A DNA stretch of 64,000 bases from Thermodesulfobacteriota bacterium (GTDB lineage: Bacteria > Desulfobacterota > Desulfobacteria > Desulfobacterales > SURF-7), in assembly GCA_049320885.1 (NCBI GenBank), contig JBMORA010000030.1:1-64000 (forward strand), in the 5' to 3' direction. Position 1 is the stretch's first letter; each line of letters begins with the position of its first letter. Below, one piece after another: positions 1-64,000 of this stretch. The position numbers were made by a program, and so were the translations under genes. The notes under the pieces are model-generated. The model searched no databases and had not been told where the DNA came from. It saw nothing but the letters and a program-made list of their open reading frames with translations.

Positions 1-993
1 ATCGGAATCCTGATCACGGCAATAGGGGTCACTCCCCATCTGGTCGGAAACGATTATTATCTGGGCGTGCTGATATTTACGGCACTGAACTGCCTCACCT
101 GCATCGGGCTTTGTCTGCTGATGGGATACACAGGTCAGATATCCATCGGCCATGCGGCCTTCATCGCCATCGGCGCCTATTCGTCGGCCATACTTTCCAC
201 GAAATTCCATTGGTCGCCGTGGACCGCCATGGGCTGTGGAGTTTTGATCGCCGGCATGACTGCTGTTTTGGTGGGAATACCCACCCTGAGATTGAAGGGG
301 CATTATCTGGCCATGGCGACCCTGGGTTTTGCCTCCATCGTTCATATCGTATCCGTAGCAGCCGTGGACATAACCGGCGGCCCCGCCGGCATCGTCGGCA
401 TTCCCCGTCTTCGGCTCTTCGGCTTCGAATTGAATTCCGATACCCGTTATTATTACTTCAGCTGGGGTTTTGTGGTGGCAGGCCTGTATCTGGCCCTCAA
501 TCTGATCCATTCCCGGGTGGGGCGGGCGTTGCAGGCCATCCACGGCAGCGAGGACGCCGCTTCGTCCCTGGGAGTGAATATATCATTGGACAAGATAAAA
601 ATATTCATCCTGAGCGCGGTTTATGCGTCTGTCAGCGGCAGCCTCTACTCCCACTATGTCCTCTACATCGATCCGGGTCCTTTTGATGTGATGCATTCGG
701 TTCTACTGGTGACCATGGTGGCTGTCGGCGGCCTGCACAATATCTGGGGCGCGCTGTCCGGTGCGGTGTTGCTTTCGTTGCTGCCGGAGTTTCTATCGTC
801 CATGTCCGAACAGTTGCAGGCGATTGGTGTACAGTATAAAACCGATTATGATACGCTGATCTATGGGGGGATTCTATTGCTGATCATGCTCTTCCTGCCG
901 GAAGGTCTGTTTGTGGGACTCAGACGATCCGCAGGGCTTTTTTCCGGTCTTCTGGGAAAATATTCCGGGAGGAGTTCGGAAGATGTCCGATAA
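1..993 (+). CDS. livM: Branched-chain amino acid ABC transporter permease (5' truncated by window edge)
   Basis: Hydrophobic ORF with GYTGQISIGHAAF, LRLKGHYLAMATLGF and SRVGRALQAI motifs; frame 1 is open back to base 1; followed by two LivG/F ATPases. Confidence 0.9.
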   Translation: MGILITAIGVTPHLVGNDYYLGVLIFTALNCLTCIGLCLLMGYTGQISIGHAAFIAIGAYSSAILSTKFHWSPWTAMGCGVLIAGMTAVLVGIPTLRLKGHYLAMATLGFASIVHIVSVAAVDITGGPAGIVGIPRLRLFGFELNSDTRYYYFSWGFVVAGLYLALNLIHSRVGRALQAIHGSEDAASSLGVNISLDKIKIFILSAVYASVSGSLYSHYVLYIDPGPFDVMHSVLLVTMVAVGGLHNIWGALSGAVLLSLLPEFLSSMSEQLQAIGVQYKTDYDTLIYGGILLLIMLFLPEGLFVGLRRSAGLFSGLLGKYSGRSSEDVR

Positions 994-1744
994 AATGCTC
1001 GAAATCGTCAATCTGAAAAAAAAATTCGGTGGTGTCGTTGCCGTCGACAGCTTGAGTCTTTCCATCAACAAAGGGGAAGTGATCTCCCTGATCGGTCCGA
1101 ACGGAGCCGGCAAAACCACTGTTTTTAATTTAATCACCGGATTCCTGACGCCGACTTCAGGAAACATACTCTTTAAAGGCAGGGAGCTGAATCATAAAAA
1201 ACCGCATGCCGTCGCCGCCATGGGAATCGGCCGGACATTTCAAAATGTTCAGGTCTTTTCCAACATGACGGTTCTTGAAAATGTGATGGTGGGACGACAT
1301 CTGCGATCCCGCAGCGGCATGCTGATTTCCTCCATTTTGCCGCCCGTTCTCCGGCGAGAGGAAAACCGGATCCGGGCTTCCGCGGAAAAAAGCCTTCATC
1401 TGCTGGGCCTGACCAGGTTCGCCGATTTTCCCGCCGGCAGCCTGCCCCTCGGGAATCAGCGCATGCTGGAGATTGCAAGGGCACTGGCGCTGGAGCCGAC
1501 ACTTCTATTTCTGGACGAACCCGCTTCCGGATTGAATGCCCGCGAAACAATGGTCATGGGGGGATTGATTCAGAAAATAAAATCCATGAATATCACCGTG
1601 GTTCTTGTCGAACATGACATGGATCTGGTGATGGACATCTCCGACAGGGTGGCCGTGGTCAATTTCGGCAGGCTGATCGCCGAAGGAACGCCTAAGGAAG
1701 TACAGCTGAATCCGGATGTTATCAACGCCTATTTGGGAACCTGA
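983..1744 (+). CDS. livG: Branched-chain amino acid ABC transporter ATP-binding protein
   Basis: Walker A GPNGAGKTT, GIGRTFQN, LFLDEPASG, VEHDM; ATG at 983 after GGAGGAG. Confidence 0.92.
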   Translation: MSDKMLEIVNLKKKFGGVVAVDSLSLSINKGEVISLIGPNGAGKTTVFNLITGFLTPTSGNILFKGRELNHKKPHAVAAMGIGRTFQNVQVFSNMTVLENVMVGRHLRSRSGMLISSILPPVLRREENRIRASAEKSLHLLGLTRFADFPAGSLPLGNQRMLEIARALALEPTLLFLDEPASGLNARETMVMGGLIQKIKSMNITVVLVEHDMDLVMDISDRVAVVNFGRLIAEGTPKEVQLNPDVINAYLGT

Positions 1745-1748
1745 TTCC

Positions 1749-2486
1749 ATGCTTCGTCTGGTCAATGTCAACGGGTATTATGGTCTGGTGCATGTGCTGA
1801 AAAACGTAACCATGCACATCGACGAGGGCGAGATAGTCGCCATGCTGGGTTCAAACGGCGCCGGTAAAACTACTACCCTAAGAGTCATCAGCGGTCTGCA
1901 GCCTGTCAAGGACGGGAAAATTTTTTATCAGAACAAGGAAATCACGGGCATCCCGCCTGAGAAACTGGTCGATCTCGGCATCGCCCATGTTCCAGAAGGC
2001 CGTCAAATCTTCCGCCCCATGTCCGTCTATGAAAATCTTGAGTTGGGGGGGCACATCATTTTTAAACGCTATGGGAAATCCCAATTGAAGATCGACATTG
2101 AAAAAATGTTTGATCTGTTTCCCATATTGCAACAGAGAAAAAAGCAACTTGCCGGAACCTTGAGCGGAGGTGAGCAGCAGATGCTGGCCATTGCCATGGC
2201 ATTGATGGCAAGGCCCAGGCTGCTGCTGTTGGATGAACCTTCCATGGGGTTGGCGCCTCTGATTTTCAAGGAAATCTTCAGGCTCATTGAGCGGCTCAGA
2301 AAAGAAATCAAATTGACGGTCCTGTTGATTGAACAGAATGCCAACGCCGCCCTGAAAATAGCGGATCGCGGGTATGTGATCGAGACCGGACGGATCGTAA
2401 TGGAAGAAAATGCACGGGCATTGATGTCCAACCAGGAAGTGAAGCGGGCTTACCTGGGAAAAGACCAGAAGGAAATTTGGGAATAA
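1749..2486 (+). CDS. livF: Branched-chain amino acid ABC transporter ATP-binding protein
   Basis: GSNGAGKTT, HVPEGRQIF, LSGGEQQML, LDEPSMGLAP. Confidence 0.92.
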   Translation: MLRLVNVNGYYGLVHVLKNVTMHIDEGEIVAMLGSNGAGKTTTLRVISGLQPVKDGKIFYQNKEITGIPPEKLVDLGIAHVPEGRQIFRPMSVYENLELGGHIIFKRYGKSQLKIDIEKMFDLFPILQQRKKQLAGTLSGGEQQMLAIAMALMARPRLLLLDEPSMGLAPLIFKEIFRLIERLRKEIKLTVLLIEQNANAALKIADRGYVIETGRIVMEENARALMSNQEVKRAYLGKDQKEIWE

Positions 2487-2580
2487 TGAAGGACGGTGCA
2501 ACGGATGGCAAGACTGCCGGTTGCAAGATTGTCCCGTATGCGATAATCAGCTGACCAATACATCTTCGACAGGAAATGGT

Positions 2581-3873
2581 ATGACTTTCTGGAATAAAAA
2601 AATCGAATGCATGGATCGTCAGGAGATCGAACAGATTCAGCTGGAAAATCTGCAGGCCACGCTGAATCGGGTTTATAAAAATGTCCGGCACTACCGTAAG
2701 GTTTTTCGGGATATCGATTTCATGCCCGAAGACTTGAAAACCGTATCGGATATAAAAAGACTGCCGCTCATCACCCGCAGGGATTTGAGCCTGAATTACC
2801 CATACGATATGTTTGCGGTATCCCTTAGGGAAGTTGTCCGCCTGCACATGGCCTCCGTCAACTTTGACGATCCCATTGTGGTCGGTTTCACCCGCAACGA
2901 TATTCAAAACTGGGGAGAGTTGATCGCCCGCAACCTTACCGCCGTCGGCGTCACCAAGGACGATGTGGTTCAAATCGCGTTGACTTTCGGCATCGTCACC
3001 GGACCTTTCGGCGTGCAGGTCGGCGCGGAGCAGATCGGCGCCTCCGTTATCCCCATGTCCTCCAGAAAATTTCAGGATCAGGTTAAGATCATGAGGGATT
3101 TCCGGACAACGGTTCTGGTATCCACACCGACTGTCGCCCTGGGCCTCGCCCAGATGGTGGAGGAACTGGATGTGGATCCAAACAAACTCGCCCTGAAGCA
3201 TGCGATTCTGGGGTCCGAACCATGGTCTGAATCCACCCGCGCGGAAATCGAATCCGGCATGCAGGTCACTGCCACGGATACATATGGCTTGACAGAACTG
3301 TTCGGTCCCGGAGTTGCCTGGGAATGCCCGGTGAAAAACGGTTTACACATCGCCGAAGACCATTTTATACCTGAAATCATCCATCCGGTAACGCTTGAAT
3401 CCTTGCCTCCGGGAACGGAGGGGGAACTGGTGCTGACATCCATATCCAAGGAAGCTTTCCCCTTGATTCGTTTCCGCACCGGCGACATCACCAAAATCGA
3501 TTACTCGCCCTGCGCCTGCGGCCGGACCCATTGCCGGATTTCGCGGATTTTCCAAAAATGCGATGATGTGGTCGTTGTCAAGGGGACCAGCATTGCGCCG
3601 GAACAGATATCCCGCATCATTGCCAGGATCATCGGCGGCCAGCCGGTTTTTCAACTGGTGATCGAACAGATCAATAAATTGGATCAGCTTGTTGTGCTCC
3701 TTGAAATCTCAGACATCACTTTCTTTGATGAGATGAAAAAGCAGAATATCCTGGTTGAAAGCCTTCACCGCGAGATATCGGAATTTCTCGGATGGGAAGT
3801 CACCGTCAGATTGGTTGAACCGGGCACTTTCGATTCAAACCGCAAGGTATTGGATAAACGAATCTGGAAATAG
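2581..3873 (+). CDS. Phenylacetate-CoA ligase (PaaK)-family protein with degenerate catalytic motifs
   Basis: PaaK-like throughout (YPYDMFAV, GSEPWSE, YGLTE, EDHFIPEII, GELVLT, IRFRTGD, CACGRT), but the SSGTTG P-loop is replaced by MASVNFD. Confidence 0.85.
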   Translation: MTFWNKKIECMDRQEIEQIQLENLQATLNRVYKNVRHYRKVFRDIDFMPEDLKTVSDIKRLPLITRRDLSLNYPYDMFAVSLREVVRLHMASVNFDDPIVVGFTRNDIQNWGELIARNLTAVGVTKDDVVQIALTFGIVTGPFGVQVGAEQIGASVIPMSSRKFQDQVKIMRDFRTTVLVSTPTVALGLAQMVEELDVDPNKLALKHAILGSEPWSESTRAEIESGMQVTATDTYGLTELFGPGVAWECPVKNGLHIAEDHFIPEIIHPVTLESLPPGTEGELVLTSISKEAFPLIRFRTGDITKIDYSPCACGRTHCRISRIFQKCDDVVVVKGTSIAPEQISRIIARIIGGQPVFQLVIEQINKLDQLVVLLEISDITFFDEMKKQNILVESLHREISEFLGWEVTVRLVEPGTFDSNRKVLDKRIWK

Positions 3874-3923
3874 GGCCTGAAAACACCCGCCGCTTTCAGA
3901 ATTCCCCGGCGGAAGGATACCCT

Positions 3924-4367
3924 TCACGGATCGATTTGCGAATGGATCACCTGTTGATAATCCAGCAATTCGACGGAATGGGCCATCAGGATTTCAATCG
4001 CCCGGTCCAGCTCACTGCATTTCAATATCAATACGGCGTATTCCTTGCTGCCCTCGCTGAGACCGTAAATATATTCCGTATTCAGATTTGCGGCTTCGAT
4101 GATTTTCAGCAACCGGCCCAACTCTCCGGGCCTGTCCTTCAGTTTCACGGCGATCACTTCCGTCAGCCGGACGGTGAAGCCGCGTTCCTTGAGGCGCTGT
4201 TTGGCTTTTTCAATATCATCGACAATGAGTCGCAATATACCGAAATTGGCGGTATCGGCCAGTGAAATAGCCCGGATATTCACGCCGATATCTCCCAAGA
4301 CTTCCGCGATTCCGGCAAGTCGGCCGGTCCTGTTCTCAATAAAGACGTTCAGTTGCTCAATTTTCAT
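3924..4367 (-). CDS. Tandem ACT-domain protein
   Basis: QLNVFIENRTGRL, NIRAISLADT.FGILRLIV, DRPGEL: the two-ACT family often found near paaK genes. Confidence 0.85.
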   Translation of the reverse strand: MKIEQLNVFIENRTGRLAGIAEVLGDIGVNIRAISLADTANFGILRLIVDDIEKAKQRLKERGFTVRLTEVIAVKLKDRPGELGRLLKIIEAANLNTEYIYGLSEGSKEYAVLILKCSELDRAIEILMAHSVELLDYQQVIHSQIDP

Positions 4368-4411
4368 GTCCACCTGCCGCGAATCCGTGCACATTCGGAA
4401 TCAGACGGGGA

Positions 4412-5446
4412 TCACAGGGGGAACGGCGCACGGTCCAGGCCCCTGGTTTCATCAATTCCCAGCATCAGGTTCATGTTTTGGACAGCTTGTCCGGCAGCGC
4501 CTTTCACCAGATTGTCAATGGCGGATACCATGATCAGGCGGTTTGTTGAAGCTTCTAGTTTTATGGCGATGTCACAGAAATTGGTGCCGCGAACAGCGGC
4601 CACATTGGGAAAGAGTTGTTCCGGACATATTCGGACAAACGGGCTCGCGTTATAAAATTGGATCAGACAGTCGCGAATTTCCGCTTCCTTCCATGGGGTT
4701 TGAAGGGATGCATATATGGTCGTCAGCATTCCCCGGTTGAGAGGCACCAGATGGGGGACGAATGTGACTCTTATGTTTTCCGTTGCTTCCCGGCTCAACA
4801 GGCTTTCGATTTCCGGTGTATGACGATGGGAGGCGATTTTATAGGCCTTGAATGCTTCATTCACTTCGCAAAAATGAGTGCCGAGGGACGGGGATCTTCC
4901 GGCGCCGCTGACGCCCGATTTTGAATCGATGATGATCGTTTTCGGGTCGATGACACCTGCTTTCACCAGTGGAAGCAATGGCAGCAAGGCACTGGTGGGA
5001 TAACAACCGGGGTTGCCGATTACATCCGCGTTCCGGATTTCATCCCGATAGATTTCCGATAAACCGTAGACGGCTTTGTCGCAGAATTCGGGGGCTGAAT
5101 GGGCCTGGTAAACCGCTTCATAGATTCGGACGTCACGGAATCTGAAATCGGCTGACAAATCCACGACTCTTTTACCGTGACGGATCAGCTCCGGCACAAT
5201 GGCCATGGATAATTTGTGCGGCAAGGCAGTGAAAAAAAAGTCCGCTTTTCGGCAACAGCTTTCCGTTGCATATGTTTCGCAAACCAGATCAACAACGCCC
5301 GTCATGGACGGATAGACGGCATGAAAGGGGTCCCCCGCATACTGACGCGAAGTGACCACGGTAAGCTCCACTTCCGGATGGTCGCACAGGATTCGAACGA
5401 GTTCGGCCCCGGCATATCCGGTGGCCCCGATGACCCCCACTTTCAT
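4412..5446 (-). CDS. argC: N-acetyl-gamma-glutamyl-phosphate reductase
   Basis: GATGYAG, DLSADFR, GNPGCYPT, SGVSGAG, DNLVKGAAGQAVQN. Confidence 0.97.
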   Translation of the reverse strand: MKVGVIGATGYAGAELVRILCDHPEVELTVVTSRQYAGDPFHAVYPSMTGVVDLVCETYATESCCRKADFFFTALPHKLSMAIVPELIRHGKRVVDLSADFRFRDVRIYEAVYQAHSAPEFCDKAVYGLSEIYRDEIRNADVIGNPGCYPTSALLPLLPLVKAGVIDPKTIIIDSKSGVSGAGRSPSLGTHFCEVNEAFKAYKIASHRHTPEIESLLSREATENIRVTFVPHLVPLNRGMLTTIYASLQTPWKEAEIRDCLIQFYNASPFVRICPEQLFPNVAAVRGTNFCDIAIKLEASTNRLIMVSAIDNLVKGAAGQAVQNMNLMLGIDETRGLDRAPFPL

Positions 5447-5481
5447 GATGGCTGCTCCTTATGAACCGTAATGACAGTCAA

Positions 5482-5940
5482 TCAACTATCGGTATTCCGG
5501 GCGGGATTCCGGACGATCATCACCGAGCAGGAAGCCTTGTGGGACACCCTTTTGGCGACGCTGCCGAATACCACCAATCCCATTCCGGCCAGGCCGAAGG
5601 CGCCCATGACCACCAGATCGATCCGGTTTTCATCGATAAACCGAAGAATTTCCGTCGAGACGTGCCCCTCAAGAACCGTCAGGCCGTATTCCAGGGGTTC
5701 GGCGATTCTGGTTCCGTATTGACCTTCCATTTTTTCCTCGATTTTGACAAACAGGGACGGATCGGGCTGGGAGTAAGTGACACCGTCAAAATCGGTAAAA
5801 AGCGGATTGACCACAGGGGGGACCACATGCAGGATATGAAGTTTCGCCCTGAATTTTTCCGCGACTTCCACGGCGGTCTCAAAAGCCAGATCGGCGTTTT
5901 TCGAAAAATCGGTACAGAAGGCGATATGTTGAAACGACAT
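5482..5940 (-). CDS. Universal stress protein (UspA family)
   Basis: CTDFSKNA, ILHVV, DLVVMGAFG, FGSVAKRV. Confidence 0.9.
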   Translation of the reverse strand: MSFQHIAFCTDFSKNADLAFETAVEVAEKFRAKLHILHVVPPVVNPLFTDFDGVTYSQPDPSLFVKIEEKMEGQYGTRIAEPLEYGLTVLEGHVSTEILRFIDENRIDLVVMGAFGLAGMGLVVFGSVAKRVSHKASCSVMIVRNPARNTDS

Positions 5941-6002
5941 GGTTACCTCCCAATGAAGCCCCTAATGGAGCCAATGTTAAGAGCAATGAGCGTGGGGCCC
6001 GA

Positions 6003-7181
6003 TCACGAGATCTGGTATACTTTCTTCAGGTATGCCACAAATTCCGGATCCTCGCACATCCCCCTGCCGTCGCTGTCACAAATTTTGGCCACCGGCTGCC
6101 CGTTGCATTCGACCATTTTGATGACGATGTCGGCCGGCGGTATGCCGACGTCATTGGTCAACTGTGTGCCGATTCCGAAGGAAACCTTGATCATCTCATG
6201 AAAGGTCTGATGGAGTTCCACCGCGGTTTCAAAATTGATGCTGTCGGAAAAAATGGCGGATTTGGTTAACGGATCGATGCCCAGCTTATCATAATGCTCG
6301 ATCAATTTGACACACCAGGAAACCGGATCGCCACTGTCGTGTCTGCAGCCATCGAACAATTTTGCGAAATACAGATCAAAATCCCGTAAAAAGGCCTTGA
6401 ACCCTACGACGTCGGACAGGACGATACCCATATCACCCCTGTATTCCTGGGCCCAATCATCCAGCGCGGCCCTCTGACTGTCCGCAAAACGAACTCCCAG
6501 CTGTTGATGGGCCATCAACCATTCATGGGACATGGTGCCGATTGGTTTCAGCTTATAGCGCATGGCGAAATGCACGTTGGTGGTGCCGACAAACAAATGC
6601 GGCCGGAATTTCGACCGCAATACATCGAGGACCATGGCGTGCCATTTCCGGGAATACCGTCTGCGGGTGCCGAAATCGGCGAATTTAAAACCAGGAACCT
6701 GACCGGTTTTCAACAGATCGGTTAAATAGGTGGTCTTTTTATCCAGAAGCTTGCCCCCGGTTTCGTAGGCCGTTTCCTTATCGATCTGATGGCGGCTGTA
6801 GATTTCACTTACAATGGCCAGTACCGGAACTTCAAATAAAATAGTGGATATCCATGGCCCTTCGATATCAATCTTCAACGATTGGTTGTCATCCAGGGAA
6901 ACCTTGATGTAATCCCTGTTCAGCTGAAAAAGCCGCAGATAGTCGATGAAATCGGCCTTGAAAAAAGAGATGGTGGACAAATAGCGGATTTCATCATCCT
7001 GGAACCTCAGGGAGCACAAGTGGTCGATCTCTTCCTTGATTTCATCGAGATAGGGAATTTTTTTGTCGTTACGACAGTTGAATTTATATCGGACCGTAAC
7101 GGCCGGATATTGATGCAACACCGCTTGCGCCATGGTGAGTTTGTAAAAATCCGTATCGAGCAAACTTTTGATGATAGCCAT
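6003..7181 (-). CDS. pncB: Nicotinate phosphoribosyltransferase
   Basis: SLLDTDFYKLTM, DFGTRRR, GTMSHEW, RHDSGDP, FGIGT. Confidence 0.96.
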   Translation of the reverse strand: MAIIKSLLDTDFYKLTMAQAVLHQYPAVTVRYKFNCRNDKKIPYLDEIKEEIDHLCSLRFQDDEIRYLSTISFFKADFIDYLRLFQLNRDYIKVSLDDNQSLKIDIEGPWISTILFEVPVLAIVSEIYSRHQIDKETAYETGGKLLDKKTTYLTDLLKTGQVPGFKFADFGTRRRYSRKWHAMVLDVLRSKFRPHLFVGTTNVHFAMRYKLKPIGTMSHEWLMAHQQLGVRFADSQRAALDDWAQEYRGDMGIVLSDVVGFKAFLRDFDLYFAKLFDGCRHDSGDPVSWCVKLIEHYDKLGIDPLTKSAIFSDSINFETAVELHQTFHEMIKVSFGIGTQLTNDVGIPPADIVIKMVECNGQPVAKICDSDGRGMCEDPEFVAYLKKVYQIS

Positions 7182-7363
7182 TTCTGTTCTCCGGTCTCTC
7201 TGTTTTCGTCCGCCTGCGGCAACAAAATCCGGTTCGCGGCGCGCTGATATCCCTACTCGAATCCATGTCCATAAACAGATAGTTCCCTTTTAACAAGGAA
7301 TTGACAAATAATCAATATGATGATGCATTTAATTCATCCAGCTGGTTTTCCGGCAGGTTTTTC

Positions 7364-7393
7364 TTGACAAAGCGTTCCCTCACCACCTAAATT
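7364..7393 (+). promoter_or_regulatory. Putative sigma70 promoter for the acyl-CoA synthetase gene
   Basis: TTGACA (7364-7369), 18-nt spacer, TAAATT (7388-7393) in an AT-rich divergent intergenic region. Confidence 0.5.
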
Positions 7394-7410
7394 AACCTTT
7401 ACGTTAATTT
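7389..7410. promoter_or_regulatory. Palindromic operator (LiuR-like)
   Basis: AAATTAAC-CTTTAC-GTTAATTT: perfect 8-bp arms overlapping the putative -10. Confidence 0.5.
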
Positions 7411-7512
7411 TATATATGAACGTCCAATGGACGGAATTGAGACAGAAGCCATTGATATCGATATTGAATCAATAATACATGAAATGATCATACATCTGAC
7501 GGGATACTCACA

Positions 7513-9690
7513 ATGGACCATCCGGACCAAACCACGCCCCTAAAACGAAACGTGCTGACCGAATATCATGCCAAACAGTTTCTCAAACAATATGCGATCC
7601 CGGCAACGCCCGAAATCATCGCCGCCGATGCGGATGAAGCCGTGTCAGCGGCCCGATCATTCGGTTTTCCGGTGGTCCTGAAGGGCATGGGTTCCTCGCT
7701 TCTTCATAAGACCGAGCGCGGCCTGGTCCATCTCCACCTTGGAACCGCGGAAGCGGTAAGAGATGCCGCCGGAAAAATCATCCGCGAAGCCGGGAAGGAA
7801 TTGGAAGGACTTCTGGTTCAGCCGATGATGACCGGGGCGAGAGAGTTTGTCGCCGGCCTTTTCCGTGACCGTGTTTTCGGTCCGGTGGTGATGTTCGGTC
7901 TGGGTGGAATCTTTACGGAAGCCCTGTCCGATGTAAGTTTCCGATTGGCGCCCCTCACCGGAACGGATGCAAGGGAAATGATGAATGAAATCAGGAGCGC
8001 CTCCTTGCTGGGGCCATTCCGCGGAGAGCCGGCGGTGGATGTCAATGCCCTTGCCTCCATCCTGATGGGTTTGTCGGAAATCGGTATGGCCTGTCCCCAT
8101 ATCGCTGAAATCGATATCAACCCCTTGATCATTACCAGGGACGGGAAACCCGTGGCGGTGGATGCCCTTGTCGTGGAGGAGATCTCGGGGGCAGGAAAGG
8201 ATTTTCTCCAGCCGGTGGAACCTGGAATCGTCGGCTCTCTTTTTTATCCCAAGTCCATTGCTTTTGTCGGCGCCTCGGGAGCCATCGGCAAATGGGGCTA
8301 TACCCTGCTCACCAATACCATCGGCGGGGGATATGCCGGTAAAATCTACATGGTCAATCAAAAGGGCGGAACCATAGCCGGTCACCCTGTCTACCCGTCG
8401 ATTCTGGATATTCCGGGAAAAGTGGATGTGGCGGTGGTGACCATTCCGGCCGAAGCCGTTGCGGATCTGATACCGCAATGTAAAACCAAAGGCATCAAAC
8501 GGATGCTGCTGATCGCCTCGGGTTTTTCCGAAACCGGAATGGAAGGCAAATCAAAGGAAATCGAGCTGGTCAACAAAGCGCGCGAAGCCGGTGTGTATAT
8601 CATCGGGCCGAATACCATGGGAATCTGTAACCCGCATATCCATTTCTATTGCACCGGCAGCCATGTTCGTCCCCTGCCGGGCAGCATCGGTGTCGTGGCC
8701 CAGTCCGGAAACATGGGCAACCAGCTGCTTGCCTTCGCCGAGCAGCAGGGAATCGGTATCCGGGGGTTTTGCGGTTCTGGAAACGAGGCCATGATCACCA
8801 TCGAAGACTACCTGGATGCGTTTGAAGTGGATCCGCTGACGGAAACCGTGATGCTGTATATCGAAAGCGTGAAAAACGGCCGCCGGTTTTTCGAAAGCGC
8901 CCGCCGCCTGGGAAAAAAGAAGCCCATCGTGCTGTTGAAAGGAGGGCAAACAAAGGCCGGCAACAAGGCGGCATCCAGTCATACCGGCGCCATGACCTCC
9001 GACACCCGTGTTTTTAATGCGGTATGCCGACAGGCAGGCATCGTCCGTGTCGACAAACCGATGGACTTGCTGGATTTGTCGGCTGCTTTTTCATCCTTGC
9101 CCCTTCCCGTGGGCAACCGTGTCGCGATCATGACGCTCGGCGGCGGCTGGGGGGTCGTGTCGGCCGATCTTTGCGAAGCCTATGGGATGGAAGTGGTGCC
9201 GCTTTCCAAGGACATTATTGAAAAAATCGACCGGATCCTTCCGCCTTTCTGGAGCCGGGCCAATCCCATCGATCTGGTGGGTGACAACGACATGTCCATC
9301 CCCCTGTCCATCCTGGAAGAACTGGCGAACTGGGACGGATGCGACGCCATCATCAACCTCGGCATCATGGGCCGACGCCACATGGTCTCCCAGCTTGCCG
9401 ATTCGATAAGAAAGGCCGATACTTCCTACACCGATGAATTTTTGAATAAAATCAATGAAAGGCTGATTCAGTTCGAGGAACGATATGTCCGGCAGATCAT
9501 TGCCCTGATGGAAAAACACCACAAACCGATCATCGGGGTCGCCATGCTGAAGGATGAAAAAGATCGCACCGTGTACACCATCGAGGGCGGCACCTACAAG
9601 GGGGTCTTCTTTTCAGCCCCCGAACAGGCGGTGCAATCCCTGGCAAAAATGTACGAATATCAGAAGTTCATCGGACGGGAGACAGAATAA
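7513..9690 (+). CDS. ADP-forming acetate/acyl-CoA ligase family protein, with the ATP-grasp domain N-terminal
   Basis: N-terminal LTEYHAK, GFPVVLK, HKTERG, FGPVVMFGLGGIFTE, EIDINPL; then CoA-binding PKSIAFVGAS, GPNTMG, QSGNMG; phospho-His motif SHTGA; NPIDL. Confidence 0.9.
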   Translation: MDHPDQTTPLKRNVLTEYHAKQFLKQYAIPATPEIIAADADEAVSAARSFGFPVVLKGMGSSLLHKTERGLVHLHLGTAEAVRDAAGKIIREAGKELEGLLVQPMMTGAREFVAGLFRDRVFGPVVMFGLGGIFTEALSDVSFRLAPLTGTDAREMMNEIRSASLLGPFRGEPAVDVNALASILMGLSEIGMACPHIAEIDINPLIITRDGKPVAVDALVVEEISGAGKDFLQPVEPGIVGSLFYPKSIAFVGASGAIGKWGYTLLTNTIGGGYAGKIYMVNQKGGTIAGHPVYPSILDIPGKVDVAVVTIPAEAVADLIPQCKTKGIKRMLLIASGFSETGMEGKSKEIELVNKAREAGVYIIGPNTMGICNPHIHFYCTGSHVRPLPGSIGVVAQSGNMGNQLLAFAEQQGIGIRGFCGSGNEAMITIEDYLDAFEVDPLTETVMLYIESVKNGRRFFESARRLGKKKPIVLLKGGQTKAGNKAASSHTGAMTSDTRVFNAVCRQAGIVRVDKPMDLLDLSAAFSSLPLPVGNRVAIMTLGGGWGVVSADLCEAYGMEVVPLSKDIIEKIDRILPPFWSRANPIDLVGDNDMSIPLSILEELANWDGCDAIINLGIMGRRHMVSQLADSIRKADTSYTDEFLNKINERLIQFEERYVRQIIALMEKHHKPIIGVAMLKDEKDRTVYTIEGGTYKGVFFSAPEQAVQSLAKMYEYQKFIGRETE

Positions 9691-9698
9691 GCGACATT

Positions 9699-12491
9699 TC
9701 ACGGGTGCTTCATGTGCAGCACCAGACCGGCCGGCAACGACTCGCCGAACATCTCCGTCTCCTCCTTGGATGCCAAGGGAACGATTTCCCGGAGACATTG
9801 GATCGATTCGGCCGGCGTGTCATGTCGTTCCATCCACTGGCTCAATTGATCAATAAAGGCGGGTTCCAGATCCCTGGCGCGGTCCCCGGTCCGCCGCGCC
9901 ATTTGAATCACCGCCGATAGGACCGGTTTCGGATTTCGCCAGTTCTGTTCCATCAACGTCTGGATCCATGACTTGGCCTCGGCCGGCGGAATGACACGGT
10001 CCACCGGACCGTATAACAATTCCCGCGCGCCCATGCGCGACAAGGCCCAAAACAATTGGGGCTTGGTTTTTTTGGGCTTGATTTCGCCAAGCAGATATCG
10101 GCCCCATCGAATTTTATCCCCGACGAGCAGTCTCTCCAGGTTGGCCACGGCCATCCAGATCTCCAGATGTTGCTGGGTGGGGACTTTTTGCGGCAGTCCT
10201 TTTTTGGGTATCATGGTGGAAGTCAAATCCTGGATAATCTGGCGCTGCTGGCCGGAATTCAATCCGGCGGCCACCCGGCGCCACAGGATCCACCATTCCG
10301 AAATCACTTGCTGGTGCCTGGGAAAGATCGGTCCTTGCTGATATATTTTCCAAAGCTCCCGGATCCGCTGAGCATCATAACTGTCACCGAAGCCGGGCCG
10401 GGCCGTGAAACCAGCCAGATTCAGCCAGCGGCTTTCATGTTCGGGGGAAATCGTCCGCGCGTCTTTGTTCCCGATAAGCAGGTCCGTGATCCTGCGGACA
10501 AACGACAGGGGCCATTTTTCTTTGGGCCTTTCCACCAGCGATGCGATCTCTTTCACCAGGCTGCTGCGGGAGTCGTTCCCCGCGGCCGGTTGAAACGCTC
10601 TTTCGATTTCCCATCCGGCCTGCTTCACTAGCTGTTCATCGAACACCTCCGAATCAGCCACCGGAGAGCCGGAATCCGTTCCCCGGAGTTGGAATTGAAG
10701 ACGCCAGCGGTGACTGCTGGAAAGGGAGCGGCACCAAAGGGCCAGGCTGCCGATTTCGGTATAATCCGCTTCAATTTCCACCGGGATACTGGTTTTCATG
10801 CCCTTTTTCCCGAATTGAACCACGGTTTGGACAGGCGGCAACGCGGTGAGGCTGGTGTCGATTTCCACCAGATCACCGCTCCGGTCGCCGGCTCGATAGC
10901 TTGAACTGTACAGGTCGAAACTCACCGGTTGATTGGCGAGGACCTCGAAGCGCTTGTCCTTCAGGTTGATATGGCTGCCCTCCTCCAGCCCGCGTTCCAC
11001 CAGGCAGACGGCAACCTTCCGGGTTTCTTCTTCGATGATTTCCGGATGGGACGGGGCCGAAATGCCAAGGTAGTACCCCCGGGGACTGCCGCTGCCCACC
11101 CTCACCCCCCTGCCGGTTTTAACCAGTCCATAATAAGAGGCACCCAAGGCCACGGCCAGATCAGGTTCCGGATTTTCAAGCACCCGCGGCAACCCCTCGT
11201 CCGTTACCTGAAACCAATGACGGATGGCTTGACGGATACGGTTCTGGATGACGGCGGGCTTCAATGAACCGCCGTTAAATAGAATGACATCCGGTATGGG
11301 AGGTTTGCCCAGTATTTTTTCCACATCCCGGGCATGATGGTTCAGGAACCAACCAAGATGCCTGGTGATCGCCGGTTCCGACTCAAAGGGCAGGCCGAGC
11401 TCCGAAATTCCTTTCCGAAGAATCGGTTGCTGGTTCGTCCCGGGATCGACAACCGGGAAAAAACCTTCGACTACCGTCGCTTCGAGTTCTTCCCGCCGTA
11501 TTTCGGCGGACAGAATACCGGCGATCAAGCGTCCACCCTCGCCCATCAGGGTGATCCTTTCCGAATCCGTTTGACCCGACAGGATCCGTTCCTTGGCCTG
11601 CCGGCATTGATGGCATAATGCCTTCCATCTGTCGGAGCTGAGGTTCATGTTTTTTTTCCCGGCCTGCTTTTCCACGAGCCGCGCCAGGGCGAAATCGATG
11701 TTATCCCCGCCGAGAATCAGGTGGTCGCCCACAGCGATCCTTTCGAATCGAGGGCTGCCGTCAACATCCCGCAGGGCGATCAACGTAAAATCCGTGGTGC
11801 CGCCCCCCACGTCACAAACCAAAATCAGTTCATTGGGAGCCACGAATTTCATCCATTGGGATTCGTGGCGGATAAGCCAGCTGTAGAATGCCGCCAATGG
11901 TTCTTCCAGCAGCGTCACCTCATGAAAACCGGCCATCTTCGCGGCTTCAAGGGTCAAGTCCCGGGCCACCTCATCGAAGGAGGCCGGAACGGTGATGACC
12001 ACCAGCTGGTTTTCAAGATGCTGCTCTTCATCCCCTCCCCTCCAGCTGTTCCAGGCTTTCCGTATATGCCCCAGAAAGGCGGCGGTGGCCGCCACCGGCG
12101 ACACCTTGAAAATTTCCTCACCGGAACCCCATGGAAGGATCTTGGCCCTCCGGTCCACGTTCCCGTGGCACAGCCAGCTCTTGGATGACGAAACCAGTCT
12201 TGCCGGCACCTTGGCGCCGTGCTCACGGGCGAAGAAACCGACAAACGAGTCCGGTTCCGGTTCCCAGGGAATGGAAATAGCGGAGGATGAAATGTCATAC
12301 GGTCCCGGAAGATAAAGAAAGGAAGGCAGAATCGTCCGTTGGGCGAATTCTCCCGGACCCGTCAGTTGGGGAATACGAAAAATTTTAATTTCCGGACGGT
12401 TTTGGTCATTCCGGAGATCGGCATAGGAAACCGCTGAATTGGTGGTTCCCAGATCGATGCCGACAATAAATGGTTTATCGTCATGCGCCAA
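9699..12491 (-). CDS. Atypical Hsp70-family protein with long helical C-terminal domain (DUF3731-type)
   Basis: GIDLGTTNS, TVPASFD, LLEEPLAA, DVGGGTTD, LILGGDNID, FNGG, VALGA; ~280-aa Trp-rich C-terminal extension ending FGESLPAGL; probable TTG start at 12491 overlapping the upstream stop. Confidence 0.85.
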   Translation of the reverse strand: MAHDDKPFIVGIDLGTTNSAVSYADLRNDQNRPEIKIFRIPQLTGPGEFAQRTILPSFLYLPGPYDISSSAISIPWEPEPDSFVGFFAREHGAKVPARLVSSSKSWLCHGNVDRRAKILPWGSGEEIFKVSPVAATAAFLGHIRKAWNSWRGGDEEQHLENQLVVITVPASFDEVARDLTLEAAKMAGFHEVTLLEEPLAAFYSWLIRHESQWMKFVAPNELILVCDVGGGTTDFTLIALRDVDGSPRFERIAVGDHLILGGDNIDFALARLVEKQAGKKNMNLSSDRWKALCHQCRQAKERILSGQTDSERITLMGEGGRLIAGILSAEIRREELEATVVEGFFPVVDPGTNQQPILRKGISELGLPFESEPAITRHLGWFLNHHARDVEKILGKPPIPDVILFNGGSLKPAVIQNRIRQAIRHWFQVTDEGLPRVLENPEPDLAVALGASYYGLVKTGRGVRVGSGSPRGYYLGISAPSHPEIIEEETRKVAVCLVERGLEEGSHINLKDKRFEVLANQPVSFDLYSSSYRAGDRSGDLVEIDTSLTALPPVQTVVQFGKKGMKTSIPVEIEADYTEIGSLALWCRSLSSSHRWRLQFQLRGTDSGSPVADSEVFDEQLVKQAGWEIERAFQPAAGNDSRSSLVKEIASLVERPKEKWPLSFVRRITDLLIGNKDARTISPEHESRWLNLAGFTARPGFGDSYDAQRIRELWKIYQQGPIFPRHQQVISEWWILWRRVAAGLNSGQQRQIIQDLTSTMIPKKGLPQKVPTQQHLEIWMAVANLERLLVGDKIRWGRYLLGEIKPKKTKPQLFWALSRMGARELLYGPVDRVIPPAEAKSWIQTLMEQNWRNPKPVLSAVIQMARRTGDRARDLEPAFIDQLSQWMERHDTPAESIQCLREIVPLASKEETEMFGESLPAGLVLHMKHP

Positions 12492-14301
12492 AAGATTTTT
12501 TCTCCCGCACACTGAATTCCAGTTTCCACCGCTGCCCATCCAGCTTTGACACGCAGAAAAATTCAAGGCTGCCGATTTCGGTGATCTTGATCTCAACGAA
12601 CACCGGTATGGTTTGCCCTGGTTCGCCCTTCAGAACCGCTTCCGTGCCGGCCATTTCTACGATTTCATCCTCTTCCCAGGTTTCCACGATTTGTCCCAGA
12701 CGATCCTCCTGGCGGCTGGAAGAGCTCAGGATATCGAATTTCACCGGCTCACCCACCACCAGGACGAATTCCTGTTTTTCCAGGACGGCCTCCGTGCCCT
12801 CCTCCATTCCAAAAGGTGCCACGCACAAGGCCTTGATGGGCGGGGGCATACCCGGAACGGCCGGCATGGCCGCAGCGATACCGATATAATACGTTTTCCC
12901 GAGACCCCCGCGAATCCGGATACCGTTGCCCTGCCGGACCAAACCGTAATAAGCCGCTCCCCGGGCAACCGATAGATCATGATCGGCGGCTTCGATGATC
13001 CGCATGGGGCCGTAAACGGATGGATCGCCGCCGCTCCAGGTGGCAACCGTATTCCGAATCCGATCGCGGATAAGCCGGGCCTTCATTACCCCGCCATTGA
13101 ACAGAATGGCCGTGGGCTTCAGACCATCCCTGGTGGAATGCTGCTGAATGAATTTGGCCAGATGCCGGGTGATCCCCGGATCCGCTTCATAGGCAAGACC
13201 GACTTCCTGCAGACCGGTGCGTTGGGCGTATTGCGGGAAATCGGTGGCCTTGCATGAGGGGAAGAAACCTTCCAGAATCGTATCGGCAACCATTTCAGGA
13301 GTCAGCAGGGCCTTGAGGGTGCCGCCGATCAGGCTGCTTCCCCTGCCGAGAATCGTAATCGGGTATTCACCGGAAACGCCGCCGGAAAGGATTTCCTCCT
13401 TGGCCTTGCGACAGCTTTGACACAAACTCCGCATCTGCCAGGCATCCAGCCGGATGCCCTTTGGTTTCAACTGAGCGGAAAGCGCATAGGCCAACGCCAA
13501 ATCCATGTTGTCTCCGCCCACCAGCAAATGATCTCCCACGGCGATTCTTTCCAACCCAAGATCACCCTGCTCTTCCGTTACACTGATCAAACTGAAGTCG
13601 CTGGTGCCGCCGCCGACATCGCAAACCAGTATCAGATCCCCGGGATGGATTTTTTCCCGCCACTCATCTCCGCTGGATTCAATCCAGGCATAAAAAGCCG
13701 CCTGGGGTTCCTCCAACAGAGTGATATTCAAGAGACCCGCGGCCTCTGCGGCCTTGACGGTCAGTTCCCGGGCCACGGCATCAAATGACGCCGGAACGGT
13801 CAGAAAAACCGTCTGATTCTCGAGACAGCGGGAAGGAGTGCCGGCCCCCATGATATGGTTCCAGGCATCACGGATATGCCGTAGAATCATGGCGGAAGCG
13901 TCCACCGGCGAGATTTTAACGATGTCCTCCGGGGCATTCCAAGGCAAAATCGGGCTCTTGCGGTCCACATGTTCCTGGCAAAGCCAGGATTTGGCTGAGG
14001 AGATCAACCGCTCGGGAATTTCCGCGCCGCGGGTCTTGGCGTATTCCCCCACCGGGTTGCGGTTATTCTCCTCCCAGGGAAGGGCGAAGGCATTGCCCCG
14101 GGATTCATGGGCGGAGGGCATGACGATAAAGGAAGGCAGCATATTCCGTCTTTCCAGATTCCCCGGAGCAACCAATTGCGGTATATCGAAAACGCGAATG
14201 TTTGGTTTCACGCCCTTCGGGATATTCGCTTCCGTGTAGGCGATGATGCTGTTCGTCGTGCCCAGGTCGATGCCGACGATGAATTCAGTTGGTGTTGTCA
14301 T
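12481..14301 (-). CDS. Atypical Hsp70-family protein
   Basis: GIDLGTTNS, SAKSWL, TVPASFD, LLEEPQAA, DVGGGTSD, GGDNMD, FNGG, VARGAA; no recognisable DnaK helical lid. Confidence 0.88.
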   Translation of the reverse strand: MTTPTEFIVGIDLGTTNSIIAYTEANIPKGVKPNIRVFDIPQLVAPGNLERRNMLPSFIVMPSAHESRGNAFALPWEENNRNPVGEYAKTRGAEIPERLISSAKSWLCQEHVDRKSPILPWNAPEDIVKISPVDASAMILRHIRDAWNHIMGAGTPSRCLENQTVFLTVPASFDAVARELTVKAAEAAGLLNITLLEEPQAAFYAWIESSGDEWREKIHPGDLILVCDVGGGTSDFSLISVTEEQGDLGLERIAVGDHLLVGGDNMDLALAYALSAQLKPKGIRLDAWQMRSLCQSCRKAKEEILSGGVSGEYPITILGRGSSLIGGTLKALLTPEMVADTILEGFFPSCKATDFPQYAQRTGLQEVGLAYEADPGITRHLAKFIQQHSTRDGLKPTAILFNGGVMKARLIRDRIRNTVATWSGGDPSVYGPMRIIEAADHDLSVARGAAYYGLVRQGNGIRIRGGLGKTYYIGIAAAMPAVPGMPPPIKALCVAPFGMEEGTEAVLEKQEFVLVVGEPVKFDILSSSSRQEDRLGQIVETWEEDEIVEMAGTEAVLKGEPGQTIPVFVEIKITEIGSLEFFCVSKLDGQRWKLEFSVREKKSFGA

Positions 14302-14366
14302 CGGGCCTCATCTGTTGTTCTTCCGGTTCTCTATTCTTTTTCGCCCCATTGTGGTGGTCTCCTGGA

Positions 14367-15131
14367 TCAGGCGATCTCGACTTCAGCCGGTGCGATAATG
14401 CGATACCCTTCTCCCGGGGCCAGGGTCGGCAATTCAATATCGGAGGCCATCCAGCCCCGGTGACGCAACACTCCCTTAAAAGGCGGTTCGCCGGTAACAT
14501 TGCCGGTCAATTTAATGGCATTGGGATTGAAACTCGCCGGCACGGTCACTTCATCGCCCTCATTATACTCCATGACGGCGGAAAAGCTCACATATTTCCG
14601 CAGAGCCTGCTTGCAGTTTTCATGAATGCTGCGGACGGCTGCGCCAATCTGCTGATCATCATACAGCCCCAAATTTTCCGAGAAAAAATCCACCAGCCGC
14701 CCCTCGCGCTGCAATACGGAGAGAAGGTGTAAAAAAAGACGCGAATCCGTTTCGAGTTTGACTCGCGGGTCCATGATCGGACCTTTTTCCGATTGGCCGT
14801 CCACCGGGGAAAGCCTGGCGGAACCTTTTGTCTTGGAAAGATTGACAAGGGAGGCCCGCAGGAAAAGCCAGAGGAAAAAAGCCGCGGATGCGAACACAAC
14901 GGCGGATATGGGAACAAAATACATCCGCAATTGCTTTTGAAGCATGGCGATGTTTTGACTCAGCCCGACGATGATGCTGACGTCCGCTCCTGTTCTGCCG
15001 GTCACGGTAATATTGCTGAACATGGCATCCATGCCATAATAAAAAGACAAATCCACCAACAGCAACAGCAGGGACATCACCAGAACGATGATGAGCAACA
15101 TACGGCGCGAGTATCCGGCAACCAATTCCAT
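14367..15131 (-). CDS. DUF2760-type membrane-anchored protein
   Basis: Two hydrophobic N-terminal segments, then LLSVLQREGRLVDFF, IGAAVRSIH, LTGNVTGEPPFKGVLRHRGW, PAEVEI; directly upstream of the two Hsp70-like genes. Confidence 0.8.
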   Translation of the reverse strand: MELVAGYSRRMLLIIVLVMSLLLLLVDLSFYYGMDAMFSNITVTGRTGADVSIIVGLSQNIAMLQKQLRMYFVPISAVVFASAAFFLWLFLRASLVNLSKTKGSARLSPVDGQSEKGPIMDPRVKLETDSRLFLHLLSVLQREGRLVDFFSENLGLYDDQQIGAAVRSIHENCKQALRKYVSFSAVMEYNEGDEVTVPASFNPNAIKLTGNVTGEPPFKGVLRHRGWMASDIELPTLAPGEGYRIIAPAEVEIA

Positions 15132-15387
15132 GTCAGCATCTCCTTTATCGGTAACGATTGGGTTCGGTTCGAATGTTTCGACAGGCAAACAAACGCAAAA
15201 TGTAAGAGCTTCGCGGCCCCCTGTCAAGAAACATTTCTGGTCTGATAATTTGCCGATGAAATTCTTCCCCCACCCTTTCCGACCGTCGATTTTTGCCTTG
15301 TTCTTGGAAAGCGGCTATGATATTTTTTTACGATTGATGATTCGGATAGCGGATGGAATCCGTCTGTATTAGAAAAATGCCGGGGGA

Positions 15388-15591
15388 ATGGAACCGTTGC
15401 AATACAAATTGGGAATGACGATCAAAAGAGACAAATTCGATTTTGAAATCGGTTACCTCAAAAAAAGTCCCTGCCGGGAATGCGACAAGCGACAATCCTT
15501 TCCTGCCTGCGCCGATGATTGCACTCCCCTGAGCATGATCCAGGCCATGTTGGCTCAAGGCATATCCTGTTTCCGGTCTGCCGCTGATTAG
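15388..15591 (+). CDS. Small cysteine-rich hypothetical protein
   Basis: 67-aa ORF in an otherwise empty gap, with Cx2Cx8Cx3C plus a fifth Cys; alternative start at 15415. Confidence 0.6.
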   Translation: MEPLQYKLGMTIKRDKFDFEIGYLKKSPCRECDKRQSFPACADDCTPLSMIQAMLAQGISCFRSAAD

Positions 15592-15643
15592 AAGCAGCGG
15601 CTTCACCCCCCCCCCGAACCCGATCTTTTCTAATCGAACAACA

Positions 15644-16531
15644 TTATCGGTTCTCCGCTGCAAACAAGCGCCGGATCAGCCGGTCGAGACCGTCCTGCCA
15701 CGGTTTGTTGATGATCCCGAATGTTTCTTCAATCCGATGGCAATCCAGCACGGAATAGCGGGGGCGTCTTGCCGGGGTCGGATATTCCTCGGTGGTGATG
15801 GGCTCGAGCGTATGAACTTTCAAATCGGTGTGTTCTTTTGCCAGCCGAACGATTTCCCTGGTGAAACCGTACCAGGTCGTCTCGCCCCGTCCGCAATAAT
15901 GATAGGTCCCCCAGGCATCTGTCTTGCCGGACAAGATATCCCGGACTATTTTCAGGATCGCTTCGGCCAGATCGAATGCAAAGGTCGGACATCCATGCTG
16001 GTCATTCACGACCCGCAGGGTCTCTTTTTCCCGGCACAGGCGCAGCATGGTTTTTACGAAATTCTGACCATGTTCACCGCACAGCCAGGCGGTCCGCACA
16101 ATCACATGTCTTTTCAAACCCGCCCTGACGGCTGCCTCTCCGGCTGATTTGCTTTTTCCGTACACCCCCATGGGGGCCACGGGATCCGATTCCCGGTAAG
16201 GCGCCTGTCTGGTTCCATCAAACACGTAATCCGTGGAAATGTGAATCAGCGGAATGTGGTGCCGGGCGCAGGCAACGGACAGATACTCCGGTCCGGCATG
16301 ATTGACCGCAAAGGCCAGCTCCCGCTCCGATTCCGCCCTATCCACAGCGGTATATGCCGCGGCGTTGACAACCAGATTCGTATCGCCGGTGATCCACTCC
16401 ACCACCGAATCCGGACGGGTGATATCGATATCCGGAAAATCAACGGCCCTCAGGGGTAAACCCATCAAGTTTCCCTGCCGGACGAGTTCCCATCCCAATT
16501 GGCCGTTGGAGCCGATGATCAAGGTCTTCAT
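15644..16531 (-). CDS. rfbD: dTDP-4-dehydrorhamnose reductase
   Basis: GSNGQLG, NAAAYTAVD, HISTDYVFDG, YGKSK, DQHGCPT. Confidence 0.97.
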   Translation of the reverse strand: MKTLIIGSNGQLGWELVRQGNLMGLPLRAVDFPDIDITRPDSVVEWITGDTNLVVNAAAYTAVDRAESERELAFAVNHAGPEYLSVACARHHIPLIHISTDYVFDGTRQAPYRESDPVAPMGVYGKSKSAGEAAVRAGLKRHVIVRTAWLCGEHGQNFVKTMLRLCREKETLRVVNDQHGCPTFAFDLAEAILKIVRDILSGKTDAWGTYHYCGRGETTWYGFTREIVRLAKEHTDLKVHTLEPITTEEYPTPARRPRYSVLDCHRIEETFGIINKPWQDGLDRLIRRLFAAENR

Positions 16532-17091
16532 TCAATACCTTCACGGGATGGCAGAAAAGCGGTTTCAATGTCCCTCAGTAAACCGTATTGTTGATCCTTA
16601 TCGGACAAGAGGGGTGTAGACAAGGGCCATTCGATGGCCAGATCCGGATCATTCCAGATAATGCCCCGTTCGGTTTCAGGTGAGTAAAAATCACTGCATT
16701 TGTACGTGAAAACAGCGGACTCGCTCAGCACGGCAAAACCGTGGGCAAACCCTTCGGGAATAAACAACTGGCGTTTGTTTTCCCCGCTCAAACAGACCCC
16801 CACCCATTCGCCGAAGGTCGGGGAGCCACGCCGGATGTCCACGGCCACATCCCAGATTTCGCCCTGGAAAACCTGAACCAGTTTTGCCTGGGATTGGGGA
16901 TACTGGTAATGGAGACCGCGCAGGGTGTTGGCCACGGAGAAAGAAAGGTTGTCCTGGACAAAGTGAGCCTGAATCCCGTGATCGCGATAACGGCTTTGAT
17001 GATACGTCTCCATGAAAAACCCCCGCGGATCGGAAAACACGCGCGGTTCGATCACCAGGACTCCCTCCAGTTTCACTGTTTCAACTTTCAT
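16528..17091 (-). CDS. rfbC: dTDP-4-dehydrorhamnose 3,5-epimerase
   Basis: [41 protein letters not shown]. Confidence 0.97.
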
Positions 17092-17969
17092 CTGCCGGCG
17101 CTTTCATAGGCGAGCATGTTGATCAAGTATTGTCCGTACTCTGTTTTCAACATCGGCTGGGCCAGTCGGCGCACCTGTTCCGCATCGATGTATTTCATTT
17201 TGTAGGCGATCTCGTCGACACAGGCGACTTTCAGTCCCTGCCTGTTTTCAATGGTTTCAATGAAATTGGATGCCTGCATCAGGCTTTCGTGGGTGCCGGT
17301 GTCCAGCCAGGCGATTCCGCGCCCCAGTTTTTCCACAAACAAGATGTTTTTTTCTAGATAGGTCCGGTTCACATCCGTGATTTCCAGTTCCCCGCGGCCG
17401 GAAGGTTTCAGTCCGGCGGCGATATCCAGCACCTGATTGTCATAGAAATACAAACCGGTGACCGCCCAGTTGGATTTCGGGTCCGCCGGTTTTTCTTCGA
17501 TATGGATTGCCTGCCCATTCTGGTTAAACGTAACCACTCCGTAGCGTTGGGGATTTCGAACCCAGTAGCCGAACACCTTGGCTCCCTGCTGGAGTTTGGA
17601 AGCCCGTTGTATTTGCTGGGTCAGTCCTTGACCGTAAAAGATATTATCCCCCAGGATCAGGCAGACGGAATCAGTGCCGACGAATTGTTTTCCAATGGTG
17701 AACGCCTGGGCCAGGCCTTCGGGTTTTTCCTGAACCGCATAGCTGAACGAGATGCCCCACTGGGACCCGTCGCCCAGCAGGGCCTGAAACAGCGGCAGGT
17801 CATTGGGGGTTGAAATGATTAAAATATCCCGCAGCCCCGCCAGCATCAGAACCGAAAGCGGATAGTAGATCATCGGTTTGTCATAAATCGGCAGCAGCTG
17901 CTTGCTGACCACTCTGGTAATCGGATACAATCGGGTACCGGATCCCCCGGCAAGGATGATTCCTTTCAT
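17088..17969 (-). CDS. rfbA: Glucose-1-phosphate thymidylyltransferase
   Basis: [41 protein letters not shown]. Confidence 0.98.
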
Positions 17970-17984
17970 CGTGCGACGATCCTT

Positions 17985-19070
17985 TCATTCGCCTTTATCG
18001 CGGCGGGTATAATTCGCCTCGATCCATTCACGGTATTTGCCGCTGCGCACCGAATCGACCCAATCCATGTGCGTCAGATACCATTCAACGGTTTGCTTGA
18101 TGCCGTCTTCAAAACCGAATTGCGGCGTCCAGCCCAGCTCCGTCCTGATTTTTGTTGCGTCGATGGCATAGCGGCGGTCATGCCCGGGGCGGTCCGCCAC
18201 CAACCGGATCAGCTGCCTGCTGTCCTCTTGGCCTCGATTCAGACGCTTGTCCAGCAATCGGCAGAGGGTATGGACGATTTCCAGATTCCGATATTCGGCG
18301 GAACCGCCGATGTTGTAAGTTTCACCGGCACGGCCGTTTTCAAAAACCCGGATCAATGCCTCGCAATGGTCTTCCACAAACAGCCAGTCCCGGATATTGC
18401 CCCCGTCGCCATAGACCGGCAGGGTCTTTCTTTCGATGATATGCAATATCATCAGCGGGATCAATTTTTCCGGGAATTGATAGGGGCCGTAATTGTTGGA
18501 ACAGTTCGTCACCAAGACCGGCAGTCCATAGGTTCGATGATAGGCTTTCACCAGATGGTCGGACCCTGCCTTTGAGGCGGAATAGGGACTCGAGGGATCA
18601 TAGGGGGTCGTTTCCGTAAAAAATCCATCCTCCCCCAGACTGCCATAGACTTCATCCGTGGAGACATGCAGAAACCGGAAGTCCGGGTCTTGCCTTTTTT
18701 TCCATATCGCCAGGCTTGCCTCCAGCAAGCGGAACGTACCCAGCACATTGGTTTCCACGAAGGCCTCCGGCCCTAAAATGGAGCGATCCACATGGGATTC
18801 GGCCGCGAAATGGAAAACGCCGTCGAACAATTCTTTTTGGAAAAAAGCGTCCAGAAACTCCCGATGACGGATATCTTCCTGAAAGAAACGATAGCGTTCG
18901 GCCGCGTCCCCGGAAAGATCGGACAGATTCGACGGGTTACCGGCATACGTGAGCGCATCGAGATTATAAATGAGCCAGTCCGGCCTCTTCCGGAGAGCAT
19001 ACCGGATGAAATTGGTTCCAATGAAGCCGGCGCCGCCGGTGACCAGTATTTTTTTCAGGGGGGGGTTCAT
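17985..19070 (-). CDS. rfbB: dTDP-glucose 4,6-dehydratase
   Basis: TGGAGFIG, AAESHVDRS, HVSTDEVYG, PYSASKA, DRPGHDRRY. Confidence 0.98.
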   Translation of the reverse strand: MNPPLKKILVTGGAGFIGTNFIRYALRKRPDWLIYNLDALTYAGNPSNLSDLSGDAAERYRFFQEDIRHREFLDAFFQKELFDGVFHFAAESHVDRSILGPEAFVETNVLGTFRLLEASLAIWKKRQDPDFRFLHVSTDEVYGSLGEDGFFTETTPYDPSSPYSASKAGSDHLVKAYHRTYGLPVLVTNCSNNYGPYQFPEKLIPLMILHIIERKTLPVYGDGGNIRDWLFVEDHCEALIRVFENGRAGETYNIGGSAEYRNLEIVHTLCRLLDKRLNRGQEDSRQLIRLVADRPGHDRRYAIDATKIRTELGWTPQFGFEDGIKQTVEWYLTHMDWVDSVRSGKYREWIEANYTRRDKGE

Positions 19071-19101
19071 GATTTGCTTCGCCGCCGTATGGGTTATGGT
19101 T

Positions 19102-21048
19102 TTATTGCCGACCCTGCCGGAATTCCTCTCTGTTGTCCAAGCGGATTTCGGCAGCCGGAAACGGTCGGTATTCCGGAACCATGTCTCTCAATTTGTCCAT
19201 GATCCCGGACCGGCTTTGGGTTTCCGCAATGGCCGCCAATTCCATCACCGCCCCGATCAGGTTGCCCGATTCCTGTTGGACGGCGCCTTTCAATACCATG
19301 ATTTTCTCATGACTGGTAGGCACCACGCCTTCATCCGCGGTGATCAACTCCTCGTAAAGCTTTTCCCCGGGTCGCAAACCGATATAGCGGATCTGAATCT
19401 CCTCATCGGGCACGAAACCCGAAAAACGAATCAAATCCCGGGCCATGTCGGCAATTTTGATCGGCGACCCCATTTCCAGCAAATAAATTTCTCCACCATT
19501 TTCATCCGCCATGGCGCCGGCTTGCAGAATCAACTGGCAGGCTTCGGGTATCATCATGAAATAGCGCGTGACATCCGGATGGGTTACCGTAACCGGCCCT
19601 CCCTTCTCGATCTGTTTCTTGAACAGTGGAATCACGCTGCCGACGCTGCCGACAACATTGCCGAAACGGACGATCATGAAACGGGTCAAACAGCGGCTGT
19701 CGGTTTTCCGGCCTTGAATCAGCATTTCGGCCACCCGTTTGGAAGCGCCCATGACATTGGCCGGACGTACCGCCTTGTCCGTTGAAACGAAAACAAAACG
19801 GTCTATATCAAATCGAGAAGAAATTTCAACCATGTTGAGCGTGCCGATGATATTGTTTTCCACGGCTTTCCAGGGCTGCAGTTCCAGCATGGGAACATGT
19901 TTGTAGGCGGCAGCATGGAAAACCGTCTGGGGACGATATTGCCGGAACACTTTTTCAAGGGCCTTGCGATCCCGTACGTCACACAGCAAGGGTACGATTT
20001 CGATGGCATCATAACTGGTCCTCAATTCCAGCTCGATTTCGTATAACGGACTTTCGGCGTTATCCAGGAGCAAGAGGCGTTTCGGCTGGAAACGGGCTGC
20101 CTGGCGGCAAAGTTCCGATCCGATGGAACCGCCGGCGCCGGTCACCAGAACGGTCTGGGACTTCAAATAGGCCCCGATTCTCTCCTGATCCAGCCGTATG
20201 GGCTCCCGCCCCAACAGGTCACTGTAGTTGACATCGCGAATGGCCTTTACGGATGCCTTCCCGTTGATCAATTCGCTGTATCCGGGAATGGTTTTGAATT
20301 CAATGCCGCTCTCCCGGCAGTGGGCCACGATTCTGCGCATCTGTTCGCCCCTGGCCGAAGGAATCGCAATCAGGGCCTCATCGGCGTCGGTCTTCAGGGC
20401 CGCTTCCTGGATATCGCTGATGGCTCCCAGCACCGGCACCCCATGGATGGTTTTCCCCAGCTTGTTGGGATCGTCATCCAAAAAACCGGTAACGGAATAG
20501 CCCAGTCGCTCGTTGCTCCGGATTTCCCGGTAGATGGTTTCACCGCAATTGCCGGCGCCGATAATGATCAGTCGTTTCCGGTCTTTTCTCCGGGGAAAGA
20601 TAAAACCGCGGATATCCCCGATGATATTCGGGAAAGCCGGATCACCGCTGATACGTTCATAATAAAAGCGCACGGAAAGACGAAAAGCAGCCACGGAAAA
20701 AATGGTGAAGAACCAATCGATGATCAGCACCGATCGTGAAAAGCCCTCGAAACGATACACAAATGCCACCAGGCTGACGATCAGGAGCGAACTCACGATG
20801 GACGCTTTGATGATGTTGGTCAGATCGGCCACGCTGGTATAGCGCCACATCCCGCGATATAGATGGAAAAGCTTGAAAATCAATAGCTTGATCAAGATTA
20901 CGAAACAGATCATCTGCCGAATCTGACCCAGGAAATAGTCGGGTATGGAAAACTCGAAACGGATCAGGTTGGCGAAATAATAAGAAAGAGCAATCAGCAG
21001 GATATCGATCAAAAGGACCACAAGCATGTTTCGTTTCAGCTTCTTCAC
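19102..21048 (-). CDS. Membrane-bound nucleoside-diphosphate sugar 4,6-dehydratase (PglF/CapD/WbpM family)
   Basis: Four N-terminal TM segments, IIGAG, TGAGGSIGSEL, HAAAYKHVP, STDKAV, RFGNV, RPGEKLYEEL; probable GTG start at 21048. Confidence 0.93.
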   Translation of the reverse strand: MKKLKRNMLVVLLIDILLIALSYYFANLIRFEFSIPDYFLGQIRQMICFVILIKLLIFKLFHLYRGMWRYTSVADLTNIIKASIVSSLLIVSLVAFVYRFEGFSRSVLIIDWFFTIFSVAAFRLSVRFYYERISGDPAFPNIIGDIRGFIFPRRKDRKRLIIIGAGNCGETIYREIRSNERLGYSVTGFLDDDPNKLGKTIHGVPVLGAISDIQEAALKTDADEALIAIPSARGEQMRRIVAHCRESGIEFKTIPGYSELINGKASVKAIRDVNYSDLLGREPIRLDQERIGAYLKSQTVLVTGAGGSIGSELCRQAARFQPKRLLLLDNAESPLYEIELELRTSYDAIEIVPLLCDVRDRKALEKVFRQYRPQTVFHAAAYKHVPMLELQPWKAVENNIIGTLNMVEISSRFDIDRFVFVSTDKAVRPANVMGASKRVAEMLIQGRKTDSRCLTRFMIVRFGNVVGSVGSVIPLFKKQIEKGGPVTVTHPDVTRYFMMIPEACQLILQAGAMADENGGEIYLLEMGSPIKIADMARDLIRFSGFVPDEEIQIRYIGLRPGEKLYEELITADEGVVPTSHEKIMVLKGAVQQESGNLIGAVMELAAIAETQSRSGIMDKLRDMVPEYRPFPAAEIRLDNREEFRQGRQ

Positions 21049-21067
21049 AATAGTATCCACCCGCTGA

Positions 21068-22072
21068 TCATTTTGTCGACGCGGTCTGCCTGCCTGCGAA
21101 AACACTCCGCAGCGTGTGCCGGATTTGAAAACCGCTCTGGACCATTTTCCGGTTGTCGAACACCAGGCTGCGGGCCATTTTTTCATAAACGGCGTGCACC
21201 CATGGCTTTCTTTTCGGTTCCAGCAGACCCCAGATCCGCGATATCAGGAAAACCGCCGACTTCGGAATCCAAATCACAGGCAACCGTGAATGTAAACCGG
21301 TTTTTTGATATGTTTGAATGATGTCCATGAAGCTGTAAGGGGCGGCATCACAGATATTGACGATTTCCGGTATACCCATGGCGCCCATGGGGCGGTCGAT
21401 CAAAAAACGGATATAGTCCACCAGATTCGGTAGCGCCAGGGCTGACAAGCGTTGCCTTCCGTCGCCGACCCGTAGAAAGGCGAACCTCCCGGGAAGCATG
21501 ACCCGGCGATCCAAATTGAAATGCCAGGCGGCATCATATACCGGTGCAAGCCGCAGAATACGGAGGCTGCCGGCTCCCTCCTTTTTTTTGATGAAAGCCA
21601 GACGCTCTTCCGCCGCCAGTTTGCTGAACGCATAATCCCCCGCCGGCCGGCAGGGATGCGACTCATCCGTTGGCACCGCCAAACCGGTTTCACCATAGAC
21701 GGATACGGAAGAAAGGTGAATGAAATGGACCTCCGGATTGGCGATGAAAGCGGCTTCCGCTAATCCCGCCGCAGCCTCGCAATTGATGCGCAGATACGTC
21801 TCCCGGGGCACGGATTTCCGTCCCTGGTGGGCGATTCCGGCGCAATGGATCACATAATCCGGCTTGAATTCACTGCAAATTCTTTTTATACCGGACCGAT
21901 CCTGCAGATCCATCCCTTCCAGCAAGGCTCCGTCCCGGCCGGCGGGTCTGTGACGGTGATAGAGGCCTTTTACCCGGTTGCCGGCGGCAAGTTCACGGCC
22001 AAGAGCGCTGCCGATCCTGCCCGATACGCCGGTGATCAGAATGTTTTTCAGATTGGATGTTGTTTTTTCCAC
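21068..22072 (-). CDS. NAD-dependent epimerase/dehydratase (possible UDP-4-keto-6-deoxy-HexNAc reductase)
   Basis: ILITGVSGRIG, IHCAGIAH, SSVSVYG, YAFSK (YxxxK); start estimated. Confidence 0.82.
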   Translation of the reverse strand: MEKTTSNLKNILITGVSGRIGSALGRELAAGNRVKGLYHRHRPAGRDGALLEGMDLQDRSGIKRICSEFKPDYVIHCAGIAHQGRKSVPRETYLRINCEAAAGLAEAAFIANPEVHFIHLSSVSVYGETGLAVPTDESHPCRPAGDYAFSKLAAEERLAFIKKKEGAGSLRILRLAPVYDAAWHFNLDRRVMLPGRFAFLRVGDGRQRLSALALPNLVDYIRFLIDRPMGAMGIPEIVNICDAAPYSFMDIIQTYQKTGLHSRLPVIWIPKSAVFLISRIWGLLEPKRKPWVHAVYEKMARSLVFDNRKMVQSGFQIRHTLRSVFAGRQTASTK

Positions 22073-24009
22073 GCCTGAAACATCAGTACGTCCCACAGAT
22101 GATATTGCCAGTTGCGCTGCCCGGACAAATGCTCCCGCCACTTTTGTCGGATGGGTCCGGGATGCAGAAACCCCTCCTCGCCAAGACATTTTTCCGCCAG
22201 CAGATCCTCCGCCCATTCCCGCAACTCTTTCCGCAACCAGGAATCGATGGGGATGCCGAAGCCGGTTTTGGGTCTTTCCACCAGGTCGCGGGGAACATAT
22301 CCATCCAGTACTTTCCTCAGAATCCATTTGCCCCGTCCCTCGCGGATCTTCATCGAAAGCGGCAGACGCCAGGCGAATTCCACCACCCGATGATCGATCA
22401 TCGGCACCCGGGCTTCCAGGGCAACCCCCATGCTGGCCCTGTCCACCTTGGTCAGAATATCATCCGGCAGGTAATTAACCAGGTCCAGATACATCATCGT
22501 ATGGGTGAATTCCCCCAGAAACGGATGCCGTTCCTTTTGCGTGATCCCCGTGGGCGGTTCCTTTCCGTCCACCACCATCCGTTCCGGATGGTTCCAGTGG
22601 GAAAGCAACAGCTGATACATATCTTCCGGATCATTCGATGCCAGGACAGCGGCGAGTTTATGCACGCGATCGCCCGGCATATCCAGTTTGAACCGACCGG
22701 GCAGCCGGCGGATGATGGGTTGCAGGAATGCGTCCCAGGATAAGGGAGAAATCCGTTGAAGCATTCCGGCGGCGCCTTTTCGGATACGGCGCGGCAGGCG
22801 TCCCGCGGTTTTCCAGATGTTGCGTCCCCAGAAATACCGGTTGTACCCGCCGAACAATTCATCTCCGCCGTCCCCGGACAAGCTTACCGTCACATGTTCC
22901 CGGGTCAGTTTGGAAAGCAGATAGGTCGGCACCTGGGAAGAATCGGCAAAAGGCTCGTCGTACAACCTCGGCAGTTCGGGAATCACTCCCAGCGCATCTT
23001 CCGCCGTCACATACAATTCCGTATGATCGGTTCCGAGATGCGCGGCCACTTCCCTGGCATGGCGGGCTTCGTCATATCCTTCTTCCCGGAACCCGATGGA
23101 AAACGTCCGCACTTTCCGGGAACTCTGGGCCTGCATGAGCGCCACGACCGTGGAGGAGTCGATCCCGCCGGACAGGAAGGCGCCGATGGGAACGTCGCTG
23201 ATCATGCGCCGGCCCACCGCATCCTTCAGAAGTTCATCCAATCGCTGAACAGCTTCGGCATCTGAAATGGAAAGCGGTCGCCGCTGGCCCGCTTCCGCAA
23301 TGTCTCCGGCCGACCAATATGGTTCCGGCAGCGGGATTTCCTTGTCTCCCCGGAGGACCTCATGAGGAAGCCGCAGCAGGGTGCCGGGCATGAGTTTGCG
23401 GACATCCCGGTAGATCGAATAGGGGGCGGGAATGTAATTGTGCCGGAAAAAAAGCGTCAAGGCATTTCGATCCACGCACGGCCGGAAATCCGGATGAGCG
23501 ATCAATGGTTTCAGTTCCGAACCGAAAAGGAATCCATTGCGGTACCTGCCGTAATACAGGGGTTTGATCCCCAGGCGGTCCCGACACAGAATGAGCGTAC
23601 GCTCCTTCCGATCCCAGACGGCGAAGGCGAACATGCCGATGAACTGCTTCACCGATGTCTCGATGCCCCAGGAATCCATGGCGGCCAGCATCACCTCCGT
23701 ATCCGAATGTCCGCGCCAGTGGATTTGCCGGTTTTCGAGATCATGTCGAAGTCGGGCGAAATTATAAACCTCGCCGTTATATGCCATCACATAGCGCCCT
23801 GACGGCGAGATCATCGGCTGATGGCCGTCGGCGGAGAGATCGATGATCGCCAGCCGTCGATGCGCCAGCCCGACACCGGCCGCCTCGTCATACCAGACGC
23901 CCTGGTCATCCGGGCCCCGGTGGGCCATGGTCCGGGCCATGCGCTCCAGGATCTCCCCATATTCAATCCGGGAAGTTTCGGTTGCAACAAATCCGGTTAT
24001 GCCGCACAT
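22048..24009 (-). CDS. asnB: Asparagine synthase (glutamine-hydrolysing) family amidotransferase
   Basis: N-terminal MCGITG, HRGPDD, NGEVYN, LSGGIDS, SGDGGDELFGGY; its position in a polysaccharide cluster suggests sugar amidation. Confidence 0.93.
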   Translation of the reverse strand: MCGITGFVATETSRIEYGEILERMARTMAHRGPDDQGVWYDEAAGVGLAHRRLAIIDLSADGHQPMISPSGRYVMAYNGEVYNFARLRHDLENRQIHWRGHSDTEVMLAAMDSWGIETSVKQFIGMFAFAVWDRKERTLILCRDRLGIKPLYYGRYRNGFLFGSELKPLIAHPDFRPCVDRNALTLFFRHNYIPAPYSIYRDVRKLMPGTLLRLPHEVLRGDKEIPLPEPYWSAGDIAEAGQRRPLSISDAEAVQRLDELLKDAVGRRMISDVPIGAFLSGGIDSSTVVALMQAQSSRKVRTFSIGFREEGYDEARHAREVAAHLGTDHTELYVTAEDALGVIPELPRLYDEPFADSSQVPTYLLSKLTREHVTVSLSGDGGDELFGGYNRYFWGRNIWKTAGRLPRRIRKGAAGMLQRISPLSWDAFLQPIIRRLPGRFKLDMPGDRVHKLAAVLASNDPEDMYQLLLSHWNHPERMVVDGKEPPTGITQKERHPFLGEFTHTMMYLDLVNYLPDDILTKVDRASMGVALEARVPMIDHRVVEFAWRLPLSMKIREGRGKWILRKVLDGYVPRDLVERPKTGFGIPIDSWLRKELREWAEDLLAEKCLGEEGFLHPGPIRQKWREHLSGQRNWQYHLWDVLMFQAWKKQHPI

Positions 24010-24104
24010 AGCTGATTCATCTTTATTTGAAGTAAGCCATCCGGGTTATCCGTTATAGCCGTCTGTTCCTCTCGTCACGGAACGATTTCGGACAGGATCG
24101 AAGG

Positions 24105-25307
24105 CTATCCGGTTGATCCTGTTCCAGGTATCGCAAGGATGTTTTGATACAGTGTTTCATATCGTTTTGCAACAACGCCGATGTCAAAATTCGATTGAAT
24201 CCGTTTGCGGGCAGCCTTTCCAAGCTCCAAACGGGACTTACGGCTCAATCCGATCATGGTCTTCCAGGCCTGAAAAAGGGCCTCTGGATTGCGCGCAGGC
24301 ACAACCATTCCGGTATTGCCGACGAGATGAGCGGAATCACCGACATCAGTCACGACACAGGGGATGCCGCAGGACATTGCCTCACCGATAACATTGGGAA
24401 ATCCTTCGGCCCAGGACGACGAAGTGGCAATGTCCATGGCCGCGTGGATATGAGGCATGTCTTCTCTTTCTCCCAGGAGGCAGGTATGATCCGCGACGCC
24501 AGCGGCTTCCACCAGGGTGAACAGCGCCCGGTTCGTCTTTTCGATCCCCTTTCCTGCCAGGACAAAGCGAACAGCCGGGCAATCCTGTCGCAACCGACTG
24601 GCCGCTTTGAAAAATGTTTCATGATCCTTCATGGGATGAAATCGACCCATCAGACCGACCAGCAGCGCATCCTTTTCCAGCCCCAGGGATTGACGCAGGT
24701 AATCGCCGGCAACGTCATCGGGATGGAAGCGATCGGTGTCGAAACCATTATACAGGATCGCGCTGTTGCTCTCTGCATAGCCGATACCGGAATGCTGCCG
24801 CAGGCTGATTGTGGAATTGTATATCACCTGGTCAACTCTGGAAGAAATCCACGCCCCCAGCCTGATGAGCAGCGCTGTCAATGGTTTTTCGGCGTTCAGG
24901 CTATAGAGGGATTGACGGATATTCCATACCACCCGGCTGTGAATTGACGGGAAAAGCCCCGCCAGCGAGGCTGCCAGATTTCCATGGTACATCCAGCCCT
25001 GGATGATATCGGGTTGCAGGAATGTGATTATCCGCAGAAAACGGCTGAAAGCCGCTGGTATGGAAAGGCCGCGCCTTGTCAGCCCGAGCGAATACACCGC
25101 TGTTCCCGTTTTCCCATACGGTTCCAAAAGCTTTCCGGGGGGCAGTAATGAAATGACACTGTGGCTGCAAGATGGGTGGTGGAATTTTGATAACAACCGG
25201 TACAACATCATTTCCGCCCCGCCGATATCCAGATCGGTGATGACATGACAGATCCGTTTCCTGGCCACTGCTTCTTTGCGGCATATGCGGTTATTTTTTC
25301 GTTTCAA
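24105..25307 (-). CDS. Glycosyltransferase family 4
   Basis: GGAEMML, WMYH, GRFHPMKD, EGFPNVIGEAMSCG. Confidence 0.92.
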   Translation of the reverse strand: MKRKNNRICRKEAVARKRICHVITDLDIGGAEMMLYRLLSKFHHPSCSHSVISLLPPGKLLEPYGKTGTAVYSLGLTRRGLSIPAAFSRFLRIITFLQPDIIQGWMYHGNLAASLAGLFPSIHSRVVWNIRQSLYSLNAEKPLTALLIRLGAWISSRVDQVIYNSTISLRQHSGIGYAESNSAILYNGFDTDRFHPDDVAGDYLRQSLGLEKDALLVGLMGRFHPMKDHETFFKAASRLRQDCPAVRFVLAGKGIEKTNRALFTLVEAAGVADHTCLLGEREDMPHIHAAMDIATSSSWAEGFPNVIGEAMSCGIPCVVTDVGDSAHLVGNTGMVVPARNPEALFQAWKTMIGLSRKSRLELGKAARKRIQSNFDIGVVAKRYETLYQNILAIPGTGSTG

Positions 25308-26415
25308 TTGAAGACAGGACCTTTTCCGTTGTTTCCACCAGCTTTTCCAGACTGAAATGGCCGACTATCCGCTGTCTGATGGATCCGGCATCCAGCTCGG
25401 AATGTTGGTGGACCATTGTTTCAATGCCTTCCGCCAGCGCTTTCGGATCGTCCGGTGAAACAACCATCCCAACGTTCCCCACAATGACAGCTGAGTCCCC
25501 CACGTCGGTTACGACACAGGGAACGCCGCAGGACATTGCCTCGCCCACGGCGTTGGAGAACCCCTCCCCATAAACGGAAGCGGAAACCATGATGTCCAAC
25601 CCGTTGTAGACCAGCGTCATATCGCTGCTTTCTCCTTCCCAGAGAACCTTTTCATTCAGATTCAGCGAGGTCACCAGGTTGCGAAGCCTTTCCATCTCCC
25701 TGGAAGCTCCCCTGCCGACACAAACGAATTTTATCCGGGCATATTTTTCCGCCAACAGGCTCGCTGCTTTTAAAAAAACCTGATGGCCTTTCATCGGGTC
25801 GATCCGCCCTATCAGCCCAACCAGGAGTTCCCCGTCGCTGATCATCCAGCGTGACCGCATTTGAATTCTCTTCCCGCTGTCGGGACGGAAAGTATCCGTA
25901 TCGATGCCGTTCGGTATAACGACGAGGCGATCCTCGGGGAAACCATTCGCGACGGCATGACGGGAACCGCAAATGGAATTGCTGATTACCAGATCCGAAA
26001 ACCTGGAAAGAAAACATTCCAGCCGATACGACAGTGCCGCGATGCTATCATACCGGGAAAGATCCATATTGGATGCCCGCACTGTCCATACCGATTTGAC
26101 TTCCCGAAAAAACGGTTTCGTCAAAACCGAAACGATATTGGATGGTCCGAGAAAACTGTAGACCATCTGAGGATTGAATTTCCTCAGAATTCGAGCAAAA
26201 CGGAGAAAGAATCGGACGACATCCCACCGGCCCCTCTTTTCGAGGGACACGGTCGGTATACCCGTATCGGCCAATTCTCTTCTGAATTCACCCAGATCAT
26301 AGAAAACCGCCACGACCACCCGATGACCTCTCCGGTGAAGTCCTTTGGCGATGGCGACGAGTTGGCGTTCCGCTCCGCCCCGTTCCAGGGACCGGGATAA
26401 AAACAATATCCGCAT
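25291..26415 (-). CDS. Glycosyltransferase family 4
   Basis: GGAERQL, IPNGID, GRIDPMKG, EGFSNAVGEAMSCG. Confidence 0.92.
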   Translation of the reverse strand: MRILFLSRSLERGGAERQLVAIAKGLHRRGHRVVVAVFYDLGEFRRELADTGIPTVSLEKRGRWDVVRFFLRFARILRKFNPQMVYSFLGPSNIVSVLTKPFFREVKSVWTVRASNMDLSRYDSIAALSYRLECFLSRFSDLVISNSICGSRHAVANGFPEDRLVVIPNGIDTDTFRPDSGKRIQMRSRWMISDGELLVGLIGRIDPMKGHQVFLKAASLLAEKYARIKFVCVGRGASREMERLRNLVTSLNLNEKVLWEGESSDMTLVYNGLDIMVSASVYGEGFSNAVGEAMSCGVPCVVTDVGDSAVIVGNVGMVVSPDDPKALAEGIETMVHQHSELDAGSIRQRIVGHFSLEKLVETTEKVLSSIETKK

Positions 26416-26419
26416 ACTG

Positions 26420-27139
26420 TCAGCTCATCTTTCGCGCCTCAAAATAAATATTGGGCGCGGCAATCGCCACGCCGTACCGACCGAGGACCAGGCGGATCAG
26501 ACTCTTCAGTTTTCCAGGCATGGTCCTGCCCTTTATGGCGACAAAGGCCCTTATTTTGACATGCGGATCGGGGAAAAAGCGTTCCAGCTCCCGCTGGATG
26601 TCCCCTGTTCCGAACGACCGCTTATGTCCCCACCGGTGAAAGATCTCTTCACAATTGGGACAAATGACCACATTGGCCCCCAGCTGTTCCCGATAGGGTA
26701 CGGTACCGATGAACCAGCCCCCTGTCTTCATCACCCGGTGCACTTCGGCAAGCCCTTTTTCAAACTGATCTTTTTCCAAATGTTCAAGAACCTCGGAGGC
26801 AATTACGAAGTCGAACATTTCGTCCATGAACGGCATCTGTTCCATATATCCCCTGGATGCCTTGATGTTCTTCGATACCAGACGCTCGACGGTTCGGGGG
26901 TCCGGATCAAGGGAATGGATATCGAACCGCTTCCGTCGGGCGGTTTCTTCGAGATATCCGTCCCCCGCTCCGATATTCAACAAACCGATGGAACCGGAGC
27001 GGCTTTTTTCAACTACTTTTTTCAACAGAAAATCAATGCGGGGTTTCGCACCGGCGAAACTGGCCTGCGATTCATTTTGATAGTAGGTCCATAATCTATC
27101 CTGGCTCAAATTTCCTGATCCCAACCGAATGTCACTCAT
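26420..27139 (-). CDS. Class I SAM-dependent methyltransferase
   Basis: LLNIGAGDG, FDFVIASEVLEHL, RVMKTGG; start uncertain. Confidence 0.85.
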   Translation of the reverse strand: MSDIRLGSGNLSQDRLWTYYQNESQASFAGAKPRIDFLLKKVVEKSRSGSIGLLNIGAGDGYLEETARRKRFDIHSLDPDPRTVERLVSKNIKASRGYMEQMPFMDEMFDFVIASEVLEHLEKDQFEKGLAEVHRVMKTGGWFIGTVPYREQLGANVVICPNCEEIFHRWGHKRSFGTGDIQRELERFFPDPHVKIRAFVAIKGRTMPGKLKSLIRLVLGRYGVAIAAPNIYFEARKMS

Positions 27140-27176
27140 TCCGGGTCGCTCCATAAATAACCGATGGACAATAATT

Positions 27177-28151
27177 TCATTCTCTCCGCTTCCTTGAATC
27201 CATCCTGTTGCGGTCATGTCTTGCAAGCATCAGCGCCAACGGTAATACGACACACCATAGGATGGTCATGCTCCATCCCCCCCCGAGGTCCCTCGCGGTA
27301 TGCAACGCATGGATGTTCGCATGCCTTCCGGTTCGACCGAGCTGAATCATTTCTTTACCGAACCGAATCGGATCATATCTCCGGAGGAGGTTGCCGTTTT
27401 CCACCAAGTTGGACAGGTGATACAGGTAATGGCCCATCCCATGCCGGATATAGTTCGATACGATGTTTCTGCTGAAACCGTCGCTGCGGAAATAGACGAT
27501 TCGCAGCGGCTCCCTGGTGTTGATTCGTTTATATCTTCTGGCGATCCTGTTCCAGACAATCCCTTCCGGTATGAATTTCATTCCGGTGATTTCCGGGAAC
27601 GGATACTGCCGCAGGATGTCCGTGCGGGTGAAACCCCATCGCTCGAAATAAATGCGGTTTCGGACGACATACGGCAGATCGGTGACAAATGTGTCTGGAT
27701 CGATTTTTCGCGGGTCACCGATCACCTTTCCCGAATAACCGTCACGGCACAGGCAGGTCACTCCGGCGCAACTACGTTGCTGGTCGGCCGATAGCCGGTT
27801 CCAGTGCTTGTGGAATACATCCAGTGTCTCGGGAAGGAAAGCATCATCGGAGTCCGCCGGGAGGAAAAAACGTCCCCTGGCCAGGGCGACCCCTCTGTTC
27901 ATGGCCACATGCTTGCCGGCGTTCTCCTGATAATGATAACGAATGGGAAAATCAGCCGTTTTCCGGAATTGATCGACCACCAGGCCGGTTCCATCCACCG
28001 ATCCGTCATCAACAATCAACCATTCAAATACAGGGATTCCCTGATGTTCCTTGAACGTCTGCTTGCATAGGCTTTCAAAGACCAGCGCCAGGGTATGGGC
28101 GCGATTAAAGGTCGGTGTAAAAACCGTAAAGAGATATGGATACGTCTTCAT
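27177..28151 (-). CDS. Glycosyltransferase family 2
   Basis: TVFTPTFNR, IVDDGSVD, NAGKHVAMN, ADSDD. Confidence 0.9.
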   Translation of the reverse strand: MKTYPYLFTVFTPTFNRAHTLALVFESLCKQTFKEHQGIPVFEWLIVDDGSVDGTGLVVDQFRKTADFPIRYHYQENAGKHVAMNRGVALARGRFFLPADSDDAFLPETLDVFHKHWNRLSADQQRSCAGVTCLCRDGYSGKVIGDPRKIDPDTFVTDLPYVVRNRIYFERWGFTRTDILRQYPFPEITGMKFIPEGIVWNRIARRYKRINTREPLRIVYFRSDGFSRNIVSNYIRHGMGHYLYHLSNLVENGNLLRRYDPIRFGKEMIQLGRTGRHANIHALHTARDLGGGWSMTILWCVVLPLALMLARHDRNRMDSRKRRE

Positions 28152-28164
28152 CTCGTGGTCGCTT

Positions 28165-28944
28165 TCAGGAGGAGGATACCTGCAACATTTTTTTCACTTT
28201 CTGGCGCAGCTGCCATGAAAAAAGTTTTTTCGGATGGGAAAGAAGCCAGCTTCCGTGCCATAGCAGCGTCTCTTTTCGCGTCATGACCGGACGTCTGGAG
28301 AAATCGCAGCCGATACCCATTGCCGCATACTTTCTGGCCTGCCTGCGGAACCATTTGCCTCTCTCGATCACATGGATGTATCTCATCACGCCTTTCCAGA
28401 CGCAGTAATAGCCGTTGTCAAAACTCCGGCTTCTCTCGGTGCCGTTGATCTCGAATTCCCAAATGCTCTCGCCCGCCTTTACGACCCGGTGCAATTCGCT
28501 TTTACGCCATAGAGTCGCCTGGGTGGAGACGCGATAGGGGGACGAGATGGCGATCTCGCCGATTTCCGGATATCCGTCGATGGGAAGATCCGGACGCGGA
28601 TTGGGAACAAGCCTCATCATGCCGGCGTCCGTTTCTTCCATCATCCGCAGGCAATTCGAAATGGCTTCCTGATCCACCGGCTCCTGAAGGAAAAAATCCT
28701 CCAGCATGCACAGCACCAATGGCGTGTCGATTTTTCCGATCGCGGCCAAAAGACCGTGGGACCAGCTTCGATCCTCGCCCACCGCCAGGGGCCTGACCCG
28801 TCCGTCCGGATAAATGCGGTGGTTGCTGAGAAGATAGACCGGAAAAGGCAATTCGGGCCAGTAATAAAACAGCAGATGGAAAAAAGGTTTCCAAAGATCC
28901 GCGTACTTGTCGCAGGACATGATCAACAGGGATACGTCTTTCAT
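28165..28944 (-). CDS. Hypothetical protein, probable GT-A-like glycosyltransferase
   Basis: In-operon ORF with SCDKYADLW, LEDFFL, ESIWEFE; flanked by a GT2 and the flippase. Confidence 0.55.
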   Translation of the reverse strand: MKDVSLLIMSCDKYADLWKPFFHLLFYYWPELPFPVYLLSNHRIYPDGRVRPLAVGEDRSWSHGLLAAIGKIDTPLVLCMLEDFFLQEPVDQEAISNCLRMMEETDAGMMRLVPNPRPDLPIDGYPEIGEIAISSPYRVSTQATLWRKSELHRVVKAGESIWEFEINGTERSRSFDNGYYCVWKGVMRYIHVIERGKWFRRQARKYAAMGIGCDFSRRPVMTRKETLLWHGSWLLSHPKKLFSWQLRQKVKKMLQVSSS

Positions 28945-28957
28945 ACGACACTAAAGT

Positions 28958-30421
28958 TTATCCATTTTTTTTGGGCAGCATCCACCGAAGTTCCTGCCAA
29001 TCTTTGACGATCATCCAGTATCCGAGAAGTAGAAGAAACGGCGCGGTCATTGCCATGGTAAGGACGGCTGACCGTATTCCCATGGCGACAAACCCCGCCG
29101 CCACCAAGATCATCACCAATTTTACCGCCGGTTGTTTCCAATGTCGAACCATACTATCGTCTTTTCCCCTTACCACCAGCTCATCGGCCGCCAGAACATA
29201 AATTCCCTGGCTGATGATCCACGCCCAAGCGATGGCGTCAGGTCCCGAGCTGTTCATCAACACCAGATAACTCGCAACCATGACGATCAAAAGGCTAGCG
29301 GATAAAATCGCGACAGTCCCGTACCGGTTGTCGGCCAGCATATATTCGTAGGCAATATTGGTATGGGCGTTCAAACAGACGCCGAGGATCAGCAACATGA
29401 AAAAACGAACAATCTGTTCATGACCCAGATGAATCAATGGCAGAAAGCCAGGCGCCGCGGCAATGGCCATGATTGCCAAGCATAGATAACCGATCAGGCT
29501 TTTTTCGAGCCACAGCATCATCTTCCGGACCAACTTTTTCCGTTCCTCGACATCCGCCAGCATTTGGGAAAATTTTGGGAATACCACAAGTCCGAGTCCA
29601 TTTGAAAAAAACCACACCTTGCTCGACAAATCAAAAGCCGCGCGATAATGCCCCAAGACGGCAATACCGAAATGACGATTCAACAACAGGGTGCCGATGG
29701 ACACGACGGTGGTCTGGAGAAACTGGGCCAGGGACATCACGGATGACGATTTCAACACCTCCAGGAATTCCCGGAAACTGATTCGCGGACGCCATGCTTT
29801 CCCTGGAGGCATCAGCAGAACAAAGCGCGCGCAGATCAATTCCGGGAACCGCCTCGCGACCAGGAAGACCACCACCATGGCCGGGTTGTGGTACATCCAG
29901 GCGGCAAAAAACATCAGTACATATCTCAGGAGCCCCGAAATAACGGTGAATTGGGAATATCTTCCGAAACCCAGGTTCGCCATGGTATAGGCCTGGGCCA
30001 CCATGAGCGGAATGCCCAAGATATATTCAACCGCCGACAAAACCACAATCCATCTTACCTGAAGATGATATTCCAGAGGCACGGGAAACAGATGCCGACT
30101 GATCAGATAGACGGACAGGGGCAATGATCCGAACAGCAAAAAAGCGAGAAGCAAATACCATCCGAGCGCCTTGCGCAAATAGTCGGCTTTTTCATCCGCT
30201 CCGGGCGCCGACGACATCAGGCGGATGAAATGTTTGGTTACACCGCAATCGATCAAGGCGACATAGGAAGCCAGCAGCGGATAGATGGAATAAATACCGT
30301 ATTTCTCATCTCCCAGCAGGCCCACAACCAGCGGAACCGCGACAATGCCCAACACTCCGTTGACGGCATTGGCGGAATAAACGGAAAACAGATGGGTCAG
30401 GAATTGGCTCGGCTTCCTCAT
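28958..30421 (-). CDS. Polysaccharide flippase (Wzx/MATE-like)
   Basis: 487 aa with about 12 hydrophobic segments; LGDEKYGIY, LGHYRAA, VFPKFS. Confidence 0.8.
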   Translation of the reverse strand: MRKPSQFLTHLFSVYSANAVNGVLGIVAVPLVVGLLGDEKYGIYSIYPLLASYVALIDCGVTKHFIRLMSSAPGADEKADYLRKALGWYLLLAFLLFGSLPLSVYLISRHLFPVPLEYHLQVRWIVVLSAVEYILGIPLMVAQAYTMANLGFGRYSQFTVISGLLRYVLMFFAAWMYHNPAMVVVFLVARRFPELICARFVLLMPPGKAWRPRISFREFLEVLKSSSVMSLAQFLQTTVVSIGTLLLNRHFGIAVLGHYRAAFDLSSKVWFFSNGLGLVVFPKFSQMLADVEERKKLVRKMMLWLEKSLIGYLCLAIMAIAAAPGFLPLIHLGHEQIVRFFMLLILGVCLNAHTNIAYEYMLADNRYGTVAILSASLLIVMVASYLVLMNSSGPDAIAWAWIISQGIYVLAADELVVRGKDDSMVRHWKQPAVKLVMILVAAGFVAMGIRSAVLTMAMTAPFLLLLGYWMIVKDWQELRWMLPKKNG

Positions 30422-32493
30422 TGAGAAACGGATTCAACATTTGAAAGTAGCGGCAAATGCCCGCGAACACGTGACAAGTGCTGGGTATACTGTTTGATGG
30501 TCTGCTCGGCGACGAAACGGTCGGAAAATTCCCGTTCCACGATCTCCCGGCTGCGCGCCCCCATTTTTCTTCTCAGCCCGGCATCGGTCAAAAGAACCAG
30601 GATTGCATGCGCCAACGCTTTCGGATCATAGGGCGGAACCAGCAGGCCGTTCACCATGTGGCGCACGATTTCCCGGCAACCCGGAACATTGGCGGCCACA
30701 ATCGCCCGGCCGCAGGAAGCGGCCTCCAGCAACACCTTGGGGAGGCCTTCCCGATAGGAAGGCAGGACGACAATGTTCGCCGTTTCGAACACCTCCGGCA
30801 TGTCATCCCGGTGACCCCACCATTCCACGATTCCCTCCCGGTTCAGGTTCTGCAAGACCGCATCGGGGATGGACATGGGATTTTCCGGATCCGGGTCTCC
30901 CACCAGAATCATACGGCAATGCGGGAATCGCCGCTTTACGGTCGTTGCCGCCTCAATGAATTCTCCCACTCCTTTATCCCACAGCATGCGGGAAGCCAGG
31001 ATAACTTTCGGGGCGTCCTCCGATTCCCGCCGATACCGGAACCGTTCGATGTCTACCCCCGATCCGCGGATCAGGACGGTTTGTGAACGTTTGACGATAT
31101 TCGCGTCGACAAACAATTTCCGGTCATCGGGATTCTGGAAAATACCGGCGGTGTTTTTCGGCAGAAATGCCATCCGGTAAGCGAATTTGACGATACCGCG
31201 AATCCATGCGGACCGTCTTCCTTGGGCGACAAACACAAAACCAAGTCCGGCCACGGCGTTCACCACCACCGGAATGTTGACAATCCATGCGGCCCACGAA
31301 CCGTATAAAATCGGTTTGATGGCCACATGATGCACGATATCGGGTCTTTCCCGGCGATAAATCTTGATGATTTCCAGAAAATCCATGAATTCCTTGATAA
31401 TTCGCCTGCTTTTGCGTTCCAGGGGGATCGGAATCACCTTGAGTCCTTCCGCCTCGATCCGCTCCCGATGCAAATGCACACGCGTCGCCACCAATACGTC
31501 GAATCCGGCTTTTTTCGCCAGCCTGGCGATGGGTAACCGGTGACTCCAGAAATACCAGTCCTCCGTGATCAGGAACAGGATTTTCGGGACACTCCGCTTG
31601 GATCCGGTCCGCTTCGAAAACCATTGCCTGCGCAGCAGATACAGCAGCGACAGGAATAAAAACCGCAGGGACAACCCAAACAAGGCCAGCGTCTTGATGA
31701 GAAATTGGGGTTGAGCGGAATATTTGCCGAAATACAGATAGCAGCTTCGATGAAAATAGAGCATGGACCTGAGGGGACGCTTGTCGCTGCTGCCTCCCAC
31801 ATAATGAACCAGGTGGGTTTTGGGATAATACACCACCCGCCAGCCTTTCATCCACATCCGTTTGCACCAGTCCACATCCTCCCAGTACATGAAAAACTGT
31901 TCGTCCATTCCCCCCACGTCTTCGATCGCCGTACGTCGTACGATCATGCAGGCCCCGGAAACCCAATCCACATTCACCGGATCGGTGCCGTTGATCCTGC
32001 CAGTCAGGATATTTTTACGGGTAATCCAATTGTTGGGAAACAGGCGGGTGAGCAGGGAAGTCCGGCCGAAGAAACCGGAAAAAAGTGTGGGGAATGCCCT
32101 GGCCGATCCTTGCACCGAACCGTCCTGATTGAATATTTTCGGTCCGATGACACCGACGTCCGGCTGATCCTGCAGGTATTGAATGGCCAACCGGAAAAAA
32201 TTTCCTTCGATCTTCGTATCCGGATTCAAGAGGACAATGAAAGGAGCCGAACAGTCTTTGATCGCCCTGTTGACAGCCGCGGCAAAACCCAGATTCACGC
32301 CAAATGTCTCTATGTCGACCTTCGGGTAGGCCTTCAACACGGCATCCAGATTTTCACCGCCGTTGTCCTTGATAAAGATATCAGCGGGTATTTCTCCCAA
32401 CGATTCATGGATGGTACGAATACATTCCAGCAGGTATTCCGTGCTTTTATAATTGACAATGATGATATCGAACAGTTTATTTTCAGCCATCAT
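30418..32493 (-). CDS. Bifunctional glycosyltransferase: GT2 (WbbL-like) fused to GT4
   Basis: N-half IIIVNY, NLGFAAAVN, LLNPD, WVSGAC, FFMYWEDVD; C-half ITEDWYFWSHR, IFQNPDD, RMLWDKG, PSYREGLPKVLLEA. Confidence 0.9.
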   Translation of the reverse strand: MMAENKLFDIIIVNYKSTEYLLECIRTIHESLGEIPADIFIKDNGGENLDAVLKAYPKVDIETFGVNLGFAAAVNRAIKDCSAPFIVLLNPDTKIEGNFFRLAIQYLQDQPDVGVIGPKIFNQDGSVQGSARAFPTLFSGFFGRTSLLTRLFPNNWITRKNILTGRINGTDPVNVDWVSGACMIVRRTAIEDVGGMDEQFFMYWEDVDWCKRMWMKGWRVVYYPKTHLVHYVGGSSDKRPLRSMLYFHRSCYLYFGKYSAQPQFLIKTLALFGLSLRFLFLSLLYLLRRQWFSKRTGSKRSVPKILFLITEDWYFWSHRLPIARLAKKAGFDVLVATRVHLHRERIEAEGLKVIPIPLERKSRRIIKEFMDFLEIIKIYRRERPDIVHHVAIKPILYGSWAAWIVNIPVVVNAVAGLGFVFVAQGRRSAWIRGIVKFAYRMAFLPKNTAGIFQNPDDRKLFVDANIVKRSQTVLIRGSGVDIERFRYRRESEDAPKVILASRMLWDKGVGEFIEAATTVKRRFPHCRMILVGDPDPENPMSIPDAVLQNLNREGIVEWWGHRDDMPEVFETANIVVLPSYREGLPKVLLEAASCGRAIVAANVPGCREIVRHMVNGLLVPPYDPKALAHAILVLLTDAGLRRKMGARSREIVEREFSDRFVAEQTIKQYTQHLSRVRGHLPLLSNVESVSQ

Positions 32494-32498
32494 TCCGG

Positions 32499-33656
32499 TT
32501 ACAGCGCCTCGCCGATGATCCCGCAAATCCTGTCGATCTGTTCATCATCCAGATACGGATGCATGGGCAAACTGAATATGTCGTTTGAAACCGCCTCGCT
32601 GACCGGCATATCTCCCGGGGAATACCCCAGGTGGGAAAACGCGTTCTGCAGATGCAGCGGTTTCTGATAATAGACGGCTGTGGGTATGCCGTTATCCGCA
32701 AGCCGGTTCCGGATGGCCAGTCTCTGTCCGCTTCTAACGGAATATTGGGCCCATACGCTTTTATAATTCTCCGGCACTTCCGGGCAGTTGACCATGGGCA
32801 GACCTTGCAGGCCGCGGCCATACCTGCCGGCGACTCGTTGACGGGCGAGGATTTCGTCCGGAAAAATATGGAATTTCGACAGCAGAATGGCCGCCTGCAA
32901 GGTATCCAGGCGGGCATTCAAACCGATCCGGTCATTGTGGTATTTGTCGAGCCCCTGCCCATGGATACGAATCGAATGCAGTTTTCCCGCCAGTCCGTCA
33001 TCCGCAGTGAAAACAGCACCGGCGTCACCATATGCCCCGAGCGGTTTTGCGGGGAAAAAAGACGTGCAGGAGATATCCGCCGCCGAGCAGGCTTTCTTTC
33101 CCTTATAGTCGGCTCCAAAGGACTGGGCGGCATCCGCAATCACAAAAAGGCCGTACTTCTTGGCGATGGCCTTGATGGCGTCATAATCCGCCGGCAGACC
33201 GAACAGGTCCACCGCAATGATGCCTTTGGGAACAGCTTCGCTGTCCTGAAGAATCCGCGGCAAGGCATGCACGCTTGGTTGTTTCCCCATGACTGCCTGA
33301 ATCGCTCTCTCTATTTCGGTTGGGGAAATATTAAAGGTATGCGGATCTATATCCGCAAAGACCGGTATGGCTCCGGCCAGACAGATCGCCTCGGCCGTGG
33401 CGACAAACGTGAATGGGCTTGTGATGACGACATCCCCAGGTTTTACGTCGAGGGCCATCAGCGCCATCAGCAGGGCGTCGGTCCCTGAAGAGCAGCCGAT
33501 GCAATGCGCCATGCCGGCATATTCCGCCAGTTTTTCCTCCAGTTCCTGTACTTCCGGTCCCATGATGTACTGACCGTGGTTCAGAACATTTCGGATTCTT
33601 GCCTCAATATCGGTTCTTATTCTGCGTTGTTGTGTTTCCAGGTCGATGAATTGCAT
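32499..33656 (-). CDS. DegT/DnrJ/EryC1/StrS nucleotide-sugar aminotransferase (WbpE-like)
   Basis: MQFIDL, SGTDAL, DAAQSFGA, SFFPAKPLG.YGD, NARLDTLQAA. Confidence 0.93.
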   Translation of the reverse strand: MQFIDLETQQRRIRTDIEARIRNVLNHGQYIMGPEVQELEEKLAEYAGMAHCIGCSSGTDALLMALMALDVKPGDVVITSPFTFVATAEAICLAGAIPVFADIDPHTFNISPTEIERAIQAVMGKQPSVHALPRILQDSEAVPKGIIAVDLFGLPADYDAIKAIAKKYGLFVIADAAQSFGADYKGKKACSAADISCTSFFPAKPLGAYGDAGAVFTADDGLAGKLHSIRIHGQGLDKYHNDRIGLNARLDTLQAAILLSKFHIFPDEILARQRVAGRYGRGLQGLPMVNCPEVPENYKSVWAQYSVRSGQRLAIRNRLADNGIPTAVYYQKPLHLQNAFSHLGYSPGDMPVSEAVSNDIFSLPMHPYLDDEQIDRICGIIGEAL

Positions 33657-33759
33657 GCTGCTTCCTCTCCAGCGCATTTGTACGTATCTGATTTCATGGA
33701 AAAGTCAAGAGGATTCTCCATCCGAATACTGTTTTCCAGTATACTTGTGATAACAATGC

Positions 33760-35142
33760 TTATTGGCCCTGATGATCGGACAGATATCGATCCACCAGCC
33801 GTGTTGCCAAACCGGTGTACTGCTCGACCCGAATCCGCTGTATTTTTGTTTTGATATCCTCCGGAAACCGATCCATACGATCCGTGAATTCCCGTAATTC
33901 CTCCCGCGATATCTTCTTCCCGCGGGTCAGTTCTTTCAATCGCTCATAGGGGTTTTCTTCTCCAAAGACCCGCATGGCCGTCTGGATGGGTTCCGCCAGC
34001 AGTTCGACATTTTCATCCAGATCTTGTTGCAGCGTCGAGTGGTCGATGTCCAATTTTTCCAAGCCTTTTATCGCATTCAGCAGTCCGATCTGAAAATAGC
34101 CGAATATCGCTCCCATATTGCGCAGGACGGTGCTGTCCGTCAAATCTCTTTGAAATCTGGAATTCAACAGTTTCACCGCGAGATGTTCCATCATGGAGAT
34201 GGCGATCCCCATATTCCCTTCGCTGTTTTCGAAATCGATGGGATTCACCTTATGGGGCATGGTGGATGATCCGATTTCTCCCGCCTTCAGTTTTTGTTTG
34301 AAATACCCAAGGGAAACATACCCCCACATATCACGATCCAGATCCACCGTCACGGACGCGATCCGGATCATGGCATGAAACGTCCTGGAAACGTAGTGGT
34401 AGGGATTGATCTGGGTTGTATATAGAAGCGGTTGCAAATCAAGATAGGTTGAAAGAAACCGCTCGCTGGCCCCTATCCAATCGACATTCGGAAAAACGAA
34501 ATCATGGGCGTTGAAATTTCCGGTGGCCCCGTTCATCTTGGCCTGGATGGGTATCTGCATCAACTGGTCGAGTTCCTCGCGAATTCGCCAGGCAAAATTA
34601 ATGAATTCCTTTCCGATGGTCGTTGGGGATGCCGGTTGGCCGTGGGTTCGGGCCATCATCGGAATGGCTTTATAAGCTTCCCCGTACGTTTCCAGGATTT
34701 CCAGGAGCCGTCCGATTTGTTCCCGGATCAACGCCCTGCCCTTTTTCAGCATCAAGGCATAGGCGGTGTTATTGATATCCTCAGACGTGCAGGCGAAATG
34801 GACCCATTCCTTGACAGACGCCATTCCGCTGGATGACAATCTCTCCTTGATGAAATATTCCACCGCTTTTACGTCATGGTTGGTTCCTTTTTCGATTTCC
34901 TTGATCCTGGCGGCATCCCGCGGGGTGAAATGATCGGCTATCGCTTTGACTTCCGATGTTTGTTCTTCATCGAGCACCATCAAACCCAATTCCCTGCTGA
35001 GAAAGACCAGCCACTGGATTTCGACAAATACCCGGTGTTTCATCAGGCCGCATTCTGAAAAAACTTCGTTCAACCCCGCGGTAAGCCGGGCATAGCGTCC
35101 GTCCAATACGGACAAGGCCGTTAATCCTTTATCGATATCCAT
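33760..35142 (-). CDS. purB: Adenylosuccinate lyase
   Basis: TNHDVKAVEY, HFACTSEDINN, RTHGQPA, GSSTMPHKVNPIDFEN. Confidence 0.97.
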   Translation of the reverse strand: MDIDKGLTALSVLDGRYARLTAGLNEVFSECGLMKHRVFVEIQWLVFLSRELGLMVLDEEQTSEVKAIADHFTPRDAARIKEIEKGTNHDVKAVEYFIKERLSSSGMASVKEWVHFACTSEDINNTAYALMLKKGRALIREQIGRLLEILETYGEAYKAIPMMARTHGQPASPTTIGKEFINFAWRIREELDQLMQIPIQAKMNGATGNFNAHDFVFPNVDWIGASERFLSTYLDLQPLLYTTQINPYHYVSRTFHAMIRIASVTVDLDRDMWGYVSLGYFKQKLKAGEIGSSTMPHKVNPIDFENSEGNMGIAISMMEHLAVKLLNSRFQRDLTDSTVLRNMGAIFGYFQIGLLNAIKGLEKLDIDHSTLQQDLDENVELLAEPIQTAMRVFGEENPYERLKELTRGKKISREELREFTDRMDRFPEDIKTKIQRIRVEQYTGLATRLVDRYLSDHQGQ

Positions 35143-35364
35143 CCTGTTGAATCCTTTCATTTTTTCATTCAAACGCCTGTTTGATCCATGGGTTATAGCC
35201 GCAGATCACGAAGGCGATATGGCCGGCACGGGAAGGGACTGTACCACCGTTGAACGGCGGTTTCAATTCGTTTCAAAAAACGTTGAAAAAAAGATATGAT
35301 GGCCCCGACTATCCCCTTGACAACGAATCGAGGTGATGGTAAAGGCACTTCGAAAGGGATTGTG

Positions 35365-35463
35365 ATGAAAACCATATCGGCCATTATTCTGATTCACGTA
35401 TCGATTCTACTTATCAGCCTCGTCGTAGGGATTGTACCCTGCCGCGAGGAATGGGGACGATAA
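35365..35463 (+). CDS. ilv/leu operon leader peptide (32 aa)
   Basis: MKTISAIILIHVSILLISLVVGIVPCREEWGR*: 7 Ile, 4 Leu and 4 Val, all in codons 4-24; upstream AAAGGGA; followed by an intrinsic terminator. Confidence 0.85.
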   Translation: MKTISAIILIHVSILLISLVVGIVPCREEWGR

Positions 35464-35490
35464 TGGCCTGAAATAAAAGTTTCAACACCG

Positions 35491-35534
35491 AAAACCGTTA
35501 TCAGCCCCAACGCTGATAACGGTTTTTTTATTTT
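35491..35534 (+). terminator. Attenuator terminator of the ilv operon
   Basis: AAAACCGTTATCAGC-cccaac-GCTGATAACGGTTTT then TTTATTTT, between the leader ORF and the ilvD RBS. Confidence 0.9.
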
Positions 35535-35548
35535 AAGGAGGCCTCTTC

Positions 35549-37216
35549 ATGAAAAGCGATATCGTTAAAAAAGGGATCGAGCGGGCTCCGCATCGATCCT
35601 TGTTTAAATCCATGGGATATACCGACGAAGAGATCAAGCGGCCGCTCATCGGCATTGCCAATTCCGCCAACACCATCATCCCCGGCCATGTCCAGTTGAA
35701 CACCATTGTAGAGGCCGTCAAGGCGGGTATTTATATGGCGGGCGGTACTCCCATCGAATTCGGGGTGATCGGGGTATGTGACGGGATCGCCATGAATCAC
35801 ATCGGGATGAAATATTCCCTCGGCAGCCGGGAATTGGTTGCGGATTCCATTGAAATCATGGCCACCGCGCATGCATTCGATGCCATGGTCATGGTGCCGA
35901 ACTGCGATAAAATCGTTCCCGGAATGCTGATGGCCGCGGCCAGACTCGATCTGCCCACGATATTCATCAGCGGTGGTCCCATGCTGGCAGGTCAGCATCC
36001 ACTCAAAGCCGATAAAAAGCTTGATCTGGTAACGGTTTTTGAATCCGTCGGCGCCGTTCTCGCGGGTAAAATGAGCGATGAGGAACTGGCGTTGATCGAG
36101 GACGCGGCCTGTCCCACCTGCGGGTCCTGCGCCGGCATGTTCACGGCGAATTCAATGAACTGCCTGACCGAGGTCATCGGCATGGGACTGCCGGGCCATG
36201 GAACCATCCCCGCGGTCATGGCGGCCAGACTGCGGCTGGCCAAAGCCGCCGGCATGGGCATCATGACGTTGTGGGAAAAACAAATCACCGCCCGGAAAAT
36301 CATGACGGAAAAGGCTTTTCACAATGCGTTGACGGTGGATATGGCCCTGGGCTGCTCAACCAATACGGTGTTGCATCTGCCGGCGATAGCCAGGGAGGCA
36401 GATGTGGCCATCGATCTGAACCTGATCAATGCAATCAGCAAAAAAACACCGCATCTTTGTTCCCTGAGCCCGGGCGGCAGTCATCATATACAGGATCTGA
36501 ACAGCGCCGGCGGTATCGGCGCGGTCATGAAAGTGCTCCACCAGGCCGGCTTGCTCCACGCGGACTGCCTGACGGTTACAGGCCATCCCCTTGCCGCAAC
36601 CATCGATAAGGCCCGGGTACTGAATACGGATGTCATCCGTTCCTTTGAAACAGCCTATCATGCGGAAGGCGGCCTGGCGGTGCTTTTCGGCAATCTGGCT
36701 CCCGGTGGATGCGTGGTCAAGCAATCCGCGGTTCGCCCTGAAATGATGCGTCATGAGGGGCCCGCGCGGGTCTTTGATTCAGAGGAAGCCGCCACCGAGG
36801 CCATCATGAAATCAAGCATCAACAAAGGCGACGTCATCGTGGTCCGCTACGAAGGTCCCATGGGTGGTCCCGGCATGCGGGAAATGCTGACCCCCACATC
36901 GGCGATTGCCGGGATGAAGCTGGATGCCGACGTGGCCCTGATCACCGATGGGCGTTTTTCCGGCGGCACCAGGGGCGCGGCCATCGGGCATGTTTCGCCG
37001 GAAGCCATGCAAAAAGGGCCCATTGCCCTGGTGGAGGAAGGCGACCGCATCGCCATCGATATTCCGGCCAAAACCATCACCCTCAAGGTGCCGGAAGCGG
37101 AACTGCAAAAACGGATGATGCGTTGGACCCAACCCGAACCCAAAATTACAAAAGGCTATATGGCGCGTTACGCCCGGATGGTTTCCTCCGCCAGTGAAGG
37201 CGCGGTTTTTAAATGA
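35549..37216 (+). CDS. ilvD: Dihydroxy-acid dehydratase
   Basis: [51 protein letters not shown]. Confidence 0.98.
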
Positions 37217-37268
37217 GGACCGTCACTGTTTACTATAATATCATTTCATGTAAGGAAGGCACAGAACC

Positions 37269-38954
37269 ATGGAATTAAAAGGCGCTCAGATTCTGATGAA
37301 GGTGTTGCAGGAAGAAGGGGTTGACACGATATTCGGATATCCCGGCGGCGCGGTTCTTGATTTTTATGATGAGCTGTCCCGTACCGATTTTAACCATATT
37401 CTCGTTCGTCATGAACAGGGGGCCGTCCACGCGGCGGATGGTTATGCCAGGGCCAGCGGCAAAGTAGGGGTTTGCCTGGTGACATCGGGGCCGGGTGCCA
37501 CCAATACCGTTACCGGTATCGCCTCGGCGAACGCGGATTCCATCCCCTTGGTGATCATCACCGGCCAGGTGCCCACGCATCTCATCGGCAACGATGCGTT
37601 TCAGGAAGTCGATATCGTCGGCATCACCCGGCCGTGCACCAAACACAATTACCTGGTGAAAAACATCGAGGATTTGGAAAGAGTGATCCGGGAGGCCTTC
37701 TATATCGCCCGATCCGGCCGGCCGGGACCGGTGCTCATCGATATACCCAAAGACGTCACCAATGCCAAAACCACTTACAAGGGATTGGAAACCATTAAAT
37801 TGCGCTCTTACAATCCCACATACGAACCGAATTTAAAACAGGTTCGAAAAGTGGTGGAGCTGATCCAACAGGCCCGAAAGCCGGTCATTTTTGCAGGCGG
37901 GGGCGTGATCCTTTCCAATGCCTCGGCGGAACTGTCGGAATTGGCCCGTCAATGCGCCATTCCGGTGACAACCTCCTTGATGGGGCTGGGCGCATTTCCC
38001 GGAACCGACCCGCTCTGGCTGGGCATGCTCGGCATGCATGGAACCTACAGGGCCAATATGTCCATCGGTCAGGCGGACCTTTTGATCTCCGTCGGCGTGC
38101 GGTTCGATGACCGGGTTACCGGAAAGGTGGACGAATTCGCGAAACACGCCCAGATCGTTCAGATCGACATCGACCCCACCTCGATTCATAAAAACATTCC
38201 GGTCACCGTGCCGCTGGTGGGAGACTGCCGAATCACCCTGCAGCATCTGAACCGCATGCTCAAGGATATCGACCTCACGGATATCGGCAAAAAACGTTCC
38301 TTATGGTTGGGTCAGATCGATGCCTGGAAAAAAACCACTCCCCTGGCGTATGAACAAAAAGAAACGATCAAACCGCAATACGTTGTGGAAAAATTGTTTG
38401 AATTGACCAAGGGGGAAGCCATCATAACAACCGAAGTGGGGCAAAACCAGATGTGGGCGGCACAATATTATCATTTCAGTCAGCCCAACCATTTCATCAC
38501 CTCCGGCGGATTGGGGTGCATGGGGTTCGGATTGCCGGCAGCCATCGGCGCACAGGTCGCAAGGCCGGATAAAACCGTCATTGACATCGCCGGCGACGGC
38601 AGCATCCAAATGAACATCCAGGAGATGGCCACTGCGGTTCAATTCTGTTTACCGGTGAAAATCGCCATCCTGAACAACGGTTATCTCGGTATGGTCCGGC
38701 AGTGGCAGGAATTGTTCTACAAAAAGAATTATTCCTGCACCAATATGGAACACGCCCCGGATTTTGTGCGGCTGGCGGAGGCGTATGGAGCGGTGGGTCT
38801 CAGGGCCACGAAACCGGAAGAAGTGGAACAGGTCATTAAAACCGCCCTGTCCATCCAGAAACCGGTGATTATGGATTTCGTCGTGGCCCGTGAAGAAGGC
38901 GTCTATCCCATGGTTCCGGCGGGCGCCCCGATTACCGAAATGCTTCTGGTTTGA
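37269..38954 (+). CDS. ilvB: Acetolactate synthase large subunit
   Basis: FGYPGG, RHEQGA, TSGPGATN, GMHG, ThDP motif GDGS...NN. Confidence 0.97.
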   Translation: MELKGAQILMKVLQEEGVDTIFGYPGGAVLDFYDELSRTDFNHILVRHEQGAVHAADGYARASGKVGVCLVTSGPGATNTVTGIASANADSIPLVIITGQVPTHLIGNDAFQEVDIVGITRPCTKHNYLVKNIEDLERVIREAFYIARSGRPGPVLIDIPKDVTNAKTTYKGLETIKLRSYNPTYEPNLKQVRKVVELIQQARKPVIFAGGGVILSNASAELSELARQCAIPVTTSLMGLGAFPGTDPLWLGMLGMHGTYRANMSIGQADLLISVGVRFDDRVTGKVDEFAKHAQIVQIDIDPTSIHKNIPVTVPLVGDCRITLQHLNRMLKDIDLTDIGKKRSLWLGQIDAWKKTTPLAYEQKETIKPQYVVEKLFELTKGEAIITTEVGQNQMWAAQYYHFSQPNHFITSGGLGCMGFGLPAAIGAQVARPDKTVIDIAGDGSIQMNIQEMATAVQFCLPVKIAILNNGYLGMVRQWQELFYKKNYSCTNMEHAPDFVRLAEAYGAVGLRATKPEEVEQVIKTALSIQKPVIMDFVVAREEGVYPMVPAGAPITEMLLV

Positions 38955-38971
38955 TCTGGAGGGAAAAGACC

Positions 38972-39460
38972 ATGACGGAAAAAAAACATCTGTTCTCAAT
39001 TCTAGTGGATAATCAACCCGGTGTTCTCTCCAGAATCGCAGGGTTGTTCAGTGGCCGGGGATACAATATCGAAAGTCTATGCGTGGCCGAGACATCCGAT
39101 CCCCAGGTGTCGCGGATCACGATGGTCACCATGGGAGACGACCAGATCATCGAGCAGATCAAAAAACAACTGTTCAAATTGATCAATGTCATCAAAGTCA
39201 ATGATCTGACCGGAACCAATTGCATTCAGAGAGAATTGGTGCTGATCAAAGTGATGGCCAAGCCCGAGCACCGCGCCGAGATTCTTCGCATTGTCGATAT
39301 ATTCCGGGGGAAAGTGGTGGATGTCGGTCCGGAACATTATACCATCGAAATCACCGGCAACGAAGACAAGCTGGCGGCGATACAGAATCTTCTGCGCCCC
39401 ATGGGTATCAAGGAAATCGCCCGAACCGGGAACATTGCCCTGATGCGGGAATCGAAATGA
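38972..39460 (+). CDS. ilvN: Acetolactate synthase small (regulatory) subunit
   Basis: NQPGVLSRIAGLFSGRGYNIESL, EQIKKQL, EIARTG. Confidence 0.97.
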   Translation: MTEKKHLFSILVDNQPGVLSRIAGLFSGRGYNIESLCVAETSDPQVSRITMVTMGDDQIIEQIKKQLFKLINVIKVNDLTGTNCIQRELVLIKVMAKPEHRAEILRIVDIFRGKVVDVGPEHYTIEITGNEDKLAAIQNLLRPMGIKEIARTGNIALMRESK

Positions 39461-39559
39461 AGCGAAACCGTGCATTCCGACCGTAGCGTCCGGAAAGGAC
39501 CCGAAATTGCACCATAATAAAATCAACTTCATCAACAGACAAAGTAAAAGGAGATTGTT

Positions 39560-40618
39560 ATGCCGAAAATCGATTTTGGCGGTGTCAAAGAAGACATTGT
39601 AACCGTGGATGAATTTCCCCTGTCAAAAGCCCGTGAAATCCTGAAAAACGAGACCATTGCCGTACTCGGCTACGGGGTGCAAGGTCCTGCCCAGGCGTTG
39701 AATATGAAAGACAACGGGTTTGAAGTGATCATCGGTCAGCTGGAAGGCGACGAATATTGGGAAAAAGCCGTCAGAGACGGTTTCGTCCCGGGTAAAACCC
39801 TTTTTCCCATCGAAGAGGCGGCCAAAAAAGGCACCATTATCCAGATGCTGCTTTCGGATGCCGGTCAGGTAGCCGTATGGCCGAAAATCAAGAAATGCCT
39901 GAACAAGGGGGATGCGCTGTATTTCTCCCACGGTTTTTCCATTGTTTATAAAGAGCAGACAGGCGTCGTTCCTCCCGCGGATATCGATGTCATTCTGGTT
40001 GCCCCGAAAGGTTCCGGCACCAACGTCAGAAGGAATTTCCTTGACGGAAGCGGCATCAATTCCAGCTATGCCGTTCATCAGGATTTTACGGGGCGGGCTA
40101 CGGAAAGGACCTTGGCCATCGGGATCGCCATCGGCTCCGGCTACCTCTTTCCCACAACCTTCGAGCAGGAAGTCTACAGCGACCTCACCGGTGAACGTGG
40201 CGTGCTCATGGGCTGTCTGGCCGGGACCATGGAAGCCCAATACAATGTTCTTCGAAAAAACGGACATTCTCCAAGCGAAGCGTTCAATGAAACCGTCGAA
40301 GAATTGACCCAAAGCCTGATCCGCCTCGTGGCTGAAAATGGCATGGATTGGATGTTTTCCAATTGCAGCGCCACCGCTCAACGGGGAGCCCTCGACTGGG
40401 CGCCGAAATTCCGGGATGCCGTCGCTCCGGTGTTTGAAGAATTGTACAGCAGGGTAAGGTCCGGCAAGGAAACCGAGCGCGTGCTGACGGTCAACAGTGC
40501 TCCGGATTATAAGGTAAAACTCGAAGCGGAACTCAAGGCCCTGAGAGACTCGGAGATGTGGCGTGCCGGCGCTGCCGTTCGGGCGCTCCGCCCGGAAAAC
40601 AGAAAACAAGGGAAATAA
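39560..40618 (+). CDS. ilvC: Ketol-acid reductoisomerase
   Basis: GYGVQG, YFSHGF, APKGSG, SDLTGERG, EAFNET. Confidence 0.96.
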   Translation: MPKIDFGGVKEDIVTVDEFPLSKAREILKNETIAVLGYGVQGPAQALNMKDNGFEVIIGQLEGDEYWEKAVRDGFVPGKTLFPIEEAAKKGTIIQMLLSDAGQVAVWPKIKKCLNKGDALYFSHGFSIVYKEQTGVVPPADIDVILVAPKGSGTNVRRNFLDGSGINSSYAVHQDFTGRATERTLAIGIAIGSGYLFPTTFEQEVYSDLTGERGVLMGCLAGTMEAQYNVLRKNGHSPSEAFNETVEELTQSLIRLVAENGMDWMFSNCSATAQRGALDWAPKFRDAVAPVFEELYSRVRSGKETERVLTVNSAPDYKVKLEAELKALRDSEMWRAGAAVRALRPENRKQGK

Positions 40619-40650
40619 GAAAACAGACCGGGATCGATCGCGGATGGTTC

Positions 40651-40690
40651 CGGAGCAAACCACCTTCCCGGCAAATGGTGGTTTGCTCCG
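40651..40690. other. Perfect 14-bp intergenic hairpin
   Basis: CGGAGCAAACCACC (40651-40664) / GGTGGTTTGCTCCG (40677-40690); no U-tract. Confidence 0.7.
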
Positions 40691-40828
40691 CCCTGCCCTG
40701 AGGGTTCGGTGCGCATCCCCCACCTGCCCTGCCGTGACTTCCATCCGATCTTTCAGACCGGCATTAGCGGTTGACACCGGCCCAACTGGTTGAACCGGGG
40801 AGTGCGTTTCATTTTGGAGTATGGACAA

Positions 40829-42451
40829 ATGGCCCATGAAAAACAATCAGACCCTGTATGGATTTATGATACGACCCTCCGGGACGGCACCCAGGGCGAA
40901 AATGTCAGTTTCACTGTGGATGAAAAAATTCGCATCGCCCATAAACTGGATGAACTCGGTGTTCATTACATCGAGGGCGGCTGGCCGGGTTCCAATCCGC
41001 GTGACATGAAGTTTTTCAAGGAGGCCGCCAAAACCGAATTTGCCACCGCCAAGTTGTCGGCCTTCGGTTCCACCCGGCGCCCGGGAATTGCCGTTGCGGA
41101 AGACCCGAATCTCAAGGCCCTGCTGGCAAGCCATACTCCGGTGGTGACCATCTTCGGTAAAACCTGGGACCTGCACATTCAAAAGGTCATGAAGAACACT
41201 CTCCAGGAAAATCTGGACATGATCCGGGAGAGTGTCGCCTTTTTAAAAGCCGCCGGCAGGGAAGTCGTGTATGATGCCGAACATTTTTTCGACGGATATT
41301 TCGACAATCAAGCCTATGCCTTGGAAACCCTGCAGGCAGCCATTGAGGGCGGGGCGGATTTTATCGTTCTGTGTGATACCAACGGTGGTAGCCTCACCTT
41401 CGATATTGAAGAAACCGTAAAAACCGTGCGAAAATCCCTGCGGCATTCCCACCGTTCCGTTTCCGGCGGCGCCGGGATCAAACTCGGCATCCATACCCAT
41501 GACGACAGCGGGTTGGCGGTGGCCAACAGCATTGCGGCCATCCATGCCGGCGCCTGCATGGTCCATGGAACGATCAATGGATACGGGGAACGGTGCGGCA
41601 ATGCGGATTTGACCTCGATCATTCCGATCTTGCGCCTGAAAATGAACCGGCCCTGCATCTCCGACAAAAACCTGGAGAAGCTGAGGAAATTATCCAGATT
41701 CGTCAGTGAGACCGCCAACATGACCCCATTGAACAGCAGGCCTTTTGTCGGTAAAAGCGCCTTTGCCCATAAGGGCGGGATTCATGTCAGCGCGATCATG
41801 AAAATCCCCCGCGCTTATGAGCACATCCAACCCGAACTTGTGGGAAATAAACGCCGGGTGTTGATTTCCGATCTGTCCGGAAAAAGCAATATCGAATACA
41901 AAGCCAAGGAACTGGGTATCGAGCTGGATGCCGACGGCAAGGTCAGCCGGGAAATCGTTTCCGAAATCAAGCGGCTCGAACAGGAAGGCTATCAATTTGA
42001 AGTGGCGGACGGCTCCTTTAAAGTCCTGATGGAGAAAATCACCAACCGCTTTAAACCCTGGTTTGAGTTACAATCGTTCCGCGTGACCATTGAAAAGGAC
42101 AAGGACCGCCCCTGTTCTTCCCATGCGATGATCAAAATAGCGGTTTCGGGTACGGAAGCCATTACGGCGGCTGAAGGGAACGGCCCGGTGAGCGCCCTGG
42201 ATAACGCCCTGCGCAAGGCGCTGGCCAATTTCTTTCCAAATCTGGATGATATGCAGCTGGTGGACTTCAAGGTTCGTGTCATGGACGGCCGCGACGGGAC
42301 ATCGGCAAAGGTCCGGGTTTTAATTGAATCCAGGGATTCGGAAACCATTTGGGGAACCATCGGGGTGTCCAGCGACATCATCGAGGCAAGCTGGCAGGCC
42401 CTGGCCGATAGTTTTCATTATAAGCTTACAAACGACAGAACAGTGGAGTAA
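40829..42451 (+). CDS. cimA: Citramalate synthase
   Basis: YDTTLRDGTQGE, EGGWPGSNP, YDAEHFFDG, AHKGGIH, GNGPVSALD, DFKVR; distinct from the adjacent LeuA. Confidence 0.92.
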   Translation: MAHEKQSDPVWIYDTTLRDGTQGENVSFTVDEKIRIAHKLDELGVHYIEGGWPGSNPRDMKFFKEAAKTEFATAKLSAFGSTRRPGIAVAEDPNLKALLASHTPVVTIFGKTWDLHIQKVMKNTLQENLDMIRESVAFLKAAGREVVYDAEHFFDGYFDNQAYALETLQAAIEGGADFIVLCDTNGGSLTFDIEETVKTVRKSLRHSHRSVSGGAGIKLGIHTHDDSGLAVANSIAAIHAGACMVHGTINGYGERCGNADLTSIIPILRLKMNRPCISDKNLEKLRKLSRFVSETANMTPLNSRPFVGKSAFAHKGGIHVSAIMKIPRAYEHIQPELVGNKRRVLISDLSGKSNIEYKAKELGIELDADGKVSREIVSEIKRLEQEGYQFEVADGSFKVLMEKITNRFKPWFELQSFRVTIEKDKDRPCSSHAMIKIAVSGTEAITAAEGNGPVSALDNALRKALANFFPNLDDMQLVDFKVRVMDGRDGTSAKVRVLIESRDSETIWGTIGVSSDIIEASWQALADSFHYKLTNDRTVE

Positions 42452-42454
42452 CCC

Positions 42455-43993
42455 ATGACGGACAAACTGATCATTTTTGATACGACCCTGAGGGATGGCG
42501 AACAGTCTCCGGGCGCCAGCATGAATACGGCGGAAAAACTCCGGCTGGCGATGCAATTGGAAAAAATGGGTATCGATGTCATCGAAGCCGGATTTCCGGC
42601 TGCCTCCCAGGGGGATTTTGAAGCGGTTTCGCAAATTGCCGGCAAACTGAAGGGTTGCGAAATCGCGGCCCTGGCCAGAACATCCAAAGCGGATATCGAT
42701 TGCGCCTGGAAAGCCATTTCCCACGCGGCCAAACCCAGAATCCACACCTTCATCGCCACTTCCGACATTCACATGAAATACAAGCTGAACATGAGTCGCG
42801 AGCAGGTGATTCAGACCGCCATGGAAGGCGTACGATATGCCAGATCATTGACCGATAATGTGGAATTTTCCGCCGAGGACGGTTCCCGGAGTGATCCGGA
42901 ATTTCTGTGTCAAGTCTTCGCCGCGGCCATTGATGCCGGCGCCAGAACCCTGAATCTGCCGGATACGGTTGGCTATGCGATTCCCCGGGAATTCGCCGAT
43001 CTGGTCCGGTATGTGATGACCCACACCCCCAATATCGGCAAGGCCGTTCTGAGCGTTCATTGCCATAACGATCTGGGGCTGGCGACGGCAAATACCCTCG
43101 CCGCGGTGAGCGCCGGAGCTCGTCAGGTGGAGGTCACCATCAACGGTATCGGCGAACGGGCAGGCAACACCTCCATGGAGGAGGTCGTCATGTCCATCCA
43201 CACCCGTCCGAATTTCTTCCCGGTCCATTCCCGGATCGACACGACGTTGATTCACCCCACCAGCCGGTTGGTCAGCATGATCACCGGGATTATGGTGCAG
43301 CCGAACAAGGCGATCGTCGGAGCCAATGCTTTTGCCCATGAAGCGGGAATCCACCAGGACGGCGTGCTCAAGAATCCCATGACCTATGAAATCATGCGGC
43401 CAGAAATCATCGGCCTTTCCAGCAACAAGCTGATTCTCGGAAAACATTCCGGACGCCATGCCTTGAGATCCCATCTAAAGGAGATGGGCTATGAACTCTC
43501 GGATGAAGAACTGCAACTGGTTTTCACCAAATTCAAAGAATTGGCCGACAAGAAAAAGCATGTCATGGATGAGGACCTGGAAGCCCTCGTAACGGAAGGG
43601 ATTCTGCGGGGCGTCGACATTTTCGGCCTGGAATATCTGCACGTCAGCAGCGGCACAACCATCCGGCCGATCGCCAGCGTGAAAATGTCCATCAACGGCC
43701 GGAGTGTTGAAGGCACCGCTTATGGCAACGGTCCCATTGACGCCGCATTTAACGCCATTTCCCAGCTTACCGGTTCACGGTCCGAGCTGCTGCGCTTCTC
43801 CATTGCGGCTTTGACCGGCGGCACGGACGCCCAGGGCGAAGTCACGGTTCGATTGGGGGAAAACGGCCTAATCGCCATCGGAAGAGGAGCGGATTCGGAT
43901 ATTATCACGGCGAGCGCCAAAGCCTATATCAACGGTCTGAACCGGTTGGAATATCTGAAGGCGCACCCCTTCACCGCCTCGGAAGTCCTGTAG
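42455..43993 (+). CDS. leuA: 2-isopropylmalate synthase
   Basis: DTTLRDGEQSPG, HCHNDLG, GIGERAGN, AHEAGIHQDG, LGKHSGR. Confidence 0.97.
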   Translation: MTDKLIIFDTTLRDGEQSPGASMNTAEKLRLAMQLEKMGIDVIEAGFPAASQGDFEAVSQIAGKLKGCEIAALARTSKADIDCAWKAISHAAKPRIHTFIATSDIHMKYKLNMSREQVIQTAMEGVRYARSLTDNVEFSAEDGSRSDPEFLCQVFAAAIDAGARTLNLPDTVGYAIPREFADLVRYVMTHTPNIGKAVLSVHCHNDLGLATANTLAAVSAGARQVEVTINGIGERAGNTSMEEVVMSIHTRPNFFPVHSRIDTTLIHPTSRLVSMITGIMVQPNKAIVGANAFAHEAGIHQDGVLKNPMTYEIMRPEIIGLSSNKLILGKHSGRHALRSHLKEMGYELSDEELQLVFTKFKELADKKKHVMDEDLEALVTEGILRGVDIFGLEYLHVSSGTTIRPIASVKMSINGRSVEGTAYGNGPIDAAFNAISQLTGSRSELLRFSIAALTGGTDAQGEVTVRLGENGLIAIGRGADSDIITASAKAYINGLNRLEYLKAHPFTASEVL

Positions 43994-44043
43994 GAGTGAT
44001 CTTGCGGGGAACCGGGGGGTCGGTCTGAGACTTCCCGTGGTGT

Positions 44044-44077
44044 CCGGCTGCTGTCCCGGCATGAGGACAGCAGCCGG
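44044..44077. terminator. Hairpin between convergent leuA and CHI-fold genes
   Basis: CCGGCTGCTGTCC / GGACAGCAGCCGG 13-bp stem with no U-tract, so termination function is uncertain. Confidence 0.45.
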
Positions 44078-44098
44078 CTGCCAATGGGAATATATGGT

Positions 44099-44662
44099 CT
44101 ATTTGCCGAGCATCGCCTGCTTCAGATCTTCCTGAGCCGGTTCTTCACCCAACCAGATGGCAAACAGGGGTTTTTTGAAATCAAGCCCTTTGATCGTGCT
44201 AAGCATGCGGCCGTTCTTGAAAACGCTGACACCCTCTTCCGGCACATACACGAAATCGAACACATCATCCTGCTTGTATTCGCCCTTCATGACGGCGATC
44301 ATCTTATCGATCCGTGACTGGATGGGAGCAAGATTTCCCTTGGTTGCTTTTTCAAAGCCTTCCCGAAGGGCGTCTTCCATTTTTTTATCATTCATCAGGC
44401 CGGAAATGATGTGGACCTTGATGGCCATGGATTCGTCGGCTTCAATCAGTTTGGTCGCATCCTGGGTTTTGGCTTTGGTATACAGCCCGCCAGCATAAAT
44501 ATCCATGAACCATTTGACGCGCAAACCACCGCCGTTTAGGACCAGGGTATCATTCCCCGCAGCAAGGGAGTCCGGTAGATTTTTACCACCGATTTCCTTC
44601 GCCATGGCCACACCGGTTACCAGCAACATTGCCATCATTACCAACGCCATCTTTTTCATCAT
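44099..44662 (-). CDS. Secreted chalcone-isomerase-like protein
   Basis: Signal peptide ending AMA; LVLNGGGLR.KWFMDIYAGGLY; FKKPLFAIWLGEEP...LKQAMLG. Confidence 0.85.
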   Translation of the reverse strand: MMKKMALVMMAMLLVTGVAMAKEIGGKNLPDSLAAGNDTLVLNGGGLRVKWFMDIYAGGLYTKAKTQDATKLIEADESMAIKVHIISGLMNDKKMEDALREGFEKATKGNLAPIQSRIDKMIAVMKGEYKQDDVFDFVYVPEEGVSVFKNGRMLSTIKGLDFKKPLFAIWLGEEPAQEDLKQAMLGK

Positions 44663-44831
44663 CTTGCACCTCTCTCCTTTGGTTGAATGTTTTCTAAAAA
44701 ACACCCGTTCAATTAATTAAACAACGCTTCGGCCTAAATATTGTGTTCGCTCATAACATTAATTTCGGCATTTTTCCAGTTCTGAATATGCTTTTTTTTT
44801 TGAGTATGTTTTTTACCGATTTGGTTTTTCC

Positions 44832-44861
44832 TTGACAAAACCGCCCGGACTTATCTACCAT
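44832..44861 (+). promoter_or_regulatory. Putative sigma70 promoter
   Basis: TTGACA (44832-44837), 18 nt, TACCAT (44856-44861) upstream of 44965. Confidence 0.45.
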
Positions 44862-44964
44862 CGTTCCGCTTTTGAAACATCGATTCGTATCATTACCGGC
44901 AGGATGCTCTTTCAATTGAATTACCATTGATCTTTAACCGTGCAAGTGGATTGGGAGGTTCAGT

Positions 44965-45723
44965 ATGCGTAAACTCGTATCGGTCAGGTTGCTTTTCGGC
45001 ATGATGCTCTTGGGATGTCTGCTACTGGTACCCGGGTTCCTGTTGGCGGCCGATTATGCGGCCATTGACGCCCTGGATGATGAAGTCACCATCGATAACT
45101 ACAAGCAGGCCATCACGCTTTGCGAGAAAGCGCTTGCCGAGAATCCGAATGATTTTGAAGCCGCCTGGCGTTGCGCAAGAGCCTATCGCTGGTACGGGGA
45201 GCTGTCAAAACGCGCCCAGGTGGAGGGTTGGAAGGATATTTGCGCGAAATACGGGAAGGACGGAATGAATATGGCTCAGAAAGCCATTGATCAGCAACCG
45301 AATAAACCCGATGGATATTATTGGTATGCATTGAACGTGGGGATTTATTCAGACGGCGTCAGCATTCTCACCGCCCTGAAAGAAGGCCTGAAGAACAAAA
45401 CCCAGGAAAGTTTTGAAAAAGTATACGCCACCGATAAACTATATGAAGAAGCCGGCAGCATTTTAGGCCTGGGCCGTTTCTGGGCCGTGTTGCCCTGGCC
45501 GCTCAATGACAAGGACTTGTCCCTGAAATACTACCGCGAATATCAGAAAACGGAATTTTTCGGCCAAAAAGCGGAAGGCCCGATCTATCTCGCCGAACTG
45601 CTCATTCAAATGGGAGGGGATGAAAACAAGGCCGAGGCCAAATCCCTTCTCCAGGAAAAGCTAAAAACCGACAGCAAATACTTCCTGGACTGGAAAGACA
45701 GACTGCTCAAGGATGCCGAATAA
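44965..45723 (+). CDS. Secreted TPR-like helical protein
   Basis: Signal peptide; helical repeats (ALAENPNDFEAAWRCARAY, AIDQQPNKPDGYYWYA, LGRFW..LPWP); GGAGG RBS. Confidence 0.7.
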   Translation: MRKLVSVRLLFGMMLLGCLLLVPGFLLAADYAAIDALDDEVTIDNYKQAITLCEKALAENPNDFEAAWRCARAYRWYGELSKRAQVEGWKDICAKYGKDGMNMAQKAIDQQPNKPDGYYWYALNVGIYSDGVSILTALKEGLKNKTQESFEKVYATDKLYEEAGSILGLGRFWAVLPWPLNDKDLSLKYYREYQKTEFFGQKAEGPIYLAELLIQMGGDENKAEAKSLLQEKLKTDSKYFLDWKDRLLKDAE

Positions 45724-45751
45724 ACGGCATGGTGGTGCCATATTGAATGAT

Positions 45752-45786
45752 GAGCGCCTTTTCGCCATGAAAAGGCGCTCGTTTTT
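45752..45786 (+). terminator. Rho-independent terminator
   Basis: GAGCGCCTTTTC-gccat-GAAAAGGCGCTC followed by GTTTTT, between convergent genes. Confidence 0.75.
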
Positions 45787-45795
45787 CCGGTCGGT

Positions 45796-46734
45796 TCAGA
45801 CGGACAAGGTGCCCACCAGATCCGCAAGCCGTGGAATGCCTTGTTCCTGAAGATAACCGGTTATCCCATCGAGAATTTCCATTGTCGCGGCCGGGTTCAT
45901 GAAATTGGCCGTTCCAATCTGGACGGCCGCCGCGCCGGCGATAAAAAATTCCAGCGCATCCATGGCGGTCACGATTCCACCGATGCCCACCACCGGAATC
46001 TTGACGGCCGAAACCGCCTGCCAGACCATTCTCAGGGCCACCGGTTTGATGGCCGGCCCGGATAGTCCGCCCGTGATGTTGGCCAGTTTCGGCTTGCGTG
46101 TCCTTACGTCGATGGCCATTCCGGTAATCGTGTTGATCAAGGAAAGGCCGTTCGCACCGCCGTCTTCGGCGCTCCGGGCGATTTCAACGATGTCGCTGAC
46201 ATTGGGCGATAGTTTGATCAGCAGTGGTTTGCCCGTCTTTTTTCTCACCGCGCTTACAACTTCATGCACGGATTTCGGGTTCACGCCAAAGGCCACACCG
46301 CCGGCTTTCACATTCGGACAGGAGATATTCACTTCAATCGCCCGGATGTCATCCTCGGCGTCTATTCTCTCCGCCAGGGCGACATATTCGTCGATGGTTT
46401 TTCCATAGATATTGGCGATGACGGGGGGCGCCAATTTTCGCAGAAAAGGCAGTTTGTCGCGGATAAACGCCTCGATGCCGATATTTTCCAGACCGATGGC
46501 ATTCAACATCCCGCAGGCGGTCTCAACGATCCGGGGGGGCTTATTCCCGGCGGAAGGCATAAGGGACAGGCCTTTCACGATAATGGCGCCCAACCGGTTC
46601 AGATCGATCAAGGGGGCGAATTCTTCCCCGTAGCCGAAAGTGCCGGAGGCGGTCAAAATCGGATTTCTCAGTCTCAGACCTCCGATATCAGTGGTTACAT
46701 CCGGCGCGACTTGTTTATCCTGTTCTGTATTCAA
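45796..46734 (-). CDS. pyrD: Dihydroorotate dehydrogenase, family 1B catalytic subunit
   Basis: ASGTFGYG, NAIGLEN, EVNISCPN, KLSPNV, GGLSGPAIKP. Confidence 0.95.
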   Translation of the reverse strand: MNTEQDKQVAPDVTTDIGGLRLRNPILTASGTFGYGEEFAPLIDLNRLGAIIVKGLSLMPSAGNKPPRIVETACGMLNAIGLENIGIEAFIRDKLPFLRKLAPPVIANIYGKTIDEYVALAERIDAEDDIRAIEVNISCPNVKAGGVAFGVNPKSVHEVVSAVRKKTGKPLLIKLSPNVSDIVEIARSAEDGGANGLSLINTITGMAIDVRTRKPKLANITGGLSGPAIKPVALRMVWQAVSAVKIPVVGIGGIVTAMDALEFFIAGAAAVQIGTANFMNPAATMEILDGITGYLQEQGIPRLADLVGTLSV

Positions 46735-46755
46735 CGGCGTCGATTCCTGTTCTTC

Positions 46756-47856
46756 TCATGTATGGGATTCCTGCACCGATCCGGAACGAACGGCGGAATC
46801 GCTGGTTGCGAGCAATCCCGCTTTCCGGGCCTTGCCCATGATGATCACGGCATACAGTGTCTGAAAAATCAAATACGGGATGAAAACGAGCAGCCTTCTG
46901 CCGCCTTCAATGGTTACCAGGTAGCAAGCGCCGGCCCCCTGAACCATGCAGACGGCGAAATGGAAACTACTGACGAAGACATGGCCGGACCCGAGTTGGT
47001 TGAACAGCTGATACAGATGCGTCCGATGGGCGGCAAAGACGTTTTCCCGCCGGAGCAACCGGCGGATGAAGGTGAAAGAAGTATCGAAAATAAAATGGAA
47101 CAACAGCAGCGGCATCACCAGAAAGGAGGTATGAGCGGATTCATGCGCCGCCCCGATGATGGCCAGGGTGGCGAACACGAATCCGAGGAAGGCGCTGCCC
47201 ACATCCCCCATGAACAGCCGCGCTCCGGGAAAATTGAAGACCAGAAATCCCAGCGATCCGGCAATCAGCGAATAGCCGATGATATACACGACCGTGCTCC
47301 CCTGCTGATAACTGACGAAACTGAAAAAAGATGCGGCGATAACGGCCGTTCCGGCGGCCATGCCGTTGAGACCGTCCATGAAATTATAGGCGTTGGTGAG
47401 GCCCAGGATCCACAGGCAAGAGATCAGCCAGCCCAAGGGACCAGTCTTCATCCGGCCGAATCCCGGCAGGGAGATTTCGGTCAGGACAAGGCCGAAATAC
47501 ATCAACACCGCAACCGCCGCCATCTGTCCCGCCAGTTTCACGAAAAACGGCCCGCTGCGGATATCGTCGTACAGGGAGATCGCGGCGATCAACACGGCCG
47601 CCAGAACAAATCCCACAAAAGCCCCTCCCCCGATCGGCAGGGATTCCCCGAAGCCGACAATCGCGGCGACGCCGATAAGAAAAGCCGACACCAGCGCGAC
47701 GCCGCCGGATTTGGGGACCGGTCTGTCATGGGAGGAGCGTTCGTTGGGAATATCCATGATCCGCAGGCGCCGGATGATCAGCATGCAGATGCCGCAGGAA
47801 AGGAAAAACAGAAAAGCGGCCAGCAGGAAATGGATGGAAAAGGTATCTCGCGTCAT
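46756..47856 (-). CDS. MraY/WecA-family undecaprenyl-phosphate HexNAc-1-phosphate transferase
   Basis: DIPNERSSH..P.P.SGG, YDD, NAYNFMDGLNG, FMGDVGS, HRTHLYQ. Confidence 0.9.
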   Translation of the reverse strand: MTRDTFSIHFLLAAFLFFLSCGICMLIIRRLRIMDIPNERSSHDRPVPKSGGVALVSAFLIGVAAIVGFGESLPIGGGAFVGFVLAAVLIAAISLYDDIRSGPFFVKLAGQMAAVAVLMYFGLVLTEISLPGFGRMKTGPLGWLISCLWILGLTNAYNFMDGLNGMAAGTAVIAASFFSFVSYQQGSTVVYIIGYSLIAGSLGFLVFNFPGARLFMGDVGSAFLGFVFATLAIIGAAHESAHTSFLVMPLLLFHFIFDTSFTFIRRLLRRENVFAAHRTHLYQLFNQLGSGHVFVSSFHFAVCMVQGAGACYLVTIEGGRRLLVFIPYLIFQTLYAVIIMGKARKAGLLATSDSAVRSGSVQESHT

Positions 47857-47866
47857 GCAGCCCGGT

Positions 47867-48856
47867 TTATCCGCTGAAAGAAGGCGGGACGGTTTCAAAA
47901 ACCCGGTTTTCCAGACACCATGCATATGTGCGGCCGATACCGTCCCGCAAGGGAGTTCCCGCAGTCCATCCCATGGCGTTCATGCGGCTGACATCCAGCA
48001 ATTTTCTGGGGGTGCCGTCCGGCTTGCTGCGATCATAGCGGATCTCTCCGGCAAAGCCGGCAATTCCCCGAATCATCTCCGCCAGCTCCCGGATGGTGAG
48101 ATCCATGCCGACCCCGATGTTGACAAGCGGCGCAGGACTTGCGTGGACCAGACGGGTGTAGGTCTCGTCATCCAGATTCATGAGAAACACACAACCTTCA
48201 GCGAGATCGTCGACAAACAGAAATTCGCGGCGGGGGGTTCCGGTGCCCCAGATTTCCACGACCGTTTTTTGTTGCTCCCTGGCTTCATGGAAACGCCGGA
48301 TCAGGGCCGGCAGCACATGGCTGTTCTCCGGATGGAAATTGTCGAACGGGCCGAAGAGATTGGTGGGCATGACGGATAGATAGCGGGTGCCGTATTGGCG
48401 GTTATAGGACTGGCACATCTTGATACCGGCAATTTTGGCCACGGCATAGGGTTCGTTGGTCTGCTCCAGGGACCCGGTGAGCAGATATTCCTCCCGCATG
48501 GGCTGGGGGCATTCCCGGGGATAGATGCAGGAAGAACCCAGGAAGAGCAGCCGGGTTACGCCCGCCTTCCAGGCGGCATGGATCACATTGGTCTGAATCA
48601 TCAGGTTGATGTAGATGAATTCCGCCGGATAGTTGTTGTTGGCCAGGATGCCGCCGACCTTGGCCGCGGCCAAAAACACGTATTCCGGCTTTTCCCGGGC
48701 GAAAAAAGCGTCCACCTCCGCCTGGCGGGTCAAATCGAGTTCCGCGCTGTCGCGGACCAGCAGATCGGTATATCCCCGGCCGGCGAGCGCGCGGTGCAAG
48801 GCGCTGCCCACCAGTCCCTTGTGTCCGGCGATATAGATTCGGGCGTTTTGTTTCAT
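47867..48856 (-). CDS. fcl: GDP-L-fucose synthase
   Basis: [44 protein letters not shown]. Confidence 0.96.
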
Positions 48857-48874
48857 GACTCCTCGTGCCGACAA

Positions 48875-50035
48875 TCACATATTGGCCTCAAAGCTGTTCG
48901 GGACGGCATATCCGGTTCGGCGGCAGATATCCTCCCGGGAGGCTTCCGTTAAATCATGGGTCACCATTTCCAGGATCATCTCCTGAAAACTGATCTCCGG
49001 TTTCCAGCCGAGTTTTTCCTTTGCCTTGGTGGGATCGCCCAGCAGGGTGGCCACTTCCGTGGGGCGGAAATAGCGGGGATCGACGGATACCAGGGTCCGA
49101 CCTTTCTTCAGACGCCGGCAGCCGCCAGCCCGGTCGTGCTTTTCCAGCAATTCGGTGGGCGTCACATCCGCTACGATCCCTTTTTCCTCTACCCCCTCGC
49201 CCCGCCATTCGAGTTGAATGCCCAGGGCATGAAAAGCCAGGGTGCAGAATTCCCGTACCGAATGTTGTTCGCCGGTGGCGATGACGTAATCGTCGGGTTC
49301 TTCCTGCTGCAGGATCAGCCACTGGGCTTTGATGAAATCCCGGGCATGCCCCCAGTCCCGCAAGGCATTCAGGTTGCCCAGGTACAGCCCGTCTTCCATT
49401 CCCAGCGCTATTCTCGCCGCCGCTCTTGTAATTTTGCGGGTTACGAAGGTTTCACCCCGGATGGGCGATTCATGATTGAACAGAATCCCGTTGCAGGCGA
49501 ACATGTCATACGCCTCCCGGTAATTGATGGTGCACCAGTAGCCGTACAATTTGGCGCAGGCATAGGGAGAACGGGGATAGAATGGCGTCTTTTCATTTTG
49601 CGGAACCGCTTGCACCTTGCCGTATAATTCCGAGGTGGAAGCCTGGTAGAATCGGATTTTTTTCACCAGATCCAGCATCCGGATGGCTTCCAGGATCCGA
49701 AGCGTCCCGAGGGCGTCGGTATTGGCCGTGTATTCCGGCGCCTCAAAGGAGACTTTGACATGGCTCTGGGCCGCCAGATTGTAAATTTCATCCGGTTGCA
49801 CTGTCTGGATAATCCGAATGATGTTGGTTGCGTCTGTTAAATCTCCGTAATATAATGATAAATTACGTTTCTCAACATGGGGGTCCTGGTACAGATGATC
49901 AATTCGCTGGGTGTTGAAAAGGGAAGACCGGCGCTTGATGCCGTGGACTTCATATCCTTTGCCCAGCAGGAATTCCGCCAGATAGGCGCCATCCTGTCCT
50001 GTGATTCCCGTCAGTAAGGCTTTTTTTTTCGCCAA
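48875..50035 (-). CDS. gmd: GDP-mannose 4,6-dehydratase
   Basis: [38 protein letters not shown]. Confidence 0.97.
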
Positions 50036-50067
50036 GGTTTTGGTCTCCTGTTGCTTCTTGAGCAGGG

Positions 50068-51450
50068 TTAAAAATGGGTCAACGCCGGCTTCCCGATGGG
50101 GTAGACATTAAAGCCGATTTGAAAAAGCGCCTGATGATCCACAATATTCCGGCCGTCAAACAGAAAAGCCGGTTGATGCATGCTGCGGAATATTTTTCGG
50201 AAATCCAAGTTTTTATAGAGATCCCATTCGGTCACAATGGCAATGGCGTGGCTGCCTTGCGCCGCTTCGTAGGGATCCGTCACATAGCGGATCCGGCCTT
50301 TGAATCCGCTCAGGTCATTTTTGGCATTCTGCAGGGCCTGGGGATCGGAAATCACCAGTTCGGCATTCTCCTCCAGCAGTTTCTTGGCGATGAAGAATGC
50401 CGGCGTCTCCCGGGTATCACCGGTATTGGCCTTGAAGGCAAAGCCGAACAGGCAGATTCTTTTCTCAGCCAGGGTATTGAACATGGCTTTCAGCATGTTC
50501 AATACAAAACGTTCCTTTTGATATTCATTTATCTTTACGACACTTTCCCAGTAATCGGCCACCGGATTCAATCCATAGGTCCGGCACAGATAGACCAGGT
50601 TGAGGATATCTTTTTTAAAACAGGAGCCGCCGAAACCAACGCTGGCGTTCAGGAATTTTTTCCCGATGCGGGTATCCATGCCGATTGCTCGGGCCACTTC
50701 ATTGACATCGGCATCGGTTTTCTCACACAAATCCGAAATGGCGTTGATGGAAGAAATCCTTTGGGCCAGAAAGGCGTTGGCCACCAGCTTCGAGAGCTCG
50801 CTGCTCCAGATATTGGAGGTGATGATCCGATCCCTGGGCACCCAGTTGGCGTATATCTCCACCAGCTCGTGCATGGCCTGCCGCCCGCTTTCCGTCTGGG
50901 AGGCCCCGATGAGAACCCGGTCCGGGTTTTCCAGATCCGCCATGGCCGTACCTTCAGCCAGAAACTCCGGATTGGAAAGCACTTCGAAATGAATCCGGCT
51001 GTTGTTGGATTTCAGGATTCTCTCCATGGCCAGGGCTGTTTTCACCGGCAGGGTACTTTTTTCCACGATGATTTTCGGCGAGGAGGAACAATCCAGAATC
51101 TTTCGGGCAGTCTTTTCCCAGTATTGCAGATCGGCCGCCATTCCCGCGCCCACGCCGAACATTTTGGTGGGGGTGTTCACGCTGACGAAGATAATATCCG
51201 CCTGTTGAATGCCGGCTTCGATATCCGTGCTGAAGAAGAGGTTTCTTCCCCGGGCGATTGTGACAATCTCGTTCAGTCCCGGTTCGTAGATGGGCAGTTC
51301 GTCCGAGTTCCATTCCCGGATCCGTGTGGGATTGATGTCCACCACTTCCACCCGGTATTGCGGGCATTTGTAGGCGATCATGGCCATGGTCGGCCCGCCG
51401 ACATATCCGGCGCCGATGCACAATATCCGTTTTTGATACTCCGAGGTCAT
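50068..51450 (-). CDS. ugd: UDP-glucose 6-dehydrogenase
   Basis: [48 protein letters not shown]. Confidence 0.95.
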
Positions 51451-51675
51451 CTGTTTTTTCCGCATCCTGTCTGATGATGGATCACACGCCAATGAACCGG
51501 TAGGGATATCCAATGGTTTCCCATATAAAGACGAAGTCTTGGCTCAGAATCCATATCAGTGATAATTCTTGAATTCAAGCGCTATTTCTGCTGGCACTTT
51601 CGGGGAGTTCATGGTAATTCGGGCCTGGATGCCCTACAACTGTTCAAAAAACGACGGAATTCGTTTGACGGATGG

Positions 51676-52329
51676 ATGCGTATCGTGACGACCAAAAAAA
51701 CATTTCAAAACCTGTCGCCTTCCAAGCAGGATCGCATCACCCTGGCCGCCATCGAGGAGTTCAGCGAAAAGGGATATGCCGGCGCCAGCATCAACGCCCT
51801 GGTGGATCATCTCGGGATCGCCAAAGGTTCCATCTTTCAATATTTCGGCGATAAAAAAGGATTGTTCTATTTTATTTTCGATACCTGCACCGAAATGGTG
51901 AAGGCCAGACTGCGGATCATCCGCGACCAGACCCGGGACGACCAGCTCTTCTCCCGGCTGGAAAAAAGCCTGACGGCCGGGGTGGCCTTCTTGAGCGAAC
52001 ATCCGCGCATCTACAAGCTGTACCTGCAGGTGTTGTTCGGTTCCAAAATTCCGTTCCGGGACGAAATTCTGCTTTCCCTCCGGAAATACAGCCATGAATA
52101 CCTGCATTCACTGCTTGAATCGGCAAGGGATAAGGGCGAGCTGCGGGAGAACCTGGACATGGACAAGGCCTGCTTCGTCATCGACGCCATCATGGACCGT
52201 TTCCTCCAGGCTCATATGATCCGGCATCTGGACGCCGGCGTCGGCCTGCACCAGGCGGATGATCCCCTCATCCAGGTCTGGATCGCCGAATTGATGGAGA
52301 TCATCCGGCACGGCATCGGCCGGTCGTGA
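51676..52329 (+). CDS. TetR/AcrR-family transcriptional regulator
   Basis: AIEEFSEKGYAGASINALVDHLGIAKGSIFQYFGDK (TetR HTH); start uncertain (ATG 51676 or GTG 51685). Confidence 0.92.
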   Translation: MRIVTTKKTFQNLSPSKQDRITLAAIEEFSEKGYAGASINALVDHLGIAKGSIFQYFGDKKGLFYFIFDTCTEMVKARLRIIRDQTRDDQLFSRLEKSLTAGVAFLSEHPRIYKLYLQVLFGSKIPFRDEILLSLRKYSHEYLHSLLESARDKGELRENLDMDKACFVIDAIMDRFLQAHMIRHLDAGVGLHQADDPLIQVWIAELMEIIRHGIGRS

Positions 52330-52350
52330 CCTCCTCATGGGGAGCCGCCT

Positions 52351-53109
52351 ATGACCCATCTTCTCATCTTTTCCGCCGTACAAGCGGAGACAGCCGCCCT
52401 GGAATCCTGTATTCAGGGATCGGAGACGCATGTCATCGGACGCCGGCGGCTGATGTCAGGCCGTCTCGAGGGCCGGGAAATCCGGTTGTTGGTCACCGGA
52501 CCCGGTGCCGCCAACACCCTCCAGGCGGTCACCGCCTGCATCGAACGCGACCCTCCCGCCATGATGATCCAGACGGGAATCGCCGGAGCATTCGGTGAGA
52601 CGCGGCTGCAAGTGGGCGACCTGGCCGTGGCCACCGAGGAAATCGACGTCCAACTGGGCATCGAACCGGAAGCGGAGGATGCCGCGGTCGTCCCGCTTCC
52701 CTTCGCGGTTCTTGCTCATCAGGGCGCGACCGTCACCGGCAGATATCCGCTGCCCTCCCGGCTGGTGGCAACCGCCCTGGACGTTTTACGGCGGCGTTAT
52801 CAGGGACGGGAAGTCCTAATCCAGGCCGGACCCTTTGTCACCGTCGCCACGGTCACGGCAACGGAAAAGCGGGCCAGACGTCTGTTCCATCAATACGGCG
52901 CCTGCATGGAAGCCATGGAAGGCGCCGCGGCGGCCCATTTGTCCCTCCATTATGACATACCCCTTTTGGAAATCCGTGCGGCCAGCAACATGACGGGCCG
53001 GCGTGACCTGACGTCATGGAATATCCCCCTGGCCTGCTCCCGGTGCAGTGAGGCCGTCCGGATTTTTCTTCAGGAGACCGGACCGGAAGCATACGGAGAC
53101 CGACCATGA
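52351..53109 (+). CDS. mqnB: Futalosine hydrolase
   Basis: PNP/MTAN fold (TGPGAAN, TGIAGAF, TVATVT, EAMEGAA, EIRAASN..G.RD..W) in an mqn cluster. Confidence 0.9.
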   Translation: MTHLLIFSAVQAETAALESCIQGSETHVIGRRRLMSGRLEGREIRLLVTGPGAANTLQAVTACIERDPPAMMIQTGIAGAFGETRLQVGDLAVATEEIDVQLGIEPEAEDAAVVPLPFAVLAHQGATVTGRYPLPSRLVATALDVLRRRYQGREVLIQAGPFVTVATVTATEKRARRLFHQYGACMEAMEGAAAAHLSLHYDIPLLEIRAASNMTGRRDLTSWNIPLACSRCSEAVRIFLQETGPEAYGDRP

Positions 53110-53972
53110 ACCGACGCATTACCCTGGGTTTTTCCACCTGTCCCAACGACACTTTCATTTTCCATGCCCTTGTCCATCAACTGGTCCCCTGCGAGGGGAT
53201 CCGCTTTGCCGCGGAGTTGAAGGACGTGGAATCCCTCAATCAGGAAGCCCGGGCGGAACGCTACGATGTTTCCAAACTGTCCTTCGCAGCCATCGGACGG
53301 TTGCTGGACCGGTACGGTCTGCTGCGAAGCGGCGCGGCCCTGGGACGGGGCTGCGGCCCGCTGCTGGTGGCCCGGCCGGGGACCGTGATCCGGCCCCAAG
53401 CCAGGCAGGTGATCGCCGTCCCGGGCCTCTGGACCACGGCGAACCTACTGCTCGGACTGTTTCTGCCGAAACCGCCCATGGTGATGCCCATGCCCTTTGA
53501 TCTCATCATGCCGAGCGTCCGGGAGGGAAAAGCGGACATGGGCGTCATCATTCATGAAGGCCGCTTCACCTACGGGGAATATGGGCTCGCGGAATTGTGC
53601 GATCTCGGTGCCTGGTGGGAGGAGCGGACATCCTTGCCGATCCCCCTGGGCGGGATCGCCATCCATCGCCGGACGGAGGAACCAATCGGCCGGAAAATCG
53701 AGGAGGCCATCGCCGCCAGCGTCCGGCATGCCAAGCAATTTCCGGAGGCCTCACGGGAATATGTTCACCGGCATGCCCGGGAAATGAGTCCCGCGGTCAT
53801 CCGTCAACACATCTCCCTGTATGTCAATGATTTTTCCATCGATGTGGGGGGGGAAGGCGAAAAGGCCATCCGCCTGCTTTTTGCCAAGGCCGCCGAAAAA
53901 GGCTTGATCCCGCCGCCCAGGGGACCACTGTTCGCTTTTGAAGGCAAGGGCCGTTCCCTGCGGGACAGATAA
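53106..53972 (+). CDS. mqnD: 1,4-dihydroxy-6-naphthoate synthase
   Basis: GFSTCPNDTFIF, GAALGRGCGP, IIHEGRFTY, PIPLGGI, HISLYVN. Confidence 0.96.
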   Translation: MNRRITLGFSTCPNDTFIFHALVHQLVPCEGIRFAAELKDVESLNQEARAERYDVSKLSFAAIGRLLDRYGLLRSGAALGRGCGPLLVARPGTVIRPQARQVIAVPGLWTTANLLLGLFLPKPPMVMPMPFDLIMPSVREGKADMGVIIHEGRFTYGEYGLAELCDLGAWWEERTSLPIPLGGIAIHRRTEEPIGRKIEEAIAASVRHAKQFPEASREYVHRHAREMSPAVIRQHISLYVNDFSIDVGGEGEKAIRLLFAKAAEKGLIPPPRGPLFAFEGKGRSLRDR

Positions 53973-54877
53973 ATCACCTTGGCCGGGCAGGACTGGGCGA
54001 AAGACAAGTGCACAGGCTCCTGCAGCAGGCCCTGGTGGGCCAGACAGTTGTAAAAATGCCGGAGCCCCAGTTTTTTGAACGGATCTAGGTCATACCGCAG
54101 CCGGCGGTAATACGTATCCAGAAAGGTGGAATCCAGGCCGGTGGCCCGGGCAACGCAACAGACGACCTGGTCGATATGCCGGATGCCTTGGTTTTTCGAC
54201 CGGACCAGGGCGGCACCGATGGCGGAAACGATGTCCGGGTGATCCAGGGCGAATTGCCGGCGCACCGCCCAGAGGGCGAAGACGAACGGCAGGCCGGTCA
54301 TCCGGCGCCACATCCCCCCCAAATCCCAGATAAACGGGAATCGGCGGGACCAGTCGTTGCGGAGGGCCTTGTCGCCGATCACCAGAAAAGCCGCGACGCC
54401 GGGATCGAGATTCCCGGGGTCTTCAATGCCGGCCGTGATCCATCGGGGGGTTATCCCCCTATGGCTGCAGATCAGTTTCGCCAGAGCCGCCGCCGAGGCG
54501 GACTCATCGGTGATGCAGACCGGTTCTCCCTGCAACCGATGGAGGGGCAGCCGGCTGACCAGGAGCACGCTCATGACGTTTCCAAAACTGGAGATGGACA
54601 GATCCGGCAGGATCTGCCAGTCTCGATGATGAACCGCATAGGCGGCGGATGAAACCGGACTGATATCGATGGCCCCCTCTGCCAGCAGGCGGTTCAATTC
54701 CGCAGGCGTTCCGTTCACCCAGACCGGATCATCCGGCCCGGCCTGCCGGTCCATGTTGTAATAGACCGGCGCGACATTCAAATATTTGATTCTGCCCACG
54801 CGCACTTCCGGCGCGTCCTTCCCCAAGCGATTCATACAGCTCCCTGCCATGAAAATGTCCGTCTCCCTACCTGTCAT
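53804..54877 (-). CDS. mqnA: Chorismate dehydratase
   Basis: GRIKYLNVAP, GTPAELN, SVLLVS, IGDKAL, DLGGMW...TGLPFVFALW; ATG 54877 forms an ATGA overlap with the upstream stop; 3' end overlaps mqnD. Confidence 0.88.
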   Translation of the reverse strand: MTGRETDIFMAGSCMNRLGKDAPEVRVGRIKYLNVAPVYYNMDRQAGPDDPVWVNGTPAELNRLLAEGAIDISPVSSAAYAVHHRDWQILPDLSISSFGNVMSVLLVSRLPLHRLQGEPVCITDESASAAALAKLICSHRGITPRWITAGIEDPGNLDPGVAAFLVIGDKALRNDWSRRFPFIWDLGGMWRRMTGLPFVFALWAVRRQFALDHPDIVSAIGAALVRSKNQGIRHIDQVVCCVARATGLDSTFLDTYYRRLRYDLDPFKKLGLRHFYNCLAHQGLLQEPVHLSFAQSCPAKVIYLSRRERPLPSKANSGPLGGGIKPFSAALAKSRRMAFSPSPPTSMEKSLTYREMC

Positions 54878-56124
54878 GCGGTTCCCAAAAGCCTTCCGCC
54901 GGCTGTCGGACCCGACCCGACCAGCGCGGCCGCCAGTTCCTCCCGGGAGGCGGCTTCCAGCGGCAGGTACAGCATGGCACCCTGTTTTCCAGGGGTCAGG
55001 GTCCCGAAATGCGCGGCAAGCCCCAGGGCCGCGGCGCCGTTCTTCGTGGCCATCCGGAGGATCGAGCAAGGCGATAAACCGGGAAACATCCTGGCCAGAA
55101 ACGCCATCTCGTCGAAGATATCCAGGCTGTCCACGCTTGCCAGACTGTCGGTCCCCAGACAGAGGTTCACCCCGCTCCGGTGCAAGGCCTCCACATCCGG
55201 CAATCGCCGATGCAACCGTTGGTTGCTTCTGGGGCAGAGACACACGGACGGTTGATGCTTCCGCAGCAAGTCCCGGTCTTCCCCGTCGCAATGGATGCAA
55301 TGCACCAGGATGGTGCGCCGGTCCAGAAGTCCCAGCCGTTCCAGATAGCGGACCGGCGAGGCCGATCCGACGGGCCAGTCCTGAAAATCAATGCCGCGCT
55401 CCGTCAACAAATCCGCCCACGCGCCCTTCCCTTCCGCAAGAAAAGTCATTTCGTCCTCGGATTCGGCGGCATGGATGGAAAAAGGCGCATCGTCCCCGCG
55501 CGTCCGGCTTTTCAGGGCGGCCAGCACCCCGGGGGACGTGGTATGCGGCCCATGTCCGGCCAGCGCCGCGATCCGGAACGAATCGATTTGCCCGCCCTTC
55601 CCCTCCACGGACAAGGCGGCGGGGTCGCCCCCCAGAAGCTCCTGAAACCAGACGCCGCAAAGCCCGGAAGCGAAAAACATCTCCCGGGTCAGGCCGGTGG
55701 TGGAGATGTCGCCGACCAGCAGACACCCGGAAGCCTTCAGGAACCGGACCGCGTTGCGGGCGCTTTCCAGGAGGCTTGCGGCGTCGATTTCATCCCGCAG
55801 GCGGATGAGCTCGCGCACCCAGGATCGAAATTCCGGCCAAGATCCGATTCTTCCCTGCAAGGCGGACAATTCCAGATGGGTGTGAACATTGGCCAGGGGG
55901 GGCATCAACACGCCGGAACCATGATCCGTAACCAACGCATCCCCCGGCACCCTGCCCCGCCCCACCTCGCGGATGATCCGGTCCTCGATCACCACATAGC
56001 CGTTTTGAAGGATGTCATCCGGGTCCACCATCACCCAGCCGGCGCGATGAACCTGGCGCAAAGCCCCCCGGGGCCGGGAACCCGGCAGCGTAAGCGATGA
56101 TGCCATGGAGCCTGCCGACGTCAT
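54874..56124 (-). CDS. Amidohydrolase, probable aminofutalosine deaminase
   Basis: NVHTHLE, HGPHT, IHAAES.DE, VHC, CPRSN, LGTDS; lies between mqnC and mqnA. Confidence 0.8.
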   Translation of the reverse strand: MTSAGSMASSLTLPGSRPRGALRQVHRAGWVMVDPDDILQNGYVVIEDRIIREVGRGRVPGDALVTDHGSGVLMPPLANVHTHLELSALQGRIGSWPEFRSWVRELIRLRDEIDAASLLESARNAVRFLKASGCLLVGDISTTGLTREMFFASGLCGVWFQELLGGDPAALSVEGKGGQIDSFRIAALAGHGPHTTSPGVLAALKSRTRGDDAPFSIHAAESEDEMTFLAEGKGAWADLLTERGIDFQDWPVGSASPVRYLERLGLLDRRTILVHCIHCDGEDRDLLRKHQPSVCLCPRSNQRLHRRLPDVEALHRSGVNLCLGTDSLASVDSLDIFDEMAFLARMFPGLSPCSILRMATKNGAAALGLAAHFGTLTPGKQGAMLYLPLEAASREELAAALVGSGPTAGGRLLGTA

Positions 56125-57185
56125 CGGCCATGAACCCGGATGAGGTTGTAAAAACAGTCCCGCTGCCGGGCCTCATATCCGGCATCCTGAATCAGCCGGA
56201 TCATTTCCGCCAGCGGCAGACGGAAATGGACCCCGGCCGCGGCAACGACATTTTCCTCGATCATGGTGCTGCCCAGATCATTGGCGCCGAAGGCCAGGGC
56301 CGCCTGCGCCACCTTTTCCCCCTGGGTGACCCAGGAAGCCTGGATGTTGGGCACATTGTCCAGCATCAGACGGGAAAGCGCCAGCACCCGCAGATACATC
56401 ACGGCGGAGGCTGTTTTTCCGGGAAGGCGGGTGTTCCCGGGCTGAAACGTCCAGGGGATGAAGGCGGTGAACCCGCCGGTCCGATCCTGCAACTCCCGAA
56501 TTTTGGAAAGATGCTCGATGATATGACGGTTCTGTTCAATGTGTCCGAACATCATGGTGGCGGTGGATTTCAGCCCCAGGCCGTGGGCCGTTTCCATCAC
56601 CTCCAGCCATTCCCCGGCAGTGAATTTGCGGGGCGAGATGACGGCGCGGATGTCATCCGCCAAAATCTCGGCGCCGCCGCCGGGAATCGATCCGAGACCA
56701 GCCTCCATGAGCTCCGCCAGCACGTTTTCGACCGACAAGCCGGACTGTCTCGAAATAAACAGGATTTCCGGAGGAGAGAACCCGTGGACGTGAATGGGAA
56801 AGCGGCTCTTGATGAACCGCAGGAGTTTCCGGTAATCCTCCAGTTTCAGCTCCGGGTTCAACCCGCCCTGAAGCAATATCTGGGTTCCCCCCATGTCCAG
56901 GGTCTCCTCGATTTTCCGGCTCAAAACCGCTTCGGTCAGCAGGTAACCCTCCGGATGCCCGGGCTCCCGGTAAAAAGCGCAAAAATCACATCCGGAAAGA
57001 CAGATATTGGTATAATTGATATTGCGGTCGATCACAAAGGTGACGCCATTATCCGGATGGAGTTCAACCCGTTTCTGATGAGCCCGGGCTCCGAGTTCGA
57101 GCAGCTCCGCATGGTCCAGCAGGCGCAGGGCTTCCTGGGCGTCCAGGCGTTCATGACGGCGAGATGTCCGAACAGGGGCGGTCAT
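56121..57185 (-). CDS. mqnC: Cyclic dehypoxanthine futalosine synthase (radical SAM)
   Basis: IDRNINYTNIC..GCDFC, LLQGG, SIPGGGAEIL, FIPWTFQP, NIQASWVTQG, EENVV. Confidence 0.93.
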   Translation of the reverse strand: MTAPVRTSRRHERLDAQEALRLLDHAELLELGARAHQKRVELHPDNGVTFVIDRNINYTNICLSGCDFCAFYREPGHPEGYLLTEAVLSRKIEETLDMGGTQILLQGGLNPELKLEDYRKLLRFIKSRFPIHVHGFSPPEILFISRQSGLSVENVLAELMEAGLGSIPGGGAEILADDIRAVISPRKFTAGEWLEVMETAHGLGLKSTATMMFGHIEQNRHIIEHLSKIRELQDRTGGFTAFIPWTFQPGNTRLPGKTASAVMYLRVLALSRLMLDNVPNIQASWVTQGEKVAQAALAFGANDLGSTMIEENVVAAAGVHFRLPLAEMIRLIQDAGYEARQRDCFYNLIRVHGR

Positions 57186-58303
57186 CCGGCCTCCTCCAGT
57201 CCGTCCACCGGCCGGTAAAACGAATCCCGTTCCACCGGAATGAAACCGGCGTCGGCGATCAATGCCCGCATGTGATCGGATGAAAGGCCCTTGGCGGAGG
57301 TGGCCCCGGCCATATGGGTGATTTTTTCCTCGATGATGGTCCCGTCCAGATCGTCGGCGCCGAAGGAAAGCGCGATCTGGGCCAGTTTCTCCCCGATCAT
57401 GACCCAATAGGCTTTGATGTGATCGAAATTATTCAGCAACAGGCGGGCCGCCACGATATTGCTCAGATCATCGAACGCCGTTGTCGCCGGCAGATGGGCC
57501 AGTTCCGTGTTTTTGGAATGGAAGGCAAGGGGGATGAAAGCCGAAAAGCCGCCGGTGCGGTCCTGAAGATCGCGCAGCCGGATCAAATGGGCCACCCGCT
57601 CCGCAATGGTTTCAATATGGCCGTACAACATGGTGGCGTTGGATGACAGTCCGCATCCATGGGCTGTTTCCACCACCTCGATCCATTTTTCCCAGCTGAT
57701 TTTTTTTGGAAACAGGGCCTGATGAATCCGCTCGTTCATCACCTCGGCACCGCCACCCGGCATCATGCCCAGACCGGCCGCCTGTAATTCGCGGATCACT
57801 TTCTCGATGGAAAGACCGGATATTTTGGAAAAATGATTGATTTCCACGGCCGTGAAGGCCTTGATCGTGGCCAACGGTCGCAGTTCCTTGATGGTACGGA
57901 CCAGGCTCAGATAATAGCTGAAGGGCAAGGCCGGGTTGATTCCTCCCACCACGTGCAGTTCCCGGATGGGTTCCCCCAGGCGCTCCGTCACCCGGTCGCG
58001 AATGTGATCCAGGGCCAGGGTAAACGCGCCGTTGCTCCCCTCCTGTTTTGAAAAGGCACAGAAGCGGCAATGATTGATGCAGACATTTGTATAATTGATA
58101 TGCTGATTATAGACAAAATAGGCCTTGCGGCCATGACGCCGTTTGCGAACTTCGTCGGCTATCCGGGCCTTGCCGATGAGATCCCGGCTTTCATACAGCA
58201 GCATGCCGTCTTCAGGTCCCAGGCGCCGTCCCGCTCTCACTTTTTCCCGGATGGCCAGCAGTCGCTGATCCGATATGGGCAGATCGTACATCTTCTCCAA
58301 CAA
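57182..58303 (-). CDS. mqnE: Aminofutalosine synthase (radical SAM)
   Basis: HINYTNVCINHCRFC, ELHVVGG, KAFTAVEI, NATMLYGHIE, HIKAYW, EKITHMAG. Confidence 0.94.
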   Translation of the reverse strand: MLEKMYDLPISDQRLLAIREKVRAGRRLGPEDGMLLYESRDLIGKARIADEVRKRRHGRKAYFVYNQHINYTNVCINHCRFCAFSKQEGSNGAFTLALDHIRDRVTERLGEPIRELHVVGGINPALPFSYYLSLVRTIKELRPLATIKAFTAVEINHFSKISGLSIEKVIRELQAAGLGMMPGGGAEVMNERIHQALFPKKISWEKWIEVVETAHGCGLSSNATMLYGHIETIAERVAHLIRLRDLQDRTGGFSAFIPLAFHSKNTELAHLPATTAFDDLSNIVAARLLLNNFDHIKAYWVMIGEKLAQIALSFGADDLDGTIIEEKITHMAGATSAKGLSSDHMRALIADAGFIPVERDSFYRPVDGLEEAG

Positions 58304-58350
58304 CCCTAATCCTTATGGCAATCCGTTTTTGAAACCGCGGATTATGAAAA

Positions 58351-58364
58351 TGACCACATGGTCA
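58351..58364. promoter_or_regulatory. Palindromic operator upstream of mqnE
   Basis: TGACCA-CA-TGGTCA, immediately downstream of the -10 of the minus-strand promoter. Confidence 0.6.
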
Positions 58365-58367
58365 CTC

Positions 58368-58396
58368 CTTATAAAACAGGTAACCATCCAAAGCAA
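58368..58396 (-). promoter_or_regulatory. Putative sigma70 promoter of the mqnE operon
   Basis: Minus strand TTGCTT (58396-58391), 17 nt, TATAAG (58373-58368). Confidence 0.55.
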
Positions 58397-58500
58397 GAAG
58401 ATTCCGCGGGCGGGATCGAAAGCGGTTGCAGTCAAGCGGTTGATTTGGTATTGGTTATCCGGATTTCAATGGTCATCACCCGTATCTCAAAGGATGAAGC

Positions 58501-58884
58501 ATGCTGATTCGGACACATCAGAAGATCGACAACGCGTATTGCGGTGCCCCCGTTGAACTGCAGGACGGGTACAGCAAGGTGGCGTTGACGACCATGGAAG
58601 AAATGGCGGTGGATGAGATGGGCCTCGTCCATGGCGGTTTTATCTTCGGCCTCGCCGATTACGCGGCCATGATTGCCGTGAACCATCCCCATGTGGTTCT
58701 GGGAGCGGCAGATGTCAAATTCACCAAGCCGGTCAGGGTCGGGGACACGGTTACGGCCGTTGCCCGGCTGGAGAAAAACGAAGGCAAGAAACAATCCGTA
58801 TCCGTCACGGTTTCCAGGGCATCCGAAACGGTTTTTACCGGCAATTTCATTTGTTTCATTCTGGAAAAACACGTGCTGGGCTGA
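58501..58884 (+). CDS. Hotdog-fold (PaaI-like) thioesterase
   Basis: GLVHGGFIFGLADYAAM, VKFTKPVRVGD. Confidence 0.88.
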   Translation: MLIRTHQKIDNAYCGAPVELQDGYSKVALTTMEEMAVDEMGLVHGGFIFGLADYAAMIAVNHPHVVLGAADVKFTKPVRVGDTVTAVARLEKNEGKKQSVSVTVSRASETVFTGNFICFILEKHVLG

Positions 58885-58891
58885 CAAACCA

Positions 58892-60292
58892 TCACTTCCT
58901 GCGCACCCGCACCAGTTTGCGGCGCTTCTGGGGGCTGTCGCCGCCGGCCGGAGGGGGGATCGGCGGTCCCAGATGATTCTGGGAAAAGGAGCAGGTGGCC
59001 CGCGGGCATTTCAGGCCGACGCGGTCTTGGGCGGTGAATTCCACCAGGAAGCTGTTCCGGCATAGCGGGCAGGAAAAGGCATGCGGTTTCCCCCAGCTGA
59101 TGAACCCGCAGTTCCCGTTGGAACAGGTATAATATTTCCGACGGGTTTCCGTTTCCTCCATGCGGATCCTGCCGGTGTGACATAAGGGGCATTCCATGGC
59201 CAGGTTTTCCTGGAAGGCCTCGATTTTTTTCTCTATGCCGGGCAGTTCGTCCCCATCCGGCGGAGATTCCGTTTTCTTTTCCTGCAAGCGCATTTCCGCT
59301 TCCCGGGCCTGGATTTCCAGCTCCCGGGCTCTGATCTCGGCTTCCCGGGCTCTGATCTCCGCTTCCCGGGCGGCGATTTCCGCCGCTTTCATTTGCGCCT
59401 CCCGGGCCGCCAGTTCCGCCGCTTTTTGCTCCGCTTCCAGGGCCGCTTGATGAGCCGCCGCCGGCCCGGAATCCGGTACATCCCCGACGGCCGTTCCGTT
59501 CACTGGAAACTCCGGTTCCGACTCCGGCTTTTGTTCCGGCTGCCCGGCAGGCTGTTCCACCGGCCGCTTGGGAAACAACTCCTGGACCGCCACGGCGCCA
59601 GACGGACGAACGCTCTGGTACACCTTGGGAGTCGGAACGGCTTGCTCGTCGCGGCTTCGCAATCTGGACAGGCGCTCGGTAAACGCGGACTTCACGTCTT
59701 CCGATATTTTCCTGGACTCAAAGGATCCGACGACTTTGTCCACATGTTTTTTCAGGGTCTCTTTTTCGTTTTGCTGCAGTTTCTGTTTCGACAGGGGAAT
59801 ACCCTGGGACAGGAGGGTCTGGTCGAACTGTTCGAGAGCATCCTGCAGTTTTTTCCGGTTACTGATCACTTCGTTGATCATCTGCAGGATGTACCCCACC
59901 AGGTTCAATCCGGTCATTCCCGGGAAAAGATTGTCCAGGAAACTCACCAGCGCGAAGGCGGAAATCTGGGCATGGTAGCGGTCATCGTCCAGGATGGCCA
60001 CGTACCCGTGCTGCACCAATGTCTGAAACGAGAGCATCAGGTCATCATCGACCTCCAGTCCGATGTCGGCCAGATCGTCGAAAAAGGTTTCCCGGGTGTA
60101 ACGTTTGGGGGGAGATGCCGGAAATTTGCGGATTTCATTCTCCCGTTCCACGATCAACAGGAGACAGGAAATGGATGAAAGCGTGAATGTAACGGTGTTC
60201 GCAAGGGTCTGCAGCTCCAGCAGGCGCTGAATATGCCTGACGATCACCGCGTCGAATTGCGCCCTGACTTCCGCGAGCTCTGTCTGTTCCAT
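58892..60292 (-). CDS. Hypothetical protein with coiled coil and C-terminal topoisomerase-type C4 Zn-ribbons
   Basis: CPLC...CSNGNC.F.SW.KP...CPLC...CPRATC; AREAEIR repeats; basic tail KRRKLVRVRRK. Confidence 0.75.
   Translation of the reverse strand: MEQTELAEVRAQFDAVIVRHIQRLLELQTLANTVTFTLSSISCLLLIVERENEIRKFPASPPKRYTRETFFDDLADIGLEVDDDLMLSFQTLVQHGYVAILDDDRYHAQISAFALVSFLDNLFPGMTGLNLVGYILQMINEVISNRKKLQDALEQFDQTLLSQGIPLSKQKLQQNEKETLKKHVDKVVGSFESRKISEDVKSAFTERLSRLRSRDEQAVPTPKVYQSVRPSGAVAVQELFPKRPVEQPAGQPEQKPESEPEFPVNGTAVGDVPDSGPAAAHQAALEAEQKAAELAAREAQMKAAEIAAREAEIRAREAEIRARELEIQAREAEMRLQEKKTESPPDGDELPGIEKKIEAFQENLAMECPLCHTGRIRMEETETRRKYYTCSNGNCGFISWGKPHAFSCPLCRNSFLVEFTAQDRVGLKCPRATCSFSQNHLGPPIPPPAGGDSPQKRRKLVRVRRK
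59286..59446 (-). repeat. Intragenic heptad repeat (AREAEIR-like)
   Basis: Near-tandem 21-nt units (e.g. cttcccgggctctgatctc) encoding AAREAQMKAAEIAAREAEIRAREAEIRARELEIQAREAEM. Confidence 0.75.
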
Positions 60293-60302
60293 TGGATTGT
60301 TC

Positions 60303-60722
60303 TCAATCCTTGTTTATTTCGGTCATCATCTCGGCTATCTGGGATGCCATCTGGGAAACCTGCTGATTGGCGGGATCCCCGTTCGCCTCAGCACCGGGGT
60401 CATCCTGCACAGTTTCCGATTTCCGGTCTTCATCACTGTACGCTGAATCTCCCTGACGATCAACGGCCGTCACCTCGATGCATTCCCCTTTTCTGTCGAA
60501 TAAAACCGAGAGCGCGACTTTTACATCAAATTCAAGCCGGTAGGCAATTTGCTCGTTGTGAACGACCAAATCCCCTTTGCGATACTCGATTTCATCCTGC
60601 AGACCGAGATGGTATTTTTCGCGGAACAGTTGTTCGATGGCCTGCCAGTCCAAATCTCCGGTAATGGCGTCGATCAGCTCTTTTTCACTGCTTTTGATGG
60701 TTTCGGAATCGGTGATTTTCAC
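60303..60722 (-). CDS. Small acidic hypothetical protein
   Basis: 139-aa GTG-start ORF filling the gap between the ParA-like and Zn-ribbon genes on the same strand; GGAGA RBS. Confidence 0.7.
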   Translation of the reverse strand: MKITDSETIKSSEKELIDAITGDLDWQAIEQLFREKYHLGLQDEIEYRKGDLVVHNEQIAYRLEFDVKVALSVLFDRKGECIEVTAVDRQGDSAYSDEDRKSETVQDDPGAEANGDPANQQVSQMASQIAEMMTEINKD

Positions 60723-60743
60723 TGGTTCTCCATGGCAAAAAGA

Positions 60744-61511
60744 TCAGTTTTTATATATTATATTGATAAGTTCCACCGAAAAATCGAGATAGGACCGAGC
60801 CCCCCGGCTCATGATGTCATGCAGGTGAACCGGGCGGCTCTTCATAAAAGACTCCGGAACCGCTTTGTCATGGGGGATGCGGGTTGTGAAAGACGGTAGT
60901 CCGCCGGGCAAGCCATCGTCGGAGATTGTCCCCGCCTGGGGCTGATGCCCGCCGGTATCGGCAACCAGGATGCCGGCGATCCGCAATGCCGGATTCAACT
61001 CTTTCTGGACGATTGCGACCACGTCCTGCAAATGCCGCAGCGCGGCGATTCCCCGGGACGTGGGTTGAAACGGAATGACCAGCCAATCCGCCGCGGCCAG
61101 GGTGCAAACCGTAAAAAAGCCCAGGGTGGACGGCGAGTCCATTACAATGATATCGAAGGAGGGCGAGGATTTCCGGGCCAGTCTGCTCAGAATCATTTCT
61201 TTGCCGGGCTTCACGGCCAGTTTATACTCGGCCTGAAACAAATCAATCCGGGACGGCAGAATATGGAGCCGGTCCAGCTCCGTCGCCTTCATGATATCAT
61301 CCGGCAGGGCCTGACCCATGAAGGCGTCATACAGGGACGGCCCCTGATCCATATCCGGAATCCCCAGCCATTGTGTGGCCGCGGCCTGGGGATCGCAGTC
61401 CATCAGCAGGGTCGTTTTTTCCATCAGCGCAAAGGACGCCGCCAGACTGACGGCGGTAGCGGTCTTGCCGCTTCCGGCTATTTGGTTGGATATGCAGATG
61501 ATTTCAGTCAT
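60744..61511 (-). CDS. ParA/Soj-family ATPase with deviant P-loop
   Basis: NQIAGSGKTATAVSLAA, LLMDCDPQ, ILPSRIDL, DIIVMDSPSTLG, ADWLVIP, LNPALRIAGIL. Confidence 0.85.
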   Translation of the reverse strand: MTEIICISNQIAGSGKTATAVSLAASFALMEKTTLLMDCDPQAAATQWLGIPDMDQGPSLYDAFMGQALPDDIMKATELDRLHILPSRIDLFQAEYKLAVKPGKEMILSRLARKSSPSFDIIVMDSPSTLGFFTVCTLAAADWLVIPFQPTSRGIAALRHLQDVVAIVQKELNPALRIAGILVADTGGHQPQAGTISDDGLPGGLPSFTTRIPHDKAVPESFMKSRPVHLHDIMSRGARSYLDFSVELINIIYKN

Positions 61512-61643
61512 ATTGTTTTTTACCACACAAATGAATATTTGGGAAGACGGTTTTCCGGAGAGCGCCGGGAAATCGCATTCAAAAGGCCAAACAGGCACTC
61601 CTTCATCCCTGCTGGAAGCAGCGGCCGGGGGAAAAGCGGCTGC

Positions 61644-61672
61644 TTGAACAATCGCAACAACTATCGTATACT
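61644..61672 (+). promoter_or_regulatory. Putative sigma70 promoter of the FGE-like/xerD unit
   Basis: TTGAAC (61644-61649), 17 nt, TATACT (61667-61672). Confidence 0.6.
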
Positions 61673-61773
61673 CCGGTTGTCTGTTTCCCCGCGACCGTTT
61701 TCTGCGCTTTCACCCGGGGCCGCGATTGGTTGGATGCCGTGGGAACGGCCGGTCCGAATCCCGAGGAGGCTGC

Positions 61774-63447
61774 TTGCCGTCTTCCATATCCCTTGAAGGT
61801 ATTGATCTGGCCATCGCCCATCTGAATTATCGCAATGTCCACGCGCCCAAATACAAACTCATTCACGCCATCCGGCGGTATTATGATTCCGCCGACGCCA
61901 TCCGAAAACTCCGGCGCATCGACACGGCAGAACTGATCCGGCTCATCTGGGATCTTGGTGACGATCCGGATCTGATCAAATCCAAGCGGAAAAATTTCAA
62001 CAGCATCCGTTCCACCGTGAACGCCGACCTCCTGAATCTGTATCGCGACGATAAAAATCCCGAAGGGATCGCCATCTCCGCCGACAACATCTTCGAAATG
62101 TCGGACAGCGCCAAGGATGAACTCCTTTCCTCCTTTTCCGACGCCGTTCAATCAGGCGGCGGCGCATCCCTGAAAAAAATATCCGAGGTGCTGGGCCTGC
62201 TGAATGAGCTCCTGACGGAACCGCAAAAACTCACGGAAACGGATTCAAGGGACGAACTGCTTAGGATCGCGGAACTGGTGAAAGGCTTGTCCCAAAAAGT
62301 CGTCGGCGACGGTGGGGCGGACGTCCGCCCCGGCGAGTCGCCATCCGGTCAGACCGACGACCTGGAAACCGTGGACGAGGACGAGATCGTCGAGGTCGAC
62401 GAGGACCTGGTGGAGACCCTGGAGGAAGAAGCGGCCGCCGACGCTCCGGCCGACGACCTGGAAACCGTGGACGAGGACGAGATCGTCGAGGTCGACGAGG
62501 ACCTGGAAACCGTGGATGAAGACGAGATCGTGGAAGTCGATGAGTGGCCTCCTGGTGACTTGGGCGCCGAGGTCGGCATGCCGTTCGGCCCCGCAGATGA
62601 ACACCGCCCTGAACCGGACGATGATCTCCTGTCGGAACAATTTGACGGGTATCTGGGCGCCATGGAACGCTATTACAACCAGTACATCCATGTACCCGCC
62701 GGCGAATATACCATCGGGAGAAAGCGGCCTCACACCAACGAATTGCCTCTTCAGCAGGTCTATCTCCCCGGTTTTTACATGGGCAAATACCCGGTGACCA
62801 ATGCCCTTTTCGAGGTCTTCGTGGAAAAAACCGGCTATGTAACCACAGCGGAAAAAAGAGGCTGGGGGATCGTGTACGTCGGACGCTTCCGGAATGACCG
62901 GGACCCCAAAACCGGCAAACGCAAGTCCCTGTGGAATACCAGCACCCAAAAAAATCAGGTCCAGGGAGCGTTCTGGTATCAACCGGCGGGTCCGGGCAGC
63001 ACCCTGCATCACAAACGCAATCACCCGGTGGTCCAGGTCAGCCTGGCCGATGCCCGGGCCTTTGCCGCCTGGACCGGGAAAAGACTGCCCGGCGAGCTGG
63101 AGTGGGAGGCCGCCATGCGATCGGATTCGGCTTTCGTCTATCCCTGGGGCAACGAATGGCGTGAAAAAAACTGCAACACGGAAAAATCCGCCGTGGCCGA
63201 CACCACGCCCGTGGACCGGTATCCCGAGGGCCTCAACTCCTTCGGCATCGCCGACGCCATCGGCAATGTGCTGGAATGGACCGCCGACGAAACCAAAACA
63301 CCCTTTGCAGCCGTTCGCAAGGCCGTGTACCATAGCGTGCGGGGCGGCAGCTGGATCTCAGGAGACGAGGTCACCCTGCTCACCCGTTTCCGGTTTGAAG
63401 TCACCTACACCTCCAACATTCTGGGATTCCGCTGCGTGGCGGATTGA
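61774..63447 (+). CDS. SUMF1/FGE-fold domain protein with N-terminal extension and acidic repeats
   Basis: C-terminal VPAGEYTIG, YPVTNALF, HPVVQVS..DA.AFA.W.GKRLP.E.EWE, GNVLEW, RGGSW, GFRC; TTG start at 61774 after GAGGAGG. Confidence 0.85.
   Translation: MPSSISLEGIDLAIAHLNYRNVHAPKYKLIHAIRRYYDSADAIRKLRRIDTAELIRLIWDLGDDPDLIKSKRKNFNSIRSTVNADLLNLYRDDKNPEGIAISADNIFEMSDSAKDELLSSFSDAVQSGGGASLKKISEVLGLLNELLTEPQKLTETDSRDELLRIAELVKGLSQKVVGDGGADVRPGESPSGQTDDLETVDEDEIVEVDEDLVETLEEEAAADAPADDLETVDEDEIVEVDEDLETVDEDEIVEVDEWPPGDLGAEVGMPFGPADEHRPEPDDDLLSEQFDGYLGAMERYYNQYIHVPAGEYTIGRKRPHTNELPLQQVYLPGFYMGKYPVTNALFEVFVEKTGYVTTAEKRGWGIVYVGRFRNDRDPKTGKRKSLWNTSTQKNQVQGAFWYQPAGPGSTLHHKRNHPVVQVSLADARAFAAWTGKRLPGELEWEAAMRSDSAFVYPWGNEWREKNCNTEKSAVADTTPVDRYPEGLNSFGIADAIGNVLEWTADETKTPFAAVRKAVYHSVRGGSWISGDEVTLLTRFRFEVTYTSNILGFRCVAD
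62354..62544 (+). repeat. Intragenic acidic repeat DLETVDEDEIVEVDE x3
   Basis: 45-nt unit at 62359-62403, 62455-62499 and 62500-62544; 62354-62410 and 62450-62506 are identical over 57 nt. Confidence 0.9.
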
Positions 63448-63452
63448 GGCTC

Positions 63453-64000
63453 ATGAATCCATTTGACCCGCTGATCGACCGGTATGTGAATTACCTCTTG
63501 ATCGAAAAAGGGCTGTCCGCCAACACCATTTCCGCCTACAGCGCCGATTTAAGCGCCTACAGCCGTTTCGCCTCCGAAAACGGAATCACGGGGGTCGAAG
63601 GAATCGATCAGGCCGCCATCCTGAAATACATGATCGAAATGCGCCAATCCGGCCTGAATGCCAAATCCAGGGCCCGGCACCTGGTGACCCTGCGTGGTTT
63701 TCATAAATTTCTGCTGAATGAAAACATCCTGGCCCAGGATCCCACAGCGGCCCTGGATTTACCAAAGACAGGCCTGCGCCTGCCGGAAGTCCTTTCCGTT
63801 GACGATATCGCCAGGCTTCTGCACGCACCGGACCAGGAAAAGCCGCGGGGGCTGCGGGACAGCGCCATGATCGAGCTGCTGTACGCTGCCGGCATGCGGG
63901 TGTCGGAACTCATCGGCATGAAGCTGCAGGACATCAACCTGGAGGCCGGCTTTGTCCGGGTCTACGGCAAGGGTGACAAGGAACGGATCGTGCCCGTCGG
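63453..64000 (+). CDS. xerD: Site-specific tyrosine recombinase XerD (3' truncated by window edge)
   Basis: My translation from ATG 63453: MNPFDPLIDRYVNYLLIEKGLSANTISAYSADL...LRGFHKFL...LPEVLS...GLRDSAMIELLYAAGMRVSEL...GKGDKERIVP. Confidence 0.92.
   Translation, partial: MNPFDPLIDRYVNYLLIEKGLSANTISAYSADLSAYSRFASENGITGVEGIDQAAILKYMIEMRQSGLNAKSRARHLVTLRGFHKFLLNENILAQDPTAALDLPKTGLRLPEVLSVDDIARLLHAPDQEKPRGLRDSAMIELLYAAGMRVSELIGMKLQDINLEAGFVRVYGKGDKERIVPV

Follow-up and report, generated by a model that had tools for sequence, protein, structure and literature searches.

A relic of topoisomerase I and a dead FGE-fold partner form a candidate flagella-linked pair in Thermodesulfobacteriota

The window analysed here, a stretch of 64,000 nt from contig JBMORA010000030.1 of a Thermodesulfobacteriota bacterium, ends in five genes. 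Three lie on the minus strand: an ORF of 466 aa (58892..60292), assigned to a pseudo-topoisomerase by fold and profile matches; an ORF for a small acidic protein of 139 aa (60303..60722); and an orphan Soj-like ParA of 255 aa when read from its ATG (60744..61511), for which an alternative upstream GTG start at 61598 gives 284 aa. Two lie on the plus strand: the gene of an FGE-fold protein of 573 aa (61726..63447), the likelier start of which is a TTG at 61774 with an RBS at 61763, and xerD (298 aa; ATG at 63453; 63453..64000), which continues beyond the window end. Pfam/NCBIfam assign AAA_31 ParA, FGE-sulfatase and XerD to their products and return no match for the acidic protein. A sigma-70-like promoter of the FGE gene, with −35/−10 hexamers 17 nt apart, is inferred at 61644..61672 on the plus strand; resembling elements, read by eye, lie upstream of many FGE-gene orthologues, and no conserved sigma-54 or sigma-28 motif was found upstream of the FGE gene or its orthologues. 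The housekeeping context consists of futalosine-pathway radical SAM genes (56121-58303) and a Hotdog-fold thioesterase gene (58501..58884, plus strand).

The genes and spacings given in the preliminary description are real: the minus-strand genes are separated by exactly 10 and 21 nt, and exactly 5 nt lie between the FGE stop and the xerD ATG. Its view that the genes are co-conserved and lineage-specific holds. Of 80 GTDB loci, 68 have the gene carrying the N-domain of the FGE-fold protein in divergent orientation to that of the 466-aa protein. The other 12 have no such gene; nine of them have less than 1 kb of upstream DNA, two stop just beyond ParA, and L133 is the single true exception. The arrangement is non-random. 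We also agree that the gene set is undescribed; no published description of the relic or the cluster was found in the literature covered, mainly open papers without their supplements, as judged from titles and abstract openings.

The 466-aa protein had been read as a wHTH/coiled-coil/Zn-ribbon protein; the coiled coil and the ribbons stand, and the “wHTH” is instead topoisomerase IA domain IV. Sequence and modelled fold identify it as a topoisomerase I relic, with a TopA domain IV at residues 1-170, a variable linker that includes a coiled coil (277-340), a helix and two C4 Zn ribbons at 353-434, and a basic tail. A fold search with the model returned type IA topoisomerases in its top eight rows (Z 12.2-16.2; next row 7.6), and all 22 matches of the relic profile to PDB sequences were type IA enzymes (best E 1.7e-7). 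The domain IV part (59783..60292, minus strand) matches the genome's own TopA in two segments, 134-189 and 455-525, which flank domains II-III in TopA and are fused at residues ~58-61 of the relic; the ribbons match TopA 679-754 (prob. 96), its last two. The relic resembles TopA in the fold and sequence of domain IV, in the terminal C4 Zn ribbons and in the conserved Arg/Asp of the QARRxLD helix; unlike TopA, it has no TOPRIM domain, domain II or domain III, is an extra copy beside an intact topA (retained in every carrier checked), and tracks flagella. The acidic metal-binding motif of TOPRIM and the catalytic Tyr motif occur in none of 92 relic orthologues, and the arch of domain II is excised together with domain III. 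The groove is altered as well: the GRPST of TopA has become an acidic E.DD.L, SAGRVQS is lost, and the family shares the motif FPGMxGxNL. Domain IV has a net charge of −10, the ribbons carry conserved aromatic residues, and the tail holds a mean of 10.5 Lys/Arg in its last 20 residues (90 orthologues). A split topoisomerase completed by neighbouring genes was rejected: the profiles of the acidic protein and the FGE N-domain miss the genome's TopA among 45,327 ORFs. The label “DNA topoisomerase I” that some database entries give the relic is a wrong and recurrent mis-annotation.

Two distant genomes (G395 and G388) have a full-length dead topoisomerase adjoining the same FGE-type partner gene, with an intact topA elsewhere. 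These forms retain Toprim and Topoisom_bac matches; Tyr is replaced at the catalytic position and the TOPRIM acidic motif is degenerate. Homology to TopA and these surviving intermediates show that the relic originates from a topA duplicate that lost catalysis first and domains I-III afterwards, leaving a presumably non-enzymatic product of domain IV, spacer, terminal TopA ribbons and basic tail. Paralogues of the relic join domain IV with HDOD and DUF4388 with the ribbons, fusions that suit protein-protein signalling.

The FGE-fold protein consists of a conserved N-domain of ~180 aa, an acidic repeat linker (119-777 aa and a median of 53% Asp/Glu in 51 orthologues) and an FGE/SUMF-fold domain (E about 1e-52). 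FGE catalysis depends on a cysteine pair. The segment that carries this pair is shortened here, and 39 of 41 scorable rows (55 rows in all) have no Cys in it. The protein shares its fold with SUMF1 and the inactive paralogue SUMF2/pFGE and differs from both in this shortened segment and in the fusion to an acidic linker and an N-domain of no known family. It contains no membrane segment (maximal 19-residue hydropathy 1.04). Its N-domain, which has conserved basic residues, is possibly an OmpR/SARP-type winged helix: the nearest Atlas clusters are AfsR/SARP-type (0.88, a lead only), hhalign against four OmpR-type domains gave probabilities of 0.8 and 1.6, and neither Pfam nor PDB matches supported a winged helix.

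The 466-aa protein and the FGE protein are the constant unit of the locus. Both genes occur in 49 of 151 genomes, the relic alone in one, the FGE N-domain alone in three and neither in 98; L189 and L193 have the two genes in one operon. A complex prediction for the two proteins scored 0.35 and the best of three controls 0.00; in the benchmark, the mark was reached by 116 of 157 solved and two of 215 mismatched pairs, and scores at or below 0.60 held only 18 of the 157 solved pairs plus both mismatched ones. The runs had at least 15% of contacts in common, with a partner pLDDT of at least 61. The relic probably binds its partner through the FGE fold, as this model hints.

ParA and the acidic protein form a separable orphan-ParA pair at the same locus. 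The proposal that the acidic protein is the dedicated partner of ParA holds, ParA lying directly upstream of 81 of 96 acidic-protein ORFs; the pair is found also in genomes without the relic, and among 68 loci with the FGE gene ParA is missing in six and the acidic gene in three. ParA is a fast-evolving, optional gene. Its missing signature lysine is local to this copy (Ile), the residue being Lys in 53 and Arg in 16 of 81 orthologues (the table of PMC9178275 covers the deviant Walker A motif). The acidic protein (net charge −17) comprises an alpha/beta N-domain (1-88), a variable acidic linker and a conserved C-terminal helix; long, length-variable acidic linkers occur in all three proteins of unassigned role. 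A search of 1.84 billion sequences at E 0.001 finds 499 relatives of it, with no Pfam family in the six scanned, and its Atlas matches are only hypothetical Thermodesulfobacteriota clusters. The fold search gave a best Z of 6.6 with no standout, and Foldseek found nothing at E 0.001. PomXYZ is one system built on an orphan ParA and partner. As in ParC/ParP, PpfA/TlpT and McdAB (PMC9178275), ParA here has no parB/parS and a small partner gene directly downstream; unlike in those systems, the acidic partner is without a match among known families or folds, and ParA is often degenerate or lost.

The relic/FGE pair follows the flagellum. Among 151 genomes, which are kin and mostly drafts, flhA is present in 48 of 50 relic carriers vs. 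40 of 101 non-carriers; it is also present in 10 of 10 further carriers. In family f1, relic, FGE gene and flhA each occur in 8 of 17 genomes with agreement in all 17, and the same genomes hold all three in f5 (3/7), f6 (3/9) and f50 (2/6). Four genomes without flhA (G092, G115, G140, G180) have lost the relic and FGE genes and kept xerD, ParA and the acidic gene on one contig; on the XerD tree, at least three changes are forced. As a control, the acidic gene occurs without flhA in 17 of 74 cases. Type IV pili and chemotaxis in general were rejected as correlates, since PilT (146 of 151 genomes) and CheA (111 of 151; 9/9 in f6 and 6/6 in f50) do not track the pair; a flagellum-specific chemosensory system falls outside this rejection. 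Relic without flhA was seen in G034 (flagellin match, no fliG), G125 (fliG, no flagellin) and G060 (77% complete). Some loci adjoin flagellar genes: flgN, flgK, flgL, csrA and fliW at L098, motA and motB at L105, fliW and csrA at L107, and flgM and/or DVU0524 at L165 and L053. Only 3 of 104 loci matched flagellar gene queries, most lying beside housekeeping genes; PilZ, CheD and CheY-like genes are among the neighbours. This tracking points to a role in motility rather than chromosome segregation.

Sigma-54 and sigma-28 motifs occur in the flagellar operons of the window genome, for which a conventional activator may therefore be enough. Membership of the pair in either regulon was rejected: strict motifs occur in at most one of 83-95 upstream regions per locus gene, no more often than in reversed controls. 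The coding end of the acidic gene may account for the loose pattern seen in 47 of 95 regions upstream of the relic. An acidic-repeat membrane protein encoded after fliA was likewise rejected as carrier-specific (7 of 10 carrier vs. 0 of 10 non-carrier clusters, but shorter forms in three non-carriers, by eye).

From the repeated co-loss, we infer that the pseudoenzyme pair very probably serves the flagellar system and is required only in cells that make a flagellum. Its most likely function, put forward tentatively, is regulation of flagellar gene expression. The pair would act as a cytoplasmic two-protein regulator, in which the N-domain of the partner, together with the ribbons and tail of the relic, may contact nucleic acid or RNA polymerase while the acidic linker, as a DNA mimic, damps that contact. 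The C-terminal domain of E. coli TopA binds RNA polymerase (PMC9352719, PMC10969213); overexpressed dead TopA or this domain is toxic there (PMC9352719). The Atlas lead for the N-domain, the conserved ribbon aromatics and the Lys/Arg-rich tail speak for a regulator; the charge of domain IV, the lost ssDNA-groove residues, the 40 flhA-positive genomes of 151 without relic, the HDOD/DUF4388 fusions and the unconfirmed winged helix speak against it. The flagellar master regulators FlhDC and FleQ/FlrA, of which FlhDC comprises two proteins, one with C4 zinc sites, offer a comparison: they too are cytoplasmic, tied to flagella and have a sigma-70-like promoter, and FlhDC shares the two-protein make-up and C4 zinc; unlike them, the pair, which has no family match to either, is built from TopA and FGE folds, and has only a putative regulator role. 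A topA relic with a dead-FGE partner as flagellar gene regulator, and a separate ParA-acidic pair, is our best overall account, at somewhat under even confidence.

A less likely reading keeps the flagellar link but gives the pair another job: it would be a soluble scaffold at the pole or a hub for signalling, in which disordered acidic linkers organise the assembly of the flagellum or its chemosensory input while ParA and the acidic protein help placement. The length-variable acidic linkers of the relic-locus proteins, the loss of catalytic and groove residues, the domain IV-HDOD and DUF4388-ribbon fusions, the PilZ, CheD and CheY-like neighbours and a ParA without DNA-binding arginines agree with it; but the FGE protein has no membrane anchor, the genes of ParA and the acidic protein remain in genomes that have no flagella and can be missing from genomes that do, and the N-domain basic residues and ribbon aromatics suit nucleic acid. 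HubP/FimV and PopZ are polar landmarks, HubP/FimV having a membrane segment and a periplasmic LysM domain; the locus resembles them in long acidic repeats, a nearby orphan ParA and a motility link, whereas the partner has no membrane segment or LysM match and no sequence relation was found, the likeness to PopZ/HubP being one of working, not sequence.

It is improbable that the co-loss reflects a lifestyle shift, with sessile, streamlined genomes shedding flagella and pair separately: genomes without flhA are often smaller, but the concordance also holds within individual genera and for three matched sister cases, five loci directly adjoin flagellar genes, and the two genes between the pair are kept. 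A relic that naturally competes with or modulates TopA, serving as a decoy to RNA polymerase or to underwound DNA and thereby tuning supercoiling, to which flagellar genes would be sensitive, is quite improbable; the relic keeps the outermost TopA ribbons, intact topA accompanies it in every carrier checked, and in E. coli both Y319F and the C-terminal domain behave as competitors (PMC9352719), but such competitors are toxic when overexpressed (same source), and the obligate FGE partner and strict loss with flagella are left unexplained.

Least of all do the data favour the original proposal of a single positioning module for the nucleoid or division site, made up of all five genes and tied to XerD, now largely refuted: two DNA-related folds, a ParA and an order with xerD conserved in 40 of 80 loci agree with it, but the genome has canonical parA-parB and a perfect parS at other sites, the parts are separable, and genomes that lose flagella lose the relic and FGE genes too but retain xerD and ParA. 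The reported lack of parB and parS at the locus stands (two parB matches and three parS-like sites with at most two mismatches, none on this contig), and ParA differs from ParABS in having no adjacent parB/parS beside a separately encoded canonical parA. At the Soj nucleoid-binding arginine positions, mapped through the genome's canonical ParA, this copy has His and Ala; Lys/Arg occupies the first in 35 of 81 orthologues, and Arg is not among the six commonest residues at the second. Chromosome partition was rejected on these grounds. A XerD link was rejected in view of loci without xerD and of its persistence after pair loss: 6 of 80 loci have no xerD within 8 kb, L189, L191, L192 and L193 lack both xerD and ParA, and xerD is retained where both flanking genes are lost. 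It is a conserved neighbour outside the unit.

In conclusion, we consider it somewhat probable that a copy of topoisomerase I arose by duplication, was inactivated and was cut down to an adaptor of domain IV plus Zn ribbons, and that this adaptor and its dead FGE-fold partner form a module dedicated to the control or assembly of one flagellar system in Thermodesulfobacteriota, which may use the tether of TopA to RNA polymerase or single strands to turn motility on. Living genomes would then preserve every stage of that path, from the full-length dead enzyme through the minimal form to the shuffling of its domains onto HDOD and DUF4388 signalling proteins. If true, this would give a pseudo-topoisomerase a role beyond DNA topology, with its evolutionary intermediates still extant, and would add a new flagellar accessory pair in sediment sulfate reducers, where motility control is little studied. 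Our work corrects the mis-annotation of the relic and adds one more orphan-ParA pair, with a partner of no known family; as the carriers include cultured, harmless genera, with Desulfobacter among those named, the role of the pair is directly testable there.

The reading frames, strands and gaps of the preliminary description stood when re-read from the window sequence, which opens contig C30 of a 5.6-Mb genome that is 98% complete; those of its relatives that bear names belong to the Desulfobacterales and related Thermodesulfobacteriota. Profile searches and a predicted model (pLDDT 77.6) identify the 466-aa minus-strand protein (58892..60292), formerly called a winged-helix/coiled-coil/Zn-ribbon protein, as a relic of topoisomerase I. 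The top eight rows of a fold search with the model are all type IA topoisomerases (Z 12.2-16.2), seven of them aligning 161-176 residues at an rmsd of about 3 Å and the top row covering both ends at an rmsd of 22; the best ordinary winged helix reaches a Z of only 7.6. Foldseek again ranks the type IA family first, but with no E under 0.001. All 22 PDB matches of a relic N-domain profile are type IA enzymes (best E 1.7e-7), and within the genome the same profile finds intact TopA at residues 134-189 and again at 455-525; placed end to end, these stretches correspond to relic residues 2-58 and 55-126. Each stretch is one half of domain IV. Domains II and III have been excised at the hinges and TOPRIM has been lost; the Zn ribbons match the last two of TopA. 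The QARRxLD helix keeps Arg or Lys in 83 and Asp in 88 of 93 relic sequences, and the groove residues, which in TopA bind the cleaved strand, have given way to others, often acids.

In two genomes outside the class, a full-length topoisomerase I paralogue lies opposite the same FGE gene (genomes G395 and G388; loci L191:6320-9067 and L192:3-2099), with an intact topA elsewhere in the genome. Both paralogues match Toprim and Topoisom_bac, lack the catalytic Tyr and bear the FP.M.G.NL motif of the relic family. These dead full-length proteins suggest an order of duplication, inactivation and pruning, which we infer from them and not from a rooted tree. TopA-derived domain IV also occurs fused to HDOD, as second copies in three genomes (L159:6151-7641, L160:6569-8068, L161:5978-7606), and the relic's C-terminal part, composed of a helix, the Zn ribbons and a basic tail, follows DUF4388 and an acidic linker in the window genome (L140:7181-8104, that is G000:C46:43156-44103) and its two congeners, G001 and G002. 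Genome G059 carries two domain IV genes in tandem (L057:1365-3769), of which one is short and lacks ribbons.

The partner, a 573-aa plus-strand protein (61726..63447), consists of an N-domain without known family, an acidic linker (119-777 residues in 51 orthologues without gaps; 3 skipped) and an FGE fold nearest SUMF1/SUMF2, from which the segment that bears the FGE cysteines is missing. For the N-domain, Atlas (0.88) hints at a winged helix of OmpR/SARP type, for which three other tests gave no confirmation. The N-domain is found in 14 of 251 genomes of a phylum sample; of the 151 class genomes with a completeness of 90% or more, 49 have both relic and N-domain and four have only one of them. 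At two loci (L189, L193) a single operon joins relic and FGE gene, and ParA, the acidic gene and xerD are all absent. A three-chain prediction suggests that the two proteins may bind: it scores 0.35 vs 0.00 for the best control, an FGE-fold-replaced control included. The tool rates this as weak: among 157 solved pairs 18 fall in this score band, and among 215 mismatched pairs the two that pass. The runs have at least 15% of their contacts in common, and partner pLDDT is at least 61.

ParA (60744..61511) and the acidic gene (60303..60722), both on the minus strand, lie between the pair, and xerD starts at 63453 on the plus strand. In a scan of GTDB, 229 stretches were confirmed to code for a protein related to the 466-aa one; in the 80 of them used for neighbourhood counts, the FGE gene is divergent from the relic gene at 68 and xerD is present at 40, and among the 68, ParA is absent from six and the acidic gene from three. 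Since menaquinone genes are likewise conserved on the opposite flank, shared synteny by itself is no proof of a single system. The futalosine menaquinone pathway occupies 51559-58303 (phosphorylase-family, MqnA/D-type, amidohydrolase and two radical SAM genes, with a TetR regulator); at L002:2690-8514, downstream of xerD, a putative Na-NQR-like redox cluster of deviating codon wording and gene style stands behind an ArsR regulator and a methyltransferase. The set falls outside the membership of TopA, ParABS, FGE enzymes and HubP/FimV. No description was found in the literature searched; supplements and most subscription papers lay outside that search, and proteomes there might list these genes.

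ParA lies directly upstream of 81 of 96 acidic-family reading frames, including genomes without the relic/FGE pair, and in G044 the two genes adjoin flagellin. The 81 ParA orthologues keep the Walker A Lys (77) and Walker B Asp (80), and do not retain the DNA-binding positions of Soj; structure searches placed the acidic protein in no known fold. ParA and acidic protein are an orphan-ParA pair, of a kind reviewed in PMC9178275. Second acidic-family copies (L162-L164, L152) sit in ABC-transporter clusters, after a gene that joins a CheY-like receiver to a binding domain of NMT1 type, and some of them have cheD in the vicinity; elsewhere the N-domain of the acidic protein is tandemly duplicated or stands behind pentapeptide-like repeats (L142:6575-7348, L143:6626-7249, L155:6021-6989). 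Three further orphan ParA-like genes are encoded in the window genome (C50:34083, C45:40956, C35:39960), that on C45 extended at its C-terminus by what looks, by eye, like a glycogen-binding domain.

The pair is inherited and lost with flagellar genes. In class genomes, which are related rather than independent and mostly drafts, flhA is present in 48 of 50 relic carriers vs 40 of 101 others; ten additional carriers all have it. Pair and flhA occupy identical genomes in families f5 (3/7, one genus), f6 (3/9) and f50 (2/6), all three genes share the same 8 of 17 genomes in f1 (an overlapping 60-relative set), and the six of 31 f37 genomes without flhA all lack relic, FGE gene or both. Four genomes (G092, G115, G140, G180) keep xerD, ParA and acidic gene on one contig and have lost the flanking pair; closed genome G098 has ParA and acidic gene alone, and G100 a truncated FGE gene with fliG kept. 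On a XerD tree of 48 loci, the five losses require a minimum of three changes. PilT (146/151), CheA (111/151) and the acidic gene (without flhA in 17/74) do not track the pattern, and flagellar genes adjoin five loci. The exceptions are relics without flhA in G034, G125 and G060 (77% complete), each with one other flagellar match, and G112 and G130, which have flhA and no pair though within carrier families.

Carrier flagellar clusters are laid out unlike most non-carrier ones, with cheA inside the 20 kb read in 0 of 10 carriers vs 5 of 10 non-carriers. Across L194-L213, one layout separates fliA from flgF by additional genes and lacks a cheA in the vicinity; in the other, flgJ is followed by flgM-flgN-cheA-cheR. 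The gene after fliA (G000:C34:109586-111214 plus C17:147966-148375; L195-L200), at which the C34 and C17 contig ends probably join, encodes a protein with a membrane segment, numerous acidic SQDDID.L repeats and, at its C-terminus, a domain FliL-like by eye, the one protein scanned giving no Pfam match. Near flagellar genes, a MerR helix-turn-helix is joined to the pseudaminic acid dehydratase PseB (L053:12872-14125, G000:C34:64957-66210).

With a chance somewhat short of even, the pair may regulate flagellar gene expression: a sigma-70-like promoter without sigma-54/28 motif, conserved basic and aromatic surfaces, the neighbours flgM, csrA and fliW, and the ability of the E. coli TopA C-terminal domain to bind RNA polymerase (PMC9352719, PMC10969213) point this way. 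Such regulation is weakened by the unproven DNA-binding domain of the partner, and against it count the sigma-54/28 motifs of the window genome's own flagellar operons and, in E. coli, the toxic effect of catalytically dead TopA (PMC9352719). A polar scaffold or signalling hub would keep the flagellar link and is a less likely role. Incidental co-loss of pair and flagella is improbable, and a relic acting as a TopA decoy slightly more so. That all five genes form a chromosome module, as the preliminary description proposed, is very improbable, the window genome encoding a canonical parA-parB with a perfect parS. The link of the pair to flagella, divided between regulator and scaffold or hub, is itself quite probable.
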